From the sequence record OR427838.1: a stretch of 64,000 bases of DNA; one strand, given 5' to 3'. A model generated the notes under the pieces. That model did not search any database. It was not told the origin of the DNA and saw nothing but the letters and a program-made list of their open reading frames with translations. A program made the position numbers and the translations under genes. The DNA is from Escherichia phage fDHCT2. How positions within the stretch are numbered: position 1 is the stretch's first letter; every line of letters starts with the position of its first letter. This document shows positions 1 through 64,000 of the stretch, piece by piece.

Positions 1-255
1 GCCTGGCCCGAAGTCACGGCATACAAAACGAGGGTCCAGTTTACCAGGAACCTGTACTTTCCAACGTTCTTTATTACCATTCAGAATATGAGCATCAATC
101 ATGTTGGTAATTAGTTCACGAACTACAGCACGCACCTTATTACTATAAAGGTCTGATGAAAGAATTTTAAAGACCTTAGGCGAGGCCTGGATAGTAAAGC
201 CTGTGGACTTAGCGCCGTTACCAATGATTTGTTCTTTTTCGGTTTCAATAATCAT
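1..255 (-). CDS. rIIA: rIIA, N-terminal fragment (gene continues beyond window start)
   Basis: minus ATG at 255; translation [17 protein letters not shown]...CRDFGPG matches remembered T4 rIIA N-terminus; runs off window. Confidence 0.8.
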
Positions 256-262
256 ATTTTTC

Positions 263-466
263 TCAATTCAGGTTACGTTTAAAAAGGTCTGCTACTTCAA
301 GGAGCTCGTCCTTAGTAGCGATGTCGTTGAGTATTTTATATCTGATTTCTTTAAAGCGTTCTTTAAAATCCTCAGCTGCATTGATATCAAAAAATCGTTG
401 GATTAACCGGAATTCTTTATGGACGGCTTTATCGAACAAATCAATATTCACTTTAAAGTTTGTCAT
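263..466 (-). CDS. hypothetical small protein (rIIA.1 position)
   Basis: 67-aa ORF directly upstream of rIIA. Confidence 0.5.
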
Positions 467-776
467 TTTTAACTACCTCATGTTGAACATATTCTCTGGT
501 AGAACCGAGTTCAGCCAGAATTCTTCTCATAGAACCCATTGTACTTTTGTGCTCTCTGTGGCGATACAATATCTCCAGAACCTTTTCCTGGACAACAGGA
601 GAGAGCGCCTGGTTATCTTTAATCTTTAAGGCAATAGATTTTACAGCCTTAAGATATTCTAGCCCCTTACCGCTTGTAATCACTACTCCTTCATCTTTAC
701 AGTTACGAATAGCGGTTTCCATAAAGGATAAAGCCAGGTTGTCAGTGTTCACTATACTGTTATCTTGCATAATCAT
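453..776 (-). CDS. hypothetical protein
   Basis: ORF track start 803 is GTG inside promoter; ATG at 776 preceded by GAGGTGAGAAT. Confidence 0.5.
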   Translation of the reverse strand: MIMQDNSIVNTDNLALSFMETAIRNCKDEGVVITSGKGLEYLKAVKSIALKIKDNQALSPVVQEKVLEILYRHREHKSTMGSMRRILAELGSTREYVQHEVVKNDKL

Positions 777-793
777 ATTCTCACCTCTAGATA

Positions 794-823
794 ATCCTAT
801 CACAGTTTTGTTATGTTGTAAAC
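794..823 (-). promoter_or_regulatory. T4-type early promoter
   Basis: minus GTTTAC (818-823), 18 nt, TAGGAT (794-799); upstream of ORF 453-776. Confidence 0.55.
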
Positions 824-826
824 CCC

Positions 827-847
827 GAAAAGGGCCTTGCGGCCCTT
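827..847 (-). terminator. intrinsic terminator downstream of gp39
   Basis: minus AAGGGCC-GCAA-GGCCCTTTTC hairpin plus U-tract. Confidence 0.65.
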
Positions 848-1045
848 AATTATTCAATTTTGTAGACTTGTCCTCGAACTTGATAAAATTCGCCTTCCCA
901 GGTTTCTACCATAATGGTCACATACTCTGCGAACAAAGGTCTCTTCTCGGCCCAGAGATATCCAAATTCACCGGTGGCTAGCGTTATCCAGTACTTTCTC
1001 ATAAAGTCTCCTAATTGTATGGCACTCATGTACCATACATATTTA

Positions 1046-2863
1046 TTACGACATCCAGGCCTTACGGAGTTGAGGGTCGTTCCCGAGGAGCATTTCGAAC
1101 TGTTCTTTCCAATCTTCAGGCAATTGAACTACATCAAATTTAGGGTCTTGAATCATTCGACGGTATTCAGCCTTCTCAAGAGAACCTAGTCCTTTGATAT
1201 AACGAATAGAATGTTTTGGTAGAGAGTCCTTAGCTTTGGTATAACTAGGGACATCATAGAACCATTCTTGTTCTTTACCAATCTGAGCAATAATTACAGG
1301 AGTTTTACAGAATCGTACTCGGCCTTGTTCGAATAATTCAGGCCATTGACTAAAGAAGGCTAACAATGACGGATAAATCGAGCCTGTACCATCCACATCG
1401 GCATCAGTCATAATAGCGATATTACGATAGTTAGTTTTATCTGCAGGTTCGCCAATAACCAGTCCAGTGATTGCACAGATATCAAACAATTCTTTGTTCT
1501 TCATGATATCAACTGCAGGCATACCCCAGGTATTCATAACCTTACCACGTAATGGATAACCGCCTTGAAGGTCTTTATTACGTACTTCAATGAAAGGACC
1601 CATTGCTGAATCACCTTCAGTCAAGAACAGAGTTGTATCGGCATCTTTACCATACATATTGGCTTTAATATGCTTATGGACTTTAGCTTTCAAAGCTTTC
1701 TTAGCGGCTTTTGTTTCTGCTGCTTTTTCGGCTGCTAATTTACGTGCTAAAGCAGCTTCGACGATAGGCATAATCAACCCATCGACCTTAAGAATCATCG
1801 ATGCAATTTTCTTAGCATCAATTTGGATATGGCTACGAATCTCGCCAAACGGGGAGGTCAAACGCTCTTTAGTCTGGGAATCAAAACGCATATTACTCAT
1901 ATCACGAATGAACATTACCATCGTAAGGCATTCTTTAACACGAGCCTTAGTTACTTCAATTCCACGATATTTCTTTTTAATACCAGGCAGAAGGTGCTCA
2001 CAAATGTCATCGAATACACATTCAACGTGGTGTCCACCATTCTTGGTATGGATATTATTTACATACGTCAGTTGACGGAACCCATCCGGAGAAGGAGTAA
2101 ATGCCATCGAAACATTATCAGTTTCTTGGATTACAAAGTCATCACCAAATTGCTTAGCATACTTTTTAAAGTTGCCATCTACTTTTTTACCATTAAAAGT
2201 AAATTGGATATCAGGATAAATTACAGCTAGGGTTTTAAGACGATCTAAAGTAATATCCAGATAAATTTGGGTCAAACTATTTTCTTCGAAATGGTTAAAG
2301 TCTGGAGTGAATATAACCGAAGTGCCTTTATCTTTGGATTTCTTAGTAGTCCAACCTTTGTTTTCCATTCCGTTAGAACAGTTAACAGTAATCTCATTCT
2401 CGCCATCAGAGGTGATGCCTGTGAACAAAACAGAGAAGATATTAGTTAAACTACTACCGACACCATTCATGCCGCCTGTCTTACGCTCAGCGTCATCTCC
2501 AAAGTTACCACCAGCCTTTGGAATAGTCCATGCAGCTACAGGACCCGGAATTTGTTCCCTGTTTTGGTCAGTAACCATTGCTTGTGGAATACCACGGCCA
2601 TTATCGGAAACTGAAACCTGATTATTCTTAATTCGGACATCAATTTTGTTTGCGAATTTAAAATTAGTACGAATAGCTTCATCGACAGAGTTATCAATGA
2701 TTTCGTCAATTAATTTAACTAGCCCTGGAACATAGTTCACCTGGGTAAAATTACCAAACAGGAATCGACCGTGAGCTTCATTAGCACTTGAGCCAATATA
2801 CATCCCACTACGTTTTTTGATATGTTCAATGTCGGACAGTACTTTAATTTCATTCTTAATCAT
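1046..2863 (-). CDS. 39: DNA topoisomerase II large subunit, contiguous gp39+gp60
   Basis: 605 aa; MIKNEIKVLSDIEHIKKRSGMYIGS..., C-terminal ...IMTDADVDGTGSIYPSLL...LRKAWMS matches T4 gp39 and gp60 without interruption. Confidence 0.95.
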   Translation of the reverse strand: MIKNEIKVLSDIEHIKKRSGMYIGSSANEAHGRFLFGNFTQVNYVPGLVKLIDEIIDNSVDEAIRTNFKFANKIDVRIKNNQVSVSDNGRGIPQAMVTDQNREQIPGPVAAWTIPKAGGNFGDDAERKTGGMNGVGSSLTNIFSVLFTGITSDGENEITVNCSNGMENKGWTTKKSKDKGTSVIFTPDFNHFEENSLTQIYLDITLDRLKTLAVIYPDIQFTFNGKKVDGNFKKYAKQFGDDFVIQETDNVSMAFTPSPDGFRQLTYVNNIHTKNGGHHVECVFDDICEHLLPGIKKKYRGIEVTKARVKECLTMVMFIRDMSNMRFDSQTKERLTSPFGEIRSHIQIDAKKIASMILKVDGLIMPIVEAALARKLAAEKAAETKAAKKALKAKVHKHIKANMYGKDADTTLFLTEGDSAMGPFIEVRNKDLQGGYPLRGKVMNTWGMPAVDIMKNKELFDICAITGLVIGEPADKTNYRNIAIMTDADVDGTGSIYPSLLAFFSQWPELFEQGRVRFCKTPVIIAQIGKEQEWFYDVPSYTKAKDSLPKHSIRYIKGLGSLEKAEYRRMIQDPKFDVVQLPEDWKEQFEMLLGNDPQLRKAWMS

Positions 2864-2887
2864 GTTATTTCCTCATGTAGTAGGAGA

Positions 2888-2913
2888 ATATTATCCCATT
2901 TCACTTAAAGCAT
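2888..2913 (-). promoter_or_regulatory. putative MotA-dependent middle promoter for gene 39
   Basis: minus aTGCTTTAAg MotA-box-like (2905-2913), 11 nt, TAATAT (2888-2893); about 25 nt upstream of ATG. Confidence 0.45.
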
Positions 2914-2917
2914 AAAA

Positions 2918-2929
2918 GGGCCGAGGCCC
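2918..2929 (-). terminator. short GC hairpin plus U-tract after lipoprotein gene
   Basis: minus GGGCC-tc-GGCCC followed by TTTTAT, directly after stop at 2930. Confidence 0.45.
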
Positions 2930-3190
2930 TTAATCAAATCGAATGGTCGACTTTTTAAAGAATAACCCAGAACAAACTGTTCCTTCAACCCTTTTACCTG
3001 TCGGCCCTACAGCAATAAAGCCTGTACGCTGGAAATCATCTTCAGAACAGCCGAATAAGTTGTATCCTGTGATTTGGATTTGTTCGTAGCCATTTGCATC
3101 CAATACACGGGTAGCATTATCGGCATCAGTACAACCAACCAACGAAACTGCTAGTACAAGAGCCGCAATAGAACGATTAACATATTTCAT
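2930..3190 (-). CDS. small lipoprotein
   Basis: 86 aa; signal peptide with lipobox LAVSLVGC. Confidence 0.6.
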   Translation of the reverse strand: MKYVNRSIAALVLAVSLVGCTDADNATRVLDANGYEQIQITGYNLFGCSEDDFQRTGFIAVGPTGKRVEGTVCSGLFFKKSTIRFD

Positions 3191-3196
3191 AATTTC

Positions 3197-3373
3197 TCAC
3201 TTAGTTAGCAGGTCATAGAACCCGCCGTTAACATGTTTAGGAGCTGAAACTAACCGAACAGCCAGCCGATGGCAATCAGGGCAAACATCATTATCTCTTT
3301 CAGAGATTTTCTTGATTTTTTCGTATTCTTTTGCACAGTCTTCGGATTGGCATTTGTAATCATAAAGTGGCAT
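3197..3373 (-). CDS. FmdB-family zinc-ribbon protein (58 aa, below ORF-track cutoff)
   Basis: hand translation MPLYDYKCQSEDCAKEYEKIKKISERDNDVCPDCHRLAVRLVSAPKH...; RBS AAGGAA. Confidence 0.55.
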   Translation of the reverse strand: MPLYDYKCQSEDCAKEYEKIKKISERDNDVCPDCHRLAVRLVSAPKHVNGGFYDLLTK

Positions 3374-3374
3374 A

Positions 3375-3761
3375 TTATTCCTTAAAGTGGGCTTTCAACA
3401 TCTGGTAAACGGTCCAGGCTTCAGAATTATTGGAGATAGTGATTTTGGTCAAAGGGAATTCGCTTGGCTCAGATGGAGCTGCGTCTTCAGACTGGTCTTC
3501 GTCTTCACTGTCAACTTCAACCATTTCTGTAAAGAATTTACGCTCACTAGCGTATATAACCATATCTTTATTATCGCCGTAAACCAGGTCGAAGTTGATT
3601 ACGCATCCGTTTGAAATTTTAACCGGGGAAAAACCTTCACCTTCAATAATAACATCGGCTACAATATTATTGATATCTCTACGACGGAATTCAGCTTCTG
3701 CCGCATCATCTTTAAAATAGTACCATTTACCTTTTTCAAATTCGAGTTCTTGATTAAGCAT
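3375..3761 (-). CDS. hypothetical acidic protein
   Basis: track ORF 3375-3854 trimmed to internal ATG 3761 (RBS GGAAGGAAA) to remove overlap. Confidence 0.5.
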   Translation of the reverse strand: MLNQELEFEKGKWYYFKDDAAEAEFRRRDINNIVADVIIEGEGFSPVKISNGCVINFDLVYGDNKDMVIYASERKFFTEMVEVDSEDEDQSEDAAPSEPSEFPLTKITISNNSEAWTVYQMLKAHFKE

Positions 3762-3972
3762 TGTAAGTTTCCTTCCAGAAGTCAGTACCTTCAGCAGTGA
3801 TTTCACGGAACACTGCATAGATAGGGTTTTTATCACCTTGATTTTCGTATACATAAACCGACGTTAAATGAGAAAACGTATCAGAATGTTCCTTTTGAAC
3901 CACGATTAAATCAGGGTTGAACAGAACATCTTCAAATTCTTCACGAGTAGAGTTCACAGTAACTTTAGCCAT
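3754..3972 (-). CDS. hypothetical protein (cef position)
   Basis: 72-aa ORF, RBS GAGAGGAAA, early promoter upstream. Confidence 0.5.
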   Translation of the reverse strand: MAKVTVNSTREEFEDVLFNPDLIVVQKEHSDTFSHLTSVYVYENQGDKNPIYAVFREITAEGTDFWKETYNA

Positions 3973-4002
3973 TTTATTTTCCTCTCGTTTGTTGATAGGG
4001 CA

Positions 4003-4032
4003 ATAATATCACTACCCTACCATAGTGTATAC
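4003..4032 (-). promoter_or_regulatory. T4-type early promoter
   Basis: minus GTATAC (4027-4032), 18 nt, TATTAT (4003-4008), then CCCTATCAAC. Confidence 0.55.
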
Positions 4033-4046
4033 TGTTTTTTTAAACT

Positions 4047-4613
4047 TTATGCAAAATGAATATCAGCGTACTCAACGATAAAGCTCTCAGGAACAACCTT
4101 AAAAGTTCCAAGGAACACGATATTATACAATTTGACACCTTCTTCAACCCACTGGTCGGTGATGTAACCGGACATACTAGTGGTTTCATAAGTCGGACCG
4201 TACTTGCATTTGTATTCAAACGGTTTAGGTGAAACGAAAAAGACACCTTTACCTAATTTCCATTTGAAATCAACGCCGACATGAGATTGGTCAATAGTTT
4301 CAACGTCTTGAGCTACTACGCCACGGATATCATTGCTTTCACATACATACCCATCATGGGATTCAACTTCTTCAACTACAGGAGCGATGTATCCGGTAAA
4401 TTCAGTCGATTCCAAGAATTTAGCACGCACATAACCGAATTGAGTTTCAGTCTGGGGATTTTTAGGAATGATACGAACTTTTACTTCATAATTTTCTTCA
4501 CTGACACCTTCTTTAAGTTGGATGCTAACAACTTCAACTAAACTGCCCGCAGCTTTTGAACGAGACTTTTTGGATACACGAACGATACTGCCGATATCGG
4601 AAATAGTAATCAT
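4047..4613 (-). CDS. hypothetical protein, paralog of 4687-5238
   Basis: 188 aa; shared C-terminal ...TDQW(V/I)E(E/D)GV(K/E)L(Y/L)N(I/V)V...VVP(E/R)S... Confidence 0.6.
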   Translation of the reverse strand: MITISDIGSIVRVSKKSRSKAAGSLVEVVSIQLKEGVSEENYEVKVRIIPKNPQTETQFGYVRAKFLESTEFTGYIAPVVEEVESHDGYVCESNDIRGVVAQDVETIDQSHVGVDFKWKLGKGVFFVSPKPFEYKCKYGPTYETTSMSGYITDQWVEEGVKLYNIVFLGTFKVVPESFIVEYADIHFA

Positions 4614-4655
4614 AATTTTTCTCTCTTGGTTAAAGGTTTATAATCCATGAGAGCC

Positions 4656-4684
4656 ATTATAACATGGCTCTCGATAAAGTAAAC
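4656..4684 (-). promoter_or_regulatory. T4-type early promoter
   Basis: minus GTTTAC (4679-4684), 17 nt, TATAAT (4656-4661); -10 in loop of GAGAGCCA/TGGCTCTC repeat. Confidence 0.65.
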
Positions 4685-4686
4685 TA

Positions 4687-5238
4687 TTAATTCAATACAT
4701 TAACCACTGCACTACGAGGTACTACGCTAAAATCACCAGCATGTACAACGTTCAGGAGTTCAACACCATCTTCAATCCACTGGTCTGTTACCCAACCACA
4801 GATAGGATTATCAAAAGGACGACGGATAGCCACTGCAGCACACAGAAGGTCGGTAGGGTCTTGTTCGACTTCGACTTCACGGAAAAGCCCAAATTCAGCT
4901 TCATAGACTAGGATTTTCTCTACTTTGTTATTATCTAACCGGCGGCCATGTATTACGTAAGATTTAGTAAACCAGTCACTTTTGGCGAATTCTTCAACAA
5001 TAAATTCGCCTTCGCCAAAAACATCAGTCAGAGTTTTATAACCGGAAATCAAGGCCTTAGTTTTAATTTCAGGTTCAACCAGTTTGTAGGTTTTGCCGAT
5101 TTCGATAGTCTGAGTAGTCATAGCGGTTTCCTTAATTTCCAGTGGTTTAACAGGGCATACATAAGTGCTTAAAACATCAAAATCAATCAGTTTAGCTGCC
5201 GGATTCGGGGTGTATTTAGGGTTGTAATTAAATTTCAT
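4687..5238 (-). CDS. hypothetical protein, paralog of 4047-4613
   Basis: 183-aa ORF; see paralog. Confidence 0.6.
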   Translation of the reverse strand: MKFNYNPKYTPNPAAKLIDFDVLSTYVCPVKPLEIKETAMTTQTIEIGKTYKLVEPEIKTKALISGYKTLTDVFGEGEFIVEEFAKSDWFTKSYVIHGRRLDNNKVEKILVYEAEFGLFREVEVEQDPTDLLCAAVAIRRPFDNPICGWVTDQWIEDGVELLNVVHAGDFSVVPRSAVVNVLN

Positions 5239-5744
5239 ATTGTTCTCAATTCAATAAAATCTACGAGTTCGGCATAGGATTTGCGGAACATTACTTGGCG
5301 GTCACCAATGACAACCTCATCTTCAGGTATTTCGTAAACAGCAAGATAGAATCCTTTAGAAGATAATTCTTCACGCTCTTCACGAGTGAACCAGCGCATC
5401 ATATCATACTCGCTGGCAAAAGCAAAATGGTAGAGATTAACAAACCAACCTGGAATATAATCATCACAGCCTTCATAATCAGGCTGGTTCCACTTAGTTC
5501 TAATGCTTTTATTAGAATTTTCCACCAACAAATTGTCTTGACCGGGTAGCGGAATATTTTTATTATTGGTATGGTGGTGCCTAAAATTGGGTCTGTCGAA
5601 ACCTACTTCCAATAACCAGCCTTCACTCCATTCGTCAAATGAGCCTCTATACGGTGTTAATTGGCGGCACTGTAGGTGGGTGATTGCTATGACATCGCTG
5701 TTATCTAAGATACTAAACGATGACTCAACTCGATAAATTTTCAT
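5235..5744 (-). CDS. hypothetical protein
   Basis: 169-aa ORF, RBS GAGGAG. Confidence 0.55.
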   Translation of the reverse strand: MKIYRVESSFSILDNSDVIAITHLQCRQLTPYRGSFDEWSEGWLLEVGFDRPNFRHHHTNNKNIPLPGQDNLLVENSNKSIRTKWNQPDYEGCDDYIPGWFVNLYHFAFASEYDMMRWFTREEREELSSKGFYLAVYEIPEDEVVIGDRQVMFRKSYAELVDFIELRTI

Positions 5745-5771
5745 TTTGTTCTCCTCATGTTGATAGGGTAG

Positions 5772-5800
5772 ATAATATCATGTCATGAGGAGAAGTAAAC
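5772..5800 (-). promoter_or_regulatory. T4-type early promoter
   Basis: minus GTTTAC (5795-5800), 17 nt, TATTAT (5772-5777), CTATCAAC; flanked by CTCCTCATG/CATGAGGAG repeat. Confidence 0.65.
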
Positions 5801-5804
5801 ACTT

Positions 5805-6479
5805 TTATCGATTTTTTACACTTAACGGGTCAGGATTCTCAGGGACATCTTCCAGGCCCAAGGCATAACGTTGAGCATATTTCAGCATCAAGATGTCCTT
5901 GGCACAGTCATGGATAGAGTCATGAGCAACAAAGCCATTCAATGTTCCGTTAGGCAGAGGACACATGCTCAATCCGCGAGTCAGTGAATAGGCTTCGATA
6001 GCCGTACGGATATCACGTTGGTTCCAGAATTTAACCGGTTCTAATTTACTGGTATCAATTTCATTCTCAGGAACACCTTCAGAACGATAAGCATCGCGAA
6101 TAAGGTCGACTAAGATAGGAAAGTCAAATGACATTCCACGACACCACATCTGTGATTTCCACTGGTCTACATCATTTTTACGGCAATATTCTAAGAAGTT
6201 GCCGATGCCGATAGAAGTGCTCACATCCATTTCGGACGGCGCCAGGTTTTTACGTGCTTCGGGCCCTTGTTCTTTCCACCACTGTAAAGTGCTTTTAGAA
6301 AACAGTCGTTTATCACGTTGAGAAGCTAGGTCAAATTTAATACGAAGGCCTCGTTGAGTAAGCTCTTCAAACGTTTCTACTACCTCTGGATTTGGGTCGT
6401 AAGCAATTACGGCTAGGTCAATAACCGCCGCATTTTGGGTAGTGGCAAAGGTTTCGAAGTCAATAATTACATCTTTCAT
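5805..6479 (-). CDS. dexA: exonuclease A (DEDD 3'-5' exonuclease)
   Basis: 224 aa; MKDVIIDFETF... exonuclease motif; T4 position upstream of dda. Confidence 0.85.
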   Translation of the reverse strand: MKDVIIDFETFATTQNAAVIDLAVIAYDPNPEVVETFEELTQRGLRIKFDLASQRDKRLFSKSTLQWWKEQGPEARKNLAPSEMDVSTSIGIGNFLEYCRKNDVDQWKSQMWCRGMSFDFPILVDLIRDAYRSEGVPENEIDTSKLEPVKFWNQRDIRTAIEAYSLTRGLSMCPLPNGTLNGFVAHDSIHDCAKDILMLKYAQRYALGLEDVPENPDPLSVKNR

Positions 6480-6715
6480 TTAACGTACCTCATAAGGTCA
6501 CGGATTTGACCAACGGTGTAGTCTTCAATATAAACTGAAGAGATATTGTCGTCCATTAGACGCTGTATTGCGATAAAATCACTTTCAATCTCTTTAAGAG
6601 AATGCAAGACCTTATGAGCCTTGCCACGGATATTTGTATCGTCTTGGTTGACCTTAATAATATATTCTGTTTCAAATTTCAACTTATAAAATTGGTCTTT
6701 AGTTACTTTAATCAT
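6476..6715 (-). CDS. hypothetical small protein
   Basis: track ORF trimmed to ATG 6715 (RBS GAGGAAAAT) to avoid overlap with dda. Confidence 0.45.
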   Translation of the reverse strand: MIKVTKDQFYKLKFETEYIIKVNQDDTNIRGKAHKVLHSLKEIESDFIAIQRLMDDNISSVYIEDYTVGQIRDLMRYVK

Positions 6716-6722
6716 ATTTTCC

Positions 6723-8054
6723 TCAAACATAGTAGGCATCAGTACGAGCACGAGTAATACTAACATAAGCTAGCTGTGAAGCTAAATTCGCATCAGCCAT
6801 GTGCATACATGGGGTATAGATGAAACTGTTCTGGACAGTAAGACCCTGTGATTTATGGACGGTACTCACCGGAAGAGCCCGAACCTTAGTGAACATTCGC
6901 TTGGCTTTCCAGAAATCAGCCCACTTAGGTTTCTTACCTGTTCCACGCATAGCTTTGTACTCTGTAGCAACCTTAGCCAAGAAATAATGGAACTTCTCAA
7001 CTGAAGCCTCATCGATAACCTTTAAATGCTCTACATAGTACTCGTCGTCTTCATCAACAGATTCTACTTGTAGGTCCCAGTAATTAATCATTTGACGAGT
7101 GCCTACGTCCTTAGCAGACAAGAACAATGAGGTATGATTCACATCCAGAATACGAACCATTTGCCCGTTATTAAAAATGGTTTCAGAGAATTTCTTACCG
7201 TCGTATTCGAGCTCCTTCATAAAAGGCTCTTGCATCACGAGGATTTCACCCTTGATATAAGGTGCATCAGTTTCATAAAGCTTTTTACGAATAATGCTAT
7301 TCAGCTTTTCAACCGATTTATTTGTATAAGCAAACATCCTATTTTCAAATAAGGCATCCGCGTCTTTTACGATGGAAAAATAATTCATCATAAAATCTTT
7401 TAAAGCCGTTTGAGATTTAAAACCATGGACCCCGTGACCTTCGAATATACAATCTCGGAACCATCCACCATTACGGATTTCAGTAGCAACCTCAATGATA
7501 GGGGCATTACTACGCATTACTTCAGTAAGGTGCAGCTGTTTAATTTTAGGATGGGTAAAGAATGGAGACAACTGAGGACTACCATCACTTCCTGGTTCTA
7601 CAGGTTGTAACTGTGCTCGGTCGCCAATCCCTAGTACAGTGCACCATGGTGGAACCGACGCTTCGATAATCTTAAACAACTTGCCGTCAATCATCGAGCC
7701 TTCGTCGACCACAAGAACATTACATTTGCTCAAATCAGGAGCTTCACGCTGTTCAAAAATATCCTGGTCTTCGTATGTAGTCGGGTTAATCTTTAAGATT
7801 CGGTGGATTGTTGATGCTTCTTGGCCTGCGAGTTTCGACAATACCTTCTTGGCCGCGTGTGTAGGTGCGGTCAAAATAACTCCGAGTTCGCCATTCTTGA
7901 CTAAGTGGTCAAGAATAAATTTAGTAAGGGTCGTTTTACCTGTACCCGCAGGACCATTCAATGTAATCCATTCACCCTTACGTCGTTTAATAGCTTCAAT
8001 GATTTCTTTAAAGGCCGTCCGTTGCCCAATATTCAAGTCTTCAAATGTAATCAT
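6723..8054 (-). CDS. dda: Dda DNA helicase
   Basis: 443 aa; ...ITLNGPAGTGKTTLTKFI... near-collinear with remembered T4 Dda. Confidence 0.95.
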   Translation of the reverse strand: MITFEDLNIGQRTAFKEIIEAIKRRKGEWITLNGPAGTGKTTLTKFILDHLVKNGELGVILTAPTHAAKKVLSKLAGQEASTIHRILKINPTTYEDQDIFEQREAPDLSKCNVLVVDEGSMIDGKLFKIIEASVPPWCTVLGIGDRAQLQPVEPGSDGSPQLSPFFTHPKIKQLHLTEVMRSNAPIIEVATEIRNGGWFRDCIFEGHGVHGFKSQTALKDFMMNYFSIVKDADALFENRMFAYTNKSVEKLNSIIRKKLYETDAPYIKGEILVMQEPFMKELEYDGKKFSETIFNNGQMVRILDVNHTSLFLSAKDVGTRQMINYWDLQVESVDEDDEYYVEHLKVIDEASVEKFHYFLAKVATEYKAMRGTGKKPKWADFWKAKRMFTKVRALPVSTVHKSQGLTVQNSFIYTPCMHMADANLASQLAYVSITRARTDAYYV

Positions 8055-8350
8055 GCCAATTTTACTCGCTTAACATATAAAGTGTCTAAAACTAATTTCA
8101 ATTCTCGAGCTCGTTCTTCGGTAGGATATACTGTTTTAGTTTCCCACTTATCAAACCACCATTTTCTAGGTGTGCACACCGTTTCAAGGCGTCCAAGCCG
8201 AAGATACCTTTTTGTTGCCATTTCATAAACGGATAGAGCGGTGTCGGCTCCAATCTTTGTCGAATACAAAGTCACTTCACCGGCCTCTTCCAATGGAATT
8301 TCGTACCCGTCTTTGTCCTTGTGAACTAATACGTATGCATAGTACATCAC
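8051..8350 (-). CDS. hypothetical protein (dda.1 position)
   Basis: 99-aa ORF. Confidence 0.5.
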   Translation of the reverse strand: MMYYAYVLVHKDKDGYEIPLEEAGEVTLYSTKIGADTALSVYEMATKRYLRLGRLETVCTPRKWWFDKWETKTVYPTEERARELKLVLDTLYVKRVKLA

Positions 8351-8351
8351 G

Positions 8352-9086
8352 TTAACCTCTAATCAGTGAAAAAATTGAAGCATTCAGCGGAAGACCTTTT
8401 TTCAACTTCATTTTGTCAATAAAAGAAAGGTGTTCTAAACGCTCCAGACCTTGGATAATTTTATCATACATATCGTAACGCGTTTCTGCTTCAGACAATT
8501 TAAACTTGACGCGCCAATCGGGCCCACCAATTAAAGATTTAAGGCCTTTTTCCATAGTACCGATTGAAGCGTTAGAACCGTGGATACGAGCCTTAACCGC
8601 GATGACAGAAGGGGTCTTATCAGTAGCTCCTGATTTAATAAGGTCCTTAAGACGTTTTTCACGCTTTTTAAGGCCTCTTTGAGTATCTTTAATATTTTTA
8701 ACTATTTTACGAATTTTATAATAGTTATCGGGGGTGACTTTAAAACTATTAGGCATTTTAGAACTACCTGAAATACGGACCGCTAAACGGGTTTGTGCAC
8801 GTTTCAATTCGTCTAGAGACAAATCAGCACGTAAGCTGTTGTACTTAACTTTAACCGGGATTACATTACCTTCAATATAACCGATATCATTATTAAAACG
8901 TTCAAATGAAATCTTATCACTAACTGAATTCTCATCAAAGCGCTCGCCTGAATAAGCACACACCTTTTGTTCGAGAAGTCTACGAACATACTTACTAGAC
9001 AGGTTGAAGTCCTTACCACGTTTTTTGGCGGAAGCTTTAGTGTGTTCGCGACGTTTATAAACCTTTAATTCAAATTCAGGGGTCAT
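8352..9086 (-). CDS. hypothetical protein (srd position) with degenerate HNH-like motif
   Basis: 244 aa; CAYSGERF...ISFERFNNDIGYIEGNVIPV. Confidence 0.55.
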   Translation of the reverse strand: MTPEFELKVYKRREHTKASAKKRGKDFNLSSKYVRRLLEQKVCAYSGERFDENSVSDKISFERFNNDIGYIEGNVIPVKVKYNSLRADLSLDELKRAQTRLAVRISGSSKMPNSFKVTPDNYYKIRKIVKNIKDTQRGLKKREKRLKDLIKSGATDKTPSVIAVKARIHGSNASIGTMEKGLKSLIGGPDWRVKFKLSEAETRYDMYDKIIQGLERLEHLSFIDKMKLKKGLPLNASIFSLIRG

Positions 9087-9126
9087 GATATTTTTCTCAT
9101 CTTACGGACGATTAGTTGATATGTCT

Positions 9127-9155
9127 ATAGTATCACGGTACTCGATAAAGTAAAC
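9127..9155 (-). promoter_or_regulatory. T4-type early promoter
   Basis: minus GTTTAC (9150-9155), 17 nt, TGATACTAT, then AGACATATCAAC. Confidence 0.65.
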
Positions 9156-9224
9156 ACTTTTTTGCTTTAAATTTTCGACGGTATAATGAATCAAGGACTT
9201 TGCCTTTCAATTAAACCGGGTGGT

Positions 9225-9839
9225 TCAGTAAGAAAGAACGGAAAGATTCCAAATGGTGTAATTATTCCATTTAGGATTTCTCTCAATAGAGTCTACGCGC
9301 AGCGTAGTTCCCGCAGGGAACATCATCTCATCTTCATCATTGATTAATTGTAAGTTTGCTACACGGGTAGATTCAGGAAATGCGCCTGGGAACTCTTCAG
9401 GGGGCGCAGCACATAACATTTTAAAGATTTCTTCCTGATAATTGTATACAAATGGTGCATCATTAATACAAAAGATATTAAATGTTCCATAGAAGTTATA
9501 AGATGCAAAATTCCTTGCCACGTTGAAGTCTTTAGAGAAGCTCATTACTCGGTCGAATTCAATTACGGCACCTACACACATTGTGGACTCTAGATACTTC
9601 ATAGTCTTTTTAGATATGCCGCGATAGAGCTTATCAGGCACTACAGAAGTCAGGTTCTTACGGATAATTTTGTTCAGGGTTTCTTGGATGCAATCCGGTT
9701 TATTTTCCATACACTGCCAGAGGGTACTCTGTTCTAAATCAGAATACACCTCATCAATTTCTATCTGAGTATTCTCACGGAAATCATCGCATTTAGCGTT
9801 GTTGATAAATTCTGCTAATTTATGGCTTGGATATAACAT
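9225..9839 (-). CDS. Mod-family ADP-ribosyltransferase (modA/modB-like)
   Basis: 204 aa; R (LYRGIS), S-x-S (SFSKD) and E-x-E (EDEMMF) motifs; T4 modA/modB position. Confidence 0.75.
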   Translation of the reverse strand: MLYPSHKLAEFINNAKCDDFRENTQIEIDEVYSDLEQSTLWQCMENKPDCIQETLNKIIRKNLTSVVPDKLYRGISKKTMKYLESTMCVGAVIEFDRVMSFSKDFNVARNFASYNFYGTFNIFCINDAPFVYNYQEEIFKMLCAAPPEEFPGAFPESTRVANLQLINDEDEMMFPAGTTLRVDSIERNPKWNNYTIWNLSVLSY

Positions 9840-9864
9840 ATTATTCTCCTCAGTCGATAGAAAG

Positions 9865-9894
9865 ATAGTACCACAAGCTTCCTTGCCTGTAAAC
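9865..9894 (-). promoter_or_regulatory. T4-type early promoter
   Basis: minus GTTTAC (9889-9894), 18 nt, TACTAT (9865-9870), CTATCGAC. Confidence 0.6.
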
Positions 9895-10463
9895 TAAAAA
9901 TCCAACATTTTTAAATGAATTGTTTTATACTCGATTTCATACGGGTCTCTTTTGACGGTTTCGATTGCAACAATCTCAAATCGCGATTGGCTGGAGACCA
10001 TGAACTCACATTCAGTTTCAACCATATCATAGAGGTCAATACGAGTTTCATCAATTTCAAGTTCATCTACATTCCCTGCAAGAACAAGGTCGATAGCATG
10101 ATTGTAGTAGTCGAAAATGAACGGTGCATTCCTGAGACTTAAAATGGTTTTGGTTCCATATTCCCATGCCCCTGCGAACTGACGAGCCTGAGAGTATTGT
10201 GTACTAAAAGAAGTAACGCGACCAGGAGACCATTGACAACCTACTGAAAGGAGCTCTAATTGCTCAAGTTCTCTGGTGGTAATCCCGCGATAAAGCTCTA
10301 CAGGAACGGCCGAAGTAACATGCTTACGAACCAGTTTATCGAGGTCGTAATGAAAGTTAGGGTCCTTTTTAGCATCCAGACATTTCTCTAACAAGGCTTG
10401 TTCAGATTTTGAAAATTTGGAATTGATTCGGTCTTGATAAAGACATTTTCGTTCGATATTCAT
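9894..10463 (-). CDS. Mod-family ADP-ribosyltransferase (modA/modB-like)
   Basis: 189 aa; LYRGIT, SFSTQ, ECEFMV motifs. Confidence 0.75.
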   Translation of the reverse strand: MNIERKCLYQDRINSKFSKSEQALLEKCLDAKKDPNFHYDLDKLVRKHVTSAVPVELYRGITTRELEQLELLSVGCQWSPGRVTSFSTQYSQARQFAGAWEYGTKTILSLRNAPFIFDYYNHAIDLVLAGNVDELEIDETRIDLYDMVETECEFMVSSQSRFEIVAIETVKRDPYEIEYKTIHLKMLDF

Positions 10464-10487
10464 ATGACCTCCAGTGATTTAGAGGTC

Positions 10488-10516
10488 ATTATAACATGAA
10501 GGGAGGAGGTGTAAAA
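10488..10516 (-). promoter_or_regulatory. T4-type early promoter with RBS-sequestering repeat
   Basis: minus TTTTAC (10511-10516), 17 nt, TATAAT (10488-10493); repeat ATGACCTC/GAGGTCAT (10464-10489) covers the SD. Confidence 0.6.
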
Positions 10517-10518
10517 CT

Positions 10519-10707
10519 TTATTTTACCCAAGGAGCCCAAGGTGGAGGGTCTAAGTAATAAGAAGCTAGGTCACTAAGGACCTCTTTAGGCAACTTAAAA
10601 CCATGCTTCTGTATAATCATATCAAGCTCATTGACGAGGTCAACAGGCGGCTCCTGAGTTGTTTCAGGCTCAGGATCCGGAATGACGAACATATCAAATA
10701 AGTCCAT
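10519..10707 (-). CDS. hypothetical small protein
   Basis: 62-aa ORF. Confidence 0.4.
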   Translation of the reverse strand: MDLFDMFVIPDPEPETTQEPPVDLVNELDMIIQKHGFKLPKEVLSDLASYYLDPPPWAPWVK

Positions 10708-11198
10708 TAGTAACCACCGATAGGGCCGTACTCGTACATACGAGCTCGCACCTTAGCATCACGAATAGCGTCTTCAGTCATGGTAAAGCGCAATCCAATA
10801 TCAAAGTGCTTCCAAATCTGACGTTCAACTTCAGTAAGGTCTTCGATAGTAGAAATCAAATACGTACGGCCTTTAAGACGTTCATTGGACATTCTATCAG
10901 TATCTTTATAGAAAATATCCATGGTTCCTTCGGCATACGGGTCTGCCGGATAACGATAACCCTTGATATGCAATGCTTCAGCCAGGCTAAAAGGACAATC
11001 TTCAGCAACATCAACATTTTTGTTATGGTAAGCCTTCATCATAATATTTTCAGGCAGCTTAATATCTTTTAATCGTGTTTCTAACTGGGTTATAGAATTC
11101 ATACCATTGTCAACAAAGATAAGACACACTGTAGCATCATAAGGACGCGTTTGTCCGGCAGAATCACGAACAAAGAATTCTAGTTCATAAACTTTCAT
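10707..11198 (-). CDS. hypothetical protein (mrh position)
   Basis: 163-aa ORF; position only. Confidence 0.55.
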
Positions 11199-11352
11199 TA
11201 TGTTTTCCTCTTCTTAGTTTACCTACTAAAGGACCATCCGGAATATTATTTTCTCGGATGTATTTCTCGTTTTCTTCCATCATTTTACTACCAATTTTAA
11301 GAAGCAAATCCAATGCCTCTTTAGCTTGTTTTTCGGCCTCTTCAGTAGTCAT
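11185..11352 (-). CDS. hypothetical small protein (55 aa, hand-called)
   Basis: ATG overlaps upstream stop (ATGA); [35 protein letters not shown]... Confidence 0.35.
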
Positions 11353-11549
11353 GATTTATCCCCATAGATGTCACGCATAATTCTAAGAGCTTCGCGTTCT
11401 AATTTCTTTTCGCGTTCTTCACGGATACCTTTAAGAATCCATTCTTCGGAGTCGCGTTTCATTTCTGCATTGGCTTGGTCTAACCACCCGTCATCAAGAT
11501 AATCGCCAGGACGGTCTAGCCAATCTTTAAGCCATGATAAAGGTTTCAT
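11349..11549 (-). CDS. hypothetical small protein
   Basis: 66-aa ORF. Confidence 0.45.
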
Positions 11550-11884
11550 TAATCACACGAGCCGGACGATGAGTCACAGCTTCCTGAGTCATAAGACGAA
11601 TAAGAAGAATCACCAGTCCAAGAACTGACAGCCGCCGCAACCATAATAGGAGTGGTATCAATATGGCTTGTGCGACGAGCTTCTAGATGTTCTTTTAACT
11701 TTTTAGAATTCAATGGAAGAGCGCCAGGCCCCACATTACCTGCTTTTTCAGGTTGACGGATAACTTCTTCCATCATACCATCGCCCACATAAACATATTC
11801 CCTTAACTTAACGTCTGATGGACTAATAGGAACCGGACCTTCGCCTGGGGTAATTTTGAATAAATTCTTAAGCCACTGAATCAT
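11549..11884 (-). CDS. hypothetical protein
   Basis: 111-aa ORF. Confidence 0.5.
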   Translation of the reverse strand: MIQWLKNLFKITPGEGPVPISPSDVKLREYVYVGDGMMEEVIRQPEKAGNVGPGALPLNSKKLKEHLEARRTSHIDTTPIMVAAAVSSWTGDSSYSSYDSGSCDSSSGSCD

Positions 11885-12078
11885 AGGAAACCTCTCACAA
11901 ATTTTACATCGCCATTGTCTAAGCGGATTTCTGCATTAAATTCTACAGAATTATCTTCATACATCATAAAAGAATGCGTAATAACATCGTCATGATACCC
12001 TAACCCGTATTTAAGCGAAACTTCTTGAGCAATCAAAGCACCTACTGCATTATTAGGTTTAATCCAACGATTTAACAT
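11881..12078 (-). CDS. hypothetical small protein
   Basis: track ORF trimmed to ATG 12078 (RBS GAGGAG), downstream of promoter at 12105-12134. Confidence 0.45.
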   Translation of the reverse strand: MLNRWIKPNNAVGALIAQEVSLKYGLGYHDDVITHSFMMYEDNSVEFNAEIRLDNGDVKFVRGFL

Positions 12079-12104
12079 AGTGTTCTCCTCTATAAGATAA
12101 GACC

Positions 12105-12134
12105 ATCTTAACACGGCCTTCCTAGAAAGTAAAC
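12105..12134 (-). promoter_or_regulatory. T4-type early promoter
   Basis: minus GTTTAC (12129-12134), 18 nt, TAAGAT (12105-12110). Confidence 0.5.
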
Positions 12135-12143
12135 CCTTAAAAA

Positions 12144-12170
12144 CCAAAAAAGGAACCCGAAGGTTCCTTA
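12144..12170 (-). terminator. intrinsic terminator downstream of soc
   Basis: minus AAGGAACC-TTCG-GGTTCCTTTTTTGG. Confidence 0.7.
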
Positions 12171-12173
12171 TAA

Positions 12174-12407
12174 TTAAACTACTGGGGTCGGTGTGAACAT
12201 TGCTGCGTTCTTGGTCTTCCAGTCAGCAGCATCAGTCACTACAGTAGTATAGGCTGCAACGGCCGAAGGGAAAGTCTGATAATGAGAATCTGCAATACGG
12301 TGCTCGTTTGAATAAATCTCAAACGGGACAGACACTTCAACACCTTTAACTTCTTTACCTTCACCAGCTGGATGCGTAAAGGTTTTGATATTAACGAAAC
12401 CACCCAT
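12174..12407 (-). CDS. soc: small outer capsid protein Soc
   Basis: 77 aa; ...YVNIKTF...HYQTFPS... resembles remembered T4 Soc; late promoter upstream. Confidence 0.85.
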   Translation of the reverse strand: MGGFVNIKTFTHPAGEGKEVKGVEVSVPFEIYSNEHRIADSHYQTFPSAVAAYTTVVTDAADWKTKNAAMFTPTPVV

Positions 12408-12438
12408 AATAAACTCCTTTGTTGTTTAATTACAGGTG

Positions 12439-12446
12439 TATTTATA
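12439..12446 (-). promoter_or_regulatory. late promoter TATAAATA (soc)
   Basis: minus TATAAATA about 30 nt upstream of soc ATG, then RBS AAGGAG. Confidence 0.65.
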
Positions 12447-12448
12447 AC

Positions 12449-12970
12449 TTAATAACCTCGGTCTTGACGAGCAAAGTTCTCGGCATTTTTCAGATAATAC
12501 AGTTTAAAGATTTCTTCAGCAGTCAGACCAAGACCTTGGAACATATTCAGAACAAAGTGCAGAATATCAATCATTTCGAATTTAATTTCGAGCTGGTCTT
12601 CAGGAGAGAGTTCGTCAATACGACGATTACGGAATTCGGCATGTTGTGCCTTCCACGGCTTCCACACACTGGATGCGGCTTTCTCACCATTACTCATACC
12701 GCCAAGAGAAGTCAGAAGTTCACGGAATTCATCATCAATATAATCTTTCTGGTTGCGAAGCCAATCAACAACTTGACCTGCTGTAGCTAGTTCATCAGGA
12801 TTGGTGTTGAATTCTGATTTTTCAGTAGCCAAACGAACCTGTAATGATTTCTGCATATCAAGCATAACCTGCAGAGGGTCTTTATCTTCGTGAATCAGAG
12901 CATTAAAATAAGCTTCTTCAGCTTTATCAACACCTGCAATAAGTTGTGAGCATTCGTTAAAGTGTGCCAT
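12449..12970 (-). CDS. 56: dCTP pyrophosphatase gp56
   Basis: start at MAHFNEC (12970, RBS AAGGAAAAA); near-collinear with remembered T4 gp56 (...PLQVMLDMQ...DEFRELLTSLG...). Confidence 0.95.
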   Translation of the reverse strand: MAHFNECSQLIAGVDKAEEAYFNALIHEDKDPLQVMLDMQKSLQVRLATEKSEFNTNPDELATAGQVVDWLRNQKDYIDDEFRELLTSLGGMSNGEKAASSVWKPWKAQHAEFRNRRIDELSPEDQLEIKFEMIDILHFVLNMFQGLGLTAEEIFKLYYLKNAENFARQDRGY

Positions 12971-13060
12971 TATATTTTTCCTTTTCAATTCATTAGTAAG
13001 TTAGATAATTATAAACTGTTAGATTAAAGCGAATAAATATTAATTTAACAGGAGGATAAC

Positions 13061-13261
13061 ATGGGTAGTATTTTTTACCAAATCTGGAAATTGTCCGAAA
13101 AGAAAGACAAGAAAATGATGTTAGGTTTTCTTGCGCTAGACGTGTTCCTTTGGAATCTTCTAGTAGTCCCTGTAGCCGCTAGCCAAGGGATAATTTTACC
13201 AGCGGTTACAATGGAACACGTATTAAGCATAATTGGATTCTTTAGCGGAGTTCCTGCCTAA
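13061..13261 (+). CDS. small hydrophobic protein, plus strand
   Basis: 66 aa; canonical RBS ACAGGAGGATAAC-ATG; no convincing minus ORF in this gap. Confidence 0.45.
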   Translation: MGSIFYQIWKLSEKKDKKMMLGFLALDVFLWNLLVVPVAASQGIILPAVTMEHVLSIIGFFSGVPA

Positions 13262-14286
13262 ATTTTGGAATATTTAGAAAGTCTCATTTTGGCCATTAGA
13301 CCTTGGGCTATATTAGCTTTCATATATGTCAGTACATCATTTATATCAGCTTTATCTTTCATAATCATATCATTTATATCTTTAGAAGGCCATGGAGCCT
13401 TGTCCCAGAATAGAACCCTTTCGCCAGCATCAACTAATCGTTGCATACGCTTAATTGTGTCAGGATGGCGGGGTTCATTGTCCATTACCCAGGCACGAGT
13501 TTCTTTACATGGAACTATAGCCAAATCTAACGACCCACCAGTAATTGCTATTGCATTCGGTACGAATAATGAATCGATAGGACCTTCCATTACCCAGACC
13601 AATTGACGTTCGTCGACTGTATCCATTCCATATATTTTTGTAGCTTGGTCATGAGCTTTTATTGTAATATATTTTTGTGGAGCATCTTTACGCAAGGCTC
13701 GACCCTGAAAACTTTCTATTTGTTTATCCTTATTGAAAATAGGAATAACCAAACGAGGCTCAGGCATTTCTTTAGAATAGGTCCCTGGATTCACAGAGTT
13801 CACCAATGCCGGCCATTCTTTAGTAAACCACAGCCGGTTCCATTTGTTTTCAGGAATGCAACGTAGTGTTACATATTTGATAATAGGATGGTCCTTCGGC
13901 ATTCTATCTAATCGTTCACAGAAATTAAGCTTTTCGATGACAGGCATCTTAGCTTTAATTTTTTCAGATATCTCCACCTTAGGTGCAGCTTGTCTCCCGA
14001 ACGATTGCTCTTTATGTTTCTCAAGAATATATTCTCGATATAAATCCGGCTCATATTCGTATAGATACTTCTTAATTCCTGCTGAATAGTCGCAGTTAAA
14101 ACAGTGCAGCATTACGGAGCCATCATTAGCCGGATAGGCCCAAAAACGAGCTTTGTTCTCATCTTTTTGGGAGTCGCCACATACACGACAACGACAGTTT
14201 AATTTAAAATCACTACCAGTTACTTGTCTGAATTTAGGTTGGTAATTCAAGGCACGTACAGCAAATTCTCTATCGACATATGACAT
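13258..14286 (-). CDS. 61: DNA primase gp61
   Basis: 342 aa; zinc ribbon CRCRVCGD...HCFNC; matches remembered T4 gp61 length and motifs. Confidence 0.95.
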   Translation of the reverse strand: MSYVDREFAVRALNYQPKFRQVTGSDFKLNCRCRVCGDSQKDENKARFWAYPANDGSVMLHCFNCDYSAGIKKYLYEYEPDLYREYILEKHKEQSFGRQAAPKVEISEKIKAKMPVIEKLNFCERLDRMPKDHPIIKYVTLRCIPENKWNRLWFTKEWPALVNSVNPGTYSKEMPEPRLVIPIFNKDKQIESFQGRALRKDAPQKYITIKAHDQATKIYGMDTVDERQLVWVMEGPIDSLFVPNAIAITGGSLDLAIVPCKETRAWVMDNEPRHPDTIKRMQRLVDAGERVLFWDKAPWPSKDINDMIMKDKADINDVLTYMKANIAQGLMAKMRLSKYSKI

Positions 14287-14324
14287 TATTTTTCCTTGGG
14301 CTCTAAATTAATAGAGCCATTATA

Positions 14325-14486
14325 TCATTCGTTTTCGGATTTTTCTTTACGCTTTTTAGATGGGATTTGTTCAGGCCCTTTATTGACGACTGCGCCTGAG
14401 GTAGTTCCGGAGGCAATAGCAGTAGGATTACCACCTGCATCGCCTGCGACCATATCTTCGTTCATAACTTCTTTAAAAGATTTCAT
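14325..14486 (-). CDS. small lysine-rich protein (53 aa, hand-called) behind a late promoter
   Basis: MKSFKEVMNEDMVAGDAGGNPTAIASG...KKRKEKSENE; RBS GGAG. Confidence 0.45.
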   Translation of the reverse strand: MKSFKEVMNEDMVAGDAGGNPTAIASGTTSGAVVNKGPEQIPSKKRKEKSENE

Positions 14487-14499
14487 AGGCTCCTGGCCT

Positions 14500-14507
14500 T
14501 ATTTATA
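14500..14507 (-). promoter_or_regulatory. late promoter TATAAATA
   Basis: minus TATAAATA 13 nt upstream of ATG 14486. Confidence 0.5.
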
Positions 14508-14712
14508 TTACGAAAATAGCTTTATCACCATTTGCATCAGTGACTTCATAGGTATCTTCGTGGTAAAGTGGAATAATCCAAGTCACACCATCATCAGCAA
14601 TAATATGGATAGCTTCTTGGTCTTTTGATATGATTTCATATTCTTCGAATAACTCGAATACAGAAATCTTAGAGCCCGTACACATTGCACTCATATTGTT
14701 CCCTTCTTTCAA
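14503..14712 (-). CDS. hypothetical small protein
   Basis: 69-aa ORF. Confidence 0.45.
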   Translation of the reverse strand: MKEGNNMSAMCTGSKISVFELFEEYEIISKDQEAIHIIADDGVTWIIPLYHEDTYEVTDANGDKAIFVI

Positions 14713-14890
14713 TCAGTTGGCGATGGGCCTTTTTAAGTTTACGAAGCTGGCGCTTAGTCGGCCGTGCAACATAAGCTTGAGTAGTTACTCGCCCAAAAAC
14801 ACCGTACTTAGGTGAAGGAGAATCGATAAAGACTTCCCACTGGCAGGAGTAACCATATACCGCTTTAGAGAATTGAGTTAAAACAAACAT
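14669..14890 (-). CDS. small basic protein, PTKRQ-motif family
   Basis: 73 aa; ...RPTKRQLRKLKKAHRQL...; RBS GAGG. Confidence 0.5.
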   Translation of the reverse strand: MFVLTQFSKAVYGYSCQWEVFIDSPSPKYGVFGRVTTQAYVARPTKRQLRKLKKAHRQLIERREQYECNVYGL

Positions 14891-14891
14891 A

Positions 14892-15326
14892 TTAACCTCG
14901 ATTCATAAAGGCATTAAAAATCTGGTCGTCAATTGAATAAACCGGAGCTTCCAGAATTTTCAACAGACTGTTTTTGATATACTTGCTAGGGATATCCATA
15001 TTAACGCGGCCGTTCAATTCGTTGTCCGGGTGGATATCTTTAAATTCAAACCCATCAAACTCAACCTTGTCCGGAAACCCGTCAGCGAAAAAATAAACCA
15101 ATTGGTGCATTGCATTGAGCGAAAATAATTTAGACTTAACAGCAATAAGTTCTTGCCAATGGTTTAATTCTCTGTTAAGAAGTTTATGAGCCATTGTAAT
15201 TCGATCATCGCTATCAACAAGAAAATAACCTAGGTATTGGTGGTCGTCGCTCCAAAACATCCTGTATGCTTGTGCATTCGGATTTTTACAACGAAGCTTT
15301 TTAATAACCAAAGTTCTGTTAATCAT
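14892..15326 (-). CDS. hypothetical protein
   Basis: track ORF trimmed to ATG 15326 (MINRTLV...) to remove overlap with sp. Confidence 0.5.
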   Translation of the reverse strand: MINRTLVIKKLRCKNPNAQAYRMFWSDDHQYLGYFLVDSDDRITMAHKLLNRELNHWQELIAVKSKLFSLNAMHQLVYFFADGFPDKVEFDGFEFKDIHPDNELNGRVNMDIPSKYIKNSLLKILEAPVYSIDDQIFNAFMNRG

Positions 15327-15327
15327 T

Positions 15328-15621
15328 TTACTCACCTGTAACCTCTTTAACGATGTTTTTGTTATCGAAATTAGCGTCACAATACAAAACATAGTTGTAC
15401 TGCATAACACCTGTTGAAGCTAATTGGTCGGACACTTCTTTAACCATGTCAGGACGGTCACGTTTAGTGATGTTCATGATATCGGCATAAATCTGATGTT
15501 CAACATCAGTTTGGTCGGCAGTCATAGACCACTCACAAAGGTCTTTATCCAATCCGGCCGTTACTGGAGCTGTACCACATGATGCTACGGTAAGAATTGC
15601 TGCGATTAATAACTTTTTCAT
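15328..15621 (-). CDS. sp: spackle-like periplasmic protein
   Basis: 97 aa with signal peptide; T4 sp position between 61 and 41. Confidence 0.7.
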   Translation of the reverse strand: MKKLLIAAILTVASCGTAPVTAGLDKDLCEWSMTADQTDVEHQIYADIMNITKRDRPDMVKEVSDQLASTGVMQYNYVLYCDANFDNKNIVKEVTGE

Positions 15622-15649
15622 TTCAATCTCCTCGTTAGTTGATAGGTCT

Positions 15650-15679
15650 ATAGTATCACCACCATAGACCGTTGTAAAC
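15650..15679 (-). promoter_or_regulatory. T4-type early promoter (sp)
   Basis: minus GTTTAC (15674-15679), 18 nt, TGATACTAT, AGACCTATCAAC. Confidence 0.65.
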
Positions 15680-15680
15680 T

Positions 15681-15920
15681 TTATTTTAACGAATCTTCCA
15701 AATAAATTTTACGGAATTTACGTTTTGTCTGACGAATCTGACGTTTAGTAGGCTTCACAGGAAATTCGAAGAACTCCACGTATTCCTGTTCATAATCATT
15801 ATGACCTACTGAAAGAACTAGTTCCCAGCTGCTTACGGTGCGTTGGATAAACATATTATGCTTACCAAAAGATTTATTCCAAAAAGAACTAGGAGTTGGC
15901 TTCATTAGTACAATATTCAT
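15681..15920 (-). CDS. small basic protein, PTKRQ-motif family
   Basis: 79 aa; ...KPTKRQIRQTKRKFRKIY... Confidence 0.5.
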   Translation of the reverse strand: MNIVLMKPTPSSFWNKSFGKHNMFIQRTVSSWELVLSVGHNDYEQEYVEFFEFPVKPTKRQIRQTKRKFRKIYLEDSLK

Positions 15921-16061
15921 TTATTCCTCGCCTTCATGTTTATGAGCAATTTCTTCGAATTCGTTGTCACAGTCTATACAGGTTGCATTGTCCCAAGCAT
16001 CAAATACTGCTTGGTCTTCGCGGACCGAACAACCACATACTACACATTCTACTTCTTCCAT
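15921..16061 (-). CDS. small zinc-ribbon protein (46 aa, hand-called)
   Basis: MEEVECVVCGCSVREDQAVFDAWDNATCIDCDNEFEE...; stop abuts next ATG. Confidence 0.45.
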   Translation of the reverse strand: MEEVECVVCGCSVREDQAVFDAWDNATCIDCDNEFEEIAHKHEGEE

Positions 16062-16265
16062 TTAGATTTCCTCAATGCGGGCATCATATTCAAAAACTTT
16101 ATTGTCATTAACAAAGGCTTTCACCAGTGCATTATTCACTTCTGCATACTGCACTGTAACCCATTCAATCATTTTTTGGTCACTAACATCCAGCGCAGTT
16201 TCTTTGGTAAACATATTACCGTTTTCAAACCAACCAATAAATACTACGATCTCTAATTTAAACAT
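16062..16265 (-). CDS. Dmd-like small protein, copy 1 (tentative)
   Basis: 67 aa; ...FIGWFENGNMFTKE...WVTVQYAEVNNALVKAF...; T4 dmd position; RBS GAGGAAATCTAA-ATG. Confidence 0.6.
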   Translation of the reverse strand: MFKLEIVVFIGWFENGNMFTKETALDVSDQKMIEWVTVQYAEVNNALVKAFVNDNKVFEYDARIEEI

Positions 16266-16460
16266 TTAGATTTCCTCAATACGTGCATCATGTTCATAAA
16301 CTTCTACGTCATCAACATAGGCCTTAACCAAAATACTATTGACTTCGGCGAATTGGGTAGTCACCCACACAATATCATTTTCACGTACTGAAGCTTCTTT
16401 GGTAGTGGTATCACCGTTATTAAAACAGCATACAAATTTTACCTTAACCAATTTAGACAT
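16266..16460 (-). CDS. Dmd-like small protein, copy 2 (tentative)
   Basis: 64 aa; same ...ARIEEI C-terminus; identical RBS/start junction. Confidence 0.55.
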   Translation of the reverse strand: MSKLVKVKFVCCFNNGDTTTKEASVRENDIVWVTTQFAEVNSILVKAYVDDVEVYEHDARIEEI

Positions 16461-16778
16461 TTAGATTTCCTCGCAGAAGGCCCATTCAGCATGATAAACC
16501 GTAGCGCCTTTAGTATCATTTAAACAAACCACATCCACCGGAGCAATTACACGATAAAGACGAGGTTCTCCTCCCACCGAACGAGCAGCTCGTCCAGCAT
16601 AAATCTTAGCCAAACCAATGTCCTCAGTAAAGAACACACGATTCAAGTTTTTCTTACGACCCGTTTCAGACAGAACTCCTGTTTCCTCAGGAGGACAAAG
16701 CATATTACCAATATTAGCAACACTACAACTTCCATGGTAATACACTTTATATTCCGCTTTACAGTCGATGGTTTTCAT
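16461..16778 (-). CDS. hypothetical protein
   Basis: track start 16790 is TTG; ATG 16778 with RBS GGAGAACAAA; motifs YYHGS and RLYRV. Confidence 0.5.
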   Translation of the reverse strand: MKTIDCKAEYKVYYHGSCSVANIGNMLCPPEETGVLSETGRKKNLNRVFFTEDIGLAKIYAGRAARSVGGEPRLYRVIAPVDVVCLNDTKGATVYHAEWAFCEEI

Positions 16779-16802
16779 TTTGTTCTCCAAGTTGATAGGT
16801 CC

Positions 16803-16831
16803 ATAGTATCATGCCTACAGGAGAAGTAAAC
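16803..16831 (-). promoter_or_regulatory. T4-type early promoter
   Basis: minus GTTTAC (16826-16831), 17 nt, TGATACTAT, GGACCTATCAAC. Confidence 0.65.
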
Positions 16832-16840
16832 CATTAAAAC

Positions 16841-16862
16841 AAAAAAGGAGCCGAAGCTCCTT
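16841..16862 (-). terminator. intrinsic terminator downstream of gene 41
   Basis: minus AGGAGC-TTCG-GCTCCTTTTTTG; overlaps gp41 stop. Confidence 0.7.
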
Positions 16863-18300
16863 AAAATTTGATAGATGCTGCTAAATCATCTAAATCGCTT
16901 CTATTAACACGCGACTGGCGATTGACCTCTGCTTGGCGGTTCATTTCACCTGTGGCCTCACGAACGGTGTTCACTGGGCCTGGGTTGGAATCGTCTTCAA
17001 CTTCGTACCAACGTTGATTTCCTTTCTTAACACCAATCTTAAATTTGTTGTAGTAGCTCTTATCACCATAACGAGATTTAAGCTGCTTAACCATCTGCAT
17101 ACCCATCTGAGCAAATTCTTCTGTCTCGACCACACCCAACATGAAGTCTGCGGTATGTGCAATACCAAAGGATTCAGCAATATCAGCCATATCGATTTCG
17201 GCTGCAACGTTCGCGCCACGAGTAGTCTGGGCTGCAGTCCACAGCAATAATTTCTTCTCTACTGCAAGTCCACGTAGTTCTTCAGCAACCATCTTAATCA
17301 ATCCGTAACTGTTTTCAGAGAAAACTTTCGTACGAGACGATGCACAGATGGCCAAGTAGTCAACGATAACGACCTGTGGGACAAAGTTTTGTTTGAGCTT
17401 GTATTCGTTTAATAATGCACGGAATGTATCGGCATTCGCACCGCCGGTAGGATACTGTTTAATCTTTAAACGACCTAAGGTAGCAGTTGAACGCCATTTA
17501 TCCATCTTAGCTTTATATTCAGGCCACGAGACATGACCATCATCGATATCATCCAGTGATACATCCAGAAGGTTGGCATCGATACGCTTAGCACATACTT
17601 CCTCTGCCATCTCCATGGAGATATAAAGAACATCGTAACCCGATTGAAGGTAATCAGCAGCCAATGAACAAAGACCAAGAGACTTACCTACGTTTGTTCC
17701 TGCTAACAATACGTTTTCAGTACCAAACTCGGCGCCGCCCTTGGTAATCTTATTCAGAATATTAAGACGGAATGGAACCTTACGTGCTTTATCGGAATAA
17801 CTTTTGAATCGTTCTTCATAGTCATCCATCCAGTCATGACCTAATTCAGAATCGAAACAAATCGATAATGCATCACGCATGATATCTGGAATAGCACCAA
17901 TACCTGGAAGTTTTCTATTTTGTTGCTCAACCGGAAGGTCGGCATTAGTTTGGATTTCAATGATTTTTGAAGTTGCATTATACATCGCTGCTTTCTGAAC
18001 GTATTTCTCCGTCTCTTTAACCAACCATTCTTGGTCTTCAGGTCCGGCATTCAGCGAACTTAAAAGCTCTTTAGCGCCTTGGTGTTCAACTTCTGAAAGC
18101 GTACTGTTATCTAATGCAATGCTCAGCGCGTTCTTAGAAGGCACTGCATTATATTCATTGACATGTTTTTTAATTTCTTTGAAAAGGGTCTTTGCAGGAC
18201 CCTGGTCAAAATAAGAATCATTCATATAAGGCCAGACCTTAGTGAAATAATCACTATTGCCTAACAGTTGAGCCAAAATAGTTTCTACCACTTCCACCAC
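16861..18300 (-). CDS. 41: replicative DNA helicase gp41
   Basis: 479 aa; Walker A GTNVGKS; DnaB-like; T4 synteny. Confidence 0.95.
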   Translation of the reverse strand: MVEVVETILAQLLGNSDYFTKVWPYMNDSYFDQGPAKTLFKEIKKHVNEYNAVPSKNALSIALDNSTLSEVEHQGAKELLSSLNAGPEDQEWLVKETEKYVQKAAMYNATSKIIEIQTNADLPVEQQNRKLPGIGAIPDIMRDALSICFDSELGHDWMDDYEERFKSYSDKARKVPFRLNILNKITKGGAEFGTENVLLAGTNVGKSLGLCSLAADYLQSGYDVLYISMEMAEEVCAKRIDANLLDVSLDDIDDGHVSWPEYKAKMDKWRSTATLGRLKIKQYPTGGANADTFRALLNEYKLKQNFVPQVVIVDYLAICASSRTKVFSENSYGLIKMVAEELRGLAVEKKLLLWTAAQTTRGANVAAEIDMADIAESFGIAHTADFMLGVVETEEFAQMGMQMVKQLKSRYGDKSYYNKFKIGVKKGNQRWYEVEDDSNPGPVNTVREATGEMNRQAEVNRQSRVNRSDLDDLAASIKF

Positions 18301-18614
18301 CTCTTAGATTTAATTTTATCCAGTTCTTCTTGTATTTGCATTGTAACACATTTTTCTACATGAAGCGCTAGCTCTTCTTTTCGGTCTTCGGAAGGTGTTC
18401 CGAAATCAACCGACACTTTTCCATCTTTCTCAATAACAATATTCATCACATAAACGATGTGAGCAGTGCCATCGGGTAAAGTAAGCATAATTTCCTGCTT
18501 AACCGAACCCATTGACTTACGGATTATATCTAATGATTTCTCATAATAACGAGGGTCACTAGGACCCTCTTCGGTATCTTTAACAAAATTATCTAAATCA
18601 GATAAATCAGTCAT
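18285..18614 (-). CDS. hypothetical protein at gene 40 position
   Basis: 109-aa ORF between uvsX and 41. Confidence 0.55.
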   Translation of the reverse strand: MTDLSDLDNFVKDTEEGPSDPRYYEKSLDIIRKSMGSVKQEIMLTLPDGTAHIVYVMNIVIEKDGKVSVDFGTPSEDRKEELALHVEKCVTMQIQEELDKIKSKRWWKW

Positions 18615-19788
18615 GATCGCTCACAAAATTCATATTTTCTAAATCGTTTTCTATATCAGCGGCGCTTTGGGTATTTCCACCTAATTTAACAGCAACGTTC
18701 TTAGAGACACGAGAGTTAATAAGGTCGTTCACCGCATCGTCAACTTCTTTAATAGAATTAATTGCACCGAGCTTATACTTATTCTCGATTGCTTCACGGA
18801 ACGGAGCATGTTTAAACAGCGGTCCCCAGAACTCGACACAATCGGTAGCTTTAGCACGCCATGATTTTTCTTCTTGAACCATTTCACCTGTGGTTTCGTC
18901 AAGGAATGCACGATTATACCAACCAGCTTTAGGTTTCACAACAAAGCCAATATCAGTAGCCATTTCAAGCAATCCACTGAATGGGTCGATACCACCTTCA
19001 AAGTTCACAGTAATTGGGAACGTTGATTTCTCTTTAACAGTACGAGATTTTTCGGCCTTCAGGGTGAAGTCATAACCAGTGAGCTCGGTGCCATCTTTAA
19101 CCTGACGTTTAGAGATAAAGAATACGGTAGAAGCAGAGTACAGAATACCGGTACCGCCACCCATAATCTCTTTAGGATACATTCCACCAATTTCCATAGC
19201 CGTATGGTTAATTGCTACACAAGGGATATCCTTGATGGTCAGATAAGGTGTTACGATACGGAACAGAGATTTCAGTGACTTAGCACGGGTCATATCACCT
19301 ACAACTTTCTCGTTCAAAGCATCTTCGGTTTCTTTCTTAGAAGCGGTGTTACCGATGGAGTCGATAAAGATAATAACCTTTTCACCACGAGTAATTTCTT
19401 CTAATTGGTTGGTCATGTCAACCTTCAGTTGTTCAACTGACTGGATTGGCGTATGAACCACACGTTCCAGGTCAACACCCATTGAACGGAAATAAGATTC
19501 TGAAGCACCGAACTCAGAGTCATAGAACAAGCAAATTGCGTCTGGATATTTCTTCATATATGCTGCAACCATGGTAAGTCCAAACAATGTTTTAAAGTGT
19601 TTAGATGGAGCAGCAAAGATTGTCAAACCTGATTGTAAGCCTGCATTCAACGCACCACCCAATGCAATATTCAGCATAGGGATACGAGTAGGAACTTCGT
19701 CACGACCATTAAACAATTTGGATTTGGTCAGGTCGGCAGTCATTTTAGAAGTAGAAGCTTTAATCAAACGGGATTTTAAATCAGACAT
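18607..19788 (-). CDS. uvsX: UvsX RecA-like recombinase
   Basis: 393 aa; MSDLKSRLIKASTSK... near-identical to remembered T4 UvsX N-terminus. Confidence 0.95.
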   Translation of the reverse strand: MSDLKSRLIKASTSKMTADLTKSKLFNGRDEVPTRIPMLNIALGGALNAGLQSGLTIFAAPSKHFKTLFGLTMVAAYMKKYPDAICLFYDSEFGASESYFRSMGVDLERVVHTPIQSVEQLKVDMTNQLEEITRGEKVIIFIDSIGNTASKKETEDALNEKVVGDMTRAKSLKSLFRIVTPYLTIKDIPCVAINHTAMEIGGMYPKEIMGGGTGILYSASTVFFISKRQVKDGTELTGYDFTLKAEKSRTVKEKSTFPITVNFEGGIDPFSGLLEMATDIGFVVKPKAGWYNRAFLDETTGEMVQEEKSWRAKATDCVEFWGPLFKHAPFREAIENKYKLGAINSIKEVDDAVNDLINSRVSKNVAVKLGGNTQSAADIENDLENMNFVSDHD

Positions 19789-19840
19789 TATATTTTTCCA
19801 TAGGCATCATTATATTTTACTCACGTTTTAAGATAGGGTA

Positions 19841-19870
19841 ATTATATCACTTCACATTTACAGCGTTAAA
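19841..19870 (-). promoter_or_regulatory. possible weak promoter upstream of uvsX
   Basis: minus GTGATATAAT then TACCCTATCTTAA; -35 only CTTTAA-like. Confidence 0.3.
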
Positions 19871-20759
19871 GGACCACGTCCTCATAACTTGGCATTTCGT
19901 GCTCAGAATGGATATGGGCGCCGAAATAAATGAATTCAGCTAGACCAGGATGGAATACTAAACCTGGGTTCTCATGATAAATGATATGAGGTCTTGATTT
20001 CAGAATCTGATAATATTCAACCTTACTTGGTTTGAATTTAATAATCTCTACATCAGGACGATAGTCTTCACGCTTAAATGAATCATTCGGGTCGGTGATA
20101 TAAAGACGAGCACCTTCAGCCGCAGCTTGGTCTACAACTCTTTCGAATTGATAACACTTATCCGAAATACGGAATGGGTGGAAAATACCATCAATTTTAA
20201 TAGGCGCTAGACCTTCAGAGTAACGCTCAATTACTGCCGGATTAATTACCTTTTGGTCTACAAAAATCTTATCAGAGGACGCACCTCGTGACACCAGGAC
20301 GTCTTTCTGACATTGGTTCAAGACTGTAGTATAAATCGAACGTTCAACTGAAGACACGTCGGTATCAATAAACTCATCGATGTAATAACGAGGAACTTCA
20401 GGGTCCATTGTAATGTTAAAGTTGAATTGTACAGTCTGAGCACCATCATAACCAGTGATATCGGTTACTAATCCCGAGCAGTCATAGTATTCGATTAACG
20501 AATCAACGACAAACTCATTTTCGGACCAAAAATGTTTACGGGTCTCATAAGCATTTTCTTTATACCAAAGCGGCACGAAATTCAGTTCAGGAAATAATTC
20601 AATACATTCTTTGATATCGCTCGAATTTCTAGGATAAGCCAGATAATCACCTGGGCAAGCACGGTTTAAATGGAGTTGGAAATTACCGTCCTTAAGGACG
20701 GCATATTCACCTGTTTCGTAACTACGCATACTGAAAATAGGAACGATAAACAAACTCAT
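19866..20759 (-). CDS. hypothetical protein at the T4 bgt position (candidate transferase)
   Basis: 297 aa; no resemblance to remembered T4 beta-glucosyltransferase; function inferred from context only. Confidence 0.6.
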   Translation of the reverse strand: MSLFIVPIFSMRSYETGEYAVLKDGNFQLHLNRACPGDYLAYPRNSSDIKECIELFPELNFVPLWYKENAYETRKHFWSENEFVVDSLIEYYDCSGLVTDITGYDGAQTVQFNFNITMDPEVPRYYIDEFIDTDVSSVERSIYTTVLNQCQKDVLVSRGASSDKIFVDQKVINPAVIERYSEGLAPIKIDGIFHPFRISDKCYQFERVVDQAAAEGARLYITDPNDSFKREDYRPDVEIIKFKPSKVEYYQILKSRPHIIYHENPGLVFHPGLAEFIYFGAHIHSEHEMPSYEDVVL

Positions 20760-21454
20760 TTCAGGAATCCTCGAACGTAGTCAAAATCACGTTCAAATAC
20801 GTGTGCACTAACCATAGTATGGGAATACGTACCCAGACCAACACCACACTGTTCAGCAATAAAGGCCATCAGTTTACCCTGCAGATAGAAATCCAGCTGC
20901 ATAACGATAGCACAGTTCTGTGAACGCATATGAGTATGTGCATACAGACGTCCATCACGAATATAATATGTTACCGAATCGGTACATGGATATTCTAGGG
21001 ATTCGTCAGAATCAAGGAGGGCTTGGTCTTGTTCTTGGAGAATTTGGAACACAACTCGTCTCGAGTTAGGCTTTTCTTTAAGCTCTTTAAGTAGGGCTGG
21101 GAGTTGGGCCACAATTCGAGGTCCATAGAAAGTGTTGAAGTTTGCAGGCAATACGTCACTTTTCGGCTTATCAATGAACTTAGCAACATTAGGGTATTCC
21201 TTAAATGCTTCGGCAGCGTCAGTACCACCAGAAATCATAAATTTCCAAAAGGATTCGGCATATTCATAACTGATACGATTGATACGTGGGTCGGTGAATT
21301 TATAGGTGCTGGCATCCAGTACTTCTATAGAAGCAGAACCAATTTCATAACAACGTCCGATACGAGAATCAACTGCAAACTGTGGAGCTTCCAGGATTTC
21401 TTCGTTCATTTGTTTAAATGCATTTTCAAAACTAACAGCGGTAATGTGTTTCAT
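20756..21454 (-). CDS. 42: pyrimidine hydroxymethylase, thymidylate-synthase fold (gp42-like)
   Basis: 232 aa; ...PCTDSVTYYIRDGRLYAHTHMRSQN... aligns with T4 gp42 ...MCTNTVQYLIRD...NMRSND... Confidence 0.8.
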   Translation of the reverse strand: MKHITAVSFENAFKQMNEEILEAPQFAVDSRIGRCYEIGSASIEVLDASTYKFTDPRINRISYEYAESFWKFMISGGTDAAEAFKEYPNVAKFIDKPKSDVLPANFNTFYGPRIVAQLPALLKELKEKPNSRRVVFQILQEQDQALLDSDESLEYPCTDSVTYYIRDGRLYAHTHMRSQNCAIVMQLDFYLQGKLMAFIAEQCGVGLGTYSHTMVSAHVFERDFDYVRGFLK

Positions 21455-21987
21455 TTATTCACCTTATTTTCAATATATTCGTTCAGACGTTTTAATTCTA
21501 CCATATCAACATTAAGCAAATTATTATGGCCGTCATGATTTAAGATTTTAAACACGTTTTCAAAACATGTTTCGTATTGCTGGATAGTTAGGTTGAACTC
21601 ATCTTTGGTTAATTTAATAAGGTCATCTTCGAAGTCTTCATCTAATGGATTACGGGTTAAAATAACCTCGATAACGTTAAATTCGGATTTAAACCCTTTC
21701 CAATCTTCCAGTTCTACATAAGGGTCCATTTCACCACGAAGGAATCCTGAGTAAACAATATTACTTGGATAACCACGGTCAAGGATGTAAACGAAATTAG
21801 GGTCTAAAAACTTATACAACGTCTCGACTAAAGCCTTATCATTATCAGTTCCTAATGAAATACACTTGCCATTAATCTTTTTAGGAAAATCAATAAGGCG
21901 GTATTTCTTATTGGATAACAGATTTTTAATTAAAGTGGACTTCCCGGAATTATCTGGGCCGTCTATAACAATGATTTTTGGATTCAT
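21451..21987 (-). CDS. P-loop kinase (thymidylate-kinase-like)
   Basis: 178 aa; Walker A IVIDGPDNSGKSTL. Confidence 0.7.
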   Translation of the reverse strand: MNPKIIVIDGPDNSGKSTLIKNLLSNKKYRLIDFPKKINGKCISLGTDNDKALVETLYKFLDPNFVYILDRGYPSNIVYSGFLRGEMDPYVELEDWKGFKSEFNVIEVILTRNPLDEDFEDDLIKLTKDEFNLTIQQYETCFENVFKILNHDGHNNLLNVDMVELKRLNEYIENKVNK

Positions 21988-22382
21988 GGATGATAGGCCT
22001 TATAACTATCAAGAGTTCCTTCACGAACCAATTCTTTAAAGTGGTCTGGACGGATTGCTCGGTCATCGATGATAAAAGTATAACTCGGCTTGTGTGTAAG
22101 CAAATTGTGATATTTCAATCCAATTTTTTCAAGGTTCTTAACCAATGCAGGAACTACTTCAACCAAGATTCGACCTGGGCCACATGAAGTCATGCCACGG
22201 GCAGTGAATAATGTAATCTCGTACCCTTCATCATAAAGCTTATTAATCATGGACACCATTTCGGTGTCCGGTTTAAAGTTCTCATAATCACGGTCATGGT
22301 TCCAAATCGTGATTGTGTTATCGATATCAAAACATAAATGTGGTTTATTTTCTACTCGATGCGACATTAAATTTTCTTCCAT
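21984..22382 (-). CDS. small HAD-superfamily phosphatase
   Basis: 132 aa; motif I FDIDNTIT. Confidence 0.65.
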   Translation of the reverse strand: MEENLMSHRVENKPHLCFDIDNTITIWNHDRDYENFKPDTEMVSMINKLYDEGYEITLFTARGMTSCGPGRILVEVVPALVKNLEKIGLKYHNLLTHKPSYTFIIDDRAIRPDHFKELVREGTLDSYKAYHP

Positions 22383-24040
22383 TGTTTGTGGAGTTCAGTA
22401 GAACCTGTAGGTTTATATTTTACACCAGTTTCCTGGTCAAGCAAAACCCACTTATCAGGACAACGAGTAATAATTTGAGCCGTGATAGGGTCACGAACTT
22501 CATCGACAAATTCACCAGTAATAAGCTTACGCTTACGAGGATGCCGCTTCAGCAGCACACTCAGTTGGTACAAACCGTTATAATAAGCACCCAGAGCTTT
22601 CAGAGGGTTATTCTTAAAGTAACCTGCCAGCGCCATCCAAATAACAGCAATCCAGAGCTTGTGCTTAAATGTGCACATAGGAATATCGTCTAAAGGCATA
22701 ACCTTTTCAATATCAACGAATACACGAGTTCCATTACGAGTTAATCCACCCCATAGAGGGTCTGAGTTAAATTTGTCATAGCCATCGATAGAATAAAGCA
22801 CCTTAGCTTCATCATAAATCGCAGGGCCTTTAGAACTATTACCGAAATAACCACGTGGGTCGATGATTTTAATATCACCTTCGTCCGACAGCATAATATT
22901 ACTGTAGTGCGGGTCACCATGAATAAGTTGGTACGGTTCTTTATGTTCAGACAGAATTTCTAATGCATGGCGGAGAAGTTTTTCAGGGTCGCCTACTTTG
23001 AAATCGTTGACATGGGTAATGCCCTGTGGAGCAAAGCCTTCAATCAATCCGGCAATAGAAGCATTACGAATAAGGACCTTGTCCAATACTTCTTTCTTAA
23101 CATCGGAATACCATTGTTCATCGGACGGATTATCAATAGTTCCACCAAATGAACGTAATGCACTAATGACCTTATAAACCATGAGGACTTTAGTTTCTTT
23201 GGACATAAACCGGTAGGCATCTGCCATGGTCCGACCAAAGATACGTTCCATTTTAATGAATTCGCCTGGAGAAAAGTCTACAATGCTAGGAACGAATTCA
23301 GAATCAATAGAATTATACCAATTGATTTCTTTAGATTGAATTTCTTTACCTAAATCGTTAGTTGGTACTTTAATAGCCAGATTCTCAGTGAACTCTAATT
23401 TATTAAATTCACGGTTAATTTCAGAATCTTCATGGGCCTTAGCCAGTTTCAATTTGTCACCGACATCAACCACAAAGTCCAGCTTACGTTCAGTCAAATG
23501 GACCATCGAATCCAGGTTGTCTGCAAGGTCTTCGCCATAATTAGAACGGTCGAAACCTGTCCAATTAGCCACCTGATACAAACCAACCACACCACCGCCA
23601 GTACCAATTTCACGCAAGTACGGTTCTTCAAATGTAAAACGACAGTCGGTCCCATAGGTATAACAGTAGTCGTTATCCCACTCAACTTTATGACCTTCAG
23701 GAATAATATCACACCAGTTAAACAAGACATTATGCCCAATGATATCTTCAGCAATGCAATCGATAGCATGAGCTGAACCATTAGCAACATCAACGTTACG
23801 AATAGTGAATTTAGGCTTATCACCAGTAATCATGTTAATGGATTTGATATAGCCTTTAACGAGGTCGTTAAATTTGCTGTGAATAACCAGAATAATTTCA
23901 TCTGATTGGTTACTATACAAATCATACAAATGCTTTAATACCGTATGTTGTTTGTAGTTAACCAATACCTTCGGGATTTCGTTAGTAATTGGATACAACC
24001 GTGAGCCAAGACCCGCGCCTAAAATAACAACCTTTTTCAT
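22367..24040 (-). CDS. bifunctional sugar-1-phosphate nucleotidyltransferase / kinase
   Basis: start at MKKVVILGAGLGSRLYPIT (RBS GAGGAA); C-terminal LIHGDPHYSNIML...IIDPRGY kinase motifs. Confidence 0.8.
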   Translation of the reverse strand: MKKVVILGAGLGSRLYPITNEIPKVLVNYKQHTVLKHLYDLYSNQSDEIILVIHSKFNDLVKGYIKSINMITGDKPKFTIRNVDVANGSAHAIDCIAEDIIGHNVLFNWCDIIPEGHKVEWDNDYCYTYGTDCRFTFEEPYLREIGTGGGVVGLYQVANWTGFDRSNYGEDLADNLDSMVHLTERKLDFVVDVGDKLKLAKAHEDSEINREFNKLEFTENLAIKVPTNDLGKEIQSKEINWYNSIDSEFVPSIVDFSPGEFIKMERIFGRTMADAYRFMSKETKVLMVYKVISALRSFGGTIDNPSDEQWYSDVKKEVLDKVLIRNASIAGLIEGFAPQGITHVNDFKVGDPEKLLRHALEILSEHKEPYQLIHGDPHYSNIMLSDEGDIKIIDPRGYFGNSSKGPAIYDEAKVLYSIDGYDKFNSDPLWGGLTRNGTRVFVDIEKVMPLDDIPMCTFKHKLWIAVIWMALAGYFKNNPLKALGAYYNGLYQLSVLLKRHPRKRKLITGEFVDEVRDPITAQIITRCPDKWVLLDQETGVKYKPTGSTELHKQWKKI

Positions 24041-24100
24041 TATCTGTTCCTCAAGTGAATGTAGGTACATTATACACTATTTTTAATAAATTGGTATTGC

Positions 24101-24601
24101 TTAAATCTTATCTTTACCGATTTCAATACACTGTTCTATTGCCGCCGGTACTTTGGTCTTGAGCTTATCGATTTGTTTCTTATAATCACGAGCTTTACCG
24201 AAGCTCTCGGTTTCGAGCATTTCGTAATAACGAGCCTCGTGGATGGAAATCTGTAGATTGATATGGTTTACGCACATCGCATACAGTTTCTGCTTTTTGT
24301 ACAAATCATCTTGACGCTTCATTTCTGCCTGGTGTTTGGCTAGTACCGCTTCACGCTTAGACTCTTGTTCACGTTGGAATTCGATTTCCCTTTGAGCATA
24401 TTTTGCACAGTTATTACCGCATTGATTATTAGCTCGGGTATACACAAGTCCGGAACCAGCACGGAATTTCATTTCGCCATCGAATTGTTTCTGTTCAGCT
24501 GCGATACGAGCTTTACCAACTTCATCAGCCGAAACTGCATCGCCATATTGGACCGCGCAACCTGATAGGAGCATACTCATTGCGATAATTAACTTTTTCA
24601 T
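24101..24601 (-). CDS. lipoprotein
   Basis: 166 aa; MKKLIIAMSMLLSGC lipobox. Confidence 0.6.
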   Translation of the reverse strand: MKKLIIAMSMLLSGCAVQYGDAVSADEVGKARIAAEQKQFDGEMKFRAGSGLVYTRANNQCGNNCAKYAQREIEFQREQESKREAVLAKHQAEMKRQDDLYKKQKLYAMCVNHINLQISIHEARYYEMLETESFGKARDYKKQIDKLKTKVPAAIEQCIEIGKDKI

Positions 24602-24608
24602 AATATCC

Positions 24609-24746
24609 TCAATTAAAACAGTTATACTTAATTTGTGCTATAAGAATAATCCATCCAATGATGAGTGTCGGAATCATTGGTGGAATTGCCACTGCCCAAT
24701 AAACGGTAAAGGCAGCCATTATAAGAAATAAAATAATTATCTTCAT
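24609..24746 (-). CDS. small membrane peptide (45 aa, hand-called)
   Basis: MKIIILFLIMAAFTVYWAVAIPPMIPTLIIGWIILIAQ...; ATG overlaps imm stop. Confidence 0.4.
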   Translation of the reverse strand: MKIIILFLIMAAFTVYWAVAIPPMIPTLIIGWIILIAQIKYNCFN

Positions 24747-24979
24747 TGTTTAACGATAATGATTTGTGCGTTTGATTTACGTTCAGCGACGATAGCCCAG
24801 ATTAAAGCCACTACCCAACCAATCATCGTCCACCCTAACAGGAGATTAAGGAAGAAAATTCCTACATTACTACGAGTGCCTCGCAGAAGGGCTAAAATCC
24901 ATGGTAAAAAGTAACCGATGAACATAATAACCAGAGAACCAAATCCTAAAACACCAGCACTAACGATTAAAGCTTCCAT
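24743..24979 (-). CDS. imm: superinfection immunity protein Imm
   Basis: 78 aa, two TM helices, ...LLLGWTMIGWVVALIWA...; T4 position before gene 43. Confidence 0.7.
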   Translation of the reverse strand: MEALIVSAGVLGFGSLVIMFIGYFLPWILALLRGTRSNVGIFFLNLLLGWTMIGWVVALIWAIVAERKSNAQIIIVKQ

Positions 24980-25009
24980 TGTAATTTCCTCATGTAGTTG
25001 ATAGGAAGG

Positions 25010-25039
25010 ATACTACCACGTTCCTTGTGGTATGTAAAC
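25010..25039 (-). promoter_or_regulatory. T4-type early promoter (imm)
   Basis: minus GTTTAC (25034-25039), 18 nt, TAGTAT, CTATCAAC. Confidence 0.6.
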
Positions 25040-25041
25040 AC

Positions 25042-27753
25042 TTAAAAGTCGAACATATCAAATAATGTTGCTTTTTTCTCGTAGTCGATTTTAGCAGACT
25101 CAGTAAAACCAGTCAGAGGCTTGATAAAGGTCTTTTGGAACAGTACGTTGTAGTCCATCCAACGGAGGACTTGGTCACGAATCTGAATCGGAAGTTCAAT
25201 ACCTGACGGCCACGCCATACAAGCTTCACCAAAAGGGTTGCCTTCTTTAAGCGGCAGCACATATACCTTTTCACCATCAACGATACGAGGCATGGTCAAA
25301 TCACCTGCAGAAGCACGCATGTAAGCTAAGCAACCTTTGATGTGATACGGACATTTAGAACCAGGGAAACCGCCTTCATTATATTTCTCGATGTTGTTAG
25401 CACTGGATACTGCAGCAATGCTTACATAGTTTAGTTCGTTAAATTCCTTATTAAACTGTTTGAAATACTCTTGCAAAGAGGCCTCGCCTTCTTGAAGCAT
25501 ACGACGGATACATTCTTTCAGTGCTTTCTGAACTGCTTTAGGTGTACTTGATTTCTGGGTTTCGAGGCCCATGATTTTCAAGTGTGGTTCGGCATAACGA
25601 GTACCTTCCATGTCCCAAACGTTCAGTGCATAACGTTTCTTGCCTGTCCAGAATCCACCAAGACCTTTAGAACCAAGTGGAGGACCAGCGATAGCTTCTC
25701 GGTCCATGAACATCAAGTGCTGTTTATTGTTCATGTATTCGCACATCTCACGGAAGCCTGCATCAATAGCCGGTTCCATACGTTCACGTGCAAATTTATC
25801 TAAGAAATCAACCCAGTGGTTAGTATCACGGAATTTATCTTCGCCTACTTTATTGATGATTGCGTCAGCCTTAACATAAATGGAGTCAGTATCACCATAG
25901 AGCACGAACTTCTGGTTTTCAGTCTTGCACACACCATTCAGATATTCGTTAACCTTACGTTCAATCCATTGGAGGGCCATTTGACCAAACAATGTGATTG
26001 CAGTCGCGTTCCTGAGGTCATAGTAACGGAACCATACGTTACCAAGTGCACCATAAAGGGAGTTGATAAGCAACTTACGGTTAATCTGAGCAGTCATACC
26101 TGCGACTTCAGTACGTTCGGCTTTGAACAACATTTCTTTTAAAGAAGATGCTGACAATTTTTTAATCTGAGCTTTGATTTCGTCAGAGAAGTCGAAACGA
26201 TAATCGATATCCAGTGGGCTATCAACAGACGGATTAGGATTTTCTAATGCTTCCTTAATTAACTCACCATTACGTTGAGCTGCAAGCATATAACCTTTAT
26301 GTTCTTTACGCTGTAAGAACACCTTCGTGATTTCTGTAGGAATCACGCCATCACGGTCTTTATAGTACATCATGCCGTTAGGAGAGCAACTGTAGGTGTC
26401 GCTAGGACGCGGAGCAGTTCCGGCAATATATTCATGTATCGGTGCGTTAGCGAATGTCCCTGCGATGGTCTCTGGGCTTATATTCACTTGTCGAATGATA
26501 CTCGGGTACAGAGATGTAAGGTCGAAACTCATTACATATTTGTACGCGTTAGGAATAGGTTCCTTAACGAAAGCACCTGGATAAGGTTGAACCGCATGCG
26601 ATTTGGCCTGAGGAATAACTTTACCCTGTTCTTTAAGGCTATTAAAGATAATAGCGTCCCAAGTCTTAATTGGACTGAACACCGACTGAATCTGCATCTT
26701 GGCATAGTAACCCATGTCCAGACTAAGAAGAATGAACTGGCGTTTCATATCAATCTGCACAACACGATATACGTCGATAATGTTATAGGAAATATATCGT
26801 TGGTGGTTCGTCTCACGTAACTTGGAGATAGGACCATCATATTTCAACTTACCTACTTTCAATTCATATTCAGAAACATAATCCAGAGAATAAGAAGGCT
26901 GGTTGGTAAAGCTGAATTTTTTATAAAGGTCGATATAATCCAGAACAGAGATACCGAACAGTGTAATAATTTCACGAACACCGTACATATTCTCGATAAC
27001 TTTAACACGAGTCTTACGATGCGGGCTTAATCGCTTAGCAGTGTTCTCACCAAACAGATTTTTCAGACGGTTATAAACGTATGGCACGTCAAATGATTCA
27101 ACGTTCCATCCAGTCAAAATCACAGGAGTTTTCTGTTGCCAGAAATTCAGATACTCAAGCATCATTTCTTCTTCAGAATTAAACGGAAGATAAACGATTT
27201 TGTCAATGATTTCTTGTGGAACTTCGTCACCACCTTCGTCTTGGAGTTTCTCAGCGATTTTAATCGACCACTCTTCGACCGTACCATAAGGTGAAACTAA
27301 AAGGTCAAATACATAGAATTTATCATCAATCGAGTCGTAGTGAGTAATGGCATCGATAGGATGTTTAGCCTGAGCAGGTTCAGGGAATCCATCAGGGGAT
27401 GTTACCTCGATGTCGAAGTTAGCAATACGAATCTTGGAAGAATCATACTTGATTTCTTTACGATAGGTATCAGACAAATAGGCTAATTTATAGTCGTCCA
27501 TACCAAGGGCTTCGAGACCCATATCGTCCATGCGCTTCATCCACTGAGAAGCATCGCGCATTGAATTGAATTCTTTCTTAACACAGCCCTTACCGTAGAT
27601 GTCAATATATTTTACGGCTTGCTCTGGGTTAGCATGCATAAACATTGTAGGCTTGTATGGAACTTCACGACTACGTTCGTTACCATTTTTATCGATGTAA
27701 CGTTCGAGAATATTATCACCGATTTGTTCGACTGTCAAATAGAATTCTTGCAT
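25042..27753 (-). CDS. 43: DNA polymerase gp43
   Basis: start at MQEFYLTVEQ (27753, RBS AAGGAAA); collinear with remembered T4 gp43 to ...LFDMFDF. Confidence 0.97.
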   Translation of the reverse strand: MQEFYLTVEQIGDNILERYIDKNGNERSREVPYKPTMFMHANPEQAVKYIDIYGKGCVKKEFNSMRDASQWMKRMDDMGLEALGMDDYKLAYLSDTYRKEIKYDSSKIRIANFDIEVTSPDGFPEPAQAKHPIDAITHYDSIDDKFYVFDLLVSPYGTVEEWSIKIAEKLQDEGGDEVPQEIIDKIVYLPFNSEEEMMLEYLNFWQQKTPVILTGWNVESFDVPYVYNRLKNLFGENTAKRLSPHRKTRVKVIENMYGVREIITLFGISVLDYIDLYKKFSFTNQPSYSLDYVSEYELKVGKLKYDGPISKLRETNHQRYISYNIIDVYRVVQIDMKRQFILLSLDMGYYAKMQIQSVFSPIKTWDAIIFNSLKEQGKVIPQAKSHAVQPYPGAFVKEPIPNAYKYVMSFDLTSLYPSIIRQVNISPETIAGTFANAPIHEYIAGTAPRPSDTYSCSPNGMMYYKDRDGVIPTEITKVFLQRKEHKGYMLAAQRNGELIKEALENPNPSVDSPLDIDYRFDFSDEIKAQIKKLSASSLKEMLFKAERTEVAGMTAQINRKLLINSLYGALGNVWFRYYDLRNATAITLFGQMALQWIERKVNEYLNGVCKTENQKFVLYGDTDSIYVKADAIINKVGEDKFRDTNHWVDFLDKFARERMEPAIDAGFREMCEYMNNKQHLMFMDREAIAGPPLGSKGLGGFWTGKKRYALNVWDMEGTRYAEPHLKIMGLETQKSSTPKAVQKALKECIRRMLQEGEASLQEYFKQFNKEFNELNYVSIAAVSSANNIEKYNEGGFPGSKCPYHIKGCLAYMRASAGDLTMPRIVDGEKVYVLPLKEGNPFGEACMAWPSGIELPIQIRDQVLRWMDYNVLFQKTFIKPLTGFTESAKIDYEKKATLFDMFDF

Positions 27754-27811
27754 TTCATTTCCTTTATAGACGAGTGATTGTCTTTTGTTTGTTGATGAAT
27801 CATTATACTCC

Positions 27812-27833
27812 AAAAAGGGACCGAAGTCCCTTT
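27812..27833 (-). terminator. hairpin terminator upstream of gene 43
   Basis: minus AAAGGGAC-TTCG-GTCCCTTTTT, followed by GGAGTATAATG. Confidence 0.6.
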
Positions 27834-27835
27834 GC

Positions 27836-28051
27836 TTAAATTTCTATTGTTTGACGTTTAATGGTTGAATTACCATCTTCGTCTTTAGTTTTAATCATAG
27901 CCTGGAAGACTTTCTGACCTGGATGTAGCAACTTATGGAGTTCTTTTTGAAATTCTATTTGGAGCTCTTCGGAAAGGTCAAAAACAGTTTGAGTTGGTGA
28001 AAGTCCGTATACCTCTTTAAGACGTTCACACATTTCAATTTCAAGAATCAT
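27836..28051 (-). CDS. hypothetical small protein
   Basis: track ORF trimmed to ATG 28051 to avoid overlap with regA; weak RBS. Confidence 0.4.
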   Translation of the reverse strand: MILEIEMCERLKEVYGLSPTQTVFDLSEELQIEFQKELHKLLHPGQKVFQAMIKTKDEDGNSTIKRQTIEI

Positions 28052-28052
28052 A

Positions 28053-28415
28053 TTAATTACCGATGGTATACTTAGACAGTAGTTCCCAGTCATTTTTCTG
28101 CTTAAAGGAAATGACACGGAAATTATTAGTGATTTCGAACAGCTCAGAGTCGTCTACGATATCAATCAGTCCCCAGTCCTTAAGAAGCTGGGCGATAGAA
28201 TCACGGCGTTGGTAGTCTTCACCATCGATATCTACCTGGCGACCGTCCATACGCAACATCTCTTTAAAGTGGACAATATAATACCGTCCTTGCTTTTGCA
28301 AAATGTGGCAGGATTGATATAGTTTCTTTTCTTTATTATTAGCGATACCCATACGAGTCAGGGTCTCTTTCACTTTTAGGAAGTCTTCAGGTTGCTTCAG
28401 AGTAATTTCAATCAT
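28053..28415 (-). CDS. regA: translational repressor RegA
   Basis: 120 aa; MIEITLKQPEDFLKVKETLTRMGIANNKEK... near-identical to remembered T4 RegA. Confidence 0.95.
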   Translation of the reverse strand: MIEITLKQPEDFLKVKETLTRMGIANNKEKKLYQSCHILQKQGRYYIVHFKEMLRMDGRQVDIDGEDYQRRDSIAQLLKDWGLIDIVDDSELFEITNNFRVISFKQKNDWELLSKYTIGN

Positions 28416-28421
28416 TTTAAT

Positions 28422-28994
28422 TTACCATTCCAATGCTTTCTTTTTCAAGTCTTTTTGTTCTTTCACATTTTTAGTTACGGATTTCAGGAACTCGTCCGTA
28501 ACCAACCCTTTCATCTTCTTAAGCATCGCCGGAAGATGGCCTTTAATTTTATAAGTCTCGAGATAACGATAAGCGTCATCATTATTAATTGAATGGTATT
28601 TCATCAATAAACGAGTAATAAAAACTACACTAACTTCATCATCATGGGCCTTAGCCCATTTACCAAATCTCTTACCCTTAGGAACAGCATGTAAAAGATA
28701 GTTGAAGTGACTTTGGTCGTCAAGTTTAAGACAGTTAACCATCGCGGCTTGCATAATGCAATCTACGTGTTGGCTCAAACTATTATCTAGCCAAAATTGA
28801 TTATAGTTTTCTGATTGAGCCAAGTTACGTTGGTTCTTACCATACGTGATGTCGTTCATAATGGCAAACAGTTCGTTTTCAGCCTTTTCTTTAAATGAAT
28901 CGGCTAAGGCTTGAATAGCAGCGTCGTTACGTTGTTTCCAAGCAACTTCATGTTCATTCAGTTCAACGTCATCATCAAAAAGACTTATAGCCAT
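28422..28994 (-). CDS. 62: clamp loader small subunit gp62
   Basis: 190 aa; T4 synteny regA-62-44-45. Confidence 0.9.
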   Translation of the reverse strand: MAISLFDDDVELNEHEVAWKQRNDAAIQALADSFKEKAENELFAIMNDITYGKNQRNLAQSENYNQFWLDNSLSQHVDCIMQAAMVNCLKLDDQSHFNYLLHAVPKGKRFGKWAKAHDDEVSVVFITRLLMKYHSINNDDAYRYLETYKIKGHLPAMLKKMKGLVTDEFLKSVTKNVKEQKDLKKKALEW

Positions 28995-29944
28995 TGGAGC
29001 TCCAGAGCAAGTTGGATAAACAGATAAGTCAGGTGAATTTCTGGGTTAGCAGCAATACCGTGGTATTGGTTATTTTCACCGACAATTTCGTACATTCTAA
29101 CAATGCTTGGCCCAGGCAATTTACCATAGAGTTCGTTAGCCAGCGACATAATAAAGTTGGAATAATCATTGACATGACGTGGAGCTAATGCACGGAGTTC
29201 TTTAAAGTTTTTATCTTTCAGTGCGGCCACTACTTCATCAATAGGCGAATTGGTATTCATTACAATACTCAAAATGCCTGTATCGATTTTACCACTTGAG
29301 GAATAACGGTCTAGTTGGTTAATTGTTTTACGGAAGTCAGGGAAGTTTTGTTTAACTAAAGCAGCAATAACTTTAAGGTCTTCGACTTCGATATTTTCGT
29401 TTTTACAAATTGCTACTGCACGATGAATCATTTCTTTCATCATGGCAGTTTGGTCAGCTGGAGTGGCTTCACCAAATTTAATTACACGGCAACGAGATTG
29501 AAGTGGACCGATAATACCATCAATATTGTTTGCTGTAATAATTACAGAACAGTTTGAGGAATAGGCCTCTAAGAATGAACGAAGGTGGCGTTGAGCTTCA
29601 GCAACACCAGCACGGTCGAATTCGTCAATAACAATTACCTTACGTTTACCTTCGATAGATTTAGAAGATGCAAAACGAGTAAGTTCGTTACGAACGAAAT
29701 CAATACGGCAGTCAGAACCGTTAACAAACAACATGTCTGAATTTGTATCAGCACACAATGCTTTAGCTACGGTAGTTTTACCTGTGCCTGGTGAAGCAGA
29801 GACTAGGATAATGTTAGGGATTAGGCCCTTATTAACAATTGCTTGGAGAGTTTCTTTATCATGAGCAGGCAGAATACATTCAGATAAAGTACCTGGACGA
29901 TATTTCTGTTCGAACATGAATTCATTATTATTTACTGTAAGCAT
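28985..29944 (-). CDS. 44: clamp loader ATPase gp44
   Basis: 319 aa; Walker A SASPGTGKTT, Walker B VIVIDEFD. Confidence 0.95.
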   Translation of the reverse strand: MLTVNNNEFMFEQKYRPGTLSECILPAHDKETLQAIVNKGLIPNIILVSASPGTGKTTVAKALCADTNSDMLFVNGSDCRIDFVRNELTRFASSKSIEGKRKVIVIDEFDRAGVAEAQRHLRSFLEAYSSNCSVIITANNIDGIIGPLQSRCRVIKFGEATPADQTAMMKEMIHRAVAICKNENIEVEDLKVIAALVKQNFPDFRKTINQLDRYSSSGKIDTGILSIVMNTNSPIDEVVAALKDKNFKELRALAPRHVNDYSNFIMSLANELYGKLPGPSIVRMYEIVGENNQYHGIAANPEIHLTYLFIQLALELQWL

Positions 29945-29981
29945 ATTAATTTCCTCAGGTTTGTTTTTACATTATACTCCA

Positions 29982-30000
29982 AGGGAGGAATATCCTCCCT
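29982..30000 (-). promoter_or_regulatory. stem-loop between genes 45 and 44
   Basis: AGGGAGGA-ata-TCCTCCCT 8-bp stem; minus strand continues TTGGAGTATAATG. Confidence 0.4.
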
Positions 30001-30005
30001 ATGCT

Positions 30006-30704
30006 TTAGAACGAGTGGCTTGAGCCTGCTTCCATGGCCAATACATAAGAAGCTTGTGAACCTTCAAACTTAGCTGCAAAACGAGCATCCTGACCTTCAC
30101 CGCGGGCCCATAACAACACATGATAATCGGCTGGCATCATTTTCATATTGGTTTTGTTAATGATGAACTTAAAGTCAGGACCATCATGGTCAGCTACTAC
30201 CAAAGAATACAGTGGACGAGTTAATTCTTTATCGTCGACTTGTTTATAACCGTTGATAACAATTTTACCATCGTCTACAGTGATTGCAAATGTATCAATA
30301 CTCAGACCAGAGGACACTCGCATCAGCTGCTGGTAATCTTCGGCTTTAAGGTCGAAAATAACTTCAGCCACAGGGAACGGGATAGCTTTGCTTGGGAATG
30401 CGATTGTGCTTGGGTCAGCAATAGGCCACTTAATTGTTGAACGTTGGTCTTTAATAATTAATGTGGTTTGGTCTTCACTTACCGAAACTTCAGCACTTTC
30501 CGATACCAAAGACAGAATACTTAAGAAGCCATTCAAATCATAGATTGCTGCTTCGATATCGAAGGTGTCGCTTACAGTGGCTTCACCATAACTTGCACCG
30601 GTAACAGATCGGGTCAGAATGGTGTTACCTGGTTTAAGCATAATGCCTGGGTTAATACCGGAGAAGTTTTTAAGAATGTTCAGGGTTTCTTTAGAGAATT
30701 TCAT
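30006..30704 (-). CDS. 45: sliding clamp gp45
   Basis: 232 aa; collinear with remembered T4 gp45. Confidence 0.95.
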   Translation of the reverse strand: MKFSKETLNILKNFSGINPGIMLKPGNTILTRSVTGASYGEATVSDTFDIEAAIYDLNGFLSILSLVSESAEVSVSEDQTTLIIKDQRSTIKWPIADPSTIAFPSKAIPFPVAEVIFDLKAEDYQQLMRVSSGLSIDTFAITVDDGKIVINGYKQVDDKELTRPLYSLVVADHDGPDFKFIINKTNMKMMPADYHVLLWARGEGQDARFAAKFEGSQASYVLAMEAGSSHSF

Positions 30705-30728
30705 AATGTTTCCTTATCAAGTCAAAAA

Positions 30729-31142
30729 TTAAGCAATAACGATCATTTGTTTACGGATTGATTCAGGCAGAGATTCAATATACTCTGGAATCTGGGAAGC
30801 AACAATAGCGCCGGCTTCAAGCAACTGCTCATCAGGGTCGACGCAATAATCATCTTCTAAACGTTCAGAACCGTCGCGGTCGATAACAAGTTTAGCACCT
30901 GCAGCCAGTGAATCATTATAATGGCGACGCATAATTTCTACCCACTTATCAGATACGTCGTTATCAATAATACCGTAGAGCATGAACTTAGTTTCTTGTG
31001 GAAGAGACTGCAATCGACGTGCGGAGTTGGTATCAATATTCAGTACCCATGATTTACGGATACGGTTCTGATTATGTGGGTTGGAATCAGTACGGATTGT
31101 TTTAACTTGGATATCTTTAACGGTAATAGCGTTAGCAAACAT
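30729..31142 (-). CDS. rpbA: RNA polymerase binding protein RpbA (by position)
   Basis: start chosen at MFANAITV (31142); T4 synteny 45-rpbA-46. Confidence 0.6.
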   Translation of the reverse strand: MFANAITVKDIQVKTIRTDSNPHNQNRIRKSWVLNIDTNSARRLQSLPQETKFMLYGIIDNDVSDKWVEIMRRHYNDSLAAGAKLVIDRDGSERLEDDYCVDPDEQLLEAGAIVASQIPEYIESLPESIRKQMIVIA

Positions 31143-31172
31143 AATATTTTCTCTCATTTGGTTGGTAGATGT

Positions 31173-31196
31173 ATTATAAATCAATATTTTAAAGCA
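31173..31196 (-). promoter_or_regulatory. putative MotA-dependent middle promoter
   Basis: minus gTGCTTTAa (31190-31196), 11 nt, TATAAT (31173-31178). Confidence 0.5.
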
Positions 31197-31202
31197 CTTA
31201 AT

Positions 31203-31394
31203 TTAATCAAAGTATTCATAAACGAACCAGGCAGGGTTCCTGTTCGACATGATTCTATCATACTCTGACTTGAAAGCATTTCGGAGATAATCTTCAGTAA
31301 CAAGATGTTCGTCACCAGAGAAGTTATTAACTAAAACATACCGCTTTAGTTCAGGAACGGCCAACAAATGCTGGCCTGTTATAAAATCACTCAT
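31203..31394 (-). CDS. hypothetical small protein (45.2 position)
   Basis: 63-aa ORF. Confidence 0.45.
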   Translation of the reverse strand: MSDFITGQHLLAVPELKRYVLVNNFSGDEHLVTEDYLRNAFKSEYDRIMSNRNPAWFVYEYFD

Positions 31395-33073
31395 TCCATC
31401 ACCGTGAATCGTCCAACTTTCTTCATTTGAAGATGCTGGCCATAAGCTTGTGGGTCATGGTCTCGGTGAGAGATAATGAACACGTTCGTATCCTCAAGGC
31501 TATTCAAGATGGTTGCAATGGTCTTAACGCCTTCAGCGTCAGTAGCGCTGTCAAAAACTTCATCAAGAATTAACGTGCTGATATTAACACCTGATACCTT
31601 AGAAGCAATATCACGCCATGTAAAAAGTAGTGCGATATCAATACGTGCTTTCTCACCCTGTGAAAATGAAGCATAACTAAAGTCTTCACGTCCACGTGAT
31701 TTAATCGTCTCATTGAACTCTTCGTCTAGGGTAAAGACGTAGTCGGCTTCCATAATCTTCAAATAAGAATTTATTTGCTTATTAAAGATAGGAATGTATT
31801 TCTTAATAATGGAACCTTTAATACCTGTATCCTTCAACATTTCTGTCAGAATTCCACGATGATATTTTTCCATTACCAATGACGATTTAGTAGAGACGAT
31901 TTTATCAAGCTCTGCTTGAAGCGCGGCAATCTCTTCGGCATTACTTACGAACTCAGCAGCGGCTTGGTCGATTAATACTTTAACCTTTTTAGCTTTCTCT
32001 ACGGCAGTAATGGCTTGCTGCTTATGAGTAGCTATCTGAGATTTAATACTCAATGCTTTATTACGTTGTTCGGTTACTTGGTCCTTAATGAGCTTGAGTT
32101 CTTGGTACTGCTCGTTAATCTTATCTAAAGATTTTTGAAGCTCAAAGTTCTTATCCTTAATTTTAGTAAGGATATTTCCGTGCTCTTCTAGCCCTTGCAT
32201 ACATGTAGGACAGCTGCCACCAGTTTCGTATAATTTCACGACCTTAGTAAAGGTTGCCATATCATTCTTGATTGCAAATCCTTTATTGCTCAGGTCACTC
32301 ATGGAGTTGCTAGGGTCATCATCGACGACGACATTGAGTAATTCATCAGTTAGTTTTTCTATATTGCCCTTCGCAGTCCTGGCTTCTTTAACGAGCTCGT
32401 CATACATTACTTGTAGTCTTGCTGCGTTCTCGCCAGATAATTTACGTTGACGTTCTTCGTTGTCATTATAAATTTTAATCTGTTGGGTAATAGAATCCTG
32501 TTTAACGTCTATCACCTGGATTTGGCTATTAGTCTCACGAATCAGAGATTTGTTCAACTTATCCATATCCGCTAGTACAGAAACCTCTAAAAGGTCTTCC
32601 ACCAGCTTTCGACGCGCTGGGGTTGACAAACCCATGAAGGGGGTATACCCTGCCGTGCCAAGAACGACAATCTGTTTGAAGCTTGCATAGGACATTCCGA
32701 TAAGCTGTTCAAATTCTGCTTGGAAGTCTTTACTGCTGGCAGATTCATCAAGACGTTCACCGCCACAAGAGATTTCAAAAACGTTCGGTTTTTGCCCACG
32801 TTTGATGTAGTATTCTTTGCCATCATATTCCATCCACAGTTCGACCAAAAGGTCTTTCTTGTTACTTGAATTAATCAACTGCCCTTTCTTAACATCGCGA
32901 AAAGGCTTACCAAACAGAGCAAATGTTACGGCTTCAAGGAATGTTGATTTCCCTGCACCATTTTTACCAGTGACTAAGGTCTTTTGGACCTTATCAAGTT
33001 GGATTGTAATAGGTTGCTGGCCTACCGACATAATATTTTTATACGTTACTTTCTTTAACTTAAACGTTTTCAT
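31391..33073 (-). CDS. 46: recombination nuclease subunit gp46 (Rad50/SbcC-like)
   Basis: 560 aa; Walker A TGKNGAGKST; coiled-coil middle. Confidence 0.95.
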   Translation of the reverse strand: MKTFKLKKVTYKNIMSVGQQPITIQLDKVQKTLVTGKNGAGKSTFLEAVTFALFGKPFRDVKKGQLINSSNKKDLLVELWMEYDGKEYYIKRGQKPNVFEISCGGERLDESASSKDFQAEFEQLIGMSYASFKQIVVLGTAGYTPFMGLSTPARRKLVEDLLEVSVLADMDKLNKSLIRETNSQIQVIDVKQDSITQQIKIYNDNEERQRKLSGENAARLQVMYDELVKEARTAKGNIEKLTDELLNVVVDDDPSNSMSDLSNKGFAIKNDMATFTKVVKLYETGGSCPTCMQGLEEHGNILTKIKDKNFELQKSLDKINEQYQELKLIKDQVTEQRNKALSIKSQIATHKQQAITAVEKAKKVKVLIDQAAAEFVSNAEEIAALQAELDKIVSTKSSLVMEKYHRGILTEMLKDTGIKGSIIKKYIPIFNKQINSYLKIMEADYVFTLDEEFNETIKSRGREDFSYASFSQGEKARIDIALLFTWRDIASKVSGVNISTLILDEVFDSATDAEGVKTIATILNSLEDTNVFIISHRDHDPQAYGQHLQMKKVGRFTVME

Positions 33074-33294
33074 GTATTGTTCTCACGAATTGTTTGTTCA
33101 GCATATTCTAGCATTTCTTCGGAAGAAGCAAACACGTCGTCAAGTTCCATGGCCCATGAAACACCTTCAGAATATTCAGAAGTGACATACATAGTTCCGG
33201 TATACCAAGAACCATCCACGTCCCATTCTACATTACCGAACCAGCCATCGCCAATATGAAAATCATGTTTATACATTTTCATCATTATAAGCAT
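33070..33294 (-). CDS. hypothetical small protein
   Basis: 74-aa ORF. Confidence 0.5.
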   Translation of the reverse strand: MLIMMKMYKHDFHIGDGWFGNVEWDVDGSWYTGTMYVTSEYSEGVSWAMELDDVFASSEEMLEYAEQTIRENNT

Positions 33295-33532
33295 CCTTGA
33301 TGCATGATTCAGCCATATGGATTAATGTTTCTGGAGTATCATCTACCATTACATTAAAGCTAAATTCCACAGCCCAATCGGTAGCAACATAAACTTTAAT
33401 AAGCTCGTTGGTATCACGAGTGCTCACCGCTTCAAACCAGAACTTAATTGTATTCGGTTCGTTATCATCATCTAGAACCAGGCAGTCATGCTCAAGCTCA
33501 AGACCCGATTTTTTGAATTCATCTAATGTCAT
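33269..33532 (-). CDS. hypothetical small protein
   Basis: 87-aa ORF. Confidence 0.5.
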   Translation of the reverse strand: MTLDEFKKSGLELEHDCLVLDDDNEPNTIKFWFEAVSTRDTNELIKVYVATDWAVEFSFNVMVDDTPETLIHMAESCIKDAYNDENV

Positions 33533-34551
33533 CGCGTAACCTCATTATAAAGTTGTGCAGCCATGGTTTTGAGGGCCTTAACGTCATCTTCGGTATGTCC
33601 ATCTGGTAAAGCATCGATATAATCATACATCATATCCAAGAGGGACTTAACTTCATCTTCCTCTTCAGAATCATCGATATCAACGCTGTTATCTACCTTA
33701 GACACAATACGTAAAGAGTGAACAACCTTTTCAAGCTCTGATTCGAACTTAGTAAGACCGTCATCGATTTTATCGACTATAACACGAACTGCGATATTTG
33801 TAAAATCTTTGTAATCGATAGTCGCGTTAGGATAATGAATCTTACGATGCCAACAGGTTTCATTAATGATGAAATCCATTTTATGAGTTTCGGTATCGAA
33901 AATCCAGAAACCACGAGGGTCGTTCTCATCACCTGCAGTCAGGGTCCATGGAGTACCAATGTACTTAACGTTTGCTGCATCAGAAATAGTGTGGAAGTGG
34001 CCTGACCAAACTTGCTTATACTTTTTAAGGAAATCAGGTTCTAAACCATGGGATTTCATTCCTTTATAGAAATAGAAACCATTTAATTCCCAATGCCCAA
34101 TACAGAAATCTGCTGTGGTATTTTTGATATGGTCCATGATATCGGTCGTGTTTTCTTCACACATCCATGGAATCAAATCAATTTCGGTGCCATCAAAGTT
34201 AACCGTAGTAGGTTTTTCAATAACCTTGATATGGTCATATTTACCCAGAACTTCAGAAGCAGCATTAGGAGTCAAGGTATTTTTGTAGTGCATATCATGA
34301 TTACCAACAACGGTATACATGGTAATGCCATTAGCTTTAAGCAAATCAGAGATTTCGCGAGCGAATTCCATGCACTTGTGGGTAATTGCTTTACGAACAT
34401 CAAAGATATCACCGTATTGAATCCATACAGTAATGCCATTTGCTTTAGAATAATCAATAGCGTCTTGGATACCTTGACGTTGGATATTTTGTACCCACAC
34501 ATCATCAGCCTTAACTCCAAGGTGCCAGTCACCGGTGTTTAATATTTTCAT
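33529..34551 (-). CDS. 47: recombination nuclease subunit gp47 (Mre11/SbcD-like)
   Basis: start at MKILNTGDWHLG (34551); phosphoesterase motifs; collinear with remembered T4 gp47. Confidence 0.95.
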   Translation of the reverse strand: MKILNTGDWHLGVKADDVWVQNIQRQGIQDAIDYSKANGITVWIQYGDIFDVRKAITHKCMEFAREISDLLKANGITMYTVVGNHDMHYKNTLTPNAASEVLGKYDHIKVIEKPTTVNFDGTEIDLIPWMCEENTTDIMDHIKNTTADFCIGHWELNGFYFYKGMKSHGLEPDFLKKYKQVWSGHFHTISDAANVKYIGTPWTLTAGDENDPRGFWIFDTETHKMDFIINETCWHRKIHYPNATIDYKDFTNIAVRVIVDKIDDGLTKFESELEKVVHSLRIVSKVDNSVDIDDSEEEDEVKSLLDMMYDYIDALPDGHTEDDVKALKTMAAQLYNEVTR

Positions 34552-34691
34552 AAGCCAAGCGCCGTTATCGAAATACAAAATAAAATTATTGAAATGAACC
34601 CGTCAGAAGTGGAAAAGAATCCTATCCAACAAGCTCTTGTGAATGTGTAGAATGCCATGAATAACACGACATATCCTAAAAATAATTCCAT
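34548..34691 (-). CDS. small membrane peptide (47 aa, hand-called), coupled to gene 47
   Basis: MELFLGYVVLFMAFYTFTRACWIGFFSTSDGFISIILFCISITALGL; RBS GAGGAGAACAT; stop overlaps gp47 ATG. Confidence 0.45.
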   Translation of the reverse strand: MELFLGYVVLFMAFYTFTRACWIGFFSTSDGFISIILFCISITALGL

Positions 34692-34734
34692 ATGTTCTCC
34701 TCAGTTGGTTCATTTTATCATCCGAATATAAAGC

Positions 34735-34757
34735 AAAAAAGGAGCCTAAGCTCCTTT
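34735..34757 (-). terminator. intrinsic terminator
   Basis: minus AAAGGAGC-TTAG-GCTCCTTTTTTGC. Confidence 0.65.
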
Positions 34758-34977
34758 ACCAATTAATACACCGTACAGAGGTTCGTGATTAGACCTGAAC
34801 TTGATAGGCTTATAGGTAATAGTACCTTCATTTTCCGCTTTAATACGAGCAGCTTCAAATTTAAGTATCATCTCATTTTTGTCAGATTTAATCTTATCAA
34901 AATCCGTCGAATTCGTCATTCATAAAACCTCTTAAACTTTTTCGTATTCGTCATTCATTAGCCTGCAGTCCATGTTA

Positions 34978-35178
34978 TCATCGCTGCCACCATTTCTTAA
35001 GTTGATGAGAATCTACCCAAACCTTGGCTACAGGTTCAATCTGAAAAATTCCATCAGAATACTGACCAACCATTTTGTATTCGGTTTCGGACTGCTTAAT
35101 ACAGATATTACCGTATGAGCGAAGTCTGAAAGCGGCTCCAACAAGAAGCCGTTTAAAGGGTTTATTTACTAAGGCCAT
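34978..35178 (-). CDS. hypothetical small protein
   Basis: 66-aa ORF. Confidence 0.45.
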   Translation of the reverse strand: MALVNKPFKRLLVGAAFRLRSYGNICIKQSETEYKMVGQYSDGIFQIEPVAKVWVDSHQLKKWWQR

Positions 35179-35473
35179 TGACGATTTCCCAAATTTGTTT
35201 GCGGGTAGATTCCCACATCAATTGAACAAGTTCATCAGTAACAGGTTGACGGTAAATACCGCGTAATTTAATTAAAGCGTACTTATATGCTTCAAAGTTG
35301 TTTTCAAGTACAGCGCCTTGGGCATGGAGATTTAAACGACGGATTTCACGAGCATTCTTCTTAAGAATCTTAGCCGCTTGCGAATTAGCTTCTTTAATAT
35401 TGTGCTCTTCTAAACGTTGCTGGGCTTCTTCAATTTGCTCATCAGTCAATTGAGAAATGTCATGGCTTTGCAT
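35162..35473 (-). CDS. hypothetical protein
   Basis: 103-aa ORF. Confidence 0.5.
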   Translation of the reverse strand: MQSHDISQLTDEQIEEAQQRLEEHNIKEANSQAAKILKKNAREIRRLNLHAQGAVLENNFEAYKYALIKLRGIYRQPVTDELVQLMWESTRKQIWEIVNGLSK

Positions 35474-35474
35474 A

Positions 35475-35741
35475 TTAATCCTTTGGAGTCAATTCGATAG
35501 TGAAGTAGAAATTAGCGTTCTCAACATGATAACGATAATCTACGTTATTGTCAGGAGAAGTGAATTCAATATTCCTGACGTTAAGTGGGTCAATATCAAT
35601 AGGAAGGCCTTTAACATCCCGTAATATCAATTTAATAAAATAAGGGAGTGCTTCGAAGTCTTCCATTCCATCTAAAAGTGGAGTGATATTAATCTGATGT
35701 TCCATATAAAAAATCCAGTTCGCCAACTTTAGGTTCGGCAC
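35475..35741 (-). CDS. hypothetical protein
   Basis: 88-aa ORF. Confidence 0.5.
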
Positions 35742-36246
35742 TCTTATCAGACCCTGGTGCTTTAGTTAAAGAGGTTTCATACTGTGTCATTTTATCGTAG
35801 ATATCTTGGATAAAGGTTTCATCTGCAATACCTACCATATCGTCATCATTACTGTCATAGACATTATGGACGAAGTAGCTGTATTTCTTTGCCATTTCTT
35901 TACGTTCTTTCTTGATACGCTGAACAAAGGCATTAAAACAAGCCATAGTGATATATGCATGTGGGTTGTCGTATTTTGTTTCGTCGAAGTTGTGAAGACC
36001 TTTAATAGAAGCTTCGATTCCATCAGCAATCATTTCTTGCTTCCAGGATTGGGTATACCCGGAGAAGTTGAAACGCTTAGAAAGGCCTTCAGCAATGAGC
36101 ATAATAGCCAAGCCGATAACATCGTTCTGACGAACTATTTTATTAGGATCGGTATTTTCTCGGAGCTCTGTTTTCCACTGGGTAATGGCTTTCAGAAGCT
36201 CCTTATTATTTACATAGTTATTTTTAGTCAGTTTAATTTCGGTCAT
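35689..36246 (-). CDS. 55: late sigma factor gp55
   Basis: 185 aa; ...YVNNKELL...KTEL...[56 protein letters not shown]... near-identical to remembered T4 gp55. Confidence 0.95.
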
Positions 36247-36277
36247 TGTTACCTCAGATAACTCAAATCATAGGTCT

Positions 36278-36312
36278 ATTATATCATAGTATTTGAAGAC
36301 CCGTTTAAAGCA
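36278..36312 (-). promoter_or_regulatory. putative promoter region upstream of gene 55
   Basis: minus aTGCTTTAa (36306-36312), 14 nt, TACTAT; overlapping TATAAT (36278-36283) then AGACCTATGATT. Confidence 0.4.
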
Positions 36313-36576
36313 TCAACGGAGTAAGCAATAAGCCTGAAATACTGTTTCAAGAATTTTTTTGAACTCTTCAAAGGAAGGGGCCCCTTCAAACCCTTGGCTT
36401 TGAATGTAAAGGCAGAATTGTTGGTAAAGAACCAAATATTCGGATTGATTATATTTGGAAATATGAGACTTCCACACTTCAGAAGTCTCTCCGCAAATAA
36501 ACTCAACATTCATATAGTTATCTATTAAGAAAAATCCTAAGCCTTCATAAGCTAATGTTATGGATACAGGCGTCAT
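36313..36576 (-). CDS. hypothetical protein
   Basis: 87-aa ORF. Confidence 0.45.
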   Translation of the reverse strand: MTPVSITLAYEGLGFFLIDNYMNVEFICGETSEVWKSHISKYNQSEYLVLYQQFCLYIQSQGFEGAPSFEEFKKILETVFQAYCLLR

Positions 36577-36839
36577 TGTAGGAATCTGGCTCCTTCTAGT
36601 GCATCATCAAGATTATCAAACTCATCAACGTAATCAATACCGCCGACCTCATCTTTAGCGTATAGCCAGTACTGTTTAAATTCATATTCAATAATAAAGT
36701 GGTCACCCTCAATCTGGAGAACCCCATCACTATTAAATTGAACTGCATAACCGGTAAAGCGGACATCATTCAAGAGTTCTTCTTTCATAGCAATCATTTC
36801 CAAGTTTTTATCGTAATTAGAGAGTTTTATTTTAATCAT
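36573..36839 (-). CDS. hypothetical protein
   Basis: 88-aa ORF. Confidence 0.5.
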   Translation of the reverse strand: MIKIKLSNYDKNLEMIAMKEELLNDVRFTGYAVQFNSDGVLQIEGDHFIIEYEFKQYWLYAKDEVGGIDYVDEFDNLDDALEGARFLQ

Positions 36840-37080
36840 TTAAATAATCCTCAAATTCATTTAATGTCATGCCTTCGTCCCAAGCTATTTTAGGATCGGG
36901 CATTTTCATATAAGTGGTCTTAGAGCTTATAGGAAATATCCTGAAATCGCGATGACTTCCACTTAACATATTAGCCGCTTTTATAATAGTTTCACTATTA
37001 TTCATCATAGGGGTACGTTGGAAACCGGCTAAAGCTTTAAGGACTATTATAACCGATACATCTTCAGGCAAATTACTCAT
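36832..37080 (-). CDS. hypothetical protein
   Basis: 82-aa ORF. Confidence 0.5.
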   Translation of the reverse strand: MSNLPEDVSVIIVLKALAGFQRTPMMNNSETIIKAANMLSGSHRDFRIFPISSKTTYMKMPDPKIAWDEGMTLNEFEDYLND

Positions 37081-37406
37081 TTCGCAGCCTTAACAATTTT
37101 CAGGTCAACGAATTTTTTCTTACGTTGATTCTTCATACGACGGATGGTTTTGTCTGTGATTTCACCTGGCTGCCAAGCTTTAGATTCAACACCAAAGGCG
37201 GCCACATCAAACTCGTCGAGAATATATTGAACCAGGATTTCACGAATACCGTTCTTACCAATTTTTTGGTCTTTAGAGTGCATGATTGGTAACAGTTCAG
37301 CAACCCATTGGTCAAGAACCTGAGGAGTTACAAAGCCGGTTTTCATCAGTTCGTTAACTTTATCGAAAGCGAAAGAGTTCAGTACGTTTTTAATAGCTTG
37401 TGACAT
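37077..37406 (-). CDS. hypothetical protein
   Basis: 109-aa ORF behind early promoter. Confidence 0.5.
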   Translation of the reverse strand: MSQAIKNVLNSFAFDKVNELMKTGFVTPQVLDQWVAELLPIMHSKDQKIGKNGIREILVQYILDEFDVAAFGVESKAWQPGEITDKTIRRMKNQRKKKFVDLKIVKAAK

Positions 37407-37445
37407 AATAATTTCCTCAGTTTAAAATTTATAATCCATGGGACC

Positions 37446-37475
37446 ATTATACTCGGGTCCCAAGAGTTTGTAAAC
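37446..37475 (-). promoter_or_regulatory. T4-type early promoter
   Basis: minus GTTTAC (37470-37475), 18 nt, GAGTATAAT; -10 in loop of GGGACC/GGTCCC repeat. Confidence 0.6.
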
Positions 37476-37675
37476 TATTTTTGTGCTAATGCGCCTTTCC
37501 AACCTTCATACATCATTGCGGCCGATATTAATATTGCTCCTGAGCATTTTGAATATTTGTTATTCCAAAACCAGTTTAGAAAAACTTCATCATCAATACC
37601 TTGGGCTATCATATTTTCAAAGAACTGACGTCGAGATTCAGCAATTCGCTGTGATAATTTAGATTCAGGATTCAT
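37475..37675 (-). CDS. hypothetical small protein
   Basis: 66-aa ORF. Confidence 0.45.
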   Translation of the reverse strand: MNPESKLSQRIAESRRQFFENMIAQGIDDEVFLNWFWNNKYSKCSGAILISAAMMYEGWKGALAQK

Positions 37676-37807
37676 TTAAATTTTCCAGTTACCGTGTTTA
37701 TCAATGAATTTAATCCAGTCATTTACTGACCACGTGGTTGTATCGCCCTTTGGACTGACATTTAAAGTGTATAGTCCTTGCTTAAAAAGCATCCGTTTGA
37801 TATTCAT
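37676..37807 (-). CDS. hypothetical small protein
   Basis: track ORF trimmed to ATG 37807 (RBS GAGGAAAAT). Confidence 0.35.
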   Translation of the reverse strand: MNIKRMLFKQGLYTLNVSPKGDTTTWSVNDWIKFIDKHGNWKI

Positions 37808-37814
37808 ATTTTCC

Positions 37815-38108
37815 TCAGCTGTAACGATAGCATTCGTTTGATTTACGTTTTGCAACTTGATGAGAAGTATTGTAATCAGGTTCATCGTCGTTGTAAACAT
37901 CTTTTTTCAGCTTTCTCACTTCTTTACGAAGCTGGCGATTCATTTCATTCTTAACTTCAGAATCAACACCGCGCATACGTTTCCACTTGTCGGAACGGAA
38001 GATATTTTCTTCAACTCGTTCCTGACTTACGCCGTCTGGTGCTTTACGGCGTCCGGAATAATAAAAATCTTTTACAGACAATTCTTTACGACGGATAGTT
38101 TTACCCAT
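37815..38108 (-). CDS. hypothetical basic protein
   Basis: 97-aa ORF. Confidence 0.45.
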   Translation of the reverse strand: MGKTIRRKELSVKDFYYSGRRKAPDGVSQERVEENIFRSDKWKRMRGVDSEVKNEMNRQLRKEVRKLKKDVYNDDEPDYNTSHQVAKRKSNECYRYS

Positions 38109-38110
38109 AG

Positions 38111-38365
38111 TTACCTCAACAGTTTGTATCCAATAAGATTTTTAATGTACTGGATGTCTTTGACATCCAAATCCAACTTAATATCTTTCAAGCGCTCAGC
38201 CAGAGTAAGAAATGTTACTCGCTTCCAATTCTTAACCGGACAGCAATAAGTTTTCGGCCCGTTAGCGATTTCAATATTTTTATCTGTGGCGGTGATAAAA
38301 ATCAAACGTTCATCATCAAGATTAAGGGTGATGACATTTTTCATTGAATGTAATTTCAGGCTCAT
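38111..38365 (-). CDS. hypothetical protein
   Basis: 84-aa ORF. Confidence 0.5.
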   Translation of the reverse strand: MSLKLHSMKNVITLNLDDERLIFITATDKNIEIANGPKTYCCPVKNWKRVTFLTLAERLKDIKLDLDVKDIQYIKNLIGYKLLR

Positions 38366-38544
38366 AATTTAATTTCCTTGGCTATCGAACAAAACAAACT
38401 ACGGTCACATACCATCATTGGAATATTTCTATGGTCCAGTACACGATACCATACGTCTGAATCGCTAGCAGCAATTACACGAACCGCACGCCCGTTTACC
38501 AAATAATACTGGTCGGCTTTAATTTCTTTATCTTGGATAGTCAT
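38362..38544 (-). CDS. hypothetical small protein
   Basis: 60-aa ORF behind early promoter. Confidence 0.45.
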   Translation of the reverse strand: MTIQDKEIKADQYYLVNGRAVRVIAASDSDVWYRVLDHRNIPMMVCDRSLFCSIAKEIKL

Positions 38545-38573
38545 AATGTTCTCCTCATGTGTTGATAGGATAG

Positions 38574-38602
38574 ACTATAACACGTGAGGAGAGGAAGTAA
38601 AC
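38574..38602 (-). promoter_or_regulatory. T4-type early promoter
   Basis: minus GTTTAC (38597-38602), 17 nt, TATAGT, CTATCCTATCAAC; flanked by CTCCTCATGTG/CACGTGAGGAG repeat. Confidence 0.6.
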
Positions 38603-38603
38603 A

Positions 38604-38921
38604 CTAATCTTCAATTAAATCTCGGTCATAACCAAGTTCAATCAAAAGTGCTTTAAAAGCAGGAATATTTTCTATTTTCTTATTATCAACAAAGATGACA
38701 GGATAGCGTATAGCTAAGCTCTTGAAGCCGGCCCGTTTGGCCAATGATACTATAAGAGGCTTGTCATATACTGCGCCTGACAGCGTCCGGTTAATCACAG
38801 GATAGAAAGTATGTGGGATAGAAAGGGAATTTAGGAGCGATAGAACAGCAATGCACCCTGGACAGCGCATGACTGTCTCAGGGATACCGTAAATCTCAAT
38901 TTTAGTTAACTTTTGGTCCAC
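38604..38921 (-). CDS. thioredoxin/glutaredoxin-fold protein
   Basis: 105 aa; CPGC redox motif. Confidence 0.55.
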   Translation of the reverse strand: MDQKLTKIEIYGIPETVMRCPGCIAVLSLLNSLSIPHTFYPVINRTLSGAVYDKPLIVSLAKRAGFKSLAIRYPVIFVDNKKIENIPAFKALLIELGYDRDLIED

Positions 38922-39198
38922 AGGAAATAACTCCTTGGTAGTCCCAAGTTTTTAGAACTTCGTCTTCATTAGTTCCATATGGGACGTAAATCTGGATAAG
39001 GAACCCAGTATCATCAAAAGAGAAGTAGACAGTAGGTTTAATACCATGAATCTCTGACAGAGCATAGATGTCCTTGAGGTCGTCTTCCTTACCTTTAAAG
39101 AATTCAGGGTTCAGGTCACAGTCATGGAAGTACCAATCATCACCAAACTTGTCCCATGCGGTCCAATTCAAAGCTACATATTCTTCAAAACGTTTCAT
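38902..39198 (-). CDS. hypothetical protein
   Basis: 98-aa ORF. Confidence 0.5.
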   Translation of the reverse strand: MKRFEEYVALNWTAWDKFGDDWYFHDCDLNPEFFKGKEDDLKDIYALSEIHGIKPTVYFSFDDTGFLIQIYVPYGTNEDEVLKTWDYQGVISCGPKVN

Positions 39199-39410
39199 TC
39201 TTTCACCTTCATCATTTTTGCTATAACACTATGAACAGCCTGGATTCGTTTGTTGAACTCAGACCCTTCAAGACCTTTTTCAGTACTCAGCGCACCAATA
39301 ATAACGAACAGCAATCCAAATGGGATGGCCAGGATTAAAAGGCACACGATAAACAGAACTAATGTAATATTGGCCAGGATATCAGAAACAGCATTACGAA
39401 ATTTATTCAT
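39195..39410 (-). CDS. small membrane protein
   Basis: track start 39422 is GTG; ATG 39410 (MNKFRNAVSD...); one TM segment. Confidence 0.5.
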   Translation of the reverse strand: MNKFRNAVSDILANITLVLFIVCLLILAIPFGLLFVIIGALSTEKGLEGSEFNKRIQAVHSVIAKMMKVKE

Positions 39411-39535
39411 TAAAGAACCCACATATTAGTTACAACAAATAACCATTGAGCAGGATACTCAACACCCATAATACGCACTGCATCGTTCAGAGATTCAGCT
39501 AGAGCATAGAATGTGTAGCCATAAAAATTAATCAT
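39410..39535 (-). CDS. hypothetical small protein (41 aa, hand-called)
   Basis: MINFYGYTFYALAESLNDAVRIMGVEYPAQWLFVVTNMWVL; ATG overlaps gp49 stop. Confidence 0.35.
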   Translation of the reverse strand: MINFYGYTFYALAESLNDAVRIMGVEYPAQWLFVVTNMWVL

Positions 39536-40005
39536 TTAAGCGATTTCCTCAGTTGTTTTTTAAATGAATCGACCATTTGTTTCTTTGTGTCAGATTCATT
39601 ATAAGTCATTCCATGTGAAAGCATTTCAGCAATCATTTCTTCCTTACCTAATCTACTGAACTCTTTGGTTTTATCAGGAACGAAATTAGGATGGATATTG
39701 TTTTCAGTGTAATCAGATTTCAGATAGACCAGCAAATTCTCTAACCATTCGAGGTAGTCAACGTTTTGACCTTTAAGACCAGAACGGTTGAACTTATGCT
39801 TCATTTGTCCTTCTGCAGCATTGCACAGGTTACATAGTAAACCACGAACCTTACCGGCTTTCGGCCCATTCAATTCATGGTCGTGGTCAAGGTGGTTACT
39901 TTGAACATCAGGGTTTAATTCACGTTTACAAATCAAACACTTACCATGTTGTACATCATAAAGTTTTTGTTTTTCTTCTTTGTATAGTTTGCCAGTCAAC
40001 AACAT
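39532..40005 (-). CDS. 49: endonuclease VII gp49 (Holliday junction resolvase)
   Basis: 157 aa; MLLTGKLYKEEKQK...CLICKRELNPDVQSNHLDHDHELNGPKAGKVRGLLCNLCN... near-identical to remembered T4 gp49. Confidence 0.95.
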   Translation of the reverse strand: MLLTGKLYKEEKQKLYDVQHGKCLICKRELNPDVQSNHLDHDHELNGPKAGKVRGLLCNLCNAAEGQMKHKFNRSGLKGQNVDYLEWLENLLVYLKSDYTENNIHPNFVPDKTKEFSRLGKEEMIAEMLSHGMTYNESDTKKQMVDSFKKQLRKSLK

Positions 40006-40006
40006 A

Positions 40007-40040
40007 ATAAACCCTTACCATTATTAGATAAGGGTATTTA
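40007..40040 (-). promoter_or_regulatory. hairpin at gene 49 start, possibly with late-promoter-like AATAAATA
   Basis: imperfect repeat AAACCCTTA / TAAGGGTATTT immediately upstream of ATG. Confidence 0.35.
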
Positions 40041-40134
40041 TTAATATCCTAATAGTTTAGCAGTGCAACTTAGCACTAACAACAATCCGAATAAAACGAC
40101 TCCGACCCAAAATACCGTAATAAGATCATCCATA

Positions 40135-40311
40135 TCAGACCCCGTAGAACGAGCGATGTAACCGTTTAAATTGACGAATCATCTTTTTGGTAGGACGGGT
40201 GTATAACCCTACACAGGTGGCCATAAACTGGTCAGTAGGACTTCCTTTGATAAGAAGTTTCCAGACCTTGTCACCATTTAACTTTTCAGTATAGACTAAT
40301 ACAGTTTTCAT
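40135..40311 (-). CDS. small basic protein, PTKRQ-motif family (58 aa, hand-called)
   Basis: MKTVLVYTEKLNGDKVWKLL...YTRPTKKMIRQFKRLHRSFYGV. Confidence 0.4.
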   Translation of the reverse strand: MKTVLVYTEKLNGDKVWKLLIKGSPTDQFMATCVGLYTRPTKKMIRQFKRLHRSFYGV

Positions 40312-40484
40312 CAGAACGCCTTATCAGCAAAGCGAAGTTGGGCTTCAAGCCAATGGATATAATCCGCTGCAGCAGAAATCAAAGCAGATTCTTCATCAGG
40401 TAACTTACGAGAATCCGACAACTCGTAAAGCGAATGTTCAATCAGACGGCCTTTATGACGGCCGATTTCAATTTTGGTACTCAT
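40311..40484 (-). CDS. hypothetical small protein (57 aa, hand-called)
   Basis: MSTKIEIGRHKGRLIEHSLYELSD...; early promoter upstream. Confidence 0.4.
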   Translation of the reverse strand: MSTKIEIGRHKGRLIEHSLYELSDSRKLPDEESALISAAADYIHWLEAQLRFADKAF

Positions 40485-40524
40485 ATCCAAACCCCATATC
40501 GATTAAATCATTGTTTGAAGGTTC

Positions 40525-40554
40525 ATTATACTCTATTTCGGAATCGTTGTAAAC
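40525..40554 (-). promoter_or_regulatory. T4-type early promoter
   Basis: minus GTTTAC (40549-40554), 18 nt, GAGTATAAT (40525-40530). Confidence 0.6.
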
Positions 40555-40600
40555 CGGTTCCTCTGGCTCGGTAGTTTTCCACCGAGCGACATACCATGGC

Positions 40601-40978
40601 TTAACGGTCACACCACCAACTACTTACTTCAAAATCAGGTTCACCGTGTTCCCAGTACCAAGGGCCGACTGGGTGCCAATCGCCATGTTCATCTTCTTCA
40701 AATTCTTCAGATTCAAGCCCAACATATTGCCATTGGACTTCATAAGCAGTACCACCGATTACAACGGTGTTCTCGCCATATGGGTGAGCTACAGCAAAGT
40801 CTATACCTTCTGCTTTAGCCAGCCAAACCATATATTCGTATAGTTTATATTCCAGGTCATCTTCGATGCCATCACCTAGAAAAATGGTTTGTTCGTTTAA
40901 TTCAATCATTTGAAGTTCCAGAATGAAGCACCAACCAGAAATAAAGGCCAACAAATCATAGACGTCAGCCACCAACAA
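40601..40978 (-). CDS. hypothetical protein
   Basis: 125-aa ORF. Confidence 0.5.
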   Translation of the reverse strand: MLVADVYDLLAFISGWCFILELQMIELNEQTIFLGDGIEDDLEYKLYEYMVWLAKAEGIDFAVAHPYGENTVVIGGTAYEVQWQYVGLESEEFEEDEHGDWHPVGPWYWEHGEPDFEVSSWWCDR

Positions 40979-41063
40979 AAATCACCGGAATCATCTAATT
41001 TAGCTAGGGTCTTAGCATAACCAATACCGATGATAAGATATAAAACAACCAACATTAATTCAA

Positions 41064-41327
41064 TCATTTGAAATAAGCTCGCAGTTGGTCAAAGCCACCA
41101 ATATGACTTCCATCCGGAGCAAATACCTGAGGCATAGTCAAACCCACCTGAGATTCGCGACCAAGAGCAGTCAAGAGTTCAGCAATCTTCTCATCATCAA
41201 ATACACCTTTTTCAGGCATCACGTTAATGAATTCGTAAGGTTGTTTCTTAACATCAAGCAGACGTTTGGCATTATCACAGAAAACACAGCGGTGAATATT
41301 TGAATCGTAACCATAAACTTTAAACAT
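41064..41327 (-). CDS. nrdC: thioredoxin NrdC
   Basis: 87 aa; MFKVYGYDSNIHRCVFCDNAKRLL... near-identical to remembered T4 NrdC. Confidence 0.9.
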   Translation of the reverse strand: MFKVYGYDSNIHRCVFCDNAKRLLDVKKQPYEFINVMPEKGVFDDEKIAELLTALGRESQVGLTMPQVFAPDGSHIGGFDQLRAYFK

Positions 41328-41328
41328 T

Positions 41329-41580
41329 TTAAATTCCTAATATTTGTTTGAATGCTTCAGAACGGTCGAGTTCTGTTCCATATTTTTCCATGTGCTCATA
41401 TTTTAAATCATACACATCAGACAGTATATTATTATACGAACGAGTTAAAGCAGATTTTAAAACTGAATAACTGTCCGGAAATTTACCATGCTCTTTATAA
41501 TAAGCTAGAGTAAGTTCGCGGACTGCCTTATCGGCAGCCTCTACATATTCTTTACGCTTTGCCATTTTCGTCTCGCTCAA
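41329..41580 (-). CDS. hypothetical protein
   Basis: 83-aa ORF. Confidence 0.5.
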
Positions 41581-41773
41581 ATCGGTGTTTACAATGACGG
41601 CATTTGTACTGAAGCGGATTGTGTCGCCAACAAGTCAATTGGACCTGTTCAGTTCCACATTCAGGACAGTTTGGAACATTCTTAGAAGCTCGTTCGCGAC
41701 GTTCTACAATTTTAATAATTTGATTCCAATCAGGAATAGTTTGGTCGATATCATCGGCTAATTGGTATTTCAT
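41552..41773 (-). CDS. small zinc-ribbon protein
   Basis: 73 aa; CPECG...CRHCKH. Confidence 0.5.
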
Positions 41774-42780
41774 TTCAACAGCTCCAGAGCTTGTTCAAGA
41801 CGGTCTAAACGATTGGTAGACTCTTCCCAAAGTTTCTTGGCGGCGGTATATTGCCCGGTCAGTTTTTTGTTAATAGCAAGGGCATCTTTATATGCTTTTT
41901 CTAAGGCAACGACTTCCGGTAACTTGGATTTAGTAATTGGTGTAGGGGCCATGATAGGGCTGTTCAAGTCGTTAATCAAGTCTTCTAATGTAGCAGGCTC
42001 TTTATCAGTGTTCACAATTTCCTCACATTTTTCTTGGTAAATTTCAGCATCAGTTTTTGGAACGGGGCATTTGATTTCGCGAACTGTTACCAAAACTTCA
42101 TATCCTTTCCAGCCTAAGTGGTGTTTAACTTCTTGGGTCTCATATTTCTCTACTGTATCCATCAAAGCTAAGGCTTGTTCGATAGTATTCAAGGTATCGT
42201 AAGCAATATCTTGATACTTTACAACTTCCGCATCATCTTTAGGTTTCCTATTAGGTGACCAAATAACAGAAATAATAGCTTTTCCTTTATAACTATTTGT
42301 TTTAATCATGCAATTAGCCATCGGGTGAATAGTACGACAATCACCGGAAACTATAGTTTTAGAGGCCGCTTTGAGAATTAATGCAGAGTTAGCCTTGAAT
42401 TCGGTAACCCAACGTTGCGGAAATAAACTACTAGGGTCCATACCTTTAATTTTGATATAACTTTTTATGGTATCACCAAACCATTTGTAGCTAACAGCAT
42501 GGCTAGAACCCGGATATTTCTCTTTACCGAACTCAGAAAGGATGTCCTTATTGACCAGTCGAGAAAGCAGTCGAGAACCTTTAAATGTATCTACGATATC
42601 AGGAATAAACAAACGACCCGCTATCTTTTCGATTTCAGCTTTGAAACAGCGCGATAATGCATCATCAATTTGGTCGACCCATTTATTGATATTAGAAACT
42701 ATTACCACATATGGGGTTAATGGAGGGGTATTGGCAGTGATATACGTAGTAAAGGCATTGATGTATTCAGTACGGGTCAT
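41770..42780 (-). CDS. hypothetical protein
   Basis: track ORF trimmed to ATG 42780 (RBS GAGGAG) because early promoter occupies 42809-42838. Confidence 0.55.
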   Translation of the reverse strand: MTRTEYINAFTTYITANTPPLTPYVVIVSNINKWVDQIDDALSRCFKAEIEKIAGRLFIPDIVDTFKGSRLLSRLVNKDILSEFGKEKYPGSSHAVSYKWFGDTIKSYIKIKGMDPSSLFPQRWVTEFKANSALILKAASKTIVSGDCRTIHPMANCMIKTNSYKGKAIISVIWSPNRKPKDDAEVVKYQDIAYDTLNTIEQALALMDTVEKYETQEVKHHLGWKGYEVLVTVREIKCPVPKTDAEIYQEKCEEIVNTDKEPATLEDLINDLNSPIMAPTPITKSKLPEVVALEKAYKDALAINKKLTGQYTAAKKLWEESTNRLDRLEQALELLK

Positions 42781-42808
42781 GATATTCTCCTCAGCAGTTG
42801 ATAAAAGG

Positions 42809-42838
42809 ATTATACTCCATCCGTCCTTGGATGTAAAC
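42809..42838 (-). promoter_or_regulatory. T4-type early promoter
   Basis: minus GTTTAC (42833-42838), 18 nt, GGAGTATAAT, CCTTTTATCAAC. Confidence 0.65.
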
Positions 42839-42839
42839 A

Positions 42840-43733
42840 TTATTTTAGAGCTAATACTGCCGCGCGAAGCTTGTCACGCTGGATTTCCATATTCTTGATG
42901 CGAATCAATACGTCTTGAATACTCTTTTTCTCATCTTCGATCTGACCATTTAAACGGTGGATTGATTCCTGGAGGTGGTCCTCATGATACTTCTCGATAG
43001 GTTTCATCGTAGGGTTAGTAACAACCAAAGAATTATCAGGTTTAATTTTCCAATGATACGGTTCTGAATTGAATGGACTCGGCACAGCCGTGGTTTTGAA
43101 TTTGTCATAAGTAGCATACTGGCCTACAGGCCCATATGACGCGGTGGAGATTCGACGTTCCATTTGTGGGTCCTTTTGTTGTGGTTGATAAGGCGCATAA
43201 GACAAAAGATATTCACGAGTTAGTTTAACATTAAAATACACTGCATCAGGCCGCCCGGAACAATCAGCATATTCATCTGTTGTAACCTTATATGATTCTA
43301 CTGCCTTAATACGAGTCATTGCCTCTCTGAATAAGGTTTCGAATGCTTCACGAAGGGCCTTATTGCCTTTTGAGGTGGGACGGAAACGAACTTGAATACC
43401 GTCAGGCAGAATATTAATGACCAGGTTACGAGCCGTAAAATTAATATTTTTGATATTAACAGGAACCGTAGAAATACGTCCTGCAGTAGCCAAGAGGTCT
43501 TTAATATTAGCTCGTAATGTCGCGCCAAATAAATGAGCTGGGCTACGGCAATAATCGTTCAAAGAACTAATATAAGTTCCTTTACGGCCTACGCCGTAAG
43601 TGTAGTTACCATTACGAATCTGACCAAAGTCTGCTAACCGGTCAATAGCGATACGACGAGTAGTGTCATGGTCGTATATAGAGTATTCTTTACGCGTTTT
43701 AATGTTCATATTAAAGTCCAAATAATTTTTCAT
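42840..43733 (-). CDS. hypothetical protein
   Basis: 297-aa ORF. Confidence 0.55.
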   Translation of the reverse strand: MKNYLDFNMNIKTRKEYSIYDHDTTRRIAIDRLADFGQIRNGNYTYGVGRKGTYISSLNDYCRSPAHLFGATLRANIKDLLATAGRISTVPVNIKNINFTARNLVINILPDGIQVRFRPTSKGNKALREAFETLFREAMTRIKAVESYKVTTDEYADCSGRPDAVYFNVKLTREYLLSYAPYQPQQKDPQMERRISTASYGPVGQYATYDKFKTTAVPSPFNSEPYHWKIKPDNSLVVTNPTMKPIEKYHEDHLQESIHRLNGQIEDEKKSIQDVLIRIKNMEIQRDKLRAAVLALK

Positions 43734-43911
43734 AGAGTTTAGCTAAAGGCCAAGTCACAATAGAAACTATTCCAAATAAAGCAAGCACCGGCCAAATAAA
43801 GGTAGCGAATACTGCTTCGCCACCTGAGCTAATTTCCATATGTTTGCGGCCAATCAGAACAGTAATGAATCCTAATGCAAGGTACAGAAGAATAAAACCT
43901 GCGATTTCCAT
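43711..43911 (-). CDS. small membrane protein
   Basis: 66 aa, two hydrophobic segments. Confidence 0.45.
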   Translation of the reverse strand: MEIAGFILLYLALGFITVLIGRKHMEISSGGEAVFATFIWPVLALFGIVSIVTWPLAKLYEKLFGL

Positions 43912-43913
43912 AA

Positions 43914-44753
43914 TTAATCCTTAAGAAGATTTAGGATATCGATATATTTCTGACGTTCGGCCTTAGCTTTAGCATTCAGACCAGAGAGTCGGAAAATCTC
44001 ATCATCTTGTTGCTGAATTGTAACATTCAAGCAAGTAAGCAAATTGCTAAAATACTCGATTTGAGCTTGATGTTTCTCATTGCTGCGCACTGGTACAGGT
44101 TCTGGTTTAGGAGCTTCTGGGTGCTCTTCAGCCAGGTCTTTAATTTTATAAAGTTTAATACGCTGACCTGCTCCAGTTTCGGCATCACCAAAACTAAGAA
44201 CACCGCGGCATTCCAGTACAGACAACGCCAAACGAAGATGGAATTTCCAGTTTTCGTATTGACATCCACTAAAAGAAGAAATACTGTATTCACCTTCATT
44301 TTGACCTTTAATAACATTAAATAGTTTATAATCTAAAGAATTATTGGTTTTAAATGTCATTTGTTTATCAAGACCTTTTGCAAGTCGAGCACCAAGAGCC
44401 AGTAGACGTCGTTGGTTGGCATGAAGGTCTTGAACAACTTCGTCAAATGACATCACCGGGATTAAACGACCATAAAGGTCGTAGCCTTTGTTATAATTTT
44501 TAAGAATAATTTTGGCATTAGCACGAGACAACATACCCGTTTTACGAAGAGTTTTCATGACTCGGTCTTCTAACGTAAACGAACCTTTAGTCTTGTCAAA
44601 GATTTTAGTGAAGTCATCTTTAACAGTACAAACGTTGAACTTGTCCCACATCATATATAGAACCTTTTCAACTACTTCTTTAGAACTCGGAATACGACCA
44701 AATTTAACAACTTTTTTAACTTCAGAACGAATTTGATTAATTGCCTGTGACAT
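43914..44753 (-). CDS. hypothetical protein
   Basis: 279-aa ORF; RBS GAGGAAA. Confidence 0.55.
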   Translation of the reverse strand: MSQAINQIRSEVKKVVKFGRIPSSKEVVEKVLYMMWDKFNVCTVKDDFTKIFDKTKGSFTLEDRVMKTLRKTGMLSRANAKIILKNYNKGYDLYGRLIPVMSFDEVVQDLHANQRRLLALGARLAKGLDKQMTFKTNNSLDYKLFNVIKGQNEGEYSISSFSGCQYENWKFHLRLALSVLECRGVLSFGDAETGAGQRIKLYKIKDLAEEHPEAPKPEPVPVRSNEKHQAQIEYFSNLLTCLNVTIQQQDDEIFRLSGLNAKAKAERQKYIDILNLLKD

Positions 44754-44790
44754 AATAATTTCCTCAGTAAGTAATTAAGAACCTAGAACC

Positions 44791-44812
44791 ATTATACCAT
44801 CCTTGGTATAAA
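44791..44812 (-). promoter_or_regulatory. possible promoter: -10 inside TTATACCA/TGGTATAA repeat
   Basis: minus GGTATAATGG; no GTTTAC -35. Confidence 0.3.
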
Positions 44813-44816
44813 GCGT

Positions 44817-45341
44817 TTATGCGAGAACCGTCTTTAAACGCTCTTCAAATTTCTGAAGCAGAGCTTGGCGTTCAGCTCGTTGTGATTTGTACTGCTCGAT
44901 ACGACCTGAAGTGAGGGCGTACTGTTCGTTTACTGATTCCCGCATGAATTCAGGAATCTCTTTACAAGCTTTGATTTCGTCAAACTTATCAATAACAGCT
45001 TGTTGTTCAGCAATCAGATTATCGAAATAAGCGATATCAGATTTAACGTTTGCCAGGTCGGATTCAGTAGGCATTAAACGTTTGTTACGTTCAGCTTGAT
45101 AAGCTTGATTGTTTTCACGACTCCAGTGAAGAGTACGTTTTTTGTTAGTGTTTTTATAGAGCTCTACAATACCAACTGAATCGATGACTGCAATCCAGTT
45201 CCAATGGCTTTTGTAAATCTCTCCTCCAGATACGGTAATCTCATTACCACAAGCAACATCGTTAAAGAACTTGCTTTGTTTTTCAGATTTGAAATTACCG
45301 TTGTTGAAATTAATCAGTGAAAAAATATCTTTAGCGTTCAT
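44817..45341 (-). CDS. hypothetical protein
   Basis: 174-aa ORF. Confidence 0.55.
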   Translation of the reverse strand: MNAKDIFSLINFNNGNFKSEKQSKFFNDVACGNEITVSGGEIYKSHWNWIAVIDSVGIVELYKNTNKKRTLHWSRENNQAYQAERNKRLMPTESDLANVKSDIAYFDNLIAEQQAVIDKFDEIKACKEIPEFMRESVNEQYALTSGRIEQYKSQRAERQALLQKFEERLKTVLA

Positions 45342-45367
45342 GATAACCTCCAGTAGTTGATAGGTCT

Positions 45368-45396
45368 ATAGTATCATTTCTACTGGAGATGTAAAC
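45368..45396 (-). promoter_or_regulatory. T4-type early promoter
   Basis: minus GTTTAC (45391-45396), 17 nt, TGATACTAT, AGACCTATCAAC; flanked by CCTCCAGTAG/CTACTGGAG repeat. Confidence 0.65.
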
Positions 45397-45398
45397 AA

Positions 45399-45740
45399 CT
45401 AATAAAAACTTTTTTCACCTGCTTGCCCACTAAACCATGCGGATTGAGTGTTCTCTTTCCGTTGGTGTTTAATACGAATAAGGTATTCGTTCCTGATGGC
45501 GCAGAGTTCATCTCTGAAGTCGACTGCCAACTTAACCTGCTTACGGTCTAGATTTATTAAGGCCTGGGTCTTCGCGGCCAAGGCCAGTCTCTTGTAGTCT
45601 CCTTCTTCACAATCGGTTTTGTAAACCTTCTCGGCGAATTGGTGTTTAAATTCATTATCATAGTCTTCAATAGACTGTTTCATGGCATTAGAGTATTTCA
45701 ACTCTGCTTTTATAAGGTCATAACTAAATTGTTCGAACAT
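45399..45740 (-). CDS. hypothetical protein
   Basis: 113-aa ORF. Confidence 0.5.
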   Translation of the reverse strand: MFEQFSYDLIKAELKYSNAMKQSIEDYDNEFKHQFAEKVYKTDCEEGDYKRLALAAKTQALINLDRKQVKLAVDFRDELCAIRNEYLIRIKHQRKENTQSAWFSGQAGEKSFY

Positions 45741-45750
45741 AATTTCACCT

Positions 45751-46731
45751 TTATTTCAGAAGTGTAACTTCAGCGATTTCGCTCCAGTCATTTTTATCGG
45801 TGGCAATGAAGTCCGCCAGATAAAGAGCCGTACGTAATGATACGTTACGAAGACGAGATACATTGGCCTTCATCCATGCTAGAGCTTGATAAGTCTCAGC
45901 ATCAGTCAGACCTCGGTTTTGCATCATATCAGTGGACAGGATAACGTCTTCAACACGAACCATAATCTCTTCATTCGAGTGAACTCCGAGGTCTAAGTAA
46001 ACTGAACGAGATACTAAAGCCTGGAGGTGTGGAGCAAGTTTAGTGCCACGTTCTAATTCACGGTCAATATCAACGTTGGTGATGAACACGATGGTGCCTT
46101 CATATTCGAATTCTTTATCGATATTTTTATCATCGAGGTAAGAACTTGAAGTGCTCCAGCACACCTTACGTTTTTCACCGGTATCCAATGCCGCTTTTAA
46201 CAGGTTCAGGATATCCATATCAGAGAATACATCGACATCATCGATAAGAAGAACACTATTAGGGCCGCGGTTATTCCAAAGCTGCTCGTAAAGACCGATT
46301 CCACTAATCTTTCCGTTGATTGATTTATATTCGATAGTTTCATTTTCGTGGGCATTCTGTAATGCTTTATCCAAAGAATACGTTTTACCAATACCTGCGG
46401 CACCAGAGATGATAAGGGAACGAATTTTACCATCGATGATTCCGTTAGTCATCATGTTCATTACTTTAAAACGTTTGTTGATGCGGTGTTTCATTTCTTC
46501 AGCGGATTCAGTAACCACTACAGGAGCTTCAGCACCTTCCATTTCAACATCACATTTGAACACCCATATACCACGTTCAACACCATCAATCTGTACGAAT
46601 ACCTTACCATCACCGAGGTGAGCTTCGGATTCATGAATTTTGTTAGGGAACCAGGTTTTACCTGAACTCATGAACGTACCAGAGATTTCATTACCGCGAT
46701 AGATACCTTTGTTGATTTTGATAGTTAACAT
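45751..46731 (-). CDS. P-loop ATPase
   Basis: start ATG 46731 (RBS GGAG); Walker A SGAAGIGKTY, Walker B LLIDDVD. Confidence 0.6.
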   Translation of the reverse strand: MLTIKINKGIYRGNEISGTFMSSGKTWFPNKIHESEAHLGDGKVFVQIDGVERGIWVFKCDVEMEGAEAPVVVTESAEEMKHRINKRFKVMNMMTNGIIDGKIRSLIISGAAGIGKTYSLDKALQNAHENETIEYKSINGKISGIGLYEQLWNNRGPNSVLLIDDVDVFSDMDILNLLKAALDTGEKRKVCWSTSSSYLDDKNIDKEFEYEGTIVFITNVDIDRELERGTKLAPHLQALVSRSVYLDLGVHSNEEIMVRVEDVILSTDMMQNRGLTDAETYQALAWMKANVSRLRNVSLRTALYLADFIATDKNDWSEIAEVTLLK

Positions 46732-46768
46732 TATATTCTCCGTTTCACTCAGTAGATTTGATAGGTCC

Positions 46769-46797
46769 ATAATAACATGCTCTACGAGGTTGTAAAC
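46769..46797 (-). promoter_or_regulatory. T4-type early promoter
   Basis: minus GTTTAC (46792-46797), 17 nt, TATTAT, GGACCTATCAAA. Confidence 0.65.
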
Positions 46798-46812
46798 ACT
46801 TTTTTGCACTAA

Positions 46813-46840
46813 ACCCAAAAAAGGACCCCGAAGGGTCCTA
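46813..46840 (-). terminator. intrinsic terminator
   Basis: minus AGGACCC-TTCG-GGGTCCTTTTTTGGG. Confidence 0.65.
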
Positions 46841-47062
46841 AATTGCGCTCCAATAATTATGGAAGCGGATATTATTGATAGCCCAGTTAATACAACGTCT
46901 TATCTGCTTAGTCGTAGGCTTGCATACGTACTTGAAATTGATTCTTCTACCGGTTTCTCTACAAACTACTTCAAGATACCAACGACAGGTTTTATGAGGT
47001 CTTCCATATGACAGGAAAACCTTGATTTCTTCTTTAACGGTAATAAGAGTTGTGGTTGTCAA
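46838..47062 (-). CDS. hypothetical small protein
   Basis: 74-aa ORF. Confidence 0.45.
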   Translation of the reverse strand: MTTTTLITVKEEIKVFLSYGRPHKTCRWYLEVVCRETGRRINFKYVCKPTTKQIRRCINWAINNIRFHNYWSAI

Positions 47063-48074
47063 GATACACCTCTTCGACGAACTTGTCCCAGAACTTCATG
47101 TCCACCTTCGCAGGCATACCGTTCTTAGCAGCCCAGATGGCATTAGTTTCGACTTCATCAACTATAGCTTCAAGTTCAGCCTGCACATCTTTAAAAGCAT
47201 GTAACCCCTGTTTGATTTCAAGGATAAATGGCGCAGTACGTAAAGGGTATTGAAGGTCACCAGTTTGATAGATTTCCTTCAACTGGTATCCGGCCCTATA
47301 AGCATGACTCAGAGCTTTCCAGTCAATACCTTCATTGGCTTCTGCCTTACGAGCACGTTCACCATATTCGGCGTCAAGCTTATTCAGAGATTGCTTGAGC
47401 TCGATTAATGACAAAGTAGTCTGATATTTACGTCCGAGAACAGTATAGAACGTTTGTGGGCCTGTTTTCTCATGGTTATGGAATACCCATTCACAGAATT
47501 CGTTTTCAGGGAGTCGATGTTTGATATCTTCTACCTTAGTGCGACGTTGTTTAGTGGAACCATCTTCTTGATAATCGACCCACTGTTCAGGAATCTGGTT
47601 AACAATTGCCAGTACACCACGTAAAGCGGCCAGACGAGAACCTTTAACACCATATTTAGAAGCTTGCTTACGGACGTACCCTAAATAGGCTTTCATGTTG
47701 GTTGTATAGAAACGCGAACGGTTGTCTTGGATAAATTTCCATACGTCAGGTAAATCAGATTTAACCACCATTTCAGGTGGGGTGTGGAGCATATCCAGAG
47801 CAACGGTTTCGCCATCAGCAGCCAGTTTAAAGAAATATTTCAGGCTATAAAGCTCATGGTCAACATCATCTTTAGTGTTTTTGGAAGCAGTGTTATTCGT
47901 GTTCAGGTTGGTATGGTTCATAGCCGTACCTAACAGAATATCACGCGGATGTGGAACAAAGATTTCTTTAAAATCGATATCAGATTCCGGAGTACTTGTT
48001 CCATAAAGGTGGCTACCGAAGTAGCCTTTCATAACTGTTCTCATTCTTTGTTCTCGAAGTGGATTACAGGACAC
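47034..48074 (-). CDS. nucleotidyltransferase-fold protein
   Basis: 346 aa; GSHLYGTSTPESDIDF (G-S...D-x-D NTase signature); start uncertain. Confidence 0.6.
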   Translation of the reverse strand: MSCNPLREQRMRTVMKGYFGSHLYGTSTPESDIDFKEIFVPHPRDILLGTAMNHTNLNTNNTASKNTKDDVDHELYSLKYFFKLAADGETVALDMLHTPPEMVVKSDLPDVWKFIQDNRSRFYTTNMKAYLGYVRKQASKYGVKGSRLAALRGVLAIVNQIPEQWVDYQEDGSTKQRRTKVEDIKHRLPENEFCEWVFHNHEKTGPQTFYTVLGRKYQTTLSLIELKQSLNKLDAEYGERARKAEANEGIDWKALSHAYRAGYQLKEIYQTGDLQYPLRTAPFILEIKQGLHAFKDVQAELEAIVDEVETNAIWAAKNGMPAKVDMKFWDKFVEEVYLDNHNSYYR

Positions 48075-48493
48075 ATCTTAGATTTACGAGCTTTAATGTA
48101 TTGAATAACGATATTTTCTTTAGTTTCTCGGCCTTCACGCTCAGCTTGAATACGTTGCCATTCCTTTTCTTCTCTACGGGCATCATACCATGCGTGTAAA
48201 TTCATCGCACCAAATGCCAAACCAATGGATAGCGCAATAATAAGAGCTATTGCAATCAACCCTAAAACAAACCCTAGACTCAACAGAACAGGAGTACTTA
48301 ATACAAAGAAATGCTCTAATACACCAGCTCCTGCAACAGTTAATCCAAAAAGCGTACTACCTGCAACAACAGCACAAGCAAAACAAGCCCAAATCATTTT
48401 CCAGAAATATGCACATAAAGAGTGTGGTCGAGAATGGCTGTCATAAAAATGGTCGTGTAATTTAACGTGCCAAGAGTTTGAATTGATAATCAT
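48041..48493 (-). CDS. membrane protein
   Basis: 150 aa, multiple hydrophobic segments. Confidence 0.5.
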   Translation of the reverse strand: MIINSNSWHVKLHDHFYDSHSRPHSLCAYFWKMIWACFACAVVAGSTLFGLTVAGAGVLEHFFVLSTPVLLSLGFVLGLIAIALIIALSIGLAFGAMNLHAWYDARREEKEWQRIQAEREGRETKENIVIQYIKARKSKMCPVIHFENKE

Positions 48494-48503
48494 AATATTT
48501 TCC

Positions 48504-49064
48504 TTAAGAGTTCATAGTTGGGATAACAGAGTTCAGATAAGAGACTAAAACTTTTAGCTCGTCTTTAGTAAATACAACTTCACTTTCACCGTCATGTCTT
48601 TGGACAATGGACAACAAATCACGACCCTGATGTTGATACACGGATAATTCGGTATCATAATCCAGTTCTTCTTCATCACCTTCAAATGTTTCACTAGAAC
48701 GAATTACAGCATCTTGTCCAGGGACTTTCCATTCAACTTCTGGCTTGCATTCTTCCTGGAAGAGTTTGAAAATACATTTAAAGAAATTACTAGAATCGCT
48801 AATGCTTAGGCATTCCGTATCAGTTTCGATATTAAACCCGTTGTCATGGTTATAAATCTGGGCCCACATATCATCATTAATATCAAATACACCTCTAAAA
48901 CTACCATTAAGATATTCGTGTTTGTCCAAAACCTTTAAATCGTAAAGTGGTTTGATATCTTGGATAGTCAGTACGATTTTATCGTCTTCTTGTGAAAGCA
49001 CAATTGCATTATCAACTACTTCAGCGGTCAGGTCACCAAACAGCCCAGATGTTTCAATAATCAT
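48504..49064 (-). CDS. hypothetical acidic protein
   Basis: 186-aa ORF. Confidence 0.55.
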   Translation of the reverse strand: MIIETSGLFGDLTAEVVDNAIVLSQEDDKIVLTIQDIKPLYDLKVLDKHEYLNGSFRGVFDINDDMWAQIYNHDNGFNIETDTECLSISDSSNFFKCIFKLFQEECKPEVEWKVPGQDAVIRSSETFEGDEEELDYDTELSVYQHQGRDLLSIVQRHDGESEVVFTKDELKVLVSYLNSVIPTMNS

Positions 49065-49074
49065 TTTCCGTTCC

Positions 49075-49257
49075 TCATTTCACATTTTGTTTAATAAAAT
49101 TTAACAACTCTTTAAGAGCTTCATCTTCTTCTTTAGAAAGCCTGCTGCATTCACTAGCTGGGTAATCATTGCAAAACGCAGTTTCAAATCTAGCAACTGT
49201 ACCTGCATAGGCCTCGATAAGCTCTTCAAGCTTTAAATGTTTTTCTTCGGTTTTCAT
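49075..49257 (-). CDS. hypothetical small protein
   Basis: 60-aa ORF. Confidence 0.45.
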   Translation of the reverse strand: MKTEEKHLKLEELIEAYAGTVARFETAFCNDYPASECSRLSKEEDEALKELLNFIKQNVK

Positions 49258-49260
49258 AAA

Positions 49261-49458
49261 TCACCGGTTATGTTTTAAAATACTATAAAGCTCTTCGACC
49301 TGGCTCGCATTCAGACAAATCATATCATTTTCTTGTTGGAGCGTAATTCCACCTTTTTCTTCCCAATCTTTAACAAAGATGTCATCGTCAGATTCTTCAA
49401 CATCTGCCAAGAGGACAATAATACCGTCTTCAGAATTACCACTTGGGTCGTATAACAT
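49261..49458 (-). CDS. hypothetical small protein
   Basis: track ORF trimmed to ATG 49458 (RBS GAGGAAA). Confidence 0.45.
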   Translation of the reverse strand: MLYDPSGNSEDGIIVLLADVEESDDDIFVKDWEEKGGITLQQENDMICLNASQVEELYSILKHNR

Positions 49459-49577
49459 TACAGTTTCCTCGCTAACCATGAAAAGAATAAACCAATTAAA
49501 ACAGGCCCTATAAGCATTGTTAACCAAGCCCAGGGTTCTAAGTAATAAATCATCTCATACTCCTGTGCCATCAGCCA

Positions 49578-49760
49578 TTATGCTTTCAACTCATTAAGAT
49601 ACTCAACCAATGCAGCTTTAGAATTAGCCAAATCTCGTTTACACTGCTCTATTCCGGAATATGAATAGCCTTCACAATATTCAACGGCCAGGTCATTGGA
49701 TGCGTTTTCAATGTGCTGGGCGAGTTTAAGGATTTGTTCAATCTGTTCAGTAGTTAACAT
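49578..49760 (-). CDS. hypothetical small protein
   Basis: 60-aa ORF. Confidence 0.45.
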   Translation of the reverse strand: MLTTEQIEQILKLAQHIENASNDLAVEYCEGYSYSGIEQCKRDLANSKAALVEYLNELKA

Positions 49761-49764
49761 AATA

Positions 49765-50001
49765 TCACCAGTATTTGTTGATAGTAGAAATTAATTCTTG
49801 GGCTTGGGTGGTTTTCAGTTTACATCCACAACCCTTTAATGTGTCTTTAAGGAGCCACGGTTCCTTGAGCTCGCCCTTTTCTAGACGAATTCTGTATCCT
49901 CGATAATCAGCGAAGATACTTCGGTCGTCGAATATCTTAATCTCAAGGATACGACCGTTGATTTCATATTCTAATGAAACCGTAGTACTTGTAAGTTTCA
50001 C
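49765..50001 (-). CDS. hypothetical small protein (GTG start)
   Basis: 78 aa; GTG 5 nt after GAGGAG; early promoter upstream. Confidence 0.45.
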   Translation of the reverse strand: MKLTSTTVSLEYEINGRILEIKIFDDRSIFADYRGYRIRLEKGELKEPWLLKDTLKGCGCKLKTTQAQELISTINKYW

Positions 50002-50029
50002 ACCGTTCTCCTCATTAGTTGATAGGTCT

Positions 50030-50058
50030 ATAGTATCACGTTCCTAGAGGATGTAAAT
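50030..50058 (-). promoter_or_regulatory. T4-type early promoter
   Basis: minus ATTTAC (50053-50058), 17 nt, TGATACTAT, AGACCTATCAAC. Confidence 0.6.
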
Positions 50059-50065
50059 ACCTAAA

Positions 50066-50096
50066 CGAAAAAAGGTCCCACCGAAGTGAGACCTTT
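50066..50096 (-). terminator. intrinsic terminator
   Basis: minus GGTCTCAC-TTCG-GTGGGACC (one G-U pair) then TTTTTTCG. Confidence 0.7.
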
Positions 50097-50098
50097 GA

Positions 50099-50482
50099 TT
50101 ATTCTAACGTTAACAAATATTTAGTCTGGTAAAAGACCCCAGTGATATCGTCCAAAGTCGACTGGATGGCCTTAGGAAGGGTAACATAGATTTTATCAGA
50201 TGCTTTAAGAAGCTCGTCAAGGAAATCTACAGGGTCCTTAGGCAAGTCTGAAGCAGACGGTAATGATGCTTTATATTCTTTGCCACTGAATCCAAGATAT
50301 TGCTCACTAAATTGGTCCAGCGGTCCTTGAACTTCTACATAATAGAAGTCATACGCTTTGTGTCTTGCATAGCTTTTGGTTTCTAAATGGGCTGACTTAA
50401 AATAGGCTAAAGAAACCAGTAGCCAACCAATATAAGAATCCACTTCAGACCCTCGACCGGGTACGAAATCATTGAACTTCAT
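50099..50482 (-). CDS. hypothetical protein
   Basis: 127-aa ORF. Confidence 0.5.
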   Translation of the reverse strand: MKFNDFVPGRGSEVDSYIGWLLVSLAYFKSAHLETKSYARHKAYDFYYVEVQGPLDQFSEQYLGFSGKEYKASLPSASDLPKDPVDFLDELLKASDKIYVTLPKAIQSTLDDITGVFYQTKYLLTLE

Positions 50483-50762
50483 CTTCCACCTTCATTAGTT
50501 TTGCATAACGCTCTCCGATGGCACGACCCTCAATTGAGCACGCTTCTATAGTCCGACAACTTGATATCTTCCAAGAAGCCGTAACATAGGCCCAATAGTC
50601 TTCGGAGGCCTTTATGCTAGGTCTACTCATTTGCGCATAAACAGGCATCGCACTACTAGCAAATGCATCCATCAATTTATCGTGAGTATTATTTGCTAGT
50701 GAAACTGTAGGGCTTAAACATCCTGCCATAAGGATACAAGCCGCTGTACGGAAAATATCCAT
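50469..50762 (-). CDS. putative lipoprotein
   Basis: 97 aa; ...ILMAGC lipobox-like. Confidence 0.5.
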   Translation of the reverse strand: MDIFRTAACILMAGCLSPTVSLANNTHDKLMDAFASSAMPVYAQMSRPSIKASEDYWAYVTASWKISSCRTIEACSIEGRAIGERYAKLMKVEDEVQ

Positions 50763-50854
50763 ACAAAAGTCCTTTGTTGTTTTATACTATTTGCCTTTCG
50801 GCCTTAACCGATAGCGATTACCAAAAGCTAAAGCTCTACGGTTAGTATTATTAT

Positions 50855-51133
50855 TTATAGCTTTTTAAGCTTACGACAATAAGAATAGAACACGTCGTTA
50901 AAATTATGCTCAACCCAATTCCTCTGTATAGGCGAGGTAATGGAAAGCATATAATGGGCTTTAATTAAATCCATCCCATTTTTATTAGGACATTCTTTAT
51001 TATTAGCATTATACGTCGCCGCTACAACCTCTATCTCTCTTTTGTAAGCCACATCATCCATGATAGGCGAAAGAACAATATAAGAAATAGCCACAGCGAA
51101 CGCTAGAATTAAAATCTTTGAATTTAGGTCCAT
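50855..51133 (-). CDS. small membrane protein
   Basis: 92 aa, N-terminal TM. Confidence 0.5.
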   Translation of the reverse strand: MDLNSKILILAFAVAISYIVLSPIMDDVAYKREIEVVAATYNANNKECPNKNGMDLIKAHYMLSITSPIQRNWVEHNFNDVFYSYCRKLKKL

Positions 51134-51140
51134 AGTACCC

Positions 51141-51713
51141 TCAACTCGTTATTTCTATCCAGTGCTTCCTGCACAATGACACGTAAGAATCGTTGCCACC
51201 TATAGAAACTTGGGCTCCGTCCTTAATTGCGACACCATCTTGGACCCTAGCAGTCATAGTAGCTTTACGGCCGCAATGGCACACACCTTTGTACTCAACG
51301 AGTTTATCTGCCGTAGCGAGTAATTCAGCAGAACCAGGAAACAGTTTACCCTGAAAATCAGTTCTTAGCCCATAGCACATAACTGGAACATTATAATTGT
51401 CTACTATCTTTGCCAGTTGTTTTATCTGTGCAGGTTCTAAGAACTGCGCTTCATCCACAAATACACAGTGGATATCTTTTTGAGATTCAGCCCAACGATA
51501 GAACTCGTATAGGTCCATATCCGGAGTCACTGCATTAGCCTCTTGACTAATCCCTATACGAGACGAAATGGTATGGCTTGATTCTCTATTGTCTATCGCA
51601 GGCTTTAAAAGGAGCACGCCCATACCACGTTCTTTGTAGTTATGAGCTGCCGTTAGCAATGAAGCGGTCTTACCTGAGTTCATTGCCGCATAGTGAAACA
51701 TCAAACTTGCCAT
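51141..51713 (-). CDS. tk: thymidine kinase
   Basis: 190 aa; MASLMFHYAAMNSGKTASLL... near-identical to remembered T4 Tk. Confidence 0.95.
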   Translation of the reverse strand: MASLMFHYAAMNSGKTASLLTAAHNYKERGMGVLLLKPAIDNRESSHTISSRIGISQEANAVTPDMDLYEFYRWAESQKDIHCVFVDEAQFLEPAQIKQLAKIVDNYNVPVMCYGLRTDFQGKLFPGSAELLATADKLVEYKGVCHCGRKATMTARVQDGVAIKDGAQVSIGGNDSYVSLCRKHWIEITS

Positions 51714-51722
51714 ATCACCTTC

Positions 51723-51929
51723 TTAAAGCGTATTCACATAAGCAATTAATTCGTTTTCTTTCTCATCAAATCTATTAGCAAATTCTTCCAGATGTTCGGC
51801 ATCTATCGGGCCATATTCATCGTAAAAAGCGTTTGCTTCTGTATGCTCATCCAAAAGCTCATGGATAAGCTCAAACAATTTATCTTTCTGTTCTTTACTC
51901 AGACTCATAACCATTGCACCTTTAAGCAA
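51723..51929 (-). CDS. hypothetical small protein
   Basis: 68-aa ORF. Confidence 0.45.
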   Translation of the reverse strand: MLKGAMVMSLSKEQKDKLFELIHELLDEHTEANAFYDEYGPIDAEHLEEFANRFDEKENELIAYVNTL

Positions 51930-52117
51930 TATTCTTCTACATGCTGTTTACGTTTATTTTTATCTATAAAAGTATATTCAACATATTCACCGATATACCA
52001 TTTATCAGTGTTGTGTTGACTTTTTATAGGGCATTTAGTTACTCGGGTTTCGGTCCAGCGCCGAATAATTTCAGCTTTATTTTTAGGGTCAAATGGATGC
52101 GGGTAATGTGCTTTCAT
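51905..52117 (-). CDS. hypothetical small protein
   Basis: 70-aa ORF. Confidence 0.45.
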   Translation of the reverse strand: MKAHYPHPFDPKNKAEIIRRWTETRVTKCPIKSQHNTDKWYIGEYVEYTFIDKNKRKQHVEEYCLKVQWL

Positions 52118-52568
52118 AATCCACCACTATTAAATCAATATCAGGAGTAAACATGTCGATTAATTTAGAAACCTTGTCCCAATCGCCGCCAGCAATACCA
52201 CAACCTATGCGCGGAATATAAATTCTTGGTTTAAACAAAAGGGTTTCTGCTTGTAGATTTAATTCTATCATACAGTTTACTAAAGCACCGTAATCAAGAT
52301 TAGGGCCTGGTTCGTATTGTGTGTATAAATTATAGCACATTGCAAATCCATTAGGCTTATGTTTAAAAGCAATAGACATATCACCCAATTTATCTCGAGA
52401 GCCGTATTCGGTAGTAGTCTTATCAATTTCTAAAATTTTAGGATAAGCCTTAGCCAATTGTCCAGCTACACCTGAACCCATAGTGTGAAAACAATTACAC
52501 CCATGTGCAATAATATTACCTTGGAGAAACAGGGCGACGATATCGCCCTTAATATAATCAATAATCAT
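52089..52568 (-). CDS. macro-domain (ADP-ribose binding/processing) protein
   Basis: 159 aa; ...NIIAHGCNCFHTMGSGVAGQLAKAYP... typical macro signature. Confidence 0.7.
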   Translation of the reverse strand: MIIDYIKGDIVALFLQGNIIAHGCNCFHTMGSGVAGQLAKAYPKILEIDKTTTEYGSRDKLGDMSIAFKHKPNGFAMCYNLYTQYEPGPNLDYGALVNCMIELNLQAETLLFKPRIYIPRIGCGIAGGDWDKVSKLIDMFTPDIDLIVVDYESTLPASI

Positions 52569-52921
52569 TTAGAGTTTAGCCCTCGATTGTAAGAGTCAAC
52601 GAGTCTGTCTACCATAGACGCGCACATTTCTTTGTACTTTTTATCAGACGGAACACATTCAGTAACGTTTAGACGTTGCTCGTATCTTTTAGAAAGAGTT
52701 TTCTCTTTCATTCGGCGATGCTCGACGTCGTTCTGTCCATCTTTAAAAGCAGCTGTTATTTTTGAACTGAATTCAATAATACATTCAGTATTACTAGGAT
52801 GACAATAATCTTTTGCTGTACGGGTAGCATACTCGACAATTGAATTATTGCTATCATCAACTTGTGACGCTAATACTCCCGGAGCGATCAACATAAGCGC
52901 TATAGTCATCTGTTTAATCAT
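52565..52921 (-). CDS. secreted hypothetical protein
   Basis: 118 aa; signal peptide. Confidence 0.5.
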   Translation of the reverse strand: MIKQMTIALMLIAPGVLASQVDDSNNSIVEYATRTAKDYCHPSNTECIIEFSSKITAAFKDGQNDVEHRRMKEKTLSKRYEQRLNVTECVPSDKKYKEMCASMVDRLVDSYNRGLNSK

Positions 52922-53461
52922 TTAATATACCGCCTCAAACATCTTTTTAGATTTTAGGTAATTGGCCTTTTCTAGAACTTCAGAAGCATATTTACTGCCT
53001 GCTTTGACGTCCCAGCCCGCATTATAAGAAGCAATCGCTTTTCTCAGGTCACCTTTGTGAACACCAATCCAATAAGACAGTTCAATGTAGGCCCAAGAGG
53101 CACTGTTCTGTCGTTTTTGGACCATACGGATTATTTCTTTATCAGACATCTTCCAACCTACCTGTTGAACACGACTTCTTAACGTAGGCAAGTAATTTTG
53201 GAACATGCCATAAGCATGGTGCTTATCTTTATTTAAACCCTGATTAATTCCGGCGGATGATTCCTGCCATAGTAATCCGGCCATGATATATCCTAATCCT
53301 TTTTGATTAGGGTTTTCTTTGAACTTTCCCGACTTTTGGTATTGTTCACCGAAAGCATACGCATAATGTAAATTATCGAGTTGTTCATTACTGAAAGTAG
53401 GCTCTACGCTATGGGCAGACATACTAACTGTCAATAGTAAAGTGGCTAATACTTTTTTCAT
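52922..53461 (-). CDS. lytic-transglycosylase-domain protein with signal peptide
   Basis: 179 aa; WQESSAG, GMFQ and ASYNAGW motifs. Confidence 0.65.
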   Translation of the reverse strand: MKKVLATLLLTVSMSAHSVEPTFSNEQLDNLHYAYAFGEQYQKSGKFKENPNQKGLGYIMAGLLWQESSAGINQGLNKDKHHAYGMFQNYLPTLRSRVQQVGWKMSDKEIIRMVQKRQNSASWAYIELSYWIGVHKGDLRKAIASYNAGWDVKAGSKYASEVLEKANYLKSKKMFEAVY

Positions 53462-53473
53462 GAGACCTCATTA

Positions 53474-53932
53474 TTAAAGATAGATTACTTTCGTGCTGGT
53501 TTTACCTTCTAAACGTTTAGAGTTAACAAATGCCATACGACATTTTAATGAATATCCTTTATCAGGATGTTTACGATCTACGGTCATACCTAGCCATAAG
53601 GTTTTATCGGTAATTTCGAGACGCAATGGACGATACACTTTACCAGGGACAATTTCGGATTCTACATCAGGCAGAGGTTCCTGGATTAAGAATTCATGGA
53701 TTTCTTTAACATGGTTATGGAGTTGCTTGAATAAAGCAAAAACGTATTTTTCGTCGATTTCACGTTGGATAGCACGGTCCAACAAGTGATTAGAGTACTT
53801 AATAAAGAAAGCTGGGACACCGCTCTTGATGGCGGCTTTTTTGATGGACGCGTTAAGTTCACGAAATTCGGTTTCGAACTGACGACGTAATTTGTTGCGG
53901 CGGATGAATACTTCTGAATTAATTTCTGACAT
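53474..53932 (-). CDS. regB: endoribonuclease RegB
   Basis: start at MSEINSEVFIRRNKLRR (53932, RBS AGGAGA); collinear with remembered T4 RegB. Confidence 0.9.
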   Translation of the reverse strand: MSEINSEVFIRRNKLRRQFETEFRELNASIKKAAIKSGVPAFFIKYSNHLLDRAIQREIDEKYVFALFKQLHNHVKEIHEFLIQEPLPDVESEIVPGKVYRPLRLEITDKTLWLGMTVDRKHPDKGYSLKCRMAFVNSKRLEGKTSTKVIYL

Positions 53933-53960
53933 TTTGTAATCTCCTGTAGTTGATAGGTTT

Positions 53961-53989
53961 ATAGTATCATGTCTACAGGAGATGTAAAC
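53961..53989 (-). promoter_or_regulatory. T4-type early promoter (regB) with RBS-sequestering repeat
   Basis: minus GTTTAC (53984-53989), 17 nt, TGATACTAT, AAACCTATCAAC; perfect 11-bp repeat ATCTCCTGTAG (53939-53949) / CTACAGGAGAT (53973-53983). Confidence 0.7.
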
Positions 53990-53993
53990 AGCT

Positions 53994-54272
53994 TTAGTAC
54001 TTTTCTTCCGGTTGGAACACGGAACGACAAGCCCACATACTAGCTTCTTTAAGACGGTCAATTGCATTACGAATCTGGGTAATGCGTTCATGAGCCTGGT
54101 CTAGTTCTTGTTCAGAAACCTCTTCGGTATCTAAGTTCATATAATAGGTAACATGTTCTTCTTCTAGAGCTTTAAACATCAGCCCTAACCGAACTTCAGC
54201 ATCTTTAATGGCATTCACTTTACCGATTTTATCGTCGGTATGTGGCTTGTAACCTTTGATATCTTCAATCAT
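53994..54272 (-). CDS. hypothetical protein
   Basis: 92-aa ORF. Confidence 0.5.
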   Translation of the reverse strand: MIEDIKGYKPHTDDKIGKVNAIKDAEVRLGLMFKALEEEHVTYYMNLDTEEVSEQELDQAHERITQIRNAIDRLKEASMWACRSVFQPEEKY

Positions 54273-54487
54273 TTCACTTCCTCATCAGATGCAATATCAT
54301 ATTCTACAAAACGAAGGCCATCGTATCCACCACTAACAGAGATATACGTAGTCGGGTAAACAATTTCTTTACCATTCCATTGGCCGCCGTCCCAACATTC
54401 CAAAAAGCCTTGTTCGCCTTGTTCGTGGAACCAATCAACAAACATCTTCAGAGCTTCATCAGAGCCTTCAATTGCCAATTTAGACAT
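54269..54487 (-). CDS. hypothetical small protein
   Basis: 72-aa ORF. Confidence 0.45.
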   Translation of the reverse strand: MSKLAIEGSDEALKMFVDWFHEQGEQGFLECWDGGQWNGKEIVYPTTYISVSGGYDGLRFVEYDIASDEEVK

Positions 54488-54776
54488 ATTTCTTCCAGCC
54501 AGAAATCATATGAATCTCTTGGTCGTATGTCAAGAGACTACGAGTTATAATACCCTTACAAGGCCCTGAGATGAACTCGAGAGTGAAGTAAGGAACCTGT
54601 TTCATTAATCGGATACTAGGAGCATGACATCTAAAACGAGAGCCCTTAAAGGGCCCTGACATGAATACATATTCTAATGGATAGAAATAAGCATATTCGA
54701 AATTTGCAGTAAGGTCCTCTCTTCGAACCTTACGTGAGAAATAACAGAACTCAAAAAGTTCTTCATCAGTCATCAT
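54480..54776 (-). CDS. hypothetical protein
   Basis: 98-aa ORF. Confidence 0.5.
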   Translation of the reverse strand: MMTDEELFEFCYFSRKVRREDLTANFEYAYFYPLEYVFMSGPFKGSRFRCHAPSIRLMKQVPYFTLEFISGPCKGIITRSLLTYDQEIHMISGWKKYV

Positions 54777-55300
54777 TGCATTCCTATCACAAAGAACAGC
54801 GGCAGAGGTTTAGAACCCTGGCACATAAATTTGTTAATCATTACCTGGTAAGCTTCATAGAACTTATCCATCGATGGAAGGCGCATTGGCTCTTCGATAA
54901 TAATCAATAATCGAGTAACTGATAGACCACGATACTTATGGAAGTTATCTTCGTCTAAAAATGATCGCACGGTATCATATACAATAAACCCAGGACCTTC
55001 TACTTGAAGATGTGGATGAGCCTTAGAAACCCTTTTTATTACATTACAGATTTCGCGTGACCGGTGCGAAGAACTCGACATAACAATCACATCATTACCC
55101 TTGGAAACCCAATCAGCTGCGAACTGGGCAAGGGCACTTGTTTTACCTGTTTGGCGCCCGCCGTCAAGTCGAAGAGTACCAAACTCTTGCATTCTTGAAG
55201 TAGGTTCGTACCAGGTGTATTGGTTTGAGTCTAAACGTTCAATGGCGCGTTCAGCGAAGGCGTGCATTAAGGTTAGATAAATGGGAGTTAAAAATTTCAT
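54773..55300 (-). CDS. hypothetical protein with P-loop-like motif
   Basis: 175 aa; GGRQTGKTS. Confidence 0.55.
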   Translation of the reverse strand: MKFLTPIYLTLMHAFAERAIERLDSNQYTWYEPTSRMQEFGTLRLDGGRQTGKTSALAQFAADWVSKGNDVIVMSSSSHRSREICNVIKRVSKAHPHLQVEGPGFIVYDTVRSFLDEDNFHKYRGLSVTRLLIIIEEPMRLPSMDKFYEAYQVMINKFMCQGSKPLPLFFVIGMQ

Positions 55301-55460
55301 AGTGGTCTCTTAGTTGTGGGGCCATTCCTTGGCACATAATTCATCCATGTATCCGTATGTAAACCCTTTACCGCACTTGGGCTCGACCTTATTACAGGTA
55401 GGGAAAGGTCCATCACTCAGAGGACGCGACGTTCATGAGGAGAGGGCCGGCTTGCCTTTA

Positions 55461-55760
55461 TTAGAAAGAACCAGAACCTCTAATTGTGTTCTGGCGACCT
55501 TTATTTTCCAATTCGGAATGGTCGATTTCGTAGGCTTGTGCTACACCAAAAGCCTTTTTAACTTTAGCTAAAGAGCCTTTAGATGTAACAATATTAAAAG
55601 TATTACCTTTGGTAAAATCAACCAAATCCACTTGTACACCTTGTTTACCGAGGCTTGCTACAATAGCATCAACATATTCTTGGTCTAAGGTGCCTTGGAC
55701 GCCTATTTGGAATGCTTTAGGAGCTTTGGCTTCTGTAATAAATTCTTGATAAGTTTTCAT
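55461..55760 (-). CDS. internal protein with capsid-targeting N-terminus
   Basis: 99 aa; N-terminal MKTYQEFITEA shared with the two IP genes below. Confidence 0.6.
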   Translation of the reverse strand: MKTYQEFITEAKAPKAFQIGVQGTLDQEYVDAIVASLGKQGVQVDLVDFTKGNTFNIVTSKGSLAKVKKAFGVAQAYEIDHSELENKGRQNTIRGSGSF

Positions 55761-55784
55761 ATTATTCCTTAAGTTGATAGAAGT

Positions 55785-55814
55785 ATTCTACCACGGATTT
55801 AATTAAGCGTAAAT
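55785..55814 (-). promoter_or_regulatory. T4-type early promoter
   Basis: minus ATTTAC (55809-55814), 18 nt, TAGAAT, ACTTCTATCAAC. Confidence 0.55.
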
Positions 55815-56219
55815 AGCCTTGCCATAGTGTTTGTACCAGGTAGGACGTTGTGCAATTTTTTCATCCAAACGGGCTTGTGAAATAGCGATAGAAGCTTCGT
55901 GAGGAACATAATCACCACGGAATTCCTGAGGAATATCACTAATGTCCTGGACTGTAGTATCCTTGATATTAAAGCCACGTTTTAAACATTCGGTTATAAG
56001 CTCGATTTGACGCTTACGTAAAAATTCAAGCTTATCGTAAAAGAATGTAACATGGCCTGTACCAAGGATAAAAGTAGGGCTGATTTTAAAATCACGAACG
56101 CGTTTACCGTTAGCAACATGCTTACGAACTGCACCGAAAACACGTGGTAATTCACGATATTCAGCCATTAAGTGTTGGTCAGCCAATTCAGATACTAAGG
56201 TAAGGTTGATACGAGTCAT
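55803..56219 (-). CDS. denV: endonuclease V (pyrimidine dimer glycosylase) DenV
   Basis: 138 aa; [34 protein letters not shown]... near-identical to remembered T4 DenV. Confidence 0.97.
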
Positions 56220-56248
56220 TTTAGTGTTCTCCGTGTTTGTATGAGAAC

Positions 56249-56277
56249 ACTATATCACAGCTATCGTAAAAGTAAAC
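56249..56277 (-). promoter_or_regulatory. T4-type early promoter (denV)
   Basis: minus GTTTAC (56272-56277), 17 nt, TGATATAGT; GTTCTC/GAGAAC repeat covers SD GGAGAAC. Confidence 0.6.
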
Positions 56278-56279
56278 TA

Positions 56280-56582
56280 TTATTTACCTTTAATTGCTTT
56301 AGCTGCTTCGGTAGCCGCTTGCTGAAGGTCATCCATAGTCATGCCGAACTTAGAAGCAAAGTTATCAATTTTCTTTTCGACAGAATTCAAAGGCTTGGCC
56401 TGTTTACCTTCATTAGCGCCAGGAAGAGCGAGAATACGCTCTTTGTCAATATAAAGGCTTACAAGTTTCTTACGGTCTTTATCGGACAAATCATGAAATG
56501 AATGAGCCTTTTTATTTATAGCGGCTTCTAATTTACCCGCAGTTACGCGGGCTTCAGTGATAAATTCTTGATAGGTTTTCAT
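56280..56582 (-). CDS. internal protein (IPII-like) with capsid-targeting N-terminus
   Basis: 100 aa; MKTYQEFITEARV...; T4 ipII position. Confidence 0.7.
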   Translation of the reverse strand: MKTYQEFITEARVTAGKLEAAINKKAHSFHDLSDKDRKKLVSLYIDKERILALPGANEGKQAKPLNSVEKKIDNFASKFGMTMDDLQQAATEAAKAIKGK

Positions 56583-56623
56583 ATGTTTCCTTTAAATGTA
56601 AATAGGCCTAAGTATCGGCCTTA

Positions 56624-57220
56624 TTAATTACCACGGGCTGCATTAGCAACGGCGTAAGCGTACTGAATATTAGCGTCTTTAAACGTACCTTTAGAGGTAT
56701 CTATTTCTGCCTTAAAGCCGCCTTTAGCCATAACATCGGCAAATTCTTTACGGAAAGCCATTGCATCAAGACCTTTCCATGATGATTTGTGCTTGGCAAA
56801 TTCAAGACCAGCGAAGTTGACAGCCTTAGCCAATTTATTATCAATAGTCCATTTACCTGCTTTAGGTACAACTACCGGGCCTTTTTGTTTAGAGAACAGT
56901 TTTAAATTCCAGCGACGAAGGTCGCCGTCAGCTTTAACAAAAGCTGCGTCCAAGTTACTAGCAACAACATCCTGAATATGGCCAAATTTAAGCCCATCAG
57001 CTTCAATATTTAGGTCGTTACGCCAGCGAAGTCCTTCCCAGGCGAAAGCTTTAAAGTCAGAAGCTTTTGTAGCTAAATACCGTTCAATAGGAGCTGTTTT
57101 AGCGTCAAAACCATTTCCTGGGTTGTCAACGCCGTTTCCTCGGTAGGTCCACTCATCTTTATTAATGCCTTGGACCTTTCCTACAGAAGCTTCGGCGATA
57201 AATTCTTTATACGTTTTCAT
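56624..57220 (-). CDS. ipIII: internal protein IPIII-like
   Basis: 198 aa; MKTYKEFIAEA...; size and position match T4 IPIII. Confidence 0.75.
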   Translation of the reverse strand: MKTYKEFIAEASVGKVQGINKDEWTYRGNGVDNPGNGFDAKTAPIERYLATKASDFKAFAWEGLRWRNDLNIEADGLKFGHIQDVVASNLDAAFVKADGDLRRWNLKLFSKQKGPVVVPKAGKWTIDNKLAKAVNFAGLEFAKHKSSWKGLDAMAFRKEFADVMAKGGFKAEIDTSKGTFKDANIQYAYAVANAARGN

Positions 57221-57273
57221 ACGGGTTCCTTAAAGGTAAATATTTTAATTAGTCTGTTCAAGTAACTGTATAT

Positions 57274-57302
57274 ATACTATCACAATTCTAGGAGATGTAA
57301 AC
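57274..57302 (-). promoter_or_regulatory. T4-type early promoter (IPIII)
   Basis: minus GTTTAC (57297-57302), 17 nt, TGATAGTAT. Confidence 0.6.
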
Positions 57303-57306
57303 TGCT

Positions 57307-57795
57307 TTATCTATAAGCAGCCCAAGTACCTGTTTTAAATGTTGAAATCACGCGCTTAGCACGATTAGGAGTTTGTTTATACCAACGGGATTGAGCCAGG
57401 TTAACTGCGGCATCATCCCAACGTTTCTGTTGGAGCATACGCAGAGAGTTGGTAAATCCTGCTACACCAGCTTCGCCCATTTGGAAGACCATGTTAATTA
57501 AAGCACAACGACGAACTTCGTCCAGCACATCATAAACAGGTTTCAATTTAGGATTACGCAGAATAGCTCTACGAGCATTATCAACCGACCGGTTAAAGAG
57601 TTGTTCTGCTTCAGCCATAGTAATACGACCATTACAAACTCGACCCATAAGCTTATCAAGTTCAGCGCGGGCAACATCTTTAGATGGGTTCTTGGTAACT
57701 AACTGGCCAATACCAATAGTCCAATAACCTTCAGTGTCTTTATAAAGATTTAAATCAAGACCTTCGTCTTGACGTAACATATCAAAAATATCCAT
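57307..57795 (-). CDS. e: lysozyme (endolysin) e
   Basis: 162 aa; ...DEGL(D/R)[13 protein letters not shown]...; catalytic Glu/Asp/Thr context conserved with remembered T4 lysozyme. Confidence 0.97.
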
Positions 57796-57797
57796 AA

Positions 57798-57825
57798 TAC
57801 CTCCTGAGTATAGGAGGTATTTATA
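57798..57825 (-). promoter_or_regulatory. late promoter TATAAATA plus RBS-sequestering hairpin of gene e
   Basis: minus TATAAATA (57818-57825); repeat TACCTCCT/AGGAGGTA (57798-57819) pairs SD in transcripts from upstream. Confidence 0.7.
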
Positions 57826-58275
57826 TCAAAAGAGCGAATCTAAAACCTTAAACATCGACGGGCCCATGACATATTTCCATTGTGGACGTTTAATCAAGGC
57901 AAAAGCATCGAATTCAGGAATCGTACGACCATCAGGGAACGTATGGTAAGCTGTACATTTGCAATCCTTGAACTGCTCGTGTTCGACAGGCACAGTATAT
58001 AAGAACAGGTGTAGATTCTTATTGCTAGAATATTTGAACTCACCTAGGTCTTTCAGGAATGCAGGATCGTATGCCGTGAATCCAATCTCTTCTTCGGTTT
58101 CACGCATTGCGGCTTGAATAGGCTCTTCGCCTGGTTCTACATGACCTTTAGGAATGTCCCATTTATGACGCATGTTCTCTGGATTACGAGAGCCTGTTAC
58201 ACGACCCATAACTAGTTCTTTATCAACGGTCATGAACAAAATACCGGCAGATAGTTCTTTCACTTTCTTACTCAT
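57826..58275 (-). CDS. nudE: Nudix hydrolase NudE
   Basis: start at MSKKVKELSAG (58275); Nudix box GHVEPGEEPIQAAMRETEEEIG. Confidence 0.85.
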   Translation of the reverse strand: MSKKVKELSAGILFMTVDKELVMGRVTGSRNPENMRHKWDIPKGHVEPGEEPIQAAMRETEEEIGFTAYDPAFLKDLGEFKYSSNKNLHLFLYTVPVEHEQFKDCKCTAYHTFPDGRTIPEFDAFALIKRPQWKYVMGPSMFKVLDSLF

Positions 58276-58504
58276 CGTCTCGTTTCCATGATTGGTTAAA
58301 AATATCTTGCATAATAATTTGAAGTCTATTTTCTGATGATGGACTTTCACTATCAGACACTTGAAGCATATAGTCACCAATAGGACAGAACATATCCATA
58401 TCGCTTTCTAAGTCTTCTTTAATTTTCTCTTCTGATGTTCCGGTGTCATAGGAATACAGATAAGAATCACATGACTCAGATTTAATATAAATTGCAATAC
58501 TCAT
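58268..58504 (-). CDS. hypothetical small protein
   Basis: 78-aa ORF. Confidence 0.45.
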   Translation of the reverse strand: MSIAIYIKSESCDSYLYSYDTGTSEEKIKEDLESDMDMFCPIGDYMLQVSDSESPSSENRLQIIMQDIFNQSWKRDDE

Positions 58505-59094
58505 TTACGGCATTCCTTAATAAACTCATTTAAATTATGTTTGTTTTTACCTTCGTCGTAAAGACGTTGTTGACGACGTAAACGCCATGGCATTTCAATA
58601 GCCAAGCACCAAATACTTAAAGCAGCGCCAGCTGTGAAAAGATTCATTAATCCGGCGCCAATAATAGTTCGTTCTAGCGCATCATTCCAGTTAGCATCGA
58701 TTAAAAATGAACTCAACACTAACATTGGAAGTAAAGTAATAAAATACGCTACAACATATCGTCCGAACGTAAGCCATTCAGTATCGATGAGCTTAGCCTT
58801 TCCATCTTGGAGACAAATATACTTATCGTCAGTGCGGGTGATTTTCTTTACCGGTTGCCAACCATTTACGATATAACCCATTCTGAACTCCTCAATTAAA
58901 AGCTGTTTCATTTCGGCAGTACAACCTGACCAATCTATTGTACTGGCTGAAATTCCTTCATCACCGTCATCGATATTTCGCCAGGACTTTTTAATAATCA
59001 TAGTCTCACCACTTGGGATAATAATTCCGGCATTTTCCGACCGACGGATGAAGTTTGTATCAATACCCATACAACCAGGTTCATAAAGGGCCAT
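58501..59094 (-). CDS. membrane protein
   Basis: 197 aa; TM segments. Confidence 0.5.
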   Translation of the reverse strand: MALYEPGCMGIDTNFIRRSENAGIIIPSGETMIIKKSWRNIDDGDEGISASTIDWSGCTAEMKQLLIEEFRMGYIVNGWQPVKKITRTDDKYICLQDGKAKLIDTEWLTFGRYVVAYFITLLPMLVLSSFLIDANWNDALERTIIGAGLMNLFTAGAALSIWCLAIEMPWRLRRQQRLYDEGKNKHNLNEFIKECRK

Positions 59095-59780
59095 TACCAG
59101 CCCTCCATAGGAAATTCCAGATATACTTGAGCATTAACGCGGATTTCATTTGTAATCTTTTTAACACGGTCGGTATTACGAGACACACGACCAAACCAGC
59201 GCCACCCGTTACTTACTGCACGAGAACCTGTATGCCATGTTTGCCAATCAAACTGGAGTAACGTGCGGTCAGGAGCATCCCACTTGGTTAATTCATTGGA
59301 CTCAATTTTTTCCAGAACTTCTTTATGCCACTGGCGATAGATAAGTTCGCCTTCAGGAATCTGACTGAACTGTGCAGTTCCGGTTGCAAAATGAGTAGGA
59401 CACACATCAGCATTAACAAGACCAAGAATATGTTCAGAATGGTATCGAGGATTATCATAATCAGGTTGCCCTGCGGTAATAAAGTGTTGACCCACCGGAA
59501 TATCTGGACGTGGTACATCATCATGGTGGAAGCCTGGAATTGCAGGGTACCAGCCGGGCATTAACATGTGTACACGGGAATCAAATACGCATTCAACGGC
59601 TTTCCACTCATCAGGGAGATTAGTAATAAAGCTACGAGTAATAGGACCACCATTTTGTGCAGCAAAATTCAAATCACAGTTAAAGAACATAGGCTCGTTT
59701 TTAATATCATCATTAGAAATATGACCTGCAAAACCACCTACTGCACGAGCTTTAGAATTAAAAGTTTTTGGACCGTTCAT
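59094..59780 (-). CDS. hypothetical protein
   Basis: 228-aa ORF. Confidence 0.55.
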   Translation of the reverse strand: MNGPKTFNSKARAVGGFAGHISNDDIKNEPMFFNCDLNFAAQNGGPITRSFITNLPDEWKAVECVFDSRVHMLMPGWYPAIPGFHHDDVPRPDIPVGQHFITAGQPDYDNPRYHSEHILGLVNADVCPTHFATGTAQFSQIPEGELIYRQWHKEVLEKIESNELTKWDAPDRTLLQFDWQTWHTGSRAVSNGWRWFGRVSRNTDRVKKITNEIRVNAQVYLEFPMEGW

Positions 59781-59794
59781 AATATTTTCCTCAC

Positions 59795-60007
59795 TTACTT
59801 TTTATTGAAAAAGTACATTTTACCTTTAGGAGATAAGGATACACGAAGGGCGTTACCAATACCAACTGAACATTTAACCAGGTCAGCAGATTTCAATTCA
59901 CCAAATGCTTGACGAAGGTCTCCATCACGAGTGTTAACCATCAGGCATTTAGCACCAGCTGCACGAACTTCGTTTAACATGTTGATTGCTTGGTTAGAAA
60001 GTTTCAT
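59795..60007 (-). CDS. hypothetical small protein
   Basis: track ORF trimmed to ATG 60007 (RBS GGAG), downstream of promoter 60045-60073. Confidence 0.45.
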   Translation of the reverse strand: MKLSNQAINMLNEVRAAGAKCLMVNTRDGDLRQAFGELKSADLVKCSVGIGNALRVSLSPKGKMYFFNKK

Positions 60008-60044
60008 TTTATTCTCCATTTCACTCTGTTGTTTTGATAGGTCT

Positions 60045-60073
60045 ATAGTATCACACCTATAGACCTTGTACAC
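60045..60073 (-). promoter_or_regulatory. T4-type early promoter; -10 inside a 10-bp palindrome
   Basis: minus GTGTAC (60068-60073), 17 nt, TGATACTAT; AGGTCTATAG/CTATAGACCT (60039-60066). Confidence 0.55.
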
Positions 60074-60085
60074 TGTTTTGTGCAA

Positions 60086-61045
60086 TTATTTTTCGAAAGG
60101 ACGAATTAAATGATGGTTATCTTGGAAACGCTTGATGTAGTCGTTTTCACCTAAAGTCTTATACATATTCACTACAGCTTGGTAGTTTTCCCAGGCGTAC
60201 TCGCGGAACCAACCTGAAGTGATTGAGGTACACACTTTCTCAAGAGCCATATAAAAACTTAATGATGGTGAAATATTGAAGTCATTAGGAACCTGTGAAC
60301 GTTCTAGTGCCAGGACACAAGTTTCTTCATATACACCAGCCAGTTTAATAGCTTCAGGCAAAGCCTCGAACTTCTCACGAGAGGTCATGACTTCAGAACC
60401 TTCCTTCATATAAAAGGTATATGCAGGGCGTCCAGCCAATGCTACTGCTTCATGAATAGAGTCATGGTCCAGCGTATAAATGGTATCATTAAAGAACGAT
60501 GATTTGTTTACGTCCAATTTAGGGTGAGAATAGCTCAACGTTTCTTTTTGACGTTGCAACATAATTTCCCGGAGTTCTTCGTTCAGGGTGATACCTTTAT
60601 TACGAAGGTATTTGATGTGGGACATAGTTTTCAAGAAGAACGGATTATTCTTCAGGAAACGATGAGAGGTTTTGATAGCCAGACAGATATCAGGGGTTGC
60701 CCAATAGAAACCAGTAAGACGGTCCTTTTTAATATGATTTTCAGCATATTTCAGGAGACGATAACTTGAAGTGAAATCTTCGTCTTGAAGCTCGCCAGTA
60801 ATTTCTCGTACGTTAGTCAGAGCACGGACAATATAAGCTTCAAAATAGGTTTCTTTACCATTGTACATACATTTAAAGGCCTGGACATCAGGGTTATCCA
60901 CAGGAACATGAGCGCCGAACATCCGGGCTTTAAAGTGATTCCATGAGCCTTGGTCGGCAATGAAATCCCAATCAGAATTTTCGATATGCTTACTTTCAAT
61001 CAGACCAGCGTGGTGCAGTGCACGAGAACCAATAACTAGCATCAT
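60086..61045 (-). CDS. hypothetical protein
   Basis: 319-aa ORF; RBS GAGGAAAAT. Confidence 0.55.
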   Translation of the reverse strand: MMLVIGSRALHHAGLIESKHIENSDWDFIADQGSWNHFKARMFGAHVPVDNPDVQAFKCMYNGKETYFEAYIVRALTNVREITGELQDEDFTSSYRLLKYAENHIKKDRLTGFYWATPDICLAIKTSHRFLKNNPFFLKTMSHIKYLRNKGITLNEELREIMLQRQKETLSYSHPKLDVNKSSFFNDTIYTLDHDSIHEAVALAGRPAYTFYMKEGSEVMTSREKFEALPEAIKLAGVYEETCVLALERSQVPNDFNISPSLSFYMALEKVCTSITSGWFREYAWENYQAVVNMYKTLGENDYIKRFQDNHHLIRPFEK

Positions 61046-61058
61046 AATATTTTCCTCA

Positions 61059-61226
61059 TTAATAAAGACGAGTTACTTCATATTTACCCAGTTCAGATTT
61101 TTTTGCTTCAATACGCGTTGCGGCTAGATTAGCAGCCTCTAGTGAAGAAAATTGGACCACTTGGGAAGTATTCTGCCTTACGCCACCTTGTGGGTGAGTA
61201 ACAAAAACAATAAGAACATTATACAT
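61059..61226 (-). CDS. hypothetical small protein (55 aa, hand-called)
   Basis: MYNVLIVFVTHPQGGVRQNTSQVVQFSS...; RBS GAGGAAAA. Confidence 0.4.
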   Translation of the reverse strand: MYNVLIVFVTHPQGGVRQNTSQVVQFSSLEAANLAATRIEAKKSELGKYEVTRLY

Positions 61227-61247
61227 AATATTTTCCTCAGAGTAAAC

Positions 61248-61487
61248 TTAAATTTCAGCAACGTAATCGTTATGCAATTCCCACATATCATCAGAATTAT
61301 TCTTAATGATAGGAATTATCTCATTAGAGATTTCTTCTGCATAAGGGTCATTGATACAGTGGGCATCTTCAAAACGAACACCGTAATCAGACTTCTTATA
61401 GGCAAAGCCATAAATCTTTTTAAACTTGGCACGACTAATTCGTACCGGCTCATCAGACTTATCAGACAATGGAGAGTAATACCACAT
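61248..61487 (-). CDS. hypothetical small protein
   Basis: 79-aa ORF; RBS GAGGAG. Confidence 0.5.
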   Translation of the reverse strand: MWYYSPLSDKSDEPVRISRAKFKKIYGFAYKKSDYGVRFEDAHCINDPYAEEISNEIIPIIKNNSDDMWELHNDYVAEI

Positions 61488-61514
61488 ATGTTCTCCTCAT
61501 GTTTGTGTAGGGTA

Positions 61515-61544
61515 ATAGTAACACAAGTTTTTAGAGTTGTACAT
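61515..61544 (-). promoter_or_regulatory. T4-type early promoter
   Basis: minus ATGTAC (61539-61544), 18 nt, TACTAT (61515-61520). Confidence 0.5.
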
Positions 61545-61860
61545 CACTTCTGCAATATTCTAAAAATAATTTATCGTTGTCTACGGTATCCCAACGACGC
61601 CAAGATGGGTTCCAGACCAAAGCGTTGTCACCACAATCATTGAGCTTAAAATGGTCGTAGTACATAGCTATGCGTCTAGTCTCGTCACCGGAGAACCCTA
61701 GTATAGGCTCGCCGTGGGTATGATACATATGATGGTGCATTGAGAGGTCACATTTATAAAACATCTCACGTTTACCACGGACGAACAAGAAAGCTTGCCC
61801 ATTCATATAGAATTCTTTATCCGTTTTCAAAAGATATTTGAATACCGAATCTTTGTGCAT
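61531..61860 (-). CDS. hypothetical protein
   Basis: track ORF trimmed to ATG 61860 (RBS AGGAGG). Confidence 0.5.
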   Translation of the reverse strand: MHKDSVFKYLLKTDKEFYMNGQAFLFVRGKREMFYKCDLSMHHHMYHTHGEPILGFSGDETRRIAMYYDHFKLNDCGDNALVWNPSWRRWDTVDNDKLFLEYCRSDVQL

Positions 61861-61890
61861 AAGTCCTCCTACCACATCCATGTGATTAAA

Positions 61891-62118
61891 TTATTTTCCT
61901 AACGAAATACGGGTAGGTTTTTTACCAAAATAGTCTTCATAAGAACCATCTAAACGACCTGCTTTAGACCGACAATATGAATCGTACTTTTTGTAATAAG
62001 TCATCTCAGTATTATAACGCGGGTGTCTATCAGCCATAATAATACTTAATGGCCAACCTTTGGCATAATCGCGAAGACTGTTTATTTTACGAATGTATCT
62101 TTTCTTTAATTTTAGCAT
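61891..62118 (-). CDS. hypothetical small basic protein
   Basis: 75-aa ORF. Confidence 0.45.
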   Translation of the reverse strand: MLKLKKRYIRKINSLRDYAKGWPLSIIMADRHPRYNTEMTYYKKYDSYCRSKAGRLDGSYEDYFGKKPTRISLGK

Positions 62119-62336
62119 GAGCTCGGATACCAGATTTTACCATCAGAACGAGCAACGAAGGTTCTGCCGGCTTCTTCGCCGTAACAAGAGCTATTCAGCC
62201 AATCTTCAAGACGAACTTCACCATCATAATCATCAAGCTCAACACCAAAATCTTGTGCAGAAGCCATATCTTTTACTTTCTTATACAGCGCAGCCAGTTC
62301 AAGAGCAGCTTTTTCTAATTCATTAATATCAGACAT
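62112..62336 (-). CDS. tandem small-protein family member 5 (C-terminal ...WYPSSC)
   Basis: 74 aa; RBS AAGGAAA. Confidence 0.55.
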   Translation of the reverse strand: MSDINELEKAALELAALYKKVKDMASAQDFGVELDDYDGEVRLEDWLNSSCYGEEAGRTFVARSDGKIWYPSSC

Positions 62337-62345
62337 TTTATTTCC

Positions 62346-62576
62346 TTAGCAAGACATAGAGGAGTTAAACCAGAAACCCTGGCCATCATTGATACCGTAA
62401 TCACTGCGAATCCAGTCATATTCTTCGTATTCTTCGCTAGAAGCCGGAATATAACGCTGGAAACGGTCTGCGGCGTGTAAATTAAAAATTTCGCCGGTTT
62501 TATCGGCCAGCTGCTCACCTTCACAGATTAGTGCACGGATTTGGTCTTCGATTTCTTTAACAGTTTTAGAAGTCAT
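62346..62576 (-). CDS. tandem small-protein family member 4 (C-terminal ...WFNSSMSC)
   Basis: 76-aa ORF. Confidence 0.55.
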   Translation of the reverse strand: MTSKTVKEIEDQIRALICEGEQLADKTGEIFNLHAADRFQRYIPASSEEYEEYDWIRSDYGINDGQGFWFNSSMSC

Positions 62577-62585
62577 TTTATTACC

Positions 62586-62783
62586 TTAGCATTCGTAAGA
62601 GGAGGACACCCAAGAGGTACCACTAATTGTAATACAACCATTATAAAGCGTGATATGACGTTCCAGGTCACGAACACCGTCGATATAGATATCAGCTTCT
62701 TCGCGTTCTTCTTTACAAATCTGGATAACGTTTTCAATAGCTGCGGCTGCAGTACGGATTGCACAATCTAGTTCACGAGACAT
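62586..62783 (-). CDS. tandem small-protein family member 3 (C-terminal ...WVSSSYEC)
   Basis: 65-aa ORF. Confidence 0.55.
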   Translation of the reverse strand: MSRELDCAIRTAAAAIENVIQICKEEREEADIYIDGVRDLERHITLYNGCITISGTSWVSSSYEC

Positions 62784-62792
62784 AATAATTCC

Positions 62793-63074
62793 TTAACATT
62801 CAGAAGAAGAGGATACCCATCCACCATTTTCTAGGCTGGTAGTGTAATCATGTTGGTTTACAATAGCGTACTGAGCTTCACCGTATTCTTCCCAGTGGGC
62901 CAGGTCAGCTTTCAAGGCGCCAGGAGAATAATAGTCACCGCCCATACCGCGAGCAGGGTATATATTAAAATGAGTCTCATATTTGTTGGCAATTTCCTCG
63001 GCACGACGAATAGCTTTATGGATATCATTTACTGCAGCAGCCAGCTCTTTATTTTTACGGTAATCATTCATCAT
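62793..63074 (-). CDS. tandem small-protein family member 2 (C-terminal ...WVSSSSEC)
   Basis: 93-aa ORF. Confidence 0.55.
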   Translation of the reverse strand: MMNDYRKNKELAAAVNDIHKAIRRAEEIANKYETHFNIYPARGMGGDYYSPGALKADLAHWEEYGEAQYAIVNQHDYTTSLENGGWVSSSSEC

Positions 63075-63083
63075 AGCGTTTCC

Positions 63084-63374
63084 TTAGCACATTGCCGAAG
63101 AGGAGACCCAAGCACCAACTGTAACGACGCCATTTTCAACTTCACCACCATTGTTTTCAATTTCATCTTTAAACCACTGGGAGCATTCATAACCAACAGG
63201 GTAGTATGTACGTCCTGAGCCATAATCACCTGTTCCGAATTGAATACCGTACTTATCGGCAATAGCTTCACATTTGGATTCGATGGTATCCACTTTATTC
63301 AGAAGAGCATAGATAGCCTTTTCTGCAGATTTCTCGTCATTGTATTCAGGGATTTCAATTTCAATTTTATTCAT
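63084..63374 (-). CDS. tandem small-protein family member 1 (C-terminal ...WVSSSAMC)
   Basis: 96-aa ORF. Confidence 0.55.
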   Translation of the reverse strand: MNKIEIEIPEYNDEKSAEKAIYALLNKVDTIESKCEAIADKYGIQFGTGDYGSGRTYYPVGYECSQWFKDEIENNGGEVENGVVTVGAWVSSSAMC

Positions 63375-63757
63375 GATTTACATTCCTTAATAAAGGTTTC
63401 AAGGTCATTACGTTTGGTTTGTTTTACATACTCATTATAATTAGCCATCTCTAAAGCATATCTCTTTTTACGTGGCTTGTTTATCCTATTGGTGTTGATA
63501 ATATCCAAGACCAGAGGGATAAAGTATCCTATTAAAGCTGGAACCCAAATCCAGGCAAGGTTCAATTCAAATAGGTTTTGTGTCGTATCATTAACGACTC
63601 CACCAGCAATTAGTCCAACAAATCCGGCAATCGTACCAGTGACAAGTCCAGCGAATAAAGAAATAGCGATATCATAATCTGCTAATGCGTAACCAGGGTC
63701 GGTTTTACTAGGCTTATACATTTTGGACCTCTTTGGCGTATTCGCGGCATTCAGCAA
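63371..63757 (-). CDS. membrane protein
   Basis: 128 aa; TM segments. Confidence 0.5.
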   Translation of the reverse strand: MLNAANTPKRSKMYKPSKTDPGYALADYDIAISLFAGLVTGTIAGFVGLIAGGVVNDTTQNLFELNLAWIWVPALIGYFIPLVLDIINTNRINKPRKKRYALEMANYNEYVKQTKRNDLETFIKECKS

Positions 63758-63953
63758 TAAAACGATTAAGCTTACGTTGTTGTTTACGACTTTCTAATGT
63801 GTATTCGTTGGCTAAAATAATAAGCTCATCTTTATCGTAGTTTTTGATATCCGAATAACTCGGACGGCGGTCGACCATTCCAAATACATCACCATTTTCT
63901 AAAGCTACATAGCATACTAAATGGTAATCATCGTCTGCCATATTAAGAAGCAC
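63714..63953 (-). CDS. hypothetical small protein
   Basis: 79-aa ORF. Confidence 0.45.
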   Translation of the reverse strand: MLLNMADDDYHLVCYVALENGDVFGMVDRRPSYSDIKNYDKDELIILANEYTLESRKQQRKLNRFIAECREYAKEVQNV

Positions 63954-64000
63954 ACAATCAGCGCTCTCGTTTAAAGAATATACTGAATAACGTAGTCCGG

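What the first reader, a model, noticed from the sequence alone, without database searches (positions are those of the whole stretch)
52089..52568. Macro-domain protein in a genome that also encodes Mod-type ADP-ribosyltransferases
The 159-aa protein has the glycine-rich macro signature (HGCNCFHTMGSGVAGQLA). Macro domains bind or remove ADP-ribose. In a phage with two Mod-family ARTs (9225-10463) it could reverse host ADP-ribosylation defences or edit the phage's own modifications. I do not remember a macro-domain gene at this T4 position.
Basis: partly seen in the sequence, partly recalled or inferred. Interest (0 to 1): 0.5.

Follow-up and report, generated by a model that had tools for sequence, protein, structure and literature searches.

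The report
Phage T4 tk.4/adfM macrodomain orthologue
The 159-residue protein is a real macrodomain, but it is the ordinary orthologue of phage T4 gene tk.4, recently named adfM and shown genetically to protect T4 from the bacterial DarTG2 DNA-ADP-ribosylating defence, so the gene is already known.

Summary
The ORF at 52089-52568 (minus strand, 159 aa) is real. It passes Pfam Macro and folds with high confidence (pLDDT 94) into a macrodomain whose nearest solved relatives are BT1257/SCO6735, DarG, Poa1p and TARG1.

The claim that T4 has no macrodomain gene here is wrong.

A 2025 preprint (HIDEN-SEQ) found tk.4 as the single transposon-screen hit under DarTG2. A clean knockout sensitised T4 to DarTG2, and the gene was renamed adfM. 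The "reverse a host ADP-ribosylation defence" idea is therefore right but already published. The "edit the phage's own Mod marks" idea has no support.

One nuance: the Tk.4 family has an invariant Gln84 where DarG (K80), PhiKZ AdfM (K78) and TARG1 (K84) have the catalytic lysine. It matches Streptomyces SCO6735 (Gln85), a lysine-less macrodomain shown to cleave thymidine-linked ADP-ribose.

Verdict: already known, low interest.

The parts
52089..52568 (-). tk.4 / adfM coding sequence (159 aa plus stop): a stand-alone macrodomain protein
   Evidence: ORF; Pfam Macro; JS98 annotation as tk.4; 57% identity to T4 Tk.4; AF2 model pLDDT 94.
52464..52505 (-). Codons 22-35, HGCNCFHTMGSGVA: the H-G-C-N active-site strand end plus the first glycine-rich ADP-ribose (diphosphate) loop. 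N25 aligns with DarG N22 and PhiKZ AdfM N23. H22-G23-C24-N25 aligns with SCO6735 H24-V25-C26-N27.
   Evidence: H22, G23, N25 and C26 are present in all 119 sequences that cover these columns (121 aligned); G33 and A35 are in all 121. Alignments A2 and A4. Active-site residues from PMC13309987 and PMC9411070.
52317..52331 (-). Codons 80-84, N-L-Y-T-Q: the catalytic-loop motif. Gln84 occupies the position of the catalytic Lys of DarG (K80), PhiKZ AdfM (K78) and TARG1 (K84), and of Gln85 of SCO6735.
   Evidence: Q84, N80 and Y82 are invariant in 121 of 121 sequences. hhalign against TARG1; multiple alignments A2 and A4.
52179..52214 (-). Codons 119-130, PRIGCGIAGGDW: the second glycine-rich loop. 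It is almost identical to PRIGCGLAGGTW of SCO6735 and PRIGCGLAGGKW of BT1257. Ala126 sits where TARG1 has the catalytic Asp125.
52580..52584 (-). Shine-Dalgarno-like GAGGG, with 11 nt between it and the ATG. The ATG overlaps the stop codon of the upstream gene vs (ATGA, 52565-52568), which suggests coupled translation within the vs-tk.4-tk.3 gene run.
   Evidence: Sequence read directly; ORF coordinates. The role is inferred, not tested.

Best explanation
The gene is the Dhakavirus (JS98-group) orthologue of phage T4 tk.4, now called adfM (anti-DarT factor, macrodomain). [quoted passage not shown] The host DarTG2 defence releases DarT2, which attaches ADP-ribose to N3 of thymidine in single-stranded phage DNA and blocks replication. 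The phage macrodomain most likely binds the ADP-ribose through its two glycine-rich loops and hydrolyses the ribose-thymine bond, restoring replicable DNA. It would thus act as an orphan antitoxin that works on the lesion rather than on one particular toxin. Its chemistry is probably that of Streptomyces SCO6735 rather than of DarG. An invariant Gln84 replaces the catalytic lysine and would position the substrate for attack by an activated water held near the H22-G23-C24-N25 strand end. What is shown here: the ORF, the fold, orthology and synteny with T4 tk.4, and the Gln-for-Lys active-site make-up. What comes from the literature: T4 lacking tk.4 becomes sensitive to DarTG2, and SCO6735 (Gln85) cleaves thymidine-ADP-ribose. 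What is inferred: that this orthologue does the same, and that it does so by hydrolysis.
Against: No biochemistry exists for any Tk.4-family protein; the T4 evidence is genetic and comes from a preprint. The preprint's hydrolase mechanism is argued by analogy with DarG, whose critical Lys80 (PMC11543638) is absent here. This orthologue is only 57% identical to T4 Tk.4 and was not itself tested. SCO6735 Q85A still inhibits DarT in vitro, so a binding mode cannot be excluded. SCO6735 residues K34 and K89, implicated in DNA or diphosphate contacts, are not conserved in Tk.4 (they align with S32 and G88 by my own position count in A4).
Confidence: 0.75

Rival explanations
1. It is a small-molecule ADP-ribose-derivative enzyme, the old 'A1pp phosphatase' annotation. 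In this reading it is a Poa1p-like ADP-ribose-1''-phosphate phosphatase or an O-acetyl-ADP-ribose deacetylase that clears by-products of RNA repair or NAD metabolism, and the DarTG2 phenotype is secondary.
For: RefSeq names it 'phosphatase; contains A1pp phosphatase motif'. Poa1p is among the best sequence and fold matches. The invariant H22-x-C-N-C resembles Poa1p H23-S-C-N-C; that comparison uses a Poa1p sequence recalled from memory, checked only against the PDB mutant names H23A and S30A.
Against: The only phenotype known for the orthologue is specific to DarTG2. The residue aligned with Poa1p S30, T29, is conserved in only 73 of 121 homologues. The 'phosphatase' name is an annotation transferred from the domain name, not from an assay.
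Confidence: 0.08
2. It neutralises DarT2 mainly by binding the toxin or shielding its product, acting as a stoichiometric antitoxin mimic like AdfA and AdfB rather than as an eraser enzyme.
For: Catalytically dead SCO6735 Q85A inhibits DarT in vitro more strongly than dead DarG or TARG1. AdfA and AdfB act by interacting with the toxin.
Against: The protein lacks the C-terminal DarT-binding domain of DarG (159 aa; it matches only positions 1-142 of the 338-position DarG model). The invariant residues cluster in the ADP-ribose and catalytic loops, as expected for an enzyme. The family also occurs as an orphan gene in bacteria with no DarT next to it.
Confidence: 0.08
3. It erases or tunes the phage's own Alt/ModA/ModB ADP-ribosylation of host proteins.
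For: It occurs in the same genome as two Mod-type transferases.
Against: The T4 transferases are R-S-E enzymes that modify arginine. The ALC1-like macrodomains characterised so far act on Asp/Glu esters and thymidine N3. That arginine-linked ADP-ribose is removed by ARH/DraG-type enzymes is my own knowledge, not checked here. tk.4 homologues are found in many phages (Pseudomonas PaP1-like, Vibrio, Campylobacter and Felixounavirus-like phages), but whether those phages carry Mod genes was not examined. The T4 mutant is viable, with a phenotype only on DarTG2 hosts.
Confidence: 0.03
4. It counters a different ADP-ribose-based defence as well or instead, for example RNA ADP-ribosylation or ADP-ribose-derived immune signals.
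For: Phage macrodomains have been proposed on comparative grounds to process soluble ADP-ribose derivatives from host immunity (PMC9503650). SCO6735-class enzymes appear in recent papers on RNA base ADP-ribosylation; I saw only the titles and abstracts and did not read them.
Against: There is no direct evidence. Only the DarTG2 phenotype of the T4 mutant was read here; results of the preprint's other defence screens for tk.4 were not examined.
Confidence: 0.06

Closest known systems
Phage T4 Tk.4 = AdfM (anti-DarT factor macrodomain; NP_049723; preprint 10.1101/2025.11.20.689424)
   Same: Same length class (155 against 159 aa). 57% identity along the full length. Same genomic slot between tk.3 and vs on the early-gene strand. 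Same invariant motifs (HGCNC, NLYTQ, PRIG.GI..G.W).
   Different: 43% of residues differ, there are four extra C-terminal residues, and the host phage belongs to another genus (Dhakavirus rather than Tequatrovirus). The anti-DarTG2 phenotype has been shown only for the T4 protein.
Streptomyces coelicolor SCO6735 (PDB 5E3B) and Bacteroides BT1257 (2AFC/2FG1): lysine-less ALC1-like macrodomains
   Different: Only 25-29% identity. SCO6735 K34 and K89 are not conserved. The N-x-x-[G/T]-Q motif reads NLYTQ instead of NMIGQ, and Tk.4 lacks the longer loop after the Gln. The SCO6735-specific mobile loop was not examined. The source is bacterial rather than phage.
DarG macrodomain (T. aquaticus 5M31/5M3E, M. 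tuberculosis 5M3I) and PhiKZ gp104, which is also named AdfM (PMC13309987)
   Different: The catalytic Lys (K80 in DarG, K78 in gp104) is Gln in every Tk.4-family sequence. There is no C-terminal DarT-binding domain and no adjacent darT. Identity is only 19-20%. PhiKZ gp104 hits DarG at 1e-24, whereas the Tk.4 profile hits DarG only at 1e-12 to 1e-10. The two 'AdfM' proteins are therefore not orthologues.
Human TARG1/OARD1 (4J5S)
   Same: Top Foldseek hit (E 1e-9). hhalign probability 98.4% over 136 columns. TARG1 also removes thymidine-linked ADP-ribose.
   Different: Both residues of the TARG1 catalytic dyad are replaced: K84 by Q84 and D125 by A126.
Yeast Poa1p (6LFQ), ADP-ribose-1''-phosphate phosphatase
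   Different: The substrate is a small molecule. The residue aligned with Poa1p S30 is not conserved in the Tk.4 family. No phosphatase assay exists for Tk.4.

Membership tests
Macro domain superfamily (Pfam PF01661) | Sequence match above the curated gathering score | tested here: met
   32.1 bits against a cut-off of 22, E 1.3e-7, covering 116 of 118 profile positions.
Macro domain superfamily (Pfam PF01661) | Three-layer alpha/beta/alpha macro fold with a mixed central sheet | tested here: met
Macro domain superfamily (Pfam PF01661) | Two glycine-rich loops that hold the ADP-ribose diphosphate | tested here: met
   M30-G31-S32-G33 and G122-C-G124-I-A-G127-G128 are conserved across 121 homologues.
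Macro domain superfamily (Pfam PF01661) | Binds ADP-ribose | not testable with these tools
   Needs ITC or co-crystallisation.
T4 Tk.4 / AdfM orthologous group | Full-length sequence similarity to T4 Tk.4 | tested here: met
   89 of 155 residues identical, no gaps, E 2e-69.
T4 Tk.4 / AdfM orthologous group | Conserved position between tk.3 and vs in the tk-regB early gene run | tested here: met
   T4 and JS98 annotations; tblastn of the T4 neighbours onto the window gives the same order and strand.
T4 Tk.4 / AdfM orthologous group | Required for phage growth on a DarTG2-expressing host | not testable with these tools
   Shown for T4 only.
DarG antitoxin (DarTG2; NCBIfam NF048014) | Catalytic lysine (K80) after the conserved Thr | tested here: not met
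   Gln84 in the window protein and in all 121 aligned sequences. K80 is critical for DarG catalysis (PMC11543638).
DarG antitoxin (DarTG2; NCBIfam NF048014) | C-terminal DarT-binding domain (protein of about 340 aa) | tested here: not met
   159 aa. It matches model positions 1-142 of 338 only, at 27.3 bits against a cut-off of 250. PADLOC DarG positions 2-144 of 329.
DarG antitoxin (DarTG2; NCBIfam NF048014) | Encoded next to a darT toxin gene | tested here: not met
   The neighbours are tk.3 (DUF7202) and vs.
SCO6735/BT1257-type (lysine-less) ALC1-like macrodomains | Gln at the position of the DarG/TARG1 catalytic Lys, essential in SCO6735 (Q85A is inactive) | tested here: met
   Q84 aligns with SCO6735 Gln85 and the BT1257 Gln in A4.
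SCO6735/BT1257-type (lysine-less) ALC1-like macrodomains | Closest structural and sequence neighbour is within this group | tested here: met
SCO6735/BT1257-type (lysine-less) ALC1-like macrodomains | Extra mobile loop and electropositive groove said to distinguish SCO6735/ALC1 homologues | not tested
   Model coordinates were not inspected. SCO6735 K34 and K89 are not conserved by my own position count in A4.
SCO6735/BT1257-type (lysine-less) ALC1-like macrodomains | Hydrolyses thymidine-linked ADP-ribose on ssDNA | not testable with these tools
   Needs an in vitro assay.
Poa1p-type ADP-ribose-1''-phosphate phosphatase | Catalytic His23 and Ser30 equivalents | tested here: inconclusive
   H22 is invariant, but a His is also present at this position in TARG1 and SCO6735. 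The Ser30-equivalent T29 is conserved in only 73 of 121 sequences. The Poa1p residue mapping rests on a sequence recalled from memory.

The most novel reading that the evidence does not exclude
T4-type AdfM (Tk.4) and PhiKZ-type AdfM would be two independent recruitments of different macrodomain lineages against the same DarT2 lesion. The PhiKZ protein is a DarG-like lysine enzyme. The Tk.4 family is an SCO6735/BT1257-like glutamine enzyme that uses a lysine-independent, water-mediated mechanism, and like SCO6735 it may also act on protein ADP-ribose or inhibit DarT directly. If so, the shared name hides convergent counter-defence, and the mechanism the preprint infers by analogy with DarG would need revising.
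Probability: 0.6. Interest if true: 0.3.

Novelty: already known. Interest (0 to 1): 0.15.

Why it matters
As a discovery it matters little. The gene is a conserved, annotated member of the T4 core-accessory set, and the function of its T4 orthologue was published in 2025. It is useful for annotation: the RefSeq label 'phosphatase' is outdated, and 'anti-DarT2 macrodomain AdfM/Tk.4' is better. It also raises a modest mechanistic point. The invariant Gln-for-Lys replacement ties the T-even AdfM to the SCO6735 type of thymidine-ADP-ribose hydrolase rather than to DarG. That predicts which mutants (Q84A, N25A) should abolish protection, and it warns against treating the two proteins named AdfM as one family.

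Tried and rejected
(1) I searched plasmids by tblastn hoping to retrieve an annotated DarG for a direct alignment. No DarG came back, only orphan macro and SLOG-fused proteins. DarG sequences came instead from PDB alignments printed with PhiKZ gp104 as the query, and the SCO6735 and BT1257 sequences came through a Streptomyces plasmid homologue.

(2) hhalign of the Tk.4 profile against PhiKZ gp104 alone shifted the catalytic loop by one residue, with low confidence. I did not rely on it. The TARG1 hhalign and two MAFFT alignments agree on T83-Q84 matching T-K.

(3) The promoter and terminator scan of 50400-55200 found no more sites than shuffled sequence (14 against 14.4; 4 against 2.9). No transcription-unit claim is made. 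The 11/12 match at 54533-54505 (minus strand) is only noted.

(5) I considered and rejected membership in DarG proper (three defining features fail), a role as eraser of Mod/Alt arginine marks, and the literal 'phosphatase' annotation.

(6) The chromosomal context of one bacterial homologue (Pelagimonas) shows no DarT or other transferase nearby, so it gave no extra functional clue.

Full report

What it is. The 3.8 kb around the ORF is 93-96% identical to the Dhakavirus group of T4-type phages (JS98, Bp7, WG01 and others). JS98 annotates the same ORF as tk.4, 'phosphatase; contains A1pp phosphatase motif'. The T4 reference genome carries tk.4 (60922-61389, 155 aa) in the same slot between tk.3 and vs. 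The two proteins are 57% identical without gaps over 155 residues (E 2e-69). T4 Tk, Tk.2, Tk.3, Tk.4, Vs, Vs.1 and RegB all map to the window in the same order and strand. Its own refutation condition, 'the T4 reference carrying an orthologous gene at the same locus', is met.

What is known about the orthologue. A 2025 preprint on transposon mapping of phage gene essentiality (HIDEN-SEQ, 10.1101/2025.11.20.689424) infected a DarTG2-expressing host with a T4 insertion library and found one significant hit, tk.4. A clean knockout sensitised T4 to DarTG2, and the gene was renamed adfM, 'anti-DarT factor Macrodomain'. The authors inferred removal of ADP-ribose from DNA by analogy with DarG and did not assay it. 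This filled a gap left by earlier work: T4 lacking both adfA (gene 61.2) and adfN (gene 30.3, a NADAR enzyme active against DarTG1) remained resistant to DarTG2 (PMC11825919).

Mechanism, and one nuance. DarT2 attaches ADP-ribose to N3 of thymidine in single-stranded DNA. The DarG macrodomain removes it, with Lys80 critical for catalysis (PMC11543638). A second phage protein also named AdfM, PhiKZ gp104, has been shown in vitro to remove DarT2-made ADP-ribose from DNA. It keeps the DarG active-site pair as N23 and K78 (PMC13309987), and by sequence it hits the DarG structures at 1e-24 to 1e-18. The Tk.4 family is different. In an hhalign against TARG1 and in two multiple alignments that include T. 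aquaticus and M. tuberculosis DarG, PhiKZ gp104, TARG1, SCO6735 and BT1257, the conserved Thr is followed by Gln84 in Tk.4 proteins, where DarG, gp104 and TARG1 have the catalytic Lys. TARG1 Asp125 is replaced by Ala126. Gln84 is invariant in all 121 sequences examined. H22, G23, N25 and C26 are present in all 119 that cover those columns, and N80 and Y82 in all 121.

Most likely function. The protein is made from the vs-tk.4-tk.3 gene run; its ATG overlaps the vs stop codon, and a GAGGG lies with 11 nt between it and the ATG. It most likely binds ADP-ribosyl-thymidine on phage single-stranded DNA and hydrolyses the glycosidic bond, which cancels DarT2 action whatever DarT2 variant the host carries. 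The ORF, the fold, orthology with T4 tk.4 and the active-site make-up are shown here. The DarTG2 phenotype (T4) and the competence of a Gln-type macrodomain for this reaction (SCO6735) come from the literature. That this orthologue does the same, and does it catalytically, is inference.

Rivals. (a) A literal Appr-1''-p phosphatase or OAADPr deacetylase. This rests on a transferred name and on similarity to Poa1p, whose Ser30-equivalent is not conserved here. (b) Stoichiometric inhibition of DarT2. This is possible because dead SCO6735 still inhibits DarT, but the conserved residues are those of the catalytic pocket. (c) Erasing the phage's own Alt/Mod marks. This is unlikely because those are arginine-linked, and ALC1-like macrodomains are characterised on Asp/Glu esters and thymidine N3. 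(d) Another ADP-ribose-based defence or signal. This remains open but has no evidence.

Novelty and score. The gene, its macrodomain nature (the 'A1pp' annotation dates from the early T4-like genome annotations) and now its counter-defence role are all known. The only mildly new point is that T-even AdfM is a Gln-type (SCO6735-like) macrodomain and PhiKZ AdfM a Lys-type (DarG-like) one, so the shared name covers two non-orthologous enzymes. Interest is low (0.15). The novelty class is 'already known'.

Dead ends. The plasmid search gave no DarG. The promoter and terminator scan was no better than shuffles. One pairwise hhalign was ambiguous by one residue. The context of a bacterial homologue showed an orphan gene without a toxin.

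Noticed in passing
window 14892..15410 (-): The ORF sitting where T4 has gene 61.2 (adfA, the anti-DarT1 factor) shares only its last 14 residues with T4 gp61.2 (SIDDQIFNAFMNRG, 14 of 14 identical). The rest shows no BLASTP similarity. It looks like a replaced gene body with a retained 3' end, so this phage may lack a functional AdfA.
   Followed up: partly
window about 51905-51910, between tk.2 (51723-51929) and tk.3 (51905-52117): Relative to JS98 the window lacks a clean segment of about 203 bp that encodes JS98 orf102 (70 aa, similar to RB32 ORF111c). There is also no homologue of T4 tk.1. This is small-ORF presence/absence variation right beside tk.4.
   Followed up: partly
window 53474..54091 (-): The mechanical regB ORF is 205 aa, but the RegB Pfam domain starts at residue 57 and T4 RegB aligns from 53923. 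The real start is probably the internal Met53 at about 53935, and the upstream extension overlaps the vs.4-like ORF 53994..54272.
   Followed up: no
window 9225..9839 and 9894..10463 (-): The two Mod-type ADP-ribosyltransferases are only 33-35% identical to T4 ModA/ModB. T4 ModB matches both ORFs, T4 ModA matches only the first. Neither hits any Pfam model; only PHROG 832 recognises them.
   Followed up: partly
window 54505..54533 (-): This is the best sigma-70-like match in the region (TTGACA, 17 nt, TATGAT; 11 of 12), upstream of the vs.4-like/regB/vs.1/vs/tk.4 gene run. It is a possible early promoter, but the number of such sites in the region equals the chance expectation.
   Followed up: no
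literature, not window: Two unrelated phage macrodomain proteins were independently named AdfM: T4 Tk.4 (Gln-type, preprint 2025) and PhiKZ gp104 (Lys-type, Cell Rep 2026). The PhiKZ paper text holds no mention of T4, T-even phages or HIDEN-SEQ.
   Followed up: yes
L005 4001-4459 (Pelagimonas phthalicica chromosome): A bacterial Tk.4-family homologue (43% identical to the window protein in alignment A1) is an orphan gene among unrelated housekeeping genes, with no ADP-ribosyltransferase nearby. In this it resembles SCO6735.
   Followed up: partly

Follow-up and report, generated by a model that had tools for sequence, protein, structure and literature searches.

Early promoters of a T4-type phage were found to carry inverted repeats that pair a promoter segment with the SD of the gene that follows. 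In the 64,000-nt stretch of Escherichia phage fDHCT2 analysed here (OR427838.1; hereafter the window), 6 to 7 of the 23 early promoter-gene cassettes show this SD-masking layout; in these the 5' arm ends ahead of the predicted +1 and the 3' arm lies over the GGAG or GAGG of the SD. We consider it probable (about 0.65) that such a promoter-embedded anti-SD blocks translation, and probably also RegB cleavage, of transcripts that read through from upstream. A similar logic is known from T4 late genes, and the sequences suggest that here it is used in early promoters and has been conserved in many related phages, T4 among them. The first-pass annotation had described early promoters as embedded in such repeats. 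The repeats are real, but the small number of promoters concerned makes it the property of a subset and no general rule. Since about 16 of the 23 lack it, the phage has no general need of masking.

The window belongs to a JS98-like T4-type coliphage, and its genes, like all features located below, lie on the minus strand. The regB coding sequence (53474..53932) specifies 152 aa with 57% identity to T4 RegB, and its orthologues in related phages are annotated as regB or endoribonuclease. A promoter scan placed the -35 hexamer GTTTAC of the regB early promoter at 53984..53989 and the -10 hexamer TACTAT, preceded by TG, at 53961..53966. This is the early promoter geometry of GTTTAC, N17 and TAnnnT with a TG extended -10, for which the predicted +1 is the A of CCTATCAAC. 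The spacer between the two hexamers holds the 5' arm ATCTCCTGTAG, the anti-SD (53973..53983), which is separated from the -10 by ACATGA. AAACCT lies between the -10 and the predicted +1, an A at 53954 in the conserved CCTATCAAC that was assigned by spacing only. After TCAA follows the 3' arm CTACAGGAGAT (53939..53949), which carries the SD with its GGAG at 53941-53944, and then TACAAA and the ATG at 53930-53932. The repeat is perfect over 11 bp, its arms overlie the promoter spacer and the GGAG SD, and the -10 falls within the hairpin loop. A perfect 11-bp repeat around the -10, with the SD in the 3' arm and the 5' arm upstream of the start site, had been noted before; we confirmed both arms, and the promoter geometry fits this arrangement. 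None of 1000 shuffles of the regB spacer reached 11 bp.

RNA begun at the predicted +1 of the regB promoter would lack the 5' arm ATCTCCTGTAG. For the read-through RNA the SD had a probability of 0.00 of being unpaired; for the promoter-initiated RNA, in whose fold the GGAG was unpaired, it was 0.66. The local hairpin has a dG of -18.3 kcal/mol. Translational coupling of regB to the upstream ORF was also considered and judged unlikely. The 5' arm starts 11 nt past the upstream stop codon, a distance probably out of reach of a terminating ribosome given the size of its footprint.

The same layout was found at motB.2, a 55.6-like gene, an nrdC.8-like gene, a modA-like gene and denV, and weakly at orf105. 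The motB.2 cassette (5749..5800) contains an 11-bp repeat, TTCTCCTCATG / CATGAGGAGAA, with the -35 at 5795-5800, the 5' arm at 5784-5794, the -10 at 5772-5777, the 3' arm at 5749-5759 and the ATG at 5744; its read-through fold has z = -5.9, and the orthology with T4 motB.2 is 68%. The 55.6-like cassette (38550..38602; ATG 38544) has a 14-bp stem with one C.A mismatch, formed by TCTCCTCACGTGTT (38579-38592) and AACACATGAGGAGA (38550-38563), and in two relatives (L165 and L166) these arms are changed yet still pair. The 9-bp repeat of the nrdC.8-like cassette (45348..45396; ATG 45341; orthology 67%) consists of CTCCAGTAG (45380-45388) and CTACTGGAG (45348-45356). It differs from the regB cassette, also within the window, by a compensatory U-A to A-U swap.

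In the cassette of the modA-like ADP-ribosylase (10464..10516; 8-bp repeat), the 5' arm ATGACCTC (10482-10489) begins at the end of the -10 and reaches -1; the 3' arm GAGGTCAT (10464-10471) comprises the SD and the AT of the ATG. An alternative arm in the spacer, ACCTCC (10505-10510), could pair too, and the arms are retained in one relative (L173) despite a different spacer. The denV cassette (56222..56277; ATG 56219) has a 10-bp repeat with 5' arm TAGTGTTCTC (56243-56252), which takes in the final 3 nt of the -10 and reaches -1, and 3' arm GAGAACACTA (56222-56231); its read-through fold has z = -4.5. Because the 5' arm ends at -1 in both the modA-like and the denV cassette, a start 2 to 3 nt upstream would contain part of the arm. 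The repeats listed in the first-pass annotation were all present at the positions given there. Its description of arms bracketing the -10 holds for regB, motB.2, 55.6-like and nrdC.8-like, but not for modA-like and denV, where the 5' arm abuts the -10.

Stems were scored in the 23 cassettes between the pre-start region and the interval from +1 to the AUG, and random re-pairing of 5' and 3' halves served as the null. Six perfect stems of at least 8 bp were seen against about 1.04 expected (P = 5e-5). As leaders are about 20 nt long, any 3' arm beyond +1 tends to overlap the SD. Shuffling of the spacer gave P <= 0.001 for regB, motB.2 and nrdC.8-like and P = 0.02 for 55.6-like. Folds of read-through RNA had z scores of -2.4 to -5.9 relative to dinucleotide shuffles, and the short promoter-initiated leaders had dG values of 0 to -2.3 kcal/mol. 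By partition-function folding, the probability of an unpaired SD at six sites was 0.00-0.03 in read-through RNA versus 0.47-0.74 in promoter-initiated RNA. At denV the shift by this measure was smaller (0.23 versus 0.38). A second folding run covered five of the six sites plus denV. Folding of promoter-initiated and read-through 5' ends had been suggested as a check on the first-pass proposal that only read-through RNA folds the SD away. The SD was indeed buried only in the read-through RNA, and promoter geometry and covariation agree with this outcome. Rfam 15 covariance models gave no match at the gathering score anywhere in the window.

The comparison of orthologous promoters, in which the arms diverge while pairing is kept, provides the strongest support that sequence data offer for masking. 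At regB, denV, motB.2 and nrdC.8, T4 included, the arms differ and complementarity is maintained. The upstream regions of regB from 15 lineage representatives contain at least 9 different arm sequences, among them ATCTCCTGTAG, ATCTCCTTTTAGT, TTTCTCCTCTTTATG, ATCCTCATTTG and TTCTCCTCTAGTTG, and in T4 TCCTCTTGACTG with a G.U pair. Their own stems average 8.9 bp versus 5.8 bp in chimeras (permutation, P < 5e-5). The corresponding values for denV are 8.05 and 5.17 bp (19 representatives, P < 5e-5), and the denV SD pairs with pre-start sequence in 32 of 35 distinct upstream regions. All 10 orthologous upstream regions of motB.2 are masked, the T4-type ones with different arms. The pairing partners also vary at regB, with the same end result: the SD and AUG are paired by the -10 region in lineage L035, and codons 2 to 5 by the spacer in L058. 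T4 itself shows masking at denV, regB, nrdC.8 (by other arms, GTTCCTC / GAGGAAC), nrdC.10, imm.1, modB and motB.2. The presence of the same architecture at T4 regB, denV, modB and motB.2 makes masking directly testable in T4.

Part of this covariation may stem from replacement of whole cassettes rather than from stepwise compensatory change. T4 has at denV a cassette almost identical to that of regB in the window, some JS98-type phages carry a regB-type cassette at denV where the window has another, and the T4 motB cassette is found before orf109 in the window. In three regB lineages (L025, L028 and L030) and at nrdC.8 in L077-L079, only a palindrome around the -10 is present and the SD is left free, so something besides SD masking may also select hairpins.

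We propose that in a subset of early sigma-70-type promoters a segment between the -35 and the start would act through its complementarity to the SD region 20 to 25 nt downstream. Promoter-initiated RNA would start 3' of the anti-SD with an unstructured leader of about 20 nt and would be translatable; RegB could also cut it at sites in which an A-rich run follows GGAG. Read-through RNA from any upstream promoter would hold both arms and would form an 8 to 14 bp hairpin (dG -12 to -20 kcal/mol) whose loop contains the -10 and whose stem buries the SD. On such RNA the masked gene would be untranslated and its GGAG shielded from RegB. Expression of the gene would then be limited to the period in which its own early promoter is active, the first minutes of infection, despite transcription from upstream. 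A single cassette of about 50 bp, bounded by the -35 and the SD, contains both arms, so that the insulation would move with it in promoter swaps.

Upstream transcripts may reach these sites. Between the promoter at 55813 and regB, the terminator scan returned no credible intrinsic terminator and one weak intragenic hit, and six of the seven masked promoters have no intrinsic terminator immediately before them. Masking and absence of an upstream terminator were not significantly associated in the window and T4 taken together (2/14 versus 7/29, p = 0.69).

The arrangement resembles that of T4 e, soc, 49 and I-TevI, in which the translation initiation region is sequestered by a hairpin that contains a promoter; at gene e the longer transcripts are translationally silent, by about 100-fold (PMC3014915). 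Aeh1 mobE is grouped with these gene e-type hairpins that hold an internal promoter. The comparison with gene e, already drawn in the first-pass annotation, is apt, and the e (lysozyme) hairpin with its late promoter is present in the window (57796..57825). Its late promoter TATAAATA lies at 57818-57825, its arms are AATACCTCCT (57812-57821) and AGGAGGTATT (57796-57805), the ATG is at 57793-57795, and the T4 counterpart folds likewise. The masking hairpins, with dG from -12 to -20 kcal/mol, are equally or more stable than this homologue of the validated T4 e hairpin (-13.1 kcal/mol). Shared with T4 gene e is a 3' arm over the SD or AUG, and transcripts of the embedded promoter are predicted here to lack the 5' arm. 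The internal promoters of e, soc, 49 and I-TevI are late or middle and delay expression, whereas the internal promoters of the window are early sigma-70 promoters, which would restrict expression to the earliest minutes and shield it against transcription entering from upstream. Only the e gene of the window has TATAAATA, and the masked cassettes contain no late or middle internal promoter. Unlike in T4 e, the anti-SD of the window occupies the -35/-10 spacer or the interval from the -10 to +1, and masking occurs at a quarter to a third of early promoters, whereas the T4 e type occurs at a few special genes.

IS10/Tn10 may offer another likeness, the 'fold-back inhibition' against external promoters reportedly described by Davis, Simons and Kleckner in 1985. 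Transcripts from outside are said to include a segment that pairs with the transposase's ribosome-binding site, and those from its own promoter to begin downstream of this segment and to be translatable, so that a mobile unit is insulated from its context. By these accounts IS10/Tn10 differs in being an insertion sequence and a single instance with no temporal programme.

The elements in the window overlap with the published promoter-early stem-loop (PeSL) cassettes known from T4-type phages (Arbiol et al. 2010, PMC2839356; Comeau et al. 2014, PMC4122927). In these papers, PeSLs are composites of about 50 to 100 bp with an AT-rich region, an early sigma-70-like promoter and a stem-loop, then SD and ATG. 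The stem-loop may sit between or overlap the -35 and -10, and many copies populate the plastic early regions and are swapped between genes and phages; exchange of this kind is evident for the cassettes of the window too. The 23 cassettes of the window, all on the minus strand, are of this type, each a promoter with an AT-rich upstream region, an SD and a start codon. Stems at or adjacent to the -35 and -10 comprise seven that mask the SD (class 1) and four that do not (class 2). The two papers assign the stem-loop a role in recombination and in terminating or attenuating transcription, and in their accessible text the SD is drawn as a separate downstream element, not as a stem arm (PMC2839356, PMC4122927).

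If the stem-loops of the window likewise served to reduce transcription from upstream, their overlap with the SD would be incidental. The shared anatomy fits this view, one RB49 stem-loop lowered lacZ expression like a strong terminator, and class-2 palindromes, which lie off the SD, also occur and covary. We nevertheless regard it as unlikely, although it deserves some weight. None of the SD hairpins is followed by a T-run or was called by the terminator scan, and true terminators, with a UUCG tetraloop and T6, stand separately before five promoters. A GC-rich hairpin with a U-tract was rejected for the masked sites, where the 3' arm instead precedes sequences such as TACAAAATG and ACAAAATG. 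The lack of U-tracts sets these hairpins apart from the published PeSL stem-loops, and their AT-rich stems differ from the G-run/C-run stems of RB49 and phi1; the T4/PST stems are placed in those papers just upstream of the promoter. Termination also gives no reason why the 3' arm should track the SD or AUG in more than 25 arm variants, and it leaves the solutions in L035 and L058 unexplained. Indirect attenuation through untranslated RNA and Rho is compatible with SD masking and is no rival to it.

The inverted repeats could also act as DNA, as palindromes for recombination or mobility or through cruciforms or other structural tuning of promoters, with no function in RNA. Cassettes have clearly been exchanged between genes and phages. 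G.U and A.C mismatches in the sense orientation numbered 3:4 and 3:3 under two scoring schemes, which shows no strand bias but is too even to separate selection on the RNA from selection on the DNA, and the class-2 palindromes are centred on the -10 itself. These class-2 palindromes had been reported as a second class and are real and conserved at the sites named then. At the motB promoter (4649..4672), GAGAGCCAT / ATGGCTCTC hold the -10 in the loop and the SD lies unpaired about 25 nt beyond; T4 motB has GGGACC / GGTCCC at this position. The latter pair surrounds the -10 of the orf109 promoter (37440..37461), in a cassette that hardly differs from the T4 motB promoter, and AGGTCTATAG / CTATAGACCT surround that of orf74 (60039..60066). 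We add a fourth, GGTCTAT / ATAGACC, around the -10 of the orf97 promoter (15645..15670), which the first-pass annotation lacked. As the class-2 palindromes miss the SD, masking does not account for them. For the SD-masking repeats we find a role purely as DNA improbable. Homologous exchange between direct copies requires no internal inverted repeat, the 15 to 24 nt loops of the spacer-type class-1 hairpins are poor for cruciform extrusion when compact designs exist, and the 3' arm coincides with a translation signal of the coding strand. A common operator or protein-binding palindrome was ruled out because the arm sequences vary between promoters.

The hairpin might instead be mainly a device of RNA stability or processing, with translational silencing secondary. 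RegB needs single-stranded RNA, is inhibited by structure and cuts GGAG followed by an A-rich run (PMC1702504). GGAG is present in all 7 masked SDs versus 8 of 16 unmasked SDs, as counted from the cassette sequences, and motB.2 and orf105 match the consensus GGAGRAYARAA exactly (GGAGAACAAAA). A hairpin could protect GGAG sites in intervening early genes against RegB and supply upstream fragments with a 3' stem, which would let long delayed-early or middle transcripts survive. As the main function this seems doubtful to us, and it is in any case largely compatible with SD masking. The T4 denV hairpin is present although the denV GGAG is RegB-resistant for sequence reasons, and the arms in L035 and L058 pair with the AUG or early codons, not with GGAG, which points to the translation initiation region as the target. 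Primer-extension stops have been reported at the proximal promoters of T4 denV and mobD.5 (PMC1702504).

A by-product of composition, in which a CTCC-rich spacer consensus meets a GGAG SD, was already disfavoured and is very improbable: in several cassettes (57301, 16830) a spacer TCTCC does lack an extended 3' arm to match it, and chimeric pairings still average about 5 bp, but the stems reach 4 to 10 bp past the CTCC/GGAG core with covarying extensions, and own pairings exceed chimeric ones in three independent sets (P <= 5e-5).

The first-pass annotation had further suggested that the regB copy may be autoregulatory. RegB autocontrol by cleavage of its own GGAG SD is already published (PMC3014915), and the hairpin is not required for it. 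The same nucleotides are involved, as the regB SD of the window is GGAG, as in 35 T4-related phages. Autocontrol is an established enzymatic cleavage of single-stranded RNA, whereas the hairpin is a separate cis element that, given the need of RegB for single strands (PMC1702504), would protect read-through RNA and exempt it from both ribosome and RegB.

If SD masking operates as proposed, the stem-loops of T4-type early cassettes, so far discussed as terminators and recombination sites, would gain a concrete molecular role. The RegB nuclease and the ModA/ModB-type ADP-ribosyltransferases would be made in a brief pulse only, despite polymerase crossing from upstream, and there would be a structural reason why RegB hits immediate-early transcripts and spares longer ones with the same GGAG. 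Rho has long been observed to limit transcription between immediate-early and delayed-early genes, and masking may be linked to this restriction. A search of the accessible literature for prior descriptions of SD masking embedded in early promoters found only the PeSL and e/soc/49/I-TevI systems; within that scope the feature would have gone unremarked in T4 at regB, denV, modB, motB.2, nrdC.8 and imm.1. The design would also be a compact natural one for context-independent expression cassettes.

It is possible, though we put this forward tentatively, that the masked promoters represent a general self-insulating early cassette of T-even-type phages, with the spacer doubling as anti-SD. For a gene in such a cassette, translation and exposure to RegB would be restricted to the immediate-early transcript of its own promoter; its copies on read-through RNA, delayed-early or middle, would stay silent and resist RegB. 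Such untranslated stretches may correspond to the Rho-sensitive sites long postulated to lie between immediate-early and delayed-early genes. This would explain the 'attenuator' behaviour reported for PeSLs, and the insulation would move along in modular shuffling.

The weak or eroded cassette of orf105 (16783..16831) pairs TTCTCC (16820-16825) with GGAGAA (16783-16788), and the remainder of its regB-type 5' arm (TGTAGG) no longer has a partner. Its SD has a probability of being unpaired of 0.03 in read-through RNA versus 0.74 in promoter-initiated RNA. Assignment of orf105 (16461-16778) as Arr-like was dropped, as Pfam gave no support. An intrinsic terminator lies immediately upstream of this cassette; two eroded cassettes (16830 and 50057) sit behind terminators, which is suggestive.

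A 1-kb query around the regB site matched T4-like coliphages of the JS98 group (Dhakavirus type) at ~92-95% identity; over 24 kb (40000-64000) the identity to phages of this group was ~93%. Genes in this part of the genome lie on the minus strand, where the ORF 53474-53932 (-) was identified as regB (57% identity to T4 RegB). Its promoter is of the T4 early type and was also picked up by the promoter scan. It has a GTTTAC -35 element (53989-53984, -), a 17-nt spacer, a TG-extended -10 element TACTAT (53966-53961, -; followed by AAACCT) and the conserved motif CCTATCAAC around the predicted +1 A (53954, -; followed by TCAA). The spacer is filled by an 11-bp 5' arm, ATCTCCTGTAG (53983-53973, -; followed by ACATGA). 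The GGAG of the Shine-Dalgarno sequence (SD) lies inside the 3' arm, CTACAGGAGAT (53949-53939, -; followed by TACAAA and the ATG at 53932). The arms bracket the -10 element at regB, as the first-pass annotation had proposed. The other repeats that it listed all exist as described with one nuance: at the modA-like gene (10464-10489) and denV (56220-56248) the 5' arm does not precede the -10 element but abuts it, running from its end to about -1. The early-promoter consensus itself contains a small inverted repeat: TGATA, in the extended -10 region, can pair with TATCA in the +1 motif (e.g. 53955-53970, 45362-45377, 16797-16812 and 15644-15659, -). In every read-through fold these form a 5-bp inner helix stacking under the SD-masking stem, and the T4 counterpart TGGTA...TATCA can also pair through G.U.

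To count such cassettes, the minus strand was searched for TTTAC (or TGTAC), N16-18 and TAnnnT, followed at no more than 60 nt by an SD and an ORF of 40 codons or longer; 23 early promoter-gene cassettes were found in the window. Two RNAs were folded for each: a read-through RNA, which arrives from an upstream promoter with both arms (30 nt upstream of -35 to AUG+18), and a promoter-initiated RNA, which begins at the predicted +1 (the seventh base after -10) and lacks the 5' arm. The difference between the two was large. The probability of an unpaired SD rose from 0.00 in read-through to 0.66 in promoter-initiated RNA for regB, from 0.01 to 0.47 for the nrdC.8-like gene (45395), from 0.00 to 0.67 for the 55.6-like gene (38601), from 0.03 to 0.74 for orf105 (16830), and from 0.00 to 0.69 for both the modA-like gene (10515) and motB.2 (5799). 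The change by this measure was smaller for denV (56276; 0.23 to 0.38), where three bases of the GGAG are paired in the hairpin and one is not. Weaker cases were seen at 50057 and imm (25038), and SD masking was absent from the remaining cassettes of the 23. Folding z-scores lay between -2.4 and -5.9 for read-through RNAs; the short promoter-initiated leaders were unstructured (0 to -2.3 kcal/mol). The isolated SD hairpins reached -12 to -20 kcal/mol; the gene e hairpin of the window has -13.1 kcal/mol. The read-through fold of motB.2 (5727-5815, -) contains a second, outer 8-bp helix between TCGATAAA, upstream of -35, and TTTATCGA, at codons 3 to 6; the entire promoter and the translation initiation region lie within this helix. 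No Rfam family reached its gathering score on either strand of the whole 64 kb.

For each cassette, the longest perfect stem joining pre-start sequence to the +1 to AUG region was compared with a null in which 5' and 3' halves of different cassettes were re-paired. Stems of at least 8 bp occurred in 6 cassettes against 1.04 expected (P = 5e-5), and shuffling of the spacer only gave P <= 0.001 for regB, motB.2 and the nrdC.8-like gene. Composition alone, a CTCC-rich spacer meeting a GGAG SD, explains ~5 bp and fails for the covarying extensions. In the window, the cassettes of regB and the nrdC.8-like gene are paralogues and nearly identical, with a compensatory change of U-A to A-U between their stems.

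The strongest line of evidence for the predicted SD masking is comparative. The regions upstream of regB, taken from IMG/VR and read by lineage, have a hairpin spanning -10 in every lineage, with different arm sequences. The pair ATCTCCTGTAG/CTACAGGAGAT (11 bp) of the JS98 group is replaced by ATCTCCTTTTAGT/ACTAAAAGGAGAT (13 bp) in the group of locus L026, TTTCTCCTCTTTATG/CATAAAGAGGAGAAA (15 bp) in L042, ATCCTCATTTG/CAAATGAGGAT (11 bp) in L043, TTCTCCTCTAGTTG/CAACTAGAGGAGAA (14 bp) in the L045 group, CTCCTCTTG/CAAGAGGAG (9 bp) in L049, TCTCCTGTAAG/CTTACAGGAGA (11 bp) in L060 and L061, CCTCCTTT/AAAGGAGG (8 bp) in L041 and TCCTCTTGACTG/CAGTTAAGAGGA (12 bp, one G.U) in T4. Two regB lineages reach the same result by another route: pairing in L035 is between the -10 region and the AUG together with the 3' part of the SD, and in L058 between the spacer and codons 2 to 5. 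Own stems were compared with inter-lineage chimeras by permutation, each arm type being represented once. Own stems of regB averaged 8.9 bp and chimeras 5.8 bp (P < 5e-5); the 19 denV representatives gave 8.05 and 5.17 bp (P < 5e-5). The complementarity has been kept while the arms changed. Of 35 distinct regions upstream of denV, 32 have pre-start sequence that pairs with the SD, with the 5' arm either in the spacer or after -10; for motB.2 all 10 upstream regions are masked, with different arms in T4-type sequences. The count of G.U against A.C mismatches (3:3) was uninformative. Within T4 coordinates 1-68000, 7 of ~20 early cassettes were masked in the read-through fold (denV, regB, nrdC.8, nrdC.10, imm.1, modB and motB.2). 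The feature is therefore general to T-even-type phages and not peculiar to this genome.

Similar anatomy and mobility are known from the promoter-early stem-loop (PeSL) cassettes of RB49/phi1, T4/PST and nt-1/KVP40, whose stem may lie between, or overlap, -35 and -10 and was read as a terminator or attenuator and a recombination site (Arbiol et al. 2010; Comeau et al. 2014). In the published drawings consulted, however, the SD is a separate element there and not a stem arm, and the SD hairpins of the window have no U-tract and none was called by the terminator scan. We therefore class them as PeSL-type by anatomy and gene e-like in their predicted working. The regB cassette of the window (53939-53989) is ~90% identical to the denV cassette of T4 (65355-65412) and also to that of some JS98-type phages (loci L082, L083, L086 and L120 were compared). 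The denV cassette of the window itself (56222-56277) is unrelated, with another hairpin layout, and the T4 motB cassette is found in the window before a different gene, orf109. The regB and denV comparison shows swapping of entire promoter cassettes.

The mechanism class is already known from gene e, soc, 49, I-TevI and mobE. Fold-back inhibition of IS10 against external promoters is a further example. What is new is an anti-SD embedded in sigma-70 early promoters, its presence in this layout at one in four to one in three early cassettes, and a complementarity conserved through covariation in the whole subfamily, including T4. No earlier description of an early-promoter anti-SD was found in the searchable literature; several older T4 papers fall outside that scope, and a prior mention is possible. 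At 57796-57825 the window has conserved the hairpin of gene e and the late promoter TATAAATA that goes with it, as annotated; experimental validation comes from the T4 homologue of this hairpin (PMC3014915).

From sequence, folding and comparison we infer how masking would act. RNA begun at the embedded promoter would be translated and exposed to RegB because the anti-SD is missing; read-through RNA would be silent and uncut at the masked gene because the hairpin forms. Cleavage by RegB requires an unpaired GGAG with an A-rich run after it and is inhibited by RNA structure (PMC1702504); the consensus GGAGRAYARAA is matched at several of the masked sites. T4 early promoters are switched off at ~2 to 3 min, while early transcripts extend into downstream genes (PMC2988021), so that masking would restrict synthesis of the masked proteins to the immediate-early burst regardless of upstream transcription. 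This would be the logic of gene e (PMC3014915) with its temporal sense inverted. The suggested autoregulation of regB is already established, by RegB cutting of its own GGAG SD, which is conserved in T4-related phages (PMC3014915), and is independent of the hairpin, which would only confine self-cleavage to promoter-initiated RNA. A gene untranslated on read-through RNA would be exposed to Rho. Such exposure could provide a link both to the boundary between immediate-early and delayed-early genes, whose sensitivity to Rho is discussed in PMC2988021, and to the attenuation on record for one PeSL stem of RB49.

Intrinsic terminators with UUCG-type tetraloops and T4-T6 runs lie 5 to 20 nt before five early promoters, forming compact terminator-promoter junctions (50071-50096, 46822-46839, ~16840-16860, ~12145-12165 and ~828-850, -). 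The anti-SD arms are eroded in two cassettes behind terminators (16830 and 50057); overall, masking was not significantly associated with the absence of an upstream terminator (p = 0.69). A different terminator-promoter fusion was seen in jumbo-phage relatives (L107, L111, L112 and L117; 345-378 kb), where a terminator-like hairpin with T-runs after it, e.g. GGGTTGACTTCGGTCAGCCCTTTTTGCTATAAT, has the denV -35 (TTGAC) in its stem, and in locus L169, where the loop of GGGG...CCCC, with TTT after it, contains the -35 (TGTACA).

Palindromes at 4649-4672 (motB), 37440-37461, 60039-60066 and 15645-15670 (-) bracket -10 only and leave the SD free on folding. They are real and conserved and are unexplained by SD masking, which may thus not be the sole selective force on promoter hairpins. 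The motB arms are GGGACC/GGTCCC in T4 and GAGAGCCAT/ATGGCTCTC in the window. At T4 ipII (65718-65798) the palindrome is perfect over 14 bp, TCCTAGAATTGTGA/TCACAATTCTAGGA, with -10 in the 8-nt loop and the SD ~35 nt beyond; its counterpart in the window, promoter 57301, kept the 5' arm ATCTCCTAGAATTGTGA and lost the 3' arm. In some regB, nrdC.8 and denV lineages such stems occur alone or nested in a short CUCC/GGAG outer helix, which a nested stem would help to close. Downstream of the motB and orf109 palindromes (~4625-4648 and 37420-37440, -) the leader contains CATGGATTATAAA(C/T), which resembles the T4 late promoter TATAAATA and may be a second, later promoter; T4 motB has GTGGAGTATAAAAT at the equivalent place.

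What the first reader, a model, noticed from the sequence alone, without database searches (positions are those of the whole stretch)
62112..63374. Five-gene tandem family of small proteins ending in W-x-S-S-x-x-C
Five consecutive 65-96-aa ORFs, each with its own RBS, end in WYPSSC, WFNSSMSC, WVSSSYEC, WVSSSSEC and WVSSSAMC. The bodies are divergent but the terminal W-(V/F)-(S/N)-S-S-x-x-C with cysteine as the last residue is kept. A conserved terminal Cys after a serine-rich tract could be a modification or metal-binding site. Tandem diversification of small early proteins is typical of anti-defence or host-takeover arsenals. I cannot place this family from memory.
Basis: seen in the sequence. 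Interest (0 to 1): 0.6.

Follow-up and report, generated by a model that had tools for sequence, protein, structure and literature searches.

The report
Cys-tailed small proteins beside nucleotidyltransferase
Five neighbouring small phage genes really do share a conserved tryptophan-serine-serine-cysteine tail, and in many different phages such genes sit just upstream of one uncharacterised nucleotidyltransferase gene, so the two are probably an unstudied two-part system.

Summary
Five minus-strand genes (62112-63374) end in WYPSSC, WFNSSMSC, WVSSSYEC, WVSSSSEC and WVSSSAMC. The invariant serines use both TCN and AGY codons across relatives, so selection acts on the protein.

The window is a JS98-like Dhakavirus (T4-like). 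The genes belong to a large family of small acidic proteins (PHROG 899/4882, function unknown). It has at least 260 clusters at 50% identity. Of 181 sequences fetched, 169 end in Cys, with the tail G-x-W-x-[SAPN]-S-S-x-x-C. There is no Pfam, NCBIfam or PADLOC match, and a confident model has no PDB fold match.

My best reading is that the tail is the common handle by which this enzyme binds, and probably nucleotidylylates, a set of diversified small proteins. This rests on synteny only. The mechanism is inferred and nothing has been tested experimentally.

The parts
63084..63374 (-). Tail-family gene 5 (96 aa, ends GAWVSSSAMC). It is the first gene of the array, and its ATG overlaps the stop of the upstream 128-aa membrane-protein gene (ATGA).
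   Evidence: ORF. phrog_899 E 9e-24. Body-only profile score 64.8 bits. AF2 model pLDDT 87.5: long N-terminal helix, small sheet, and W in the last strand.
62793..63074 (-). Tail-family gene 4 (93 aa, ends GGWVSSSSEC)
   Evidence: phrog_899 E 6e-20. Body-only profile score 55.0 bits. Orthologues P0015-P0024.
62586..62783 (-). Tail-family gene 3 (65 aa, ends TSWVSSSYEC). It belongs to a different PHROG, and its body is not significantly similar to the others.
   Evidence: phrog_4882 E 2e-36. Body-only score 3.6 bits, within the shuffle range. It is missing, precisely at the gene junction, in viral contig L011. The RB69 ORF136c orthologue ends WVSSSYSC.
62346..62576 (-). Tail-family gene 2 (76 aa, ends GFWFNSSMSC)
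   Evidence: phrog_899 E 5e-15. Body-only score 40.5 bits. Orthologues P0019, P0023 and P0026-P0034.
62112..62336 (-). Tail-family gene 1 (74 aa), of the short-tail, double-motif subtype: an internal DWLNSSC (residues 45-51) plus the terminal IWYPSSC. Its stop is overlapped by the ATG of the next gene (62116-62118).
   Evidence: phrog_899 E 4e-10. Both motifs are conserved in orthologues from other T4-like genera, Aeromonas phage CC2 and Klebsiella phage KP13-26.
60086..61045 (-). Conserved downstream partner gene: 319-aa DUF7277 (N-terminal) + DUF7275 (C-terminal) protein, a predicted Pol-beta-type nucleotidyltransferase of the MenT/AbiEii/ANT kind.
63434..63458 (-). Match to a T4 middle-promoter consensus (MotA box TGCTTTA, 12 nt, TATAAT), about 60 nt upstream of the first array gene.
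   Evidence: 9 matches in the window against 3.1 expected, 7 of them on the transcribed strand. This is a consensus match only, not evidence of function.
61059..62118 (-). Four small intervening genes (75, 116, 79 and 55 aa) between the array and the nucleotidyltransferase. They are lineage-specific fillers and not part of the conserved core.
   Evidence: PHROGs 7065, 9796, 3723 and 20278, all of unknown function. tblastn finds them only in close T4-like relatives and not in the distant loci that keep the tail genes and the enzyme.

Best explanation
The five genes are members of a phage-restricted family of small (about 65-140 aa), acidic (median pI 4.5), folded proteins. The family's defining feature is the C-terminal tail G-x-W-x-[S/A/P/N]-S-S-(x-x)-C-COOH. 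Together with the nucleotidyltransferase (NTase) encoded downstream (60086-61045) they form a conserved two-part module, transcribed on the same strand before the late phase.

Proposed mechanism: the tail is the common handle that lets one enzyme deal with a set of different small proteins. The Trp anchors the tail on the small protein's last beta-strand. The Ser-Ser hydroxyls and the terminal Cys (thiol plus free carboxylate) enter the NTase active site, and an NMP is most likely transferred to a tail serine. The divergent bodies would then give each paralogue a different target or role.

Shown here: the family, the tail, selection at the protein level, the fold prediction, the gene linkage, and the NTase fold with intact catalytic residues. 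Inferred: physical interaction between the two proteins, the tail as the contact or acceptor site, the nucleotidylylation chemistry, and the timing of expression.
For: - **The tail is real and selected as protein.** 169 of 181 fetched family sequences end in Cys. Among those 169, W is at -7 in 166, and S is at -4 and at -3 in 168 each. The invariant Ser use both codon families.
- **The tail outlives the body.** Bodies of two of the five paralogues are no longer detectably similar, yet they keep the tail. A whole subfamily carries two copies of the short motif.
- **Linkage to the enzyme.**
  - All 27 viral loci fetched through the enzyme carry 1-5 tail genes upstream, on the same strand, within about 2.5 kb.
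  - All loci fetched through the small proteins that are long enough carry the enzyme downstream.
  - The same holds in Pseudomonas Otagovirus phiPsa397 (4 copies), Acinetobacter Ac42 (2 copies), Klebsiella Stephanstirmvirinae KP13-26 (5 copies) and 4 of 4 long MAG contigs.
  - The intervening genes are not conserved.
- **The enzyme looks active.** It has an NTase fold with G-S, D-x-D and E invariant. NTases of this structural neighbourhood transfer NMP to hydroxyl groups (tRNA 3'-OH, aminoglycoside or lincosamide OH; descriptions, and PMC10435456 for MenT).
- **Precedent for a small upstream partner.** In the MenAT1 toxin-antitoxin pair, the small 68-aa MenA1 binds and controls the MenT-fold NTase MenT1 (PMC10435456).
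- **Distinct paralogues are kept.** The paralogues are 15-28% identical to one another, and each has orthologues across genera. This fits different roles with one shared handle better than it fits redundancy.
- **Natural decay.** In RB69 the frameshifted copy has also lost an invariant Ser (tail WVSSPALC).
Against: - No interaction or modification has been shown. The link rests on gene neighbourhood alone.
- Shorter homologues of the enzyme in actinophages (Streptomyces phage Annadreamy, Gordonia phage Abscondus) have no tail-family gene nearby. The enzyme can therefore work without these proteins, and they are not its only substrate, if they are a substrate at all.
- In the AF2 model the Trp is in a strand and the S-S-S turn is semi-ordered (last block pLDDT 75). 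The tail could therefore be a structural cap rather than a free acceptor peptide.
- About 6% of fetched family members have one residue after the Cys, so a free Cys carboxylate is not absolutely required.
- The enzyme is mildly acidic (median pI 6.2), as are the small proteins, which gives no electrostatic argument for binding.
- The sampling of loci is biased towards contigs that my own searches could find.
Confidence: 0.4

Rival explanations
1. Antitoxin-like inhibitors. The small proteins bind and silence the nucleotidyltransferase without being modified, as MenA1 does for MenT1. This would make the module a phage-borne toxin-antitoxin-like or timed-release system.
Against: One inhibitor would be enough, yet up to five diverged paralogues are each conserved across genera. 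MenA1 works through its central helix, and its C-terminal part is dispensable; here the conserved part is the extreme C-terminus. The family profile shows no sequence similarity to any PDB chain, MenA1 complexes included. Pfam does not place the enzyme in DUF1814.
Confidence: 0.2
2. Independent effectors. The small proteins act on host or defence targets on their own (anti-defence, host takeover, decoys). The tail is then a structural, oligomerisation, redox or metal-bridging element, and the nearby NTase is only a co-transferred or co-regulated neighbour.
For: The location is a hyperplastic accessory region between e.2 and e.3, which is absent at that position in T4. The proteins are small, acidic, diversified and tandem. 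The Trp is part of the fold in the model. In actinophages the enzyme exists without these proteins.
Confidence: 0.25
3. Ribosomally made peptide precursors (RiPP-like). The tail is a core peptide that is cross-linked (for example Ser to dehydroalanine, then a thioether with the terminal Cys, since S-x-x-C-COOH recalls AviCys or lanthionine motifs) and perhaps released.
For: There are tandem small genes with one conserved Ser/Cys-rich end next to a single enzyme gene. The resemblance of the S-x-x-C end to known thioether-forming ends is from my memory of lantibiotic chemistry and was not tested.
Against: The pattern is inverted relative to RiPPs, which usually have a conserved leader and a variable core. 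The proteins are predicted to be folded domains (pLDDT 87.5). No radical-SAM, LanB/LanM, YcaO, protease or exporter gene is conserved nearby. The short-tail subtype S-S-C has no ring-forming spacing.
Confidence: 0.04
4. Nucleotide-level artefact. The shared end reflects a conserved gene-junction or RNA element (stop codon plus Shine-Dalgarno, coupling hairpin, recombination repeat) rather than a protein feature.
For: Within Dhakavirus the tail-plus-junction DNA is about 69% identical among the five genes, and TAA-GGA forms the next gene's ribosome-binding site. One relative lost gene 3 exactly at such a junction.
Against: The invariant Ser are encoded by six different codons from both families, Cys by TGC or TGT, and the stop by TAA, TGA or TAG. 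The downstream sequence varies freely in distant phages while the peptide tail stays the same. The last gene of the array keeps the tail with entirely different codons and a different junction.
Confidence: 0.02

Closest known systems
MenAT1 toxin-antitoxin pair of Mycobacterium tuberculosis (MenT1 nucleotidyltransferase + 68-aa MenA1; PMC10435456)
   Different: There is no sequence similarity on either side. The phage enzyme has a much larger, highly conserved C-terminal helical domain (DUF7275). The small proteins come in arrays of 1-5 and are defined by a C-terminal W-S-S-C tail that MenA1 lacks. The module is phage-restricted: only 5 hits in 185,579 species genomes, all on MAG contigs. Toxicity has not been tested.
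AbiEi/AbiEii and MenA3/MenT3, MenA4/MenT4 (DUF1814 nucleotidyltransferase systems)
   Different: In those systems the partners are about 200-aa wHTH-kinase-like antitoxins, not small tail-tagged proteins. Pfam assigns DUF7277/DUF7275, not DUF1814. PADLOC has no match.
HepT/MntA type VII toxin-antitoxin system, in which a MNT nucleotidyltransferase adenylylates its partner protein (recalled from memory, not tested here)
   Same: It is a conceptual precedent for a Pol-beta-type NTase whose substrate is the hydroxyl group of a small partner protein encoded next to it.
   Different: There the acceptor is a Tyr of a HEPN RNase. No HEPN domain and no homology were detected here. It serves only as a mechanistic analogy.
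Small-molecule nucleotidyltransferases ANT(2'') and LnuA
   Different: They are resistance enzymes that act on antibiotics, with no partner proteins and no DUF7275-like C-terminal domain.
PHROG 899 / PHROG 4882 (phage protein clusters of unknown function)
   Same: The five proteins match these profiles (E 4e-10 to 2e-36), so the sequences are already clustered in a public resource.
   Different: The clusters carry no function or description and no link to the tail motif or to the enzyme. The five genes are split over two PHROGs.

Membership tests
Tail family (PHROG 899/4882; no curated name) | Significant match to the family profile | tested here: met
   phrog_899 E 9e-24, 6e-20, 5e-15 and 4e-10 for the genes at 63084, 62793, 62346 and 62112; phrog_4882 E 2e-36 for the gene at 62586. 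An exhaustive profile search found 260 representatives at E<=1e-3.
Tail family (PHROG 899/4882; no curated name) | C-terminal G-x-W-x-x-S-S-(x-x)-C with Cys as the last residue | tested here: met
   All five genes have it. It is present in 169 of 181 fetched relatives.
Tail family (PHROG 899/4882; no curated name) | Homology of the body (helix + A-D-x-x-G-x-x-F + Y-G-M-G-G-x-Y-Y-P core) independent of the tail | tested here: inconclusive
   Met for three genes (40-65 bits). Not significant for the genes at 62112 and 62586 (2-4 bits, against a shuffle maximum of 4-6).
Tail family + DUF7277/DUF7275 module | A DUF7275 gene downstream on the same strand within about 2.5 kb | tested here: met
   In the window, the array is 1.0-2.0 kb upstream of 60086-61045. 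The same arrangement holds in 41 loci.
Pol-beta-type nucleotidyltransferase superfamily (for the 319-aa neighbour) | hG[GS] motif, D-x-D pair and a third carboxylate on the core sheet | tested here: met
   G5-S6, D24-x-D26 and E68 are invariant in 50 homologues. In the model they lie on beta1/helix, beta2 and a later strand.
Pol-beta-type nucleotidyltransferase superfamily (for the 319-aa neighbour) | Structural similarity to solved members | tested here: met
MenAT / AbiE (DUF1814) toxin-antitoxin systems | Toxin matches the DUF1814 sequence family | tested here: not met
   Pfam gives only DUF7277 and DUF7275. PADLOC gives nothing. A PDB sequence-profile search gives nothing.
MenAT / AbiE (DUF1814) toxin-antitoxin systems | Enzyme is toxic and is neutralised by the upstream gene product | not testable with these tools
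   This needs expression experiments.
MenAT / AbiE (DUF1814) toxin-antitoxin systems | Partner homologous to a known MenA/AbiEi antitoxin | tested here: not met
RiPP precursor peptides | Conserved leader with a variable core, plus a neighbouring maturase of a known class | tested here: not met
   The conserved part is the C-terminal end and the rest varies. No rSAM, Lan or YcaO genes occur in the conserved neighbourhood. The proteins are predicted to be folded.
Known anti-defence small proteins with solved structures (e.g. Acb2, Tad1, Tad2, Ocr-like mimics) | Fold or sequence similarity | tested here: not met

The most novel reading that the evidence does not exclude
The module is a previously unrecognised phage protein-tagging system. 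A MenT-like nucleotidyltransferase recognises a portable C-terminal W-x-S-S-(x-x)-C tag and covalently modifies it, either by Ser-O-nucleotidylylation or by chemistry that involves the terminal Cys. This would switch on or redirect a whole set of otherwise unrelated small effector proteins during infection. If so, it would define both a new post-translational modification motif and a new logic for phage accessory arsenals: one enzyme, many tagged effectors.
Probability: 0.25. Interest if true: 0.85.

Novelty: new variant of a known kind. Interest (0 to 1): 0.62.

Why it matters
T4-like and many other large lytic phages carry hundreds of small genes of unknown function. This work gives a sequence rule (the tail) and a gene-neighbourhood rule (the enzyme downstream) that tie a whole class of those genes to a single enzyme.

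- The class spans at least 260 clusters at 50% identity, and the enzyme is found in 733 phage records.
- This turns a set of hypothetical proteins into a testable two-component system.
- Model phage T4 has neither part in the 72 kb examined, which may explain why the system was never studied.
- If the enzyme modifies or is controlled by the tail, this would be a new way for phages to regulate or deploy several effectors at once.
- It would also extend MenT/AbiE-type nucleotidyltransferase biology from bacterial toxin-antitoxin and abortive-infection systems to the phage side.

Tried and rejected
1. **Curated families.** Pfam, NCBIfam and PADLOC scans of the five proteins gave no significant family.
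3. **RNA or junction artefact.** Rejected on codon usage. The in-frame arrangement of the five genes is not conserved in other phages, which show 8-nt or overlapping junctions, so readthrough or a polyprotein is not supported.
4. **Locus search with the broad alignment.** The search for related loci with the broad family alignment failed, because no stretch was conserved enough. I worked around this by searching with the enzyme and by looking up contigs of distant members.
5. **Literature.** Searches for RB69 ORF names, phrog_899, DUF7275/DUF7277 and AbiEii or DUF1814 in T4-like phages returned nothing relevant.
6. **A third conserved component.** The 228-aa gene downstream (59094-59780) and the four intervening genes are limited to T4-like relatives at tblastn sensitivity. 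I therefore left them out of the core module.
7. **Fusions.** None was found between tail proteins and the enzyme. The longer tail-family members only add an N-terminal coiled-coil-like extension.
9. **Electrostatic tRNA-mimic idea.** The enzyme is not basic (pI about 6.2), so there is no support.
10. **T4 itself.** No homologue of either part lies in T4 positions 1-72,000. The rest of the T4 genome was not scanned.
Full report
**1. The observation**

Five ORFs lie head to tail on the minus strand:

| Gene | Coordinates | Length | C-terminal end |
|---|---|---|---|
| g1 | 62112-62336 | 74 aa | WYPSSC |
| g2 | 62346-62576 | 76 aa | WFNSSMSC |
| g3 | 62586-62783 | 65 aa | WVSSSYEC |
| g4 | 62793-63074 | 93 aa | WVSSSSEC |
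| g5 | 63084-63374 | 96 aa | WVSSSAMC |

- Each ATG follows a GGA/GGT Shine-Dalgarno element that begins directly after the preceding TAA.
- g5's ATG overlaps the stop of the upstream 128-aa gene. g1's stop is overlapped by the ATG of the next gene.
- In a six-frame scan of the 64-kb window, W-x-x-S-S-(xx)-C occurs seven times, six of them in this cluster. All five terminal occurrences are these genes.
- Alignment leaves W, S, S and the last C as the only invariant columns.
- g1 has the tail without the two-residue spacer, plus an internal second copy, DWLNSSC.

**2. Protein-level or nucleotide-level conservation?**

I collected 107 distinct tail-coding sequences from the window and related loci.

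- The two invariant Ser use TCT, TCC, TCA and TCG, and also AGC and AGT.
- Cys uses TGC or TGT. The stop is TAA, TGA or TAG.
- The sequence after the stop varies freely in distant phages.

All five genes share one reading frame in this window, but that is not conserved elsewhere and has no significance.

**3. Where the window comes from**

- The region is 88-92% identical to Dhakavirus genomes such as JS98, JS10, Bp7 and CLB_P2.
- In JS98 the same five genes are orf125/126-129, annotated as hypothetical. They lie between e.2 and e.3/e.6 in the stretch between gene e and the tRNA genes.
- T4 has e.2 directly next to e.3. No homologue of either part of the module lies in T4 positions 1-72,000.
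- RB69 has ORF136c-139c at this position.

**4. The family**

- Four proteins match phrog_899 and one matches phrog_4882. Both clusters have unknown function.
- Pfam, NCBIfam and PADLOC give nothing.
- tblastn with g5 alone finds 379 phage records from Escherichia, Aeromonas, Enterobacter, Klebsiella, Serratia and others.
- A profile search of 1.84 billion representatives finds 260 clusters at E<=1e-3. Nearly all alignments run to the last residue of the protein.
- Of 181 fetched sequences, 169 end in Cys. Among those 169, W is at -7 in 166, S at -4 and at -3 in 168 each, and G at -9 in 118. Twelve sequences do not end in Cys; most of these carry one extra residue after it.
- Median length is 88 aa and median pI 4.5. 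Half of the sequences have the terminal Cys as their only Cys.
- The consensus body is a long helix ending in A-D-x-x-G-x-x-F, then Y-G-M-G-G-x-Y-Y-P, an acidic linker of variable length, and the tail.
- Longer members only add an N-terminal coiled-coil-like extension.
- With the tail cut off, g5, g4 and g2 still match a profile built without them (65, 55 and 40 bits). g1 and g3 do not (2-4 bits, within the shuffle range). The tail is thus better conserved than the rest of the protein.
- g1 represents a subfamily with two short motifs, an internal [DE]-D-W-x-[NS]-S-[SD]-C-[YF]-G-E and a terminal W-x-x-S-S-C. This is conserved in other T4-like genera, in Aeromonas phage CC2 and in Klebsiella phage KP13-26.

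**5. Structure of the small protein**

- AlphaFold2 on a 35-sequence alignment gives a confident model of g5: pLDDT 87.5, pTM 0.72.
- The model has helix 13-41, a small sheet and a second helix. The tail Trp sits in the last strand, S-S-S-A forms a short turn, and the last block has pLDDT 75.
- In particular, no solved anti-defence protein or antitoxin matches.

**6. The constant neighbour**

Looking at annotated relatives, I saw that the tail genes are always followed by a gene of about 300-320 aa: RB69 ORF134c, PG7_136, Aes012_062, CC2 gp173 and KP13-26 _00075. In the window this gene is 60086-61045 (319 aa), with Pfam DUF7277 (E 2e-26) plus DUF7275 (E 3.5e-77), phrog_2141.

Tests of the linkage:

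- All 27 viral contigs fetched through this protein, down to 42% identity, carry 1-5 tail genes upstream on the same strand within about 2.5 kb.
- All loci fetched through the small proteins that are long enough carry the DUF7275 gene downstream. These include metagenomic contigs with three or four tandem tail genes directly in front of it.
- Pseudomonas Otagovirus phiPsa397 has four tail genes and Acinetobacter phage Ac42 has two.
- Four of four long MAG contigs show the same arrangement.
- Genes between and around the two partners are not conserved beyond close relatives.
- Exceptions: actinophages Annadreamy and Abscondus have a shorter homologue of the enzyme and no tail gene.

The enzyme is found in 733 phage records. 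In 185,579 species genomes it occurs on only five contigs, all from MAGs. I read these as probably mis-binned phage contigs, so the family looks essentially phage-restricted.

**7. What the neighbour is**

- Fifty homologues keep G5-S6, D24-x-D26 and E68 invariant, together with a dense set of invariant residues in the C-terminal domain (K124, H127, H173, D192-H193-D194, H197, C242, C271 and others).
- The AF2 model is confident (pLDDT 91.4).
- There is no sequence-level match to PDB chains or to PADLOC models.

It is therefore a divergent Pol-beta-type nucleotidyltransferase of the MenT/AbiEii/ANT neighbourhood, with its catalytic residues intact. MenT enzymes add nucleotides to tRNA 3' ends. 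MenT1 is blocked by MenA1, a 68-aa helical protein encoded beside it (PMC10435456).

**8. Expression**

- The array contains no late-promoter motif (TATAAATA) and no terminator-like site. Sigma-70-like matches are at chance level.
- A MotA-box-type middle-promoter match (TGCTTTA, 12 nt, TATAAT) lies at 63458-63434 on the coding strand, about 60 nt before g5. Such matches are enriched in the window, 9 against 3.1 expected.
- Together with the overlapping or 9-nt junctions, this suggests pre-replicative co-transcription and translational coupling. It does not prove either.

**9. Copy-number dynamics**

- Copy number ranges from 1 to 5.
- One Dhakavirus-like contig (L011) lacks g3 exactly at the tail/junction boundary.
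- In RB69 the g5 orthologue is split by a frameshift into ORF139c and ORF138c, and its tail has decayed to WVSSPALC.
- The tail-plus-junction DNA of the five genes is about 69% identical. It could serve as a recombination substrate; that is an inference.

**10. Interpretation**

*Shown:* a large, phage-restricted family defined by a selected C-terminal tail; a new-looking fold; and tight, directional, long-range-conserved linkage to a catalytically intact MenT-like nucleotidyltransferase.

*Inferred:* the two interact through the tail.

I favour the tail as the recognition element, and probably the acceptor, for the enzyme, with the Ser hydroxyls as NMP acceptors (confidence about 0.4). The reasons are:

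- The tail is the only thing all array members share.
- Several diverged paralogues are each maintained, which argues against a purely redundant inhibitor role.
- Enzymes of this structural neighbourhood act on hydroxyl groups.

Rival readings:

- A MenA1-like inhibitor role (0.2).
- A role independent of the enzyme, with the tail as a structural, redox or metal-bridging element (0.25). The actinophage exceptions and the Trp packed into the fold keep this reading alive.
- RiPP-like processing (0.04).
- A nucleotide-level artefact (0.02).

**11. Novelty**

- The sequences are already in databases as hypothetical proteins and as PHROG clusters of unknown function.
- I found no paper on them, on DUF7275/DUF7277 or on the linkage. 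Only open-access literature could be searched.
- The closest known arrangement is a MenT-type enzyme with a small upstream partner, so I rate this a new variant of a known kind.
- If the tail proves to be a covalently modified tag, it would be categorically new.

**12. Limits**

- No co-folding or experiment was possible.
- The loci were sampled through my own searches and within at most 10 kb of flank.
- Whole-genome co-presence was not computed.
- The second half of the T4 genome was not scanned.

Noticed in passing
window 60086-61045 (-): A 319-aa DUF7277+DUF7275 protein with invariant G-S, D-x-D and E. Its model matches MenT1, MenT3 and ANT(2'') nucleotidyltransferases. It is uncharacterised, yet present in 733 phage records, including Acinetobacter, Pseudomonas, Vibrio and actinobacterial phages.
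   Followed up: yes
window 62112-62336 (-), residues 45-51 and 68-74: Gene 1 carries two copies of the short motif (DWLNSSC and IWYPSSC) 23 residues apart. Both copies are conserved in orthologues from other T4-like genera, Aeromonas phage CC2 and Klebsiella phage KP13-26. This looks like an ancient extension or internal duplication of the tail.
   Followed up: partly
L004 (RB69) 3989-4295: RB69 ORF139c and ORF138c together are a frameshifted orthologue of gene 5. The tail of the second piece reads WVSSPALC, so an invariant Ser has been lost. This is either a decaying pseudogene or an old sequencing error.
   Followed up: partly
L011 (IMG/VR UViG_2974497520) 6378-6881: A close relative lacks gene 3. 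Gene 4's stop is followed by the usual 9-nt junction and then gene 2. This suggests deletion by recombination between the similar tail-plus-junction sequences.
   Followed up: partly
window 59094-59780 (-): A 228-aa protein (phrog_1843, unknown function) just downstream of the nucleotidyltransferase is unusually conserved. It is 75-93% identical across T4-like genera and 80% identical to Aeromonas phage CC2. The adjacent enzyme, by contrast, is only about 44-46% identical in the Aeromonas phages listed in the protein search.
   Followed up: no
L041/L042 2204-5001; L008 (CC2) 437-1615; L045 (Annadreamy) 2064-2723; L046 (Abscondus) 5707-7834: RNA-repair or tRNA genes recur near the module or the enzyme: Rnl1 plus PNKP, rnlA, an RNA ligase, and a tRNA array. 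In T4-like phages the module also lies a few kb from the tRNA cluster. This may hint at an RNA or tRNA substrate for the enzyme, or it may be coincidence in accessory regions.
   Followed up: no
window 63434-63458 (-): A MotA-box-like middle-promoter match (TGCTTTA, 12 nt, TATAAT) lies inside the 3' end of the upstream 128-aa membrane-protein gene, about 60 nt before the array. Matches to this pattern are enriched in the window (9 against 3.1 expected).
   Followed up: partly
GenBank records MK295203/NC_055783 (vB_EcoM_005), OR842557 (04086), vB_KpnM-VAC36: In some records these small genes and the enzyme are annotated as 'tail completion protein', 'prohead assembly scaffold protein' or 'major capsid protein'. 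Nothing here supports those names, and they look like automated mis-annotations.
   Followed up: no
window 63371-63757 (-): A 128-aa predicted membrane protein (phrog_2330) lies directly upstream of the array and is translationally coupled to it (ATGA overlap). It is variable among relatives, at 35-77% identity.
   Followed up: no
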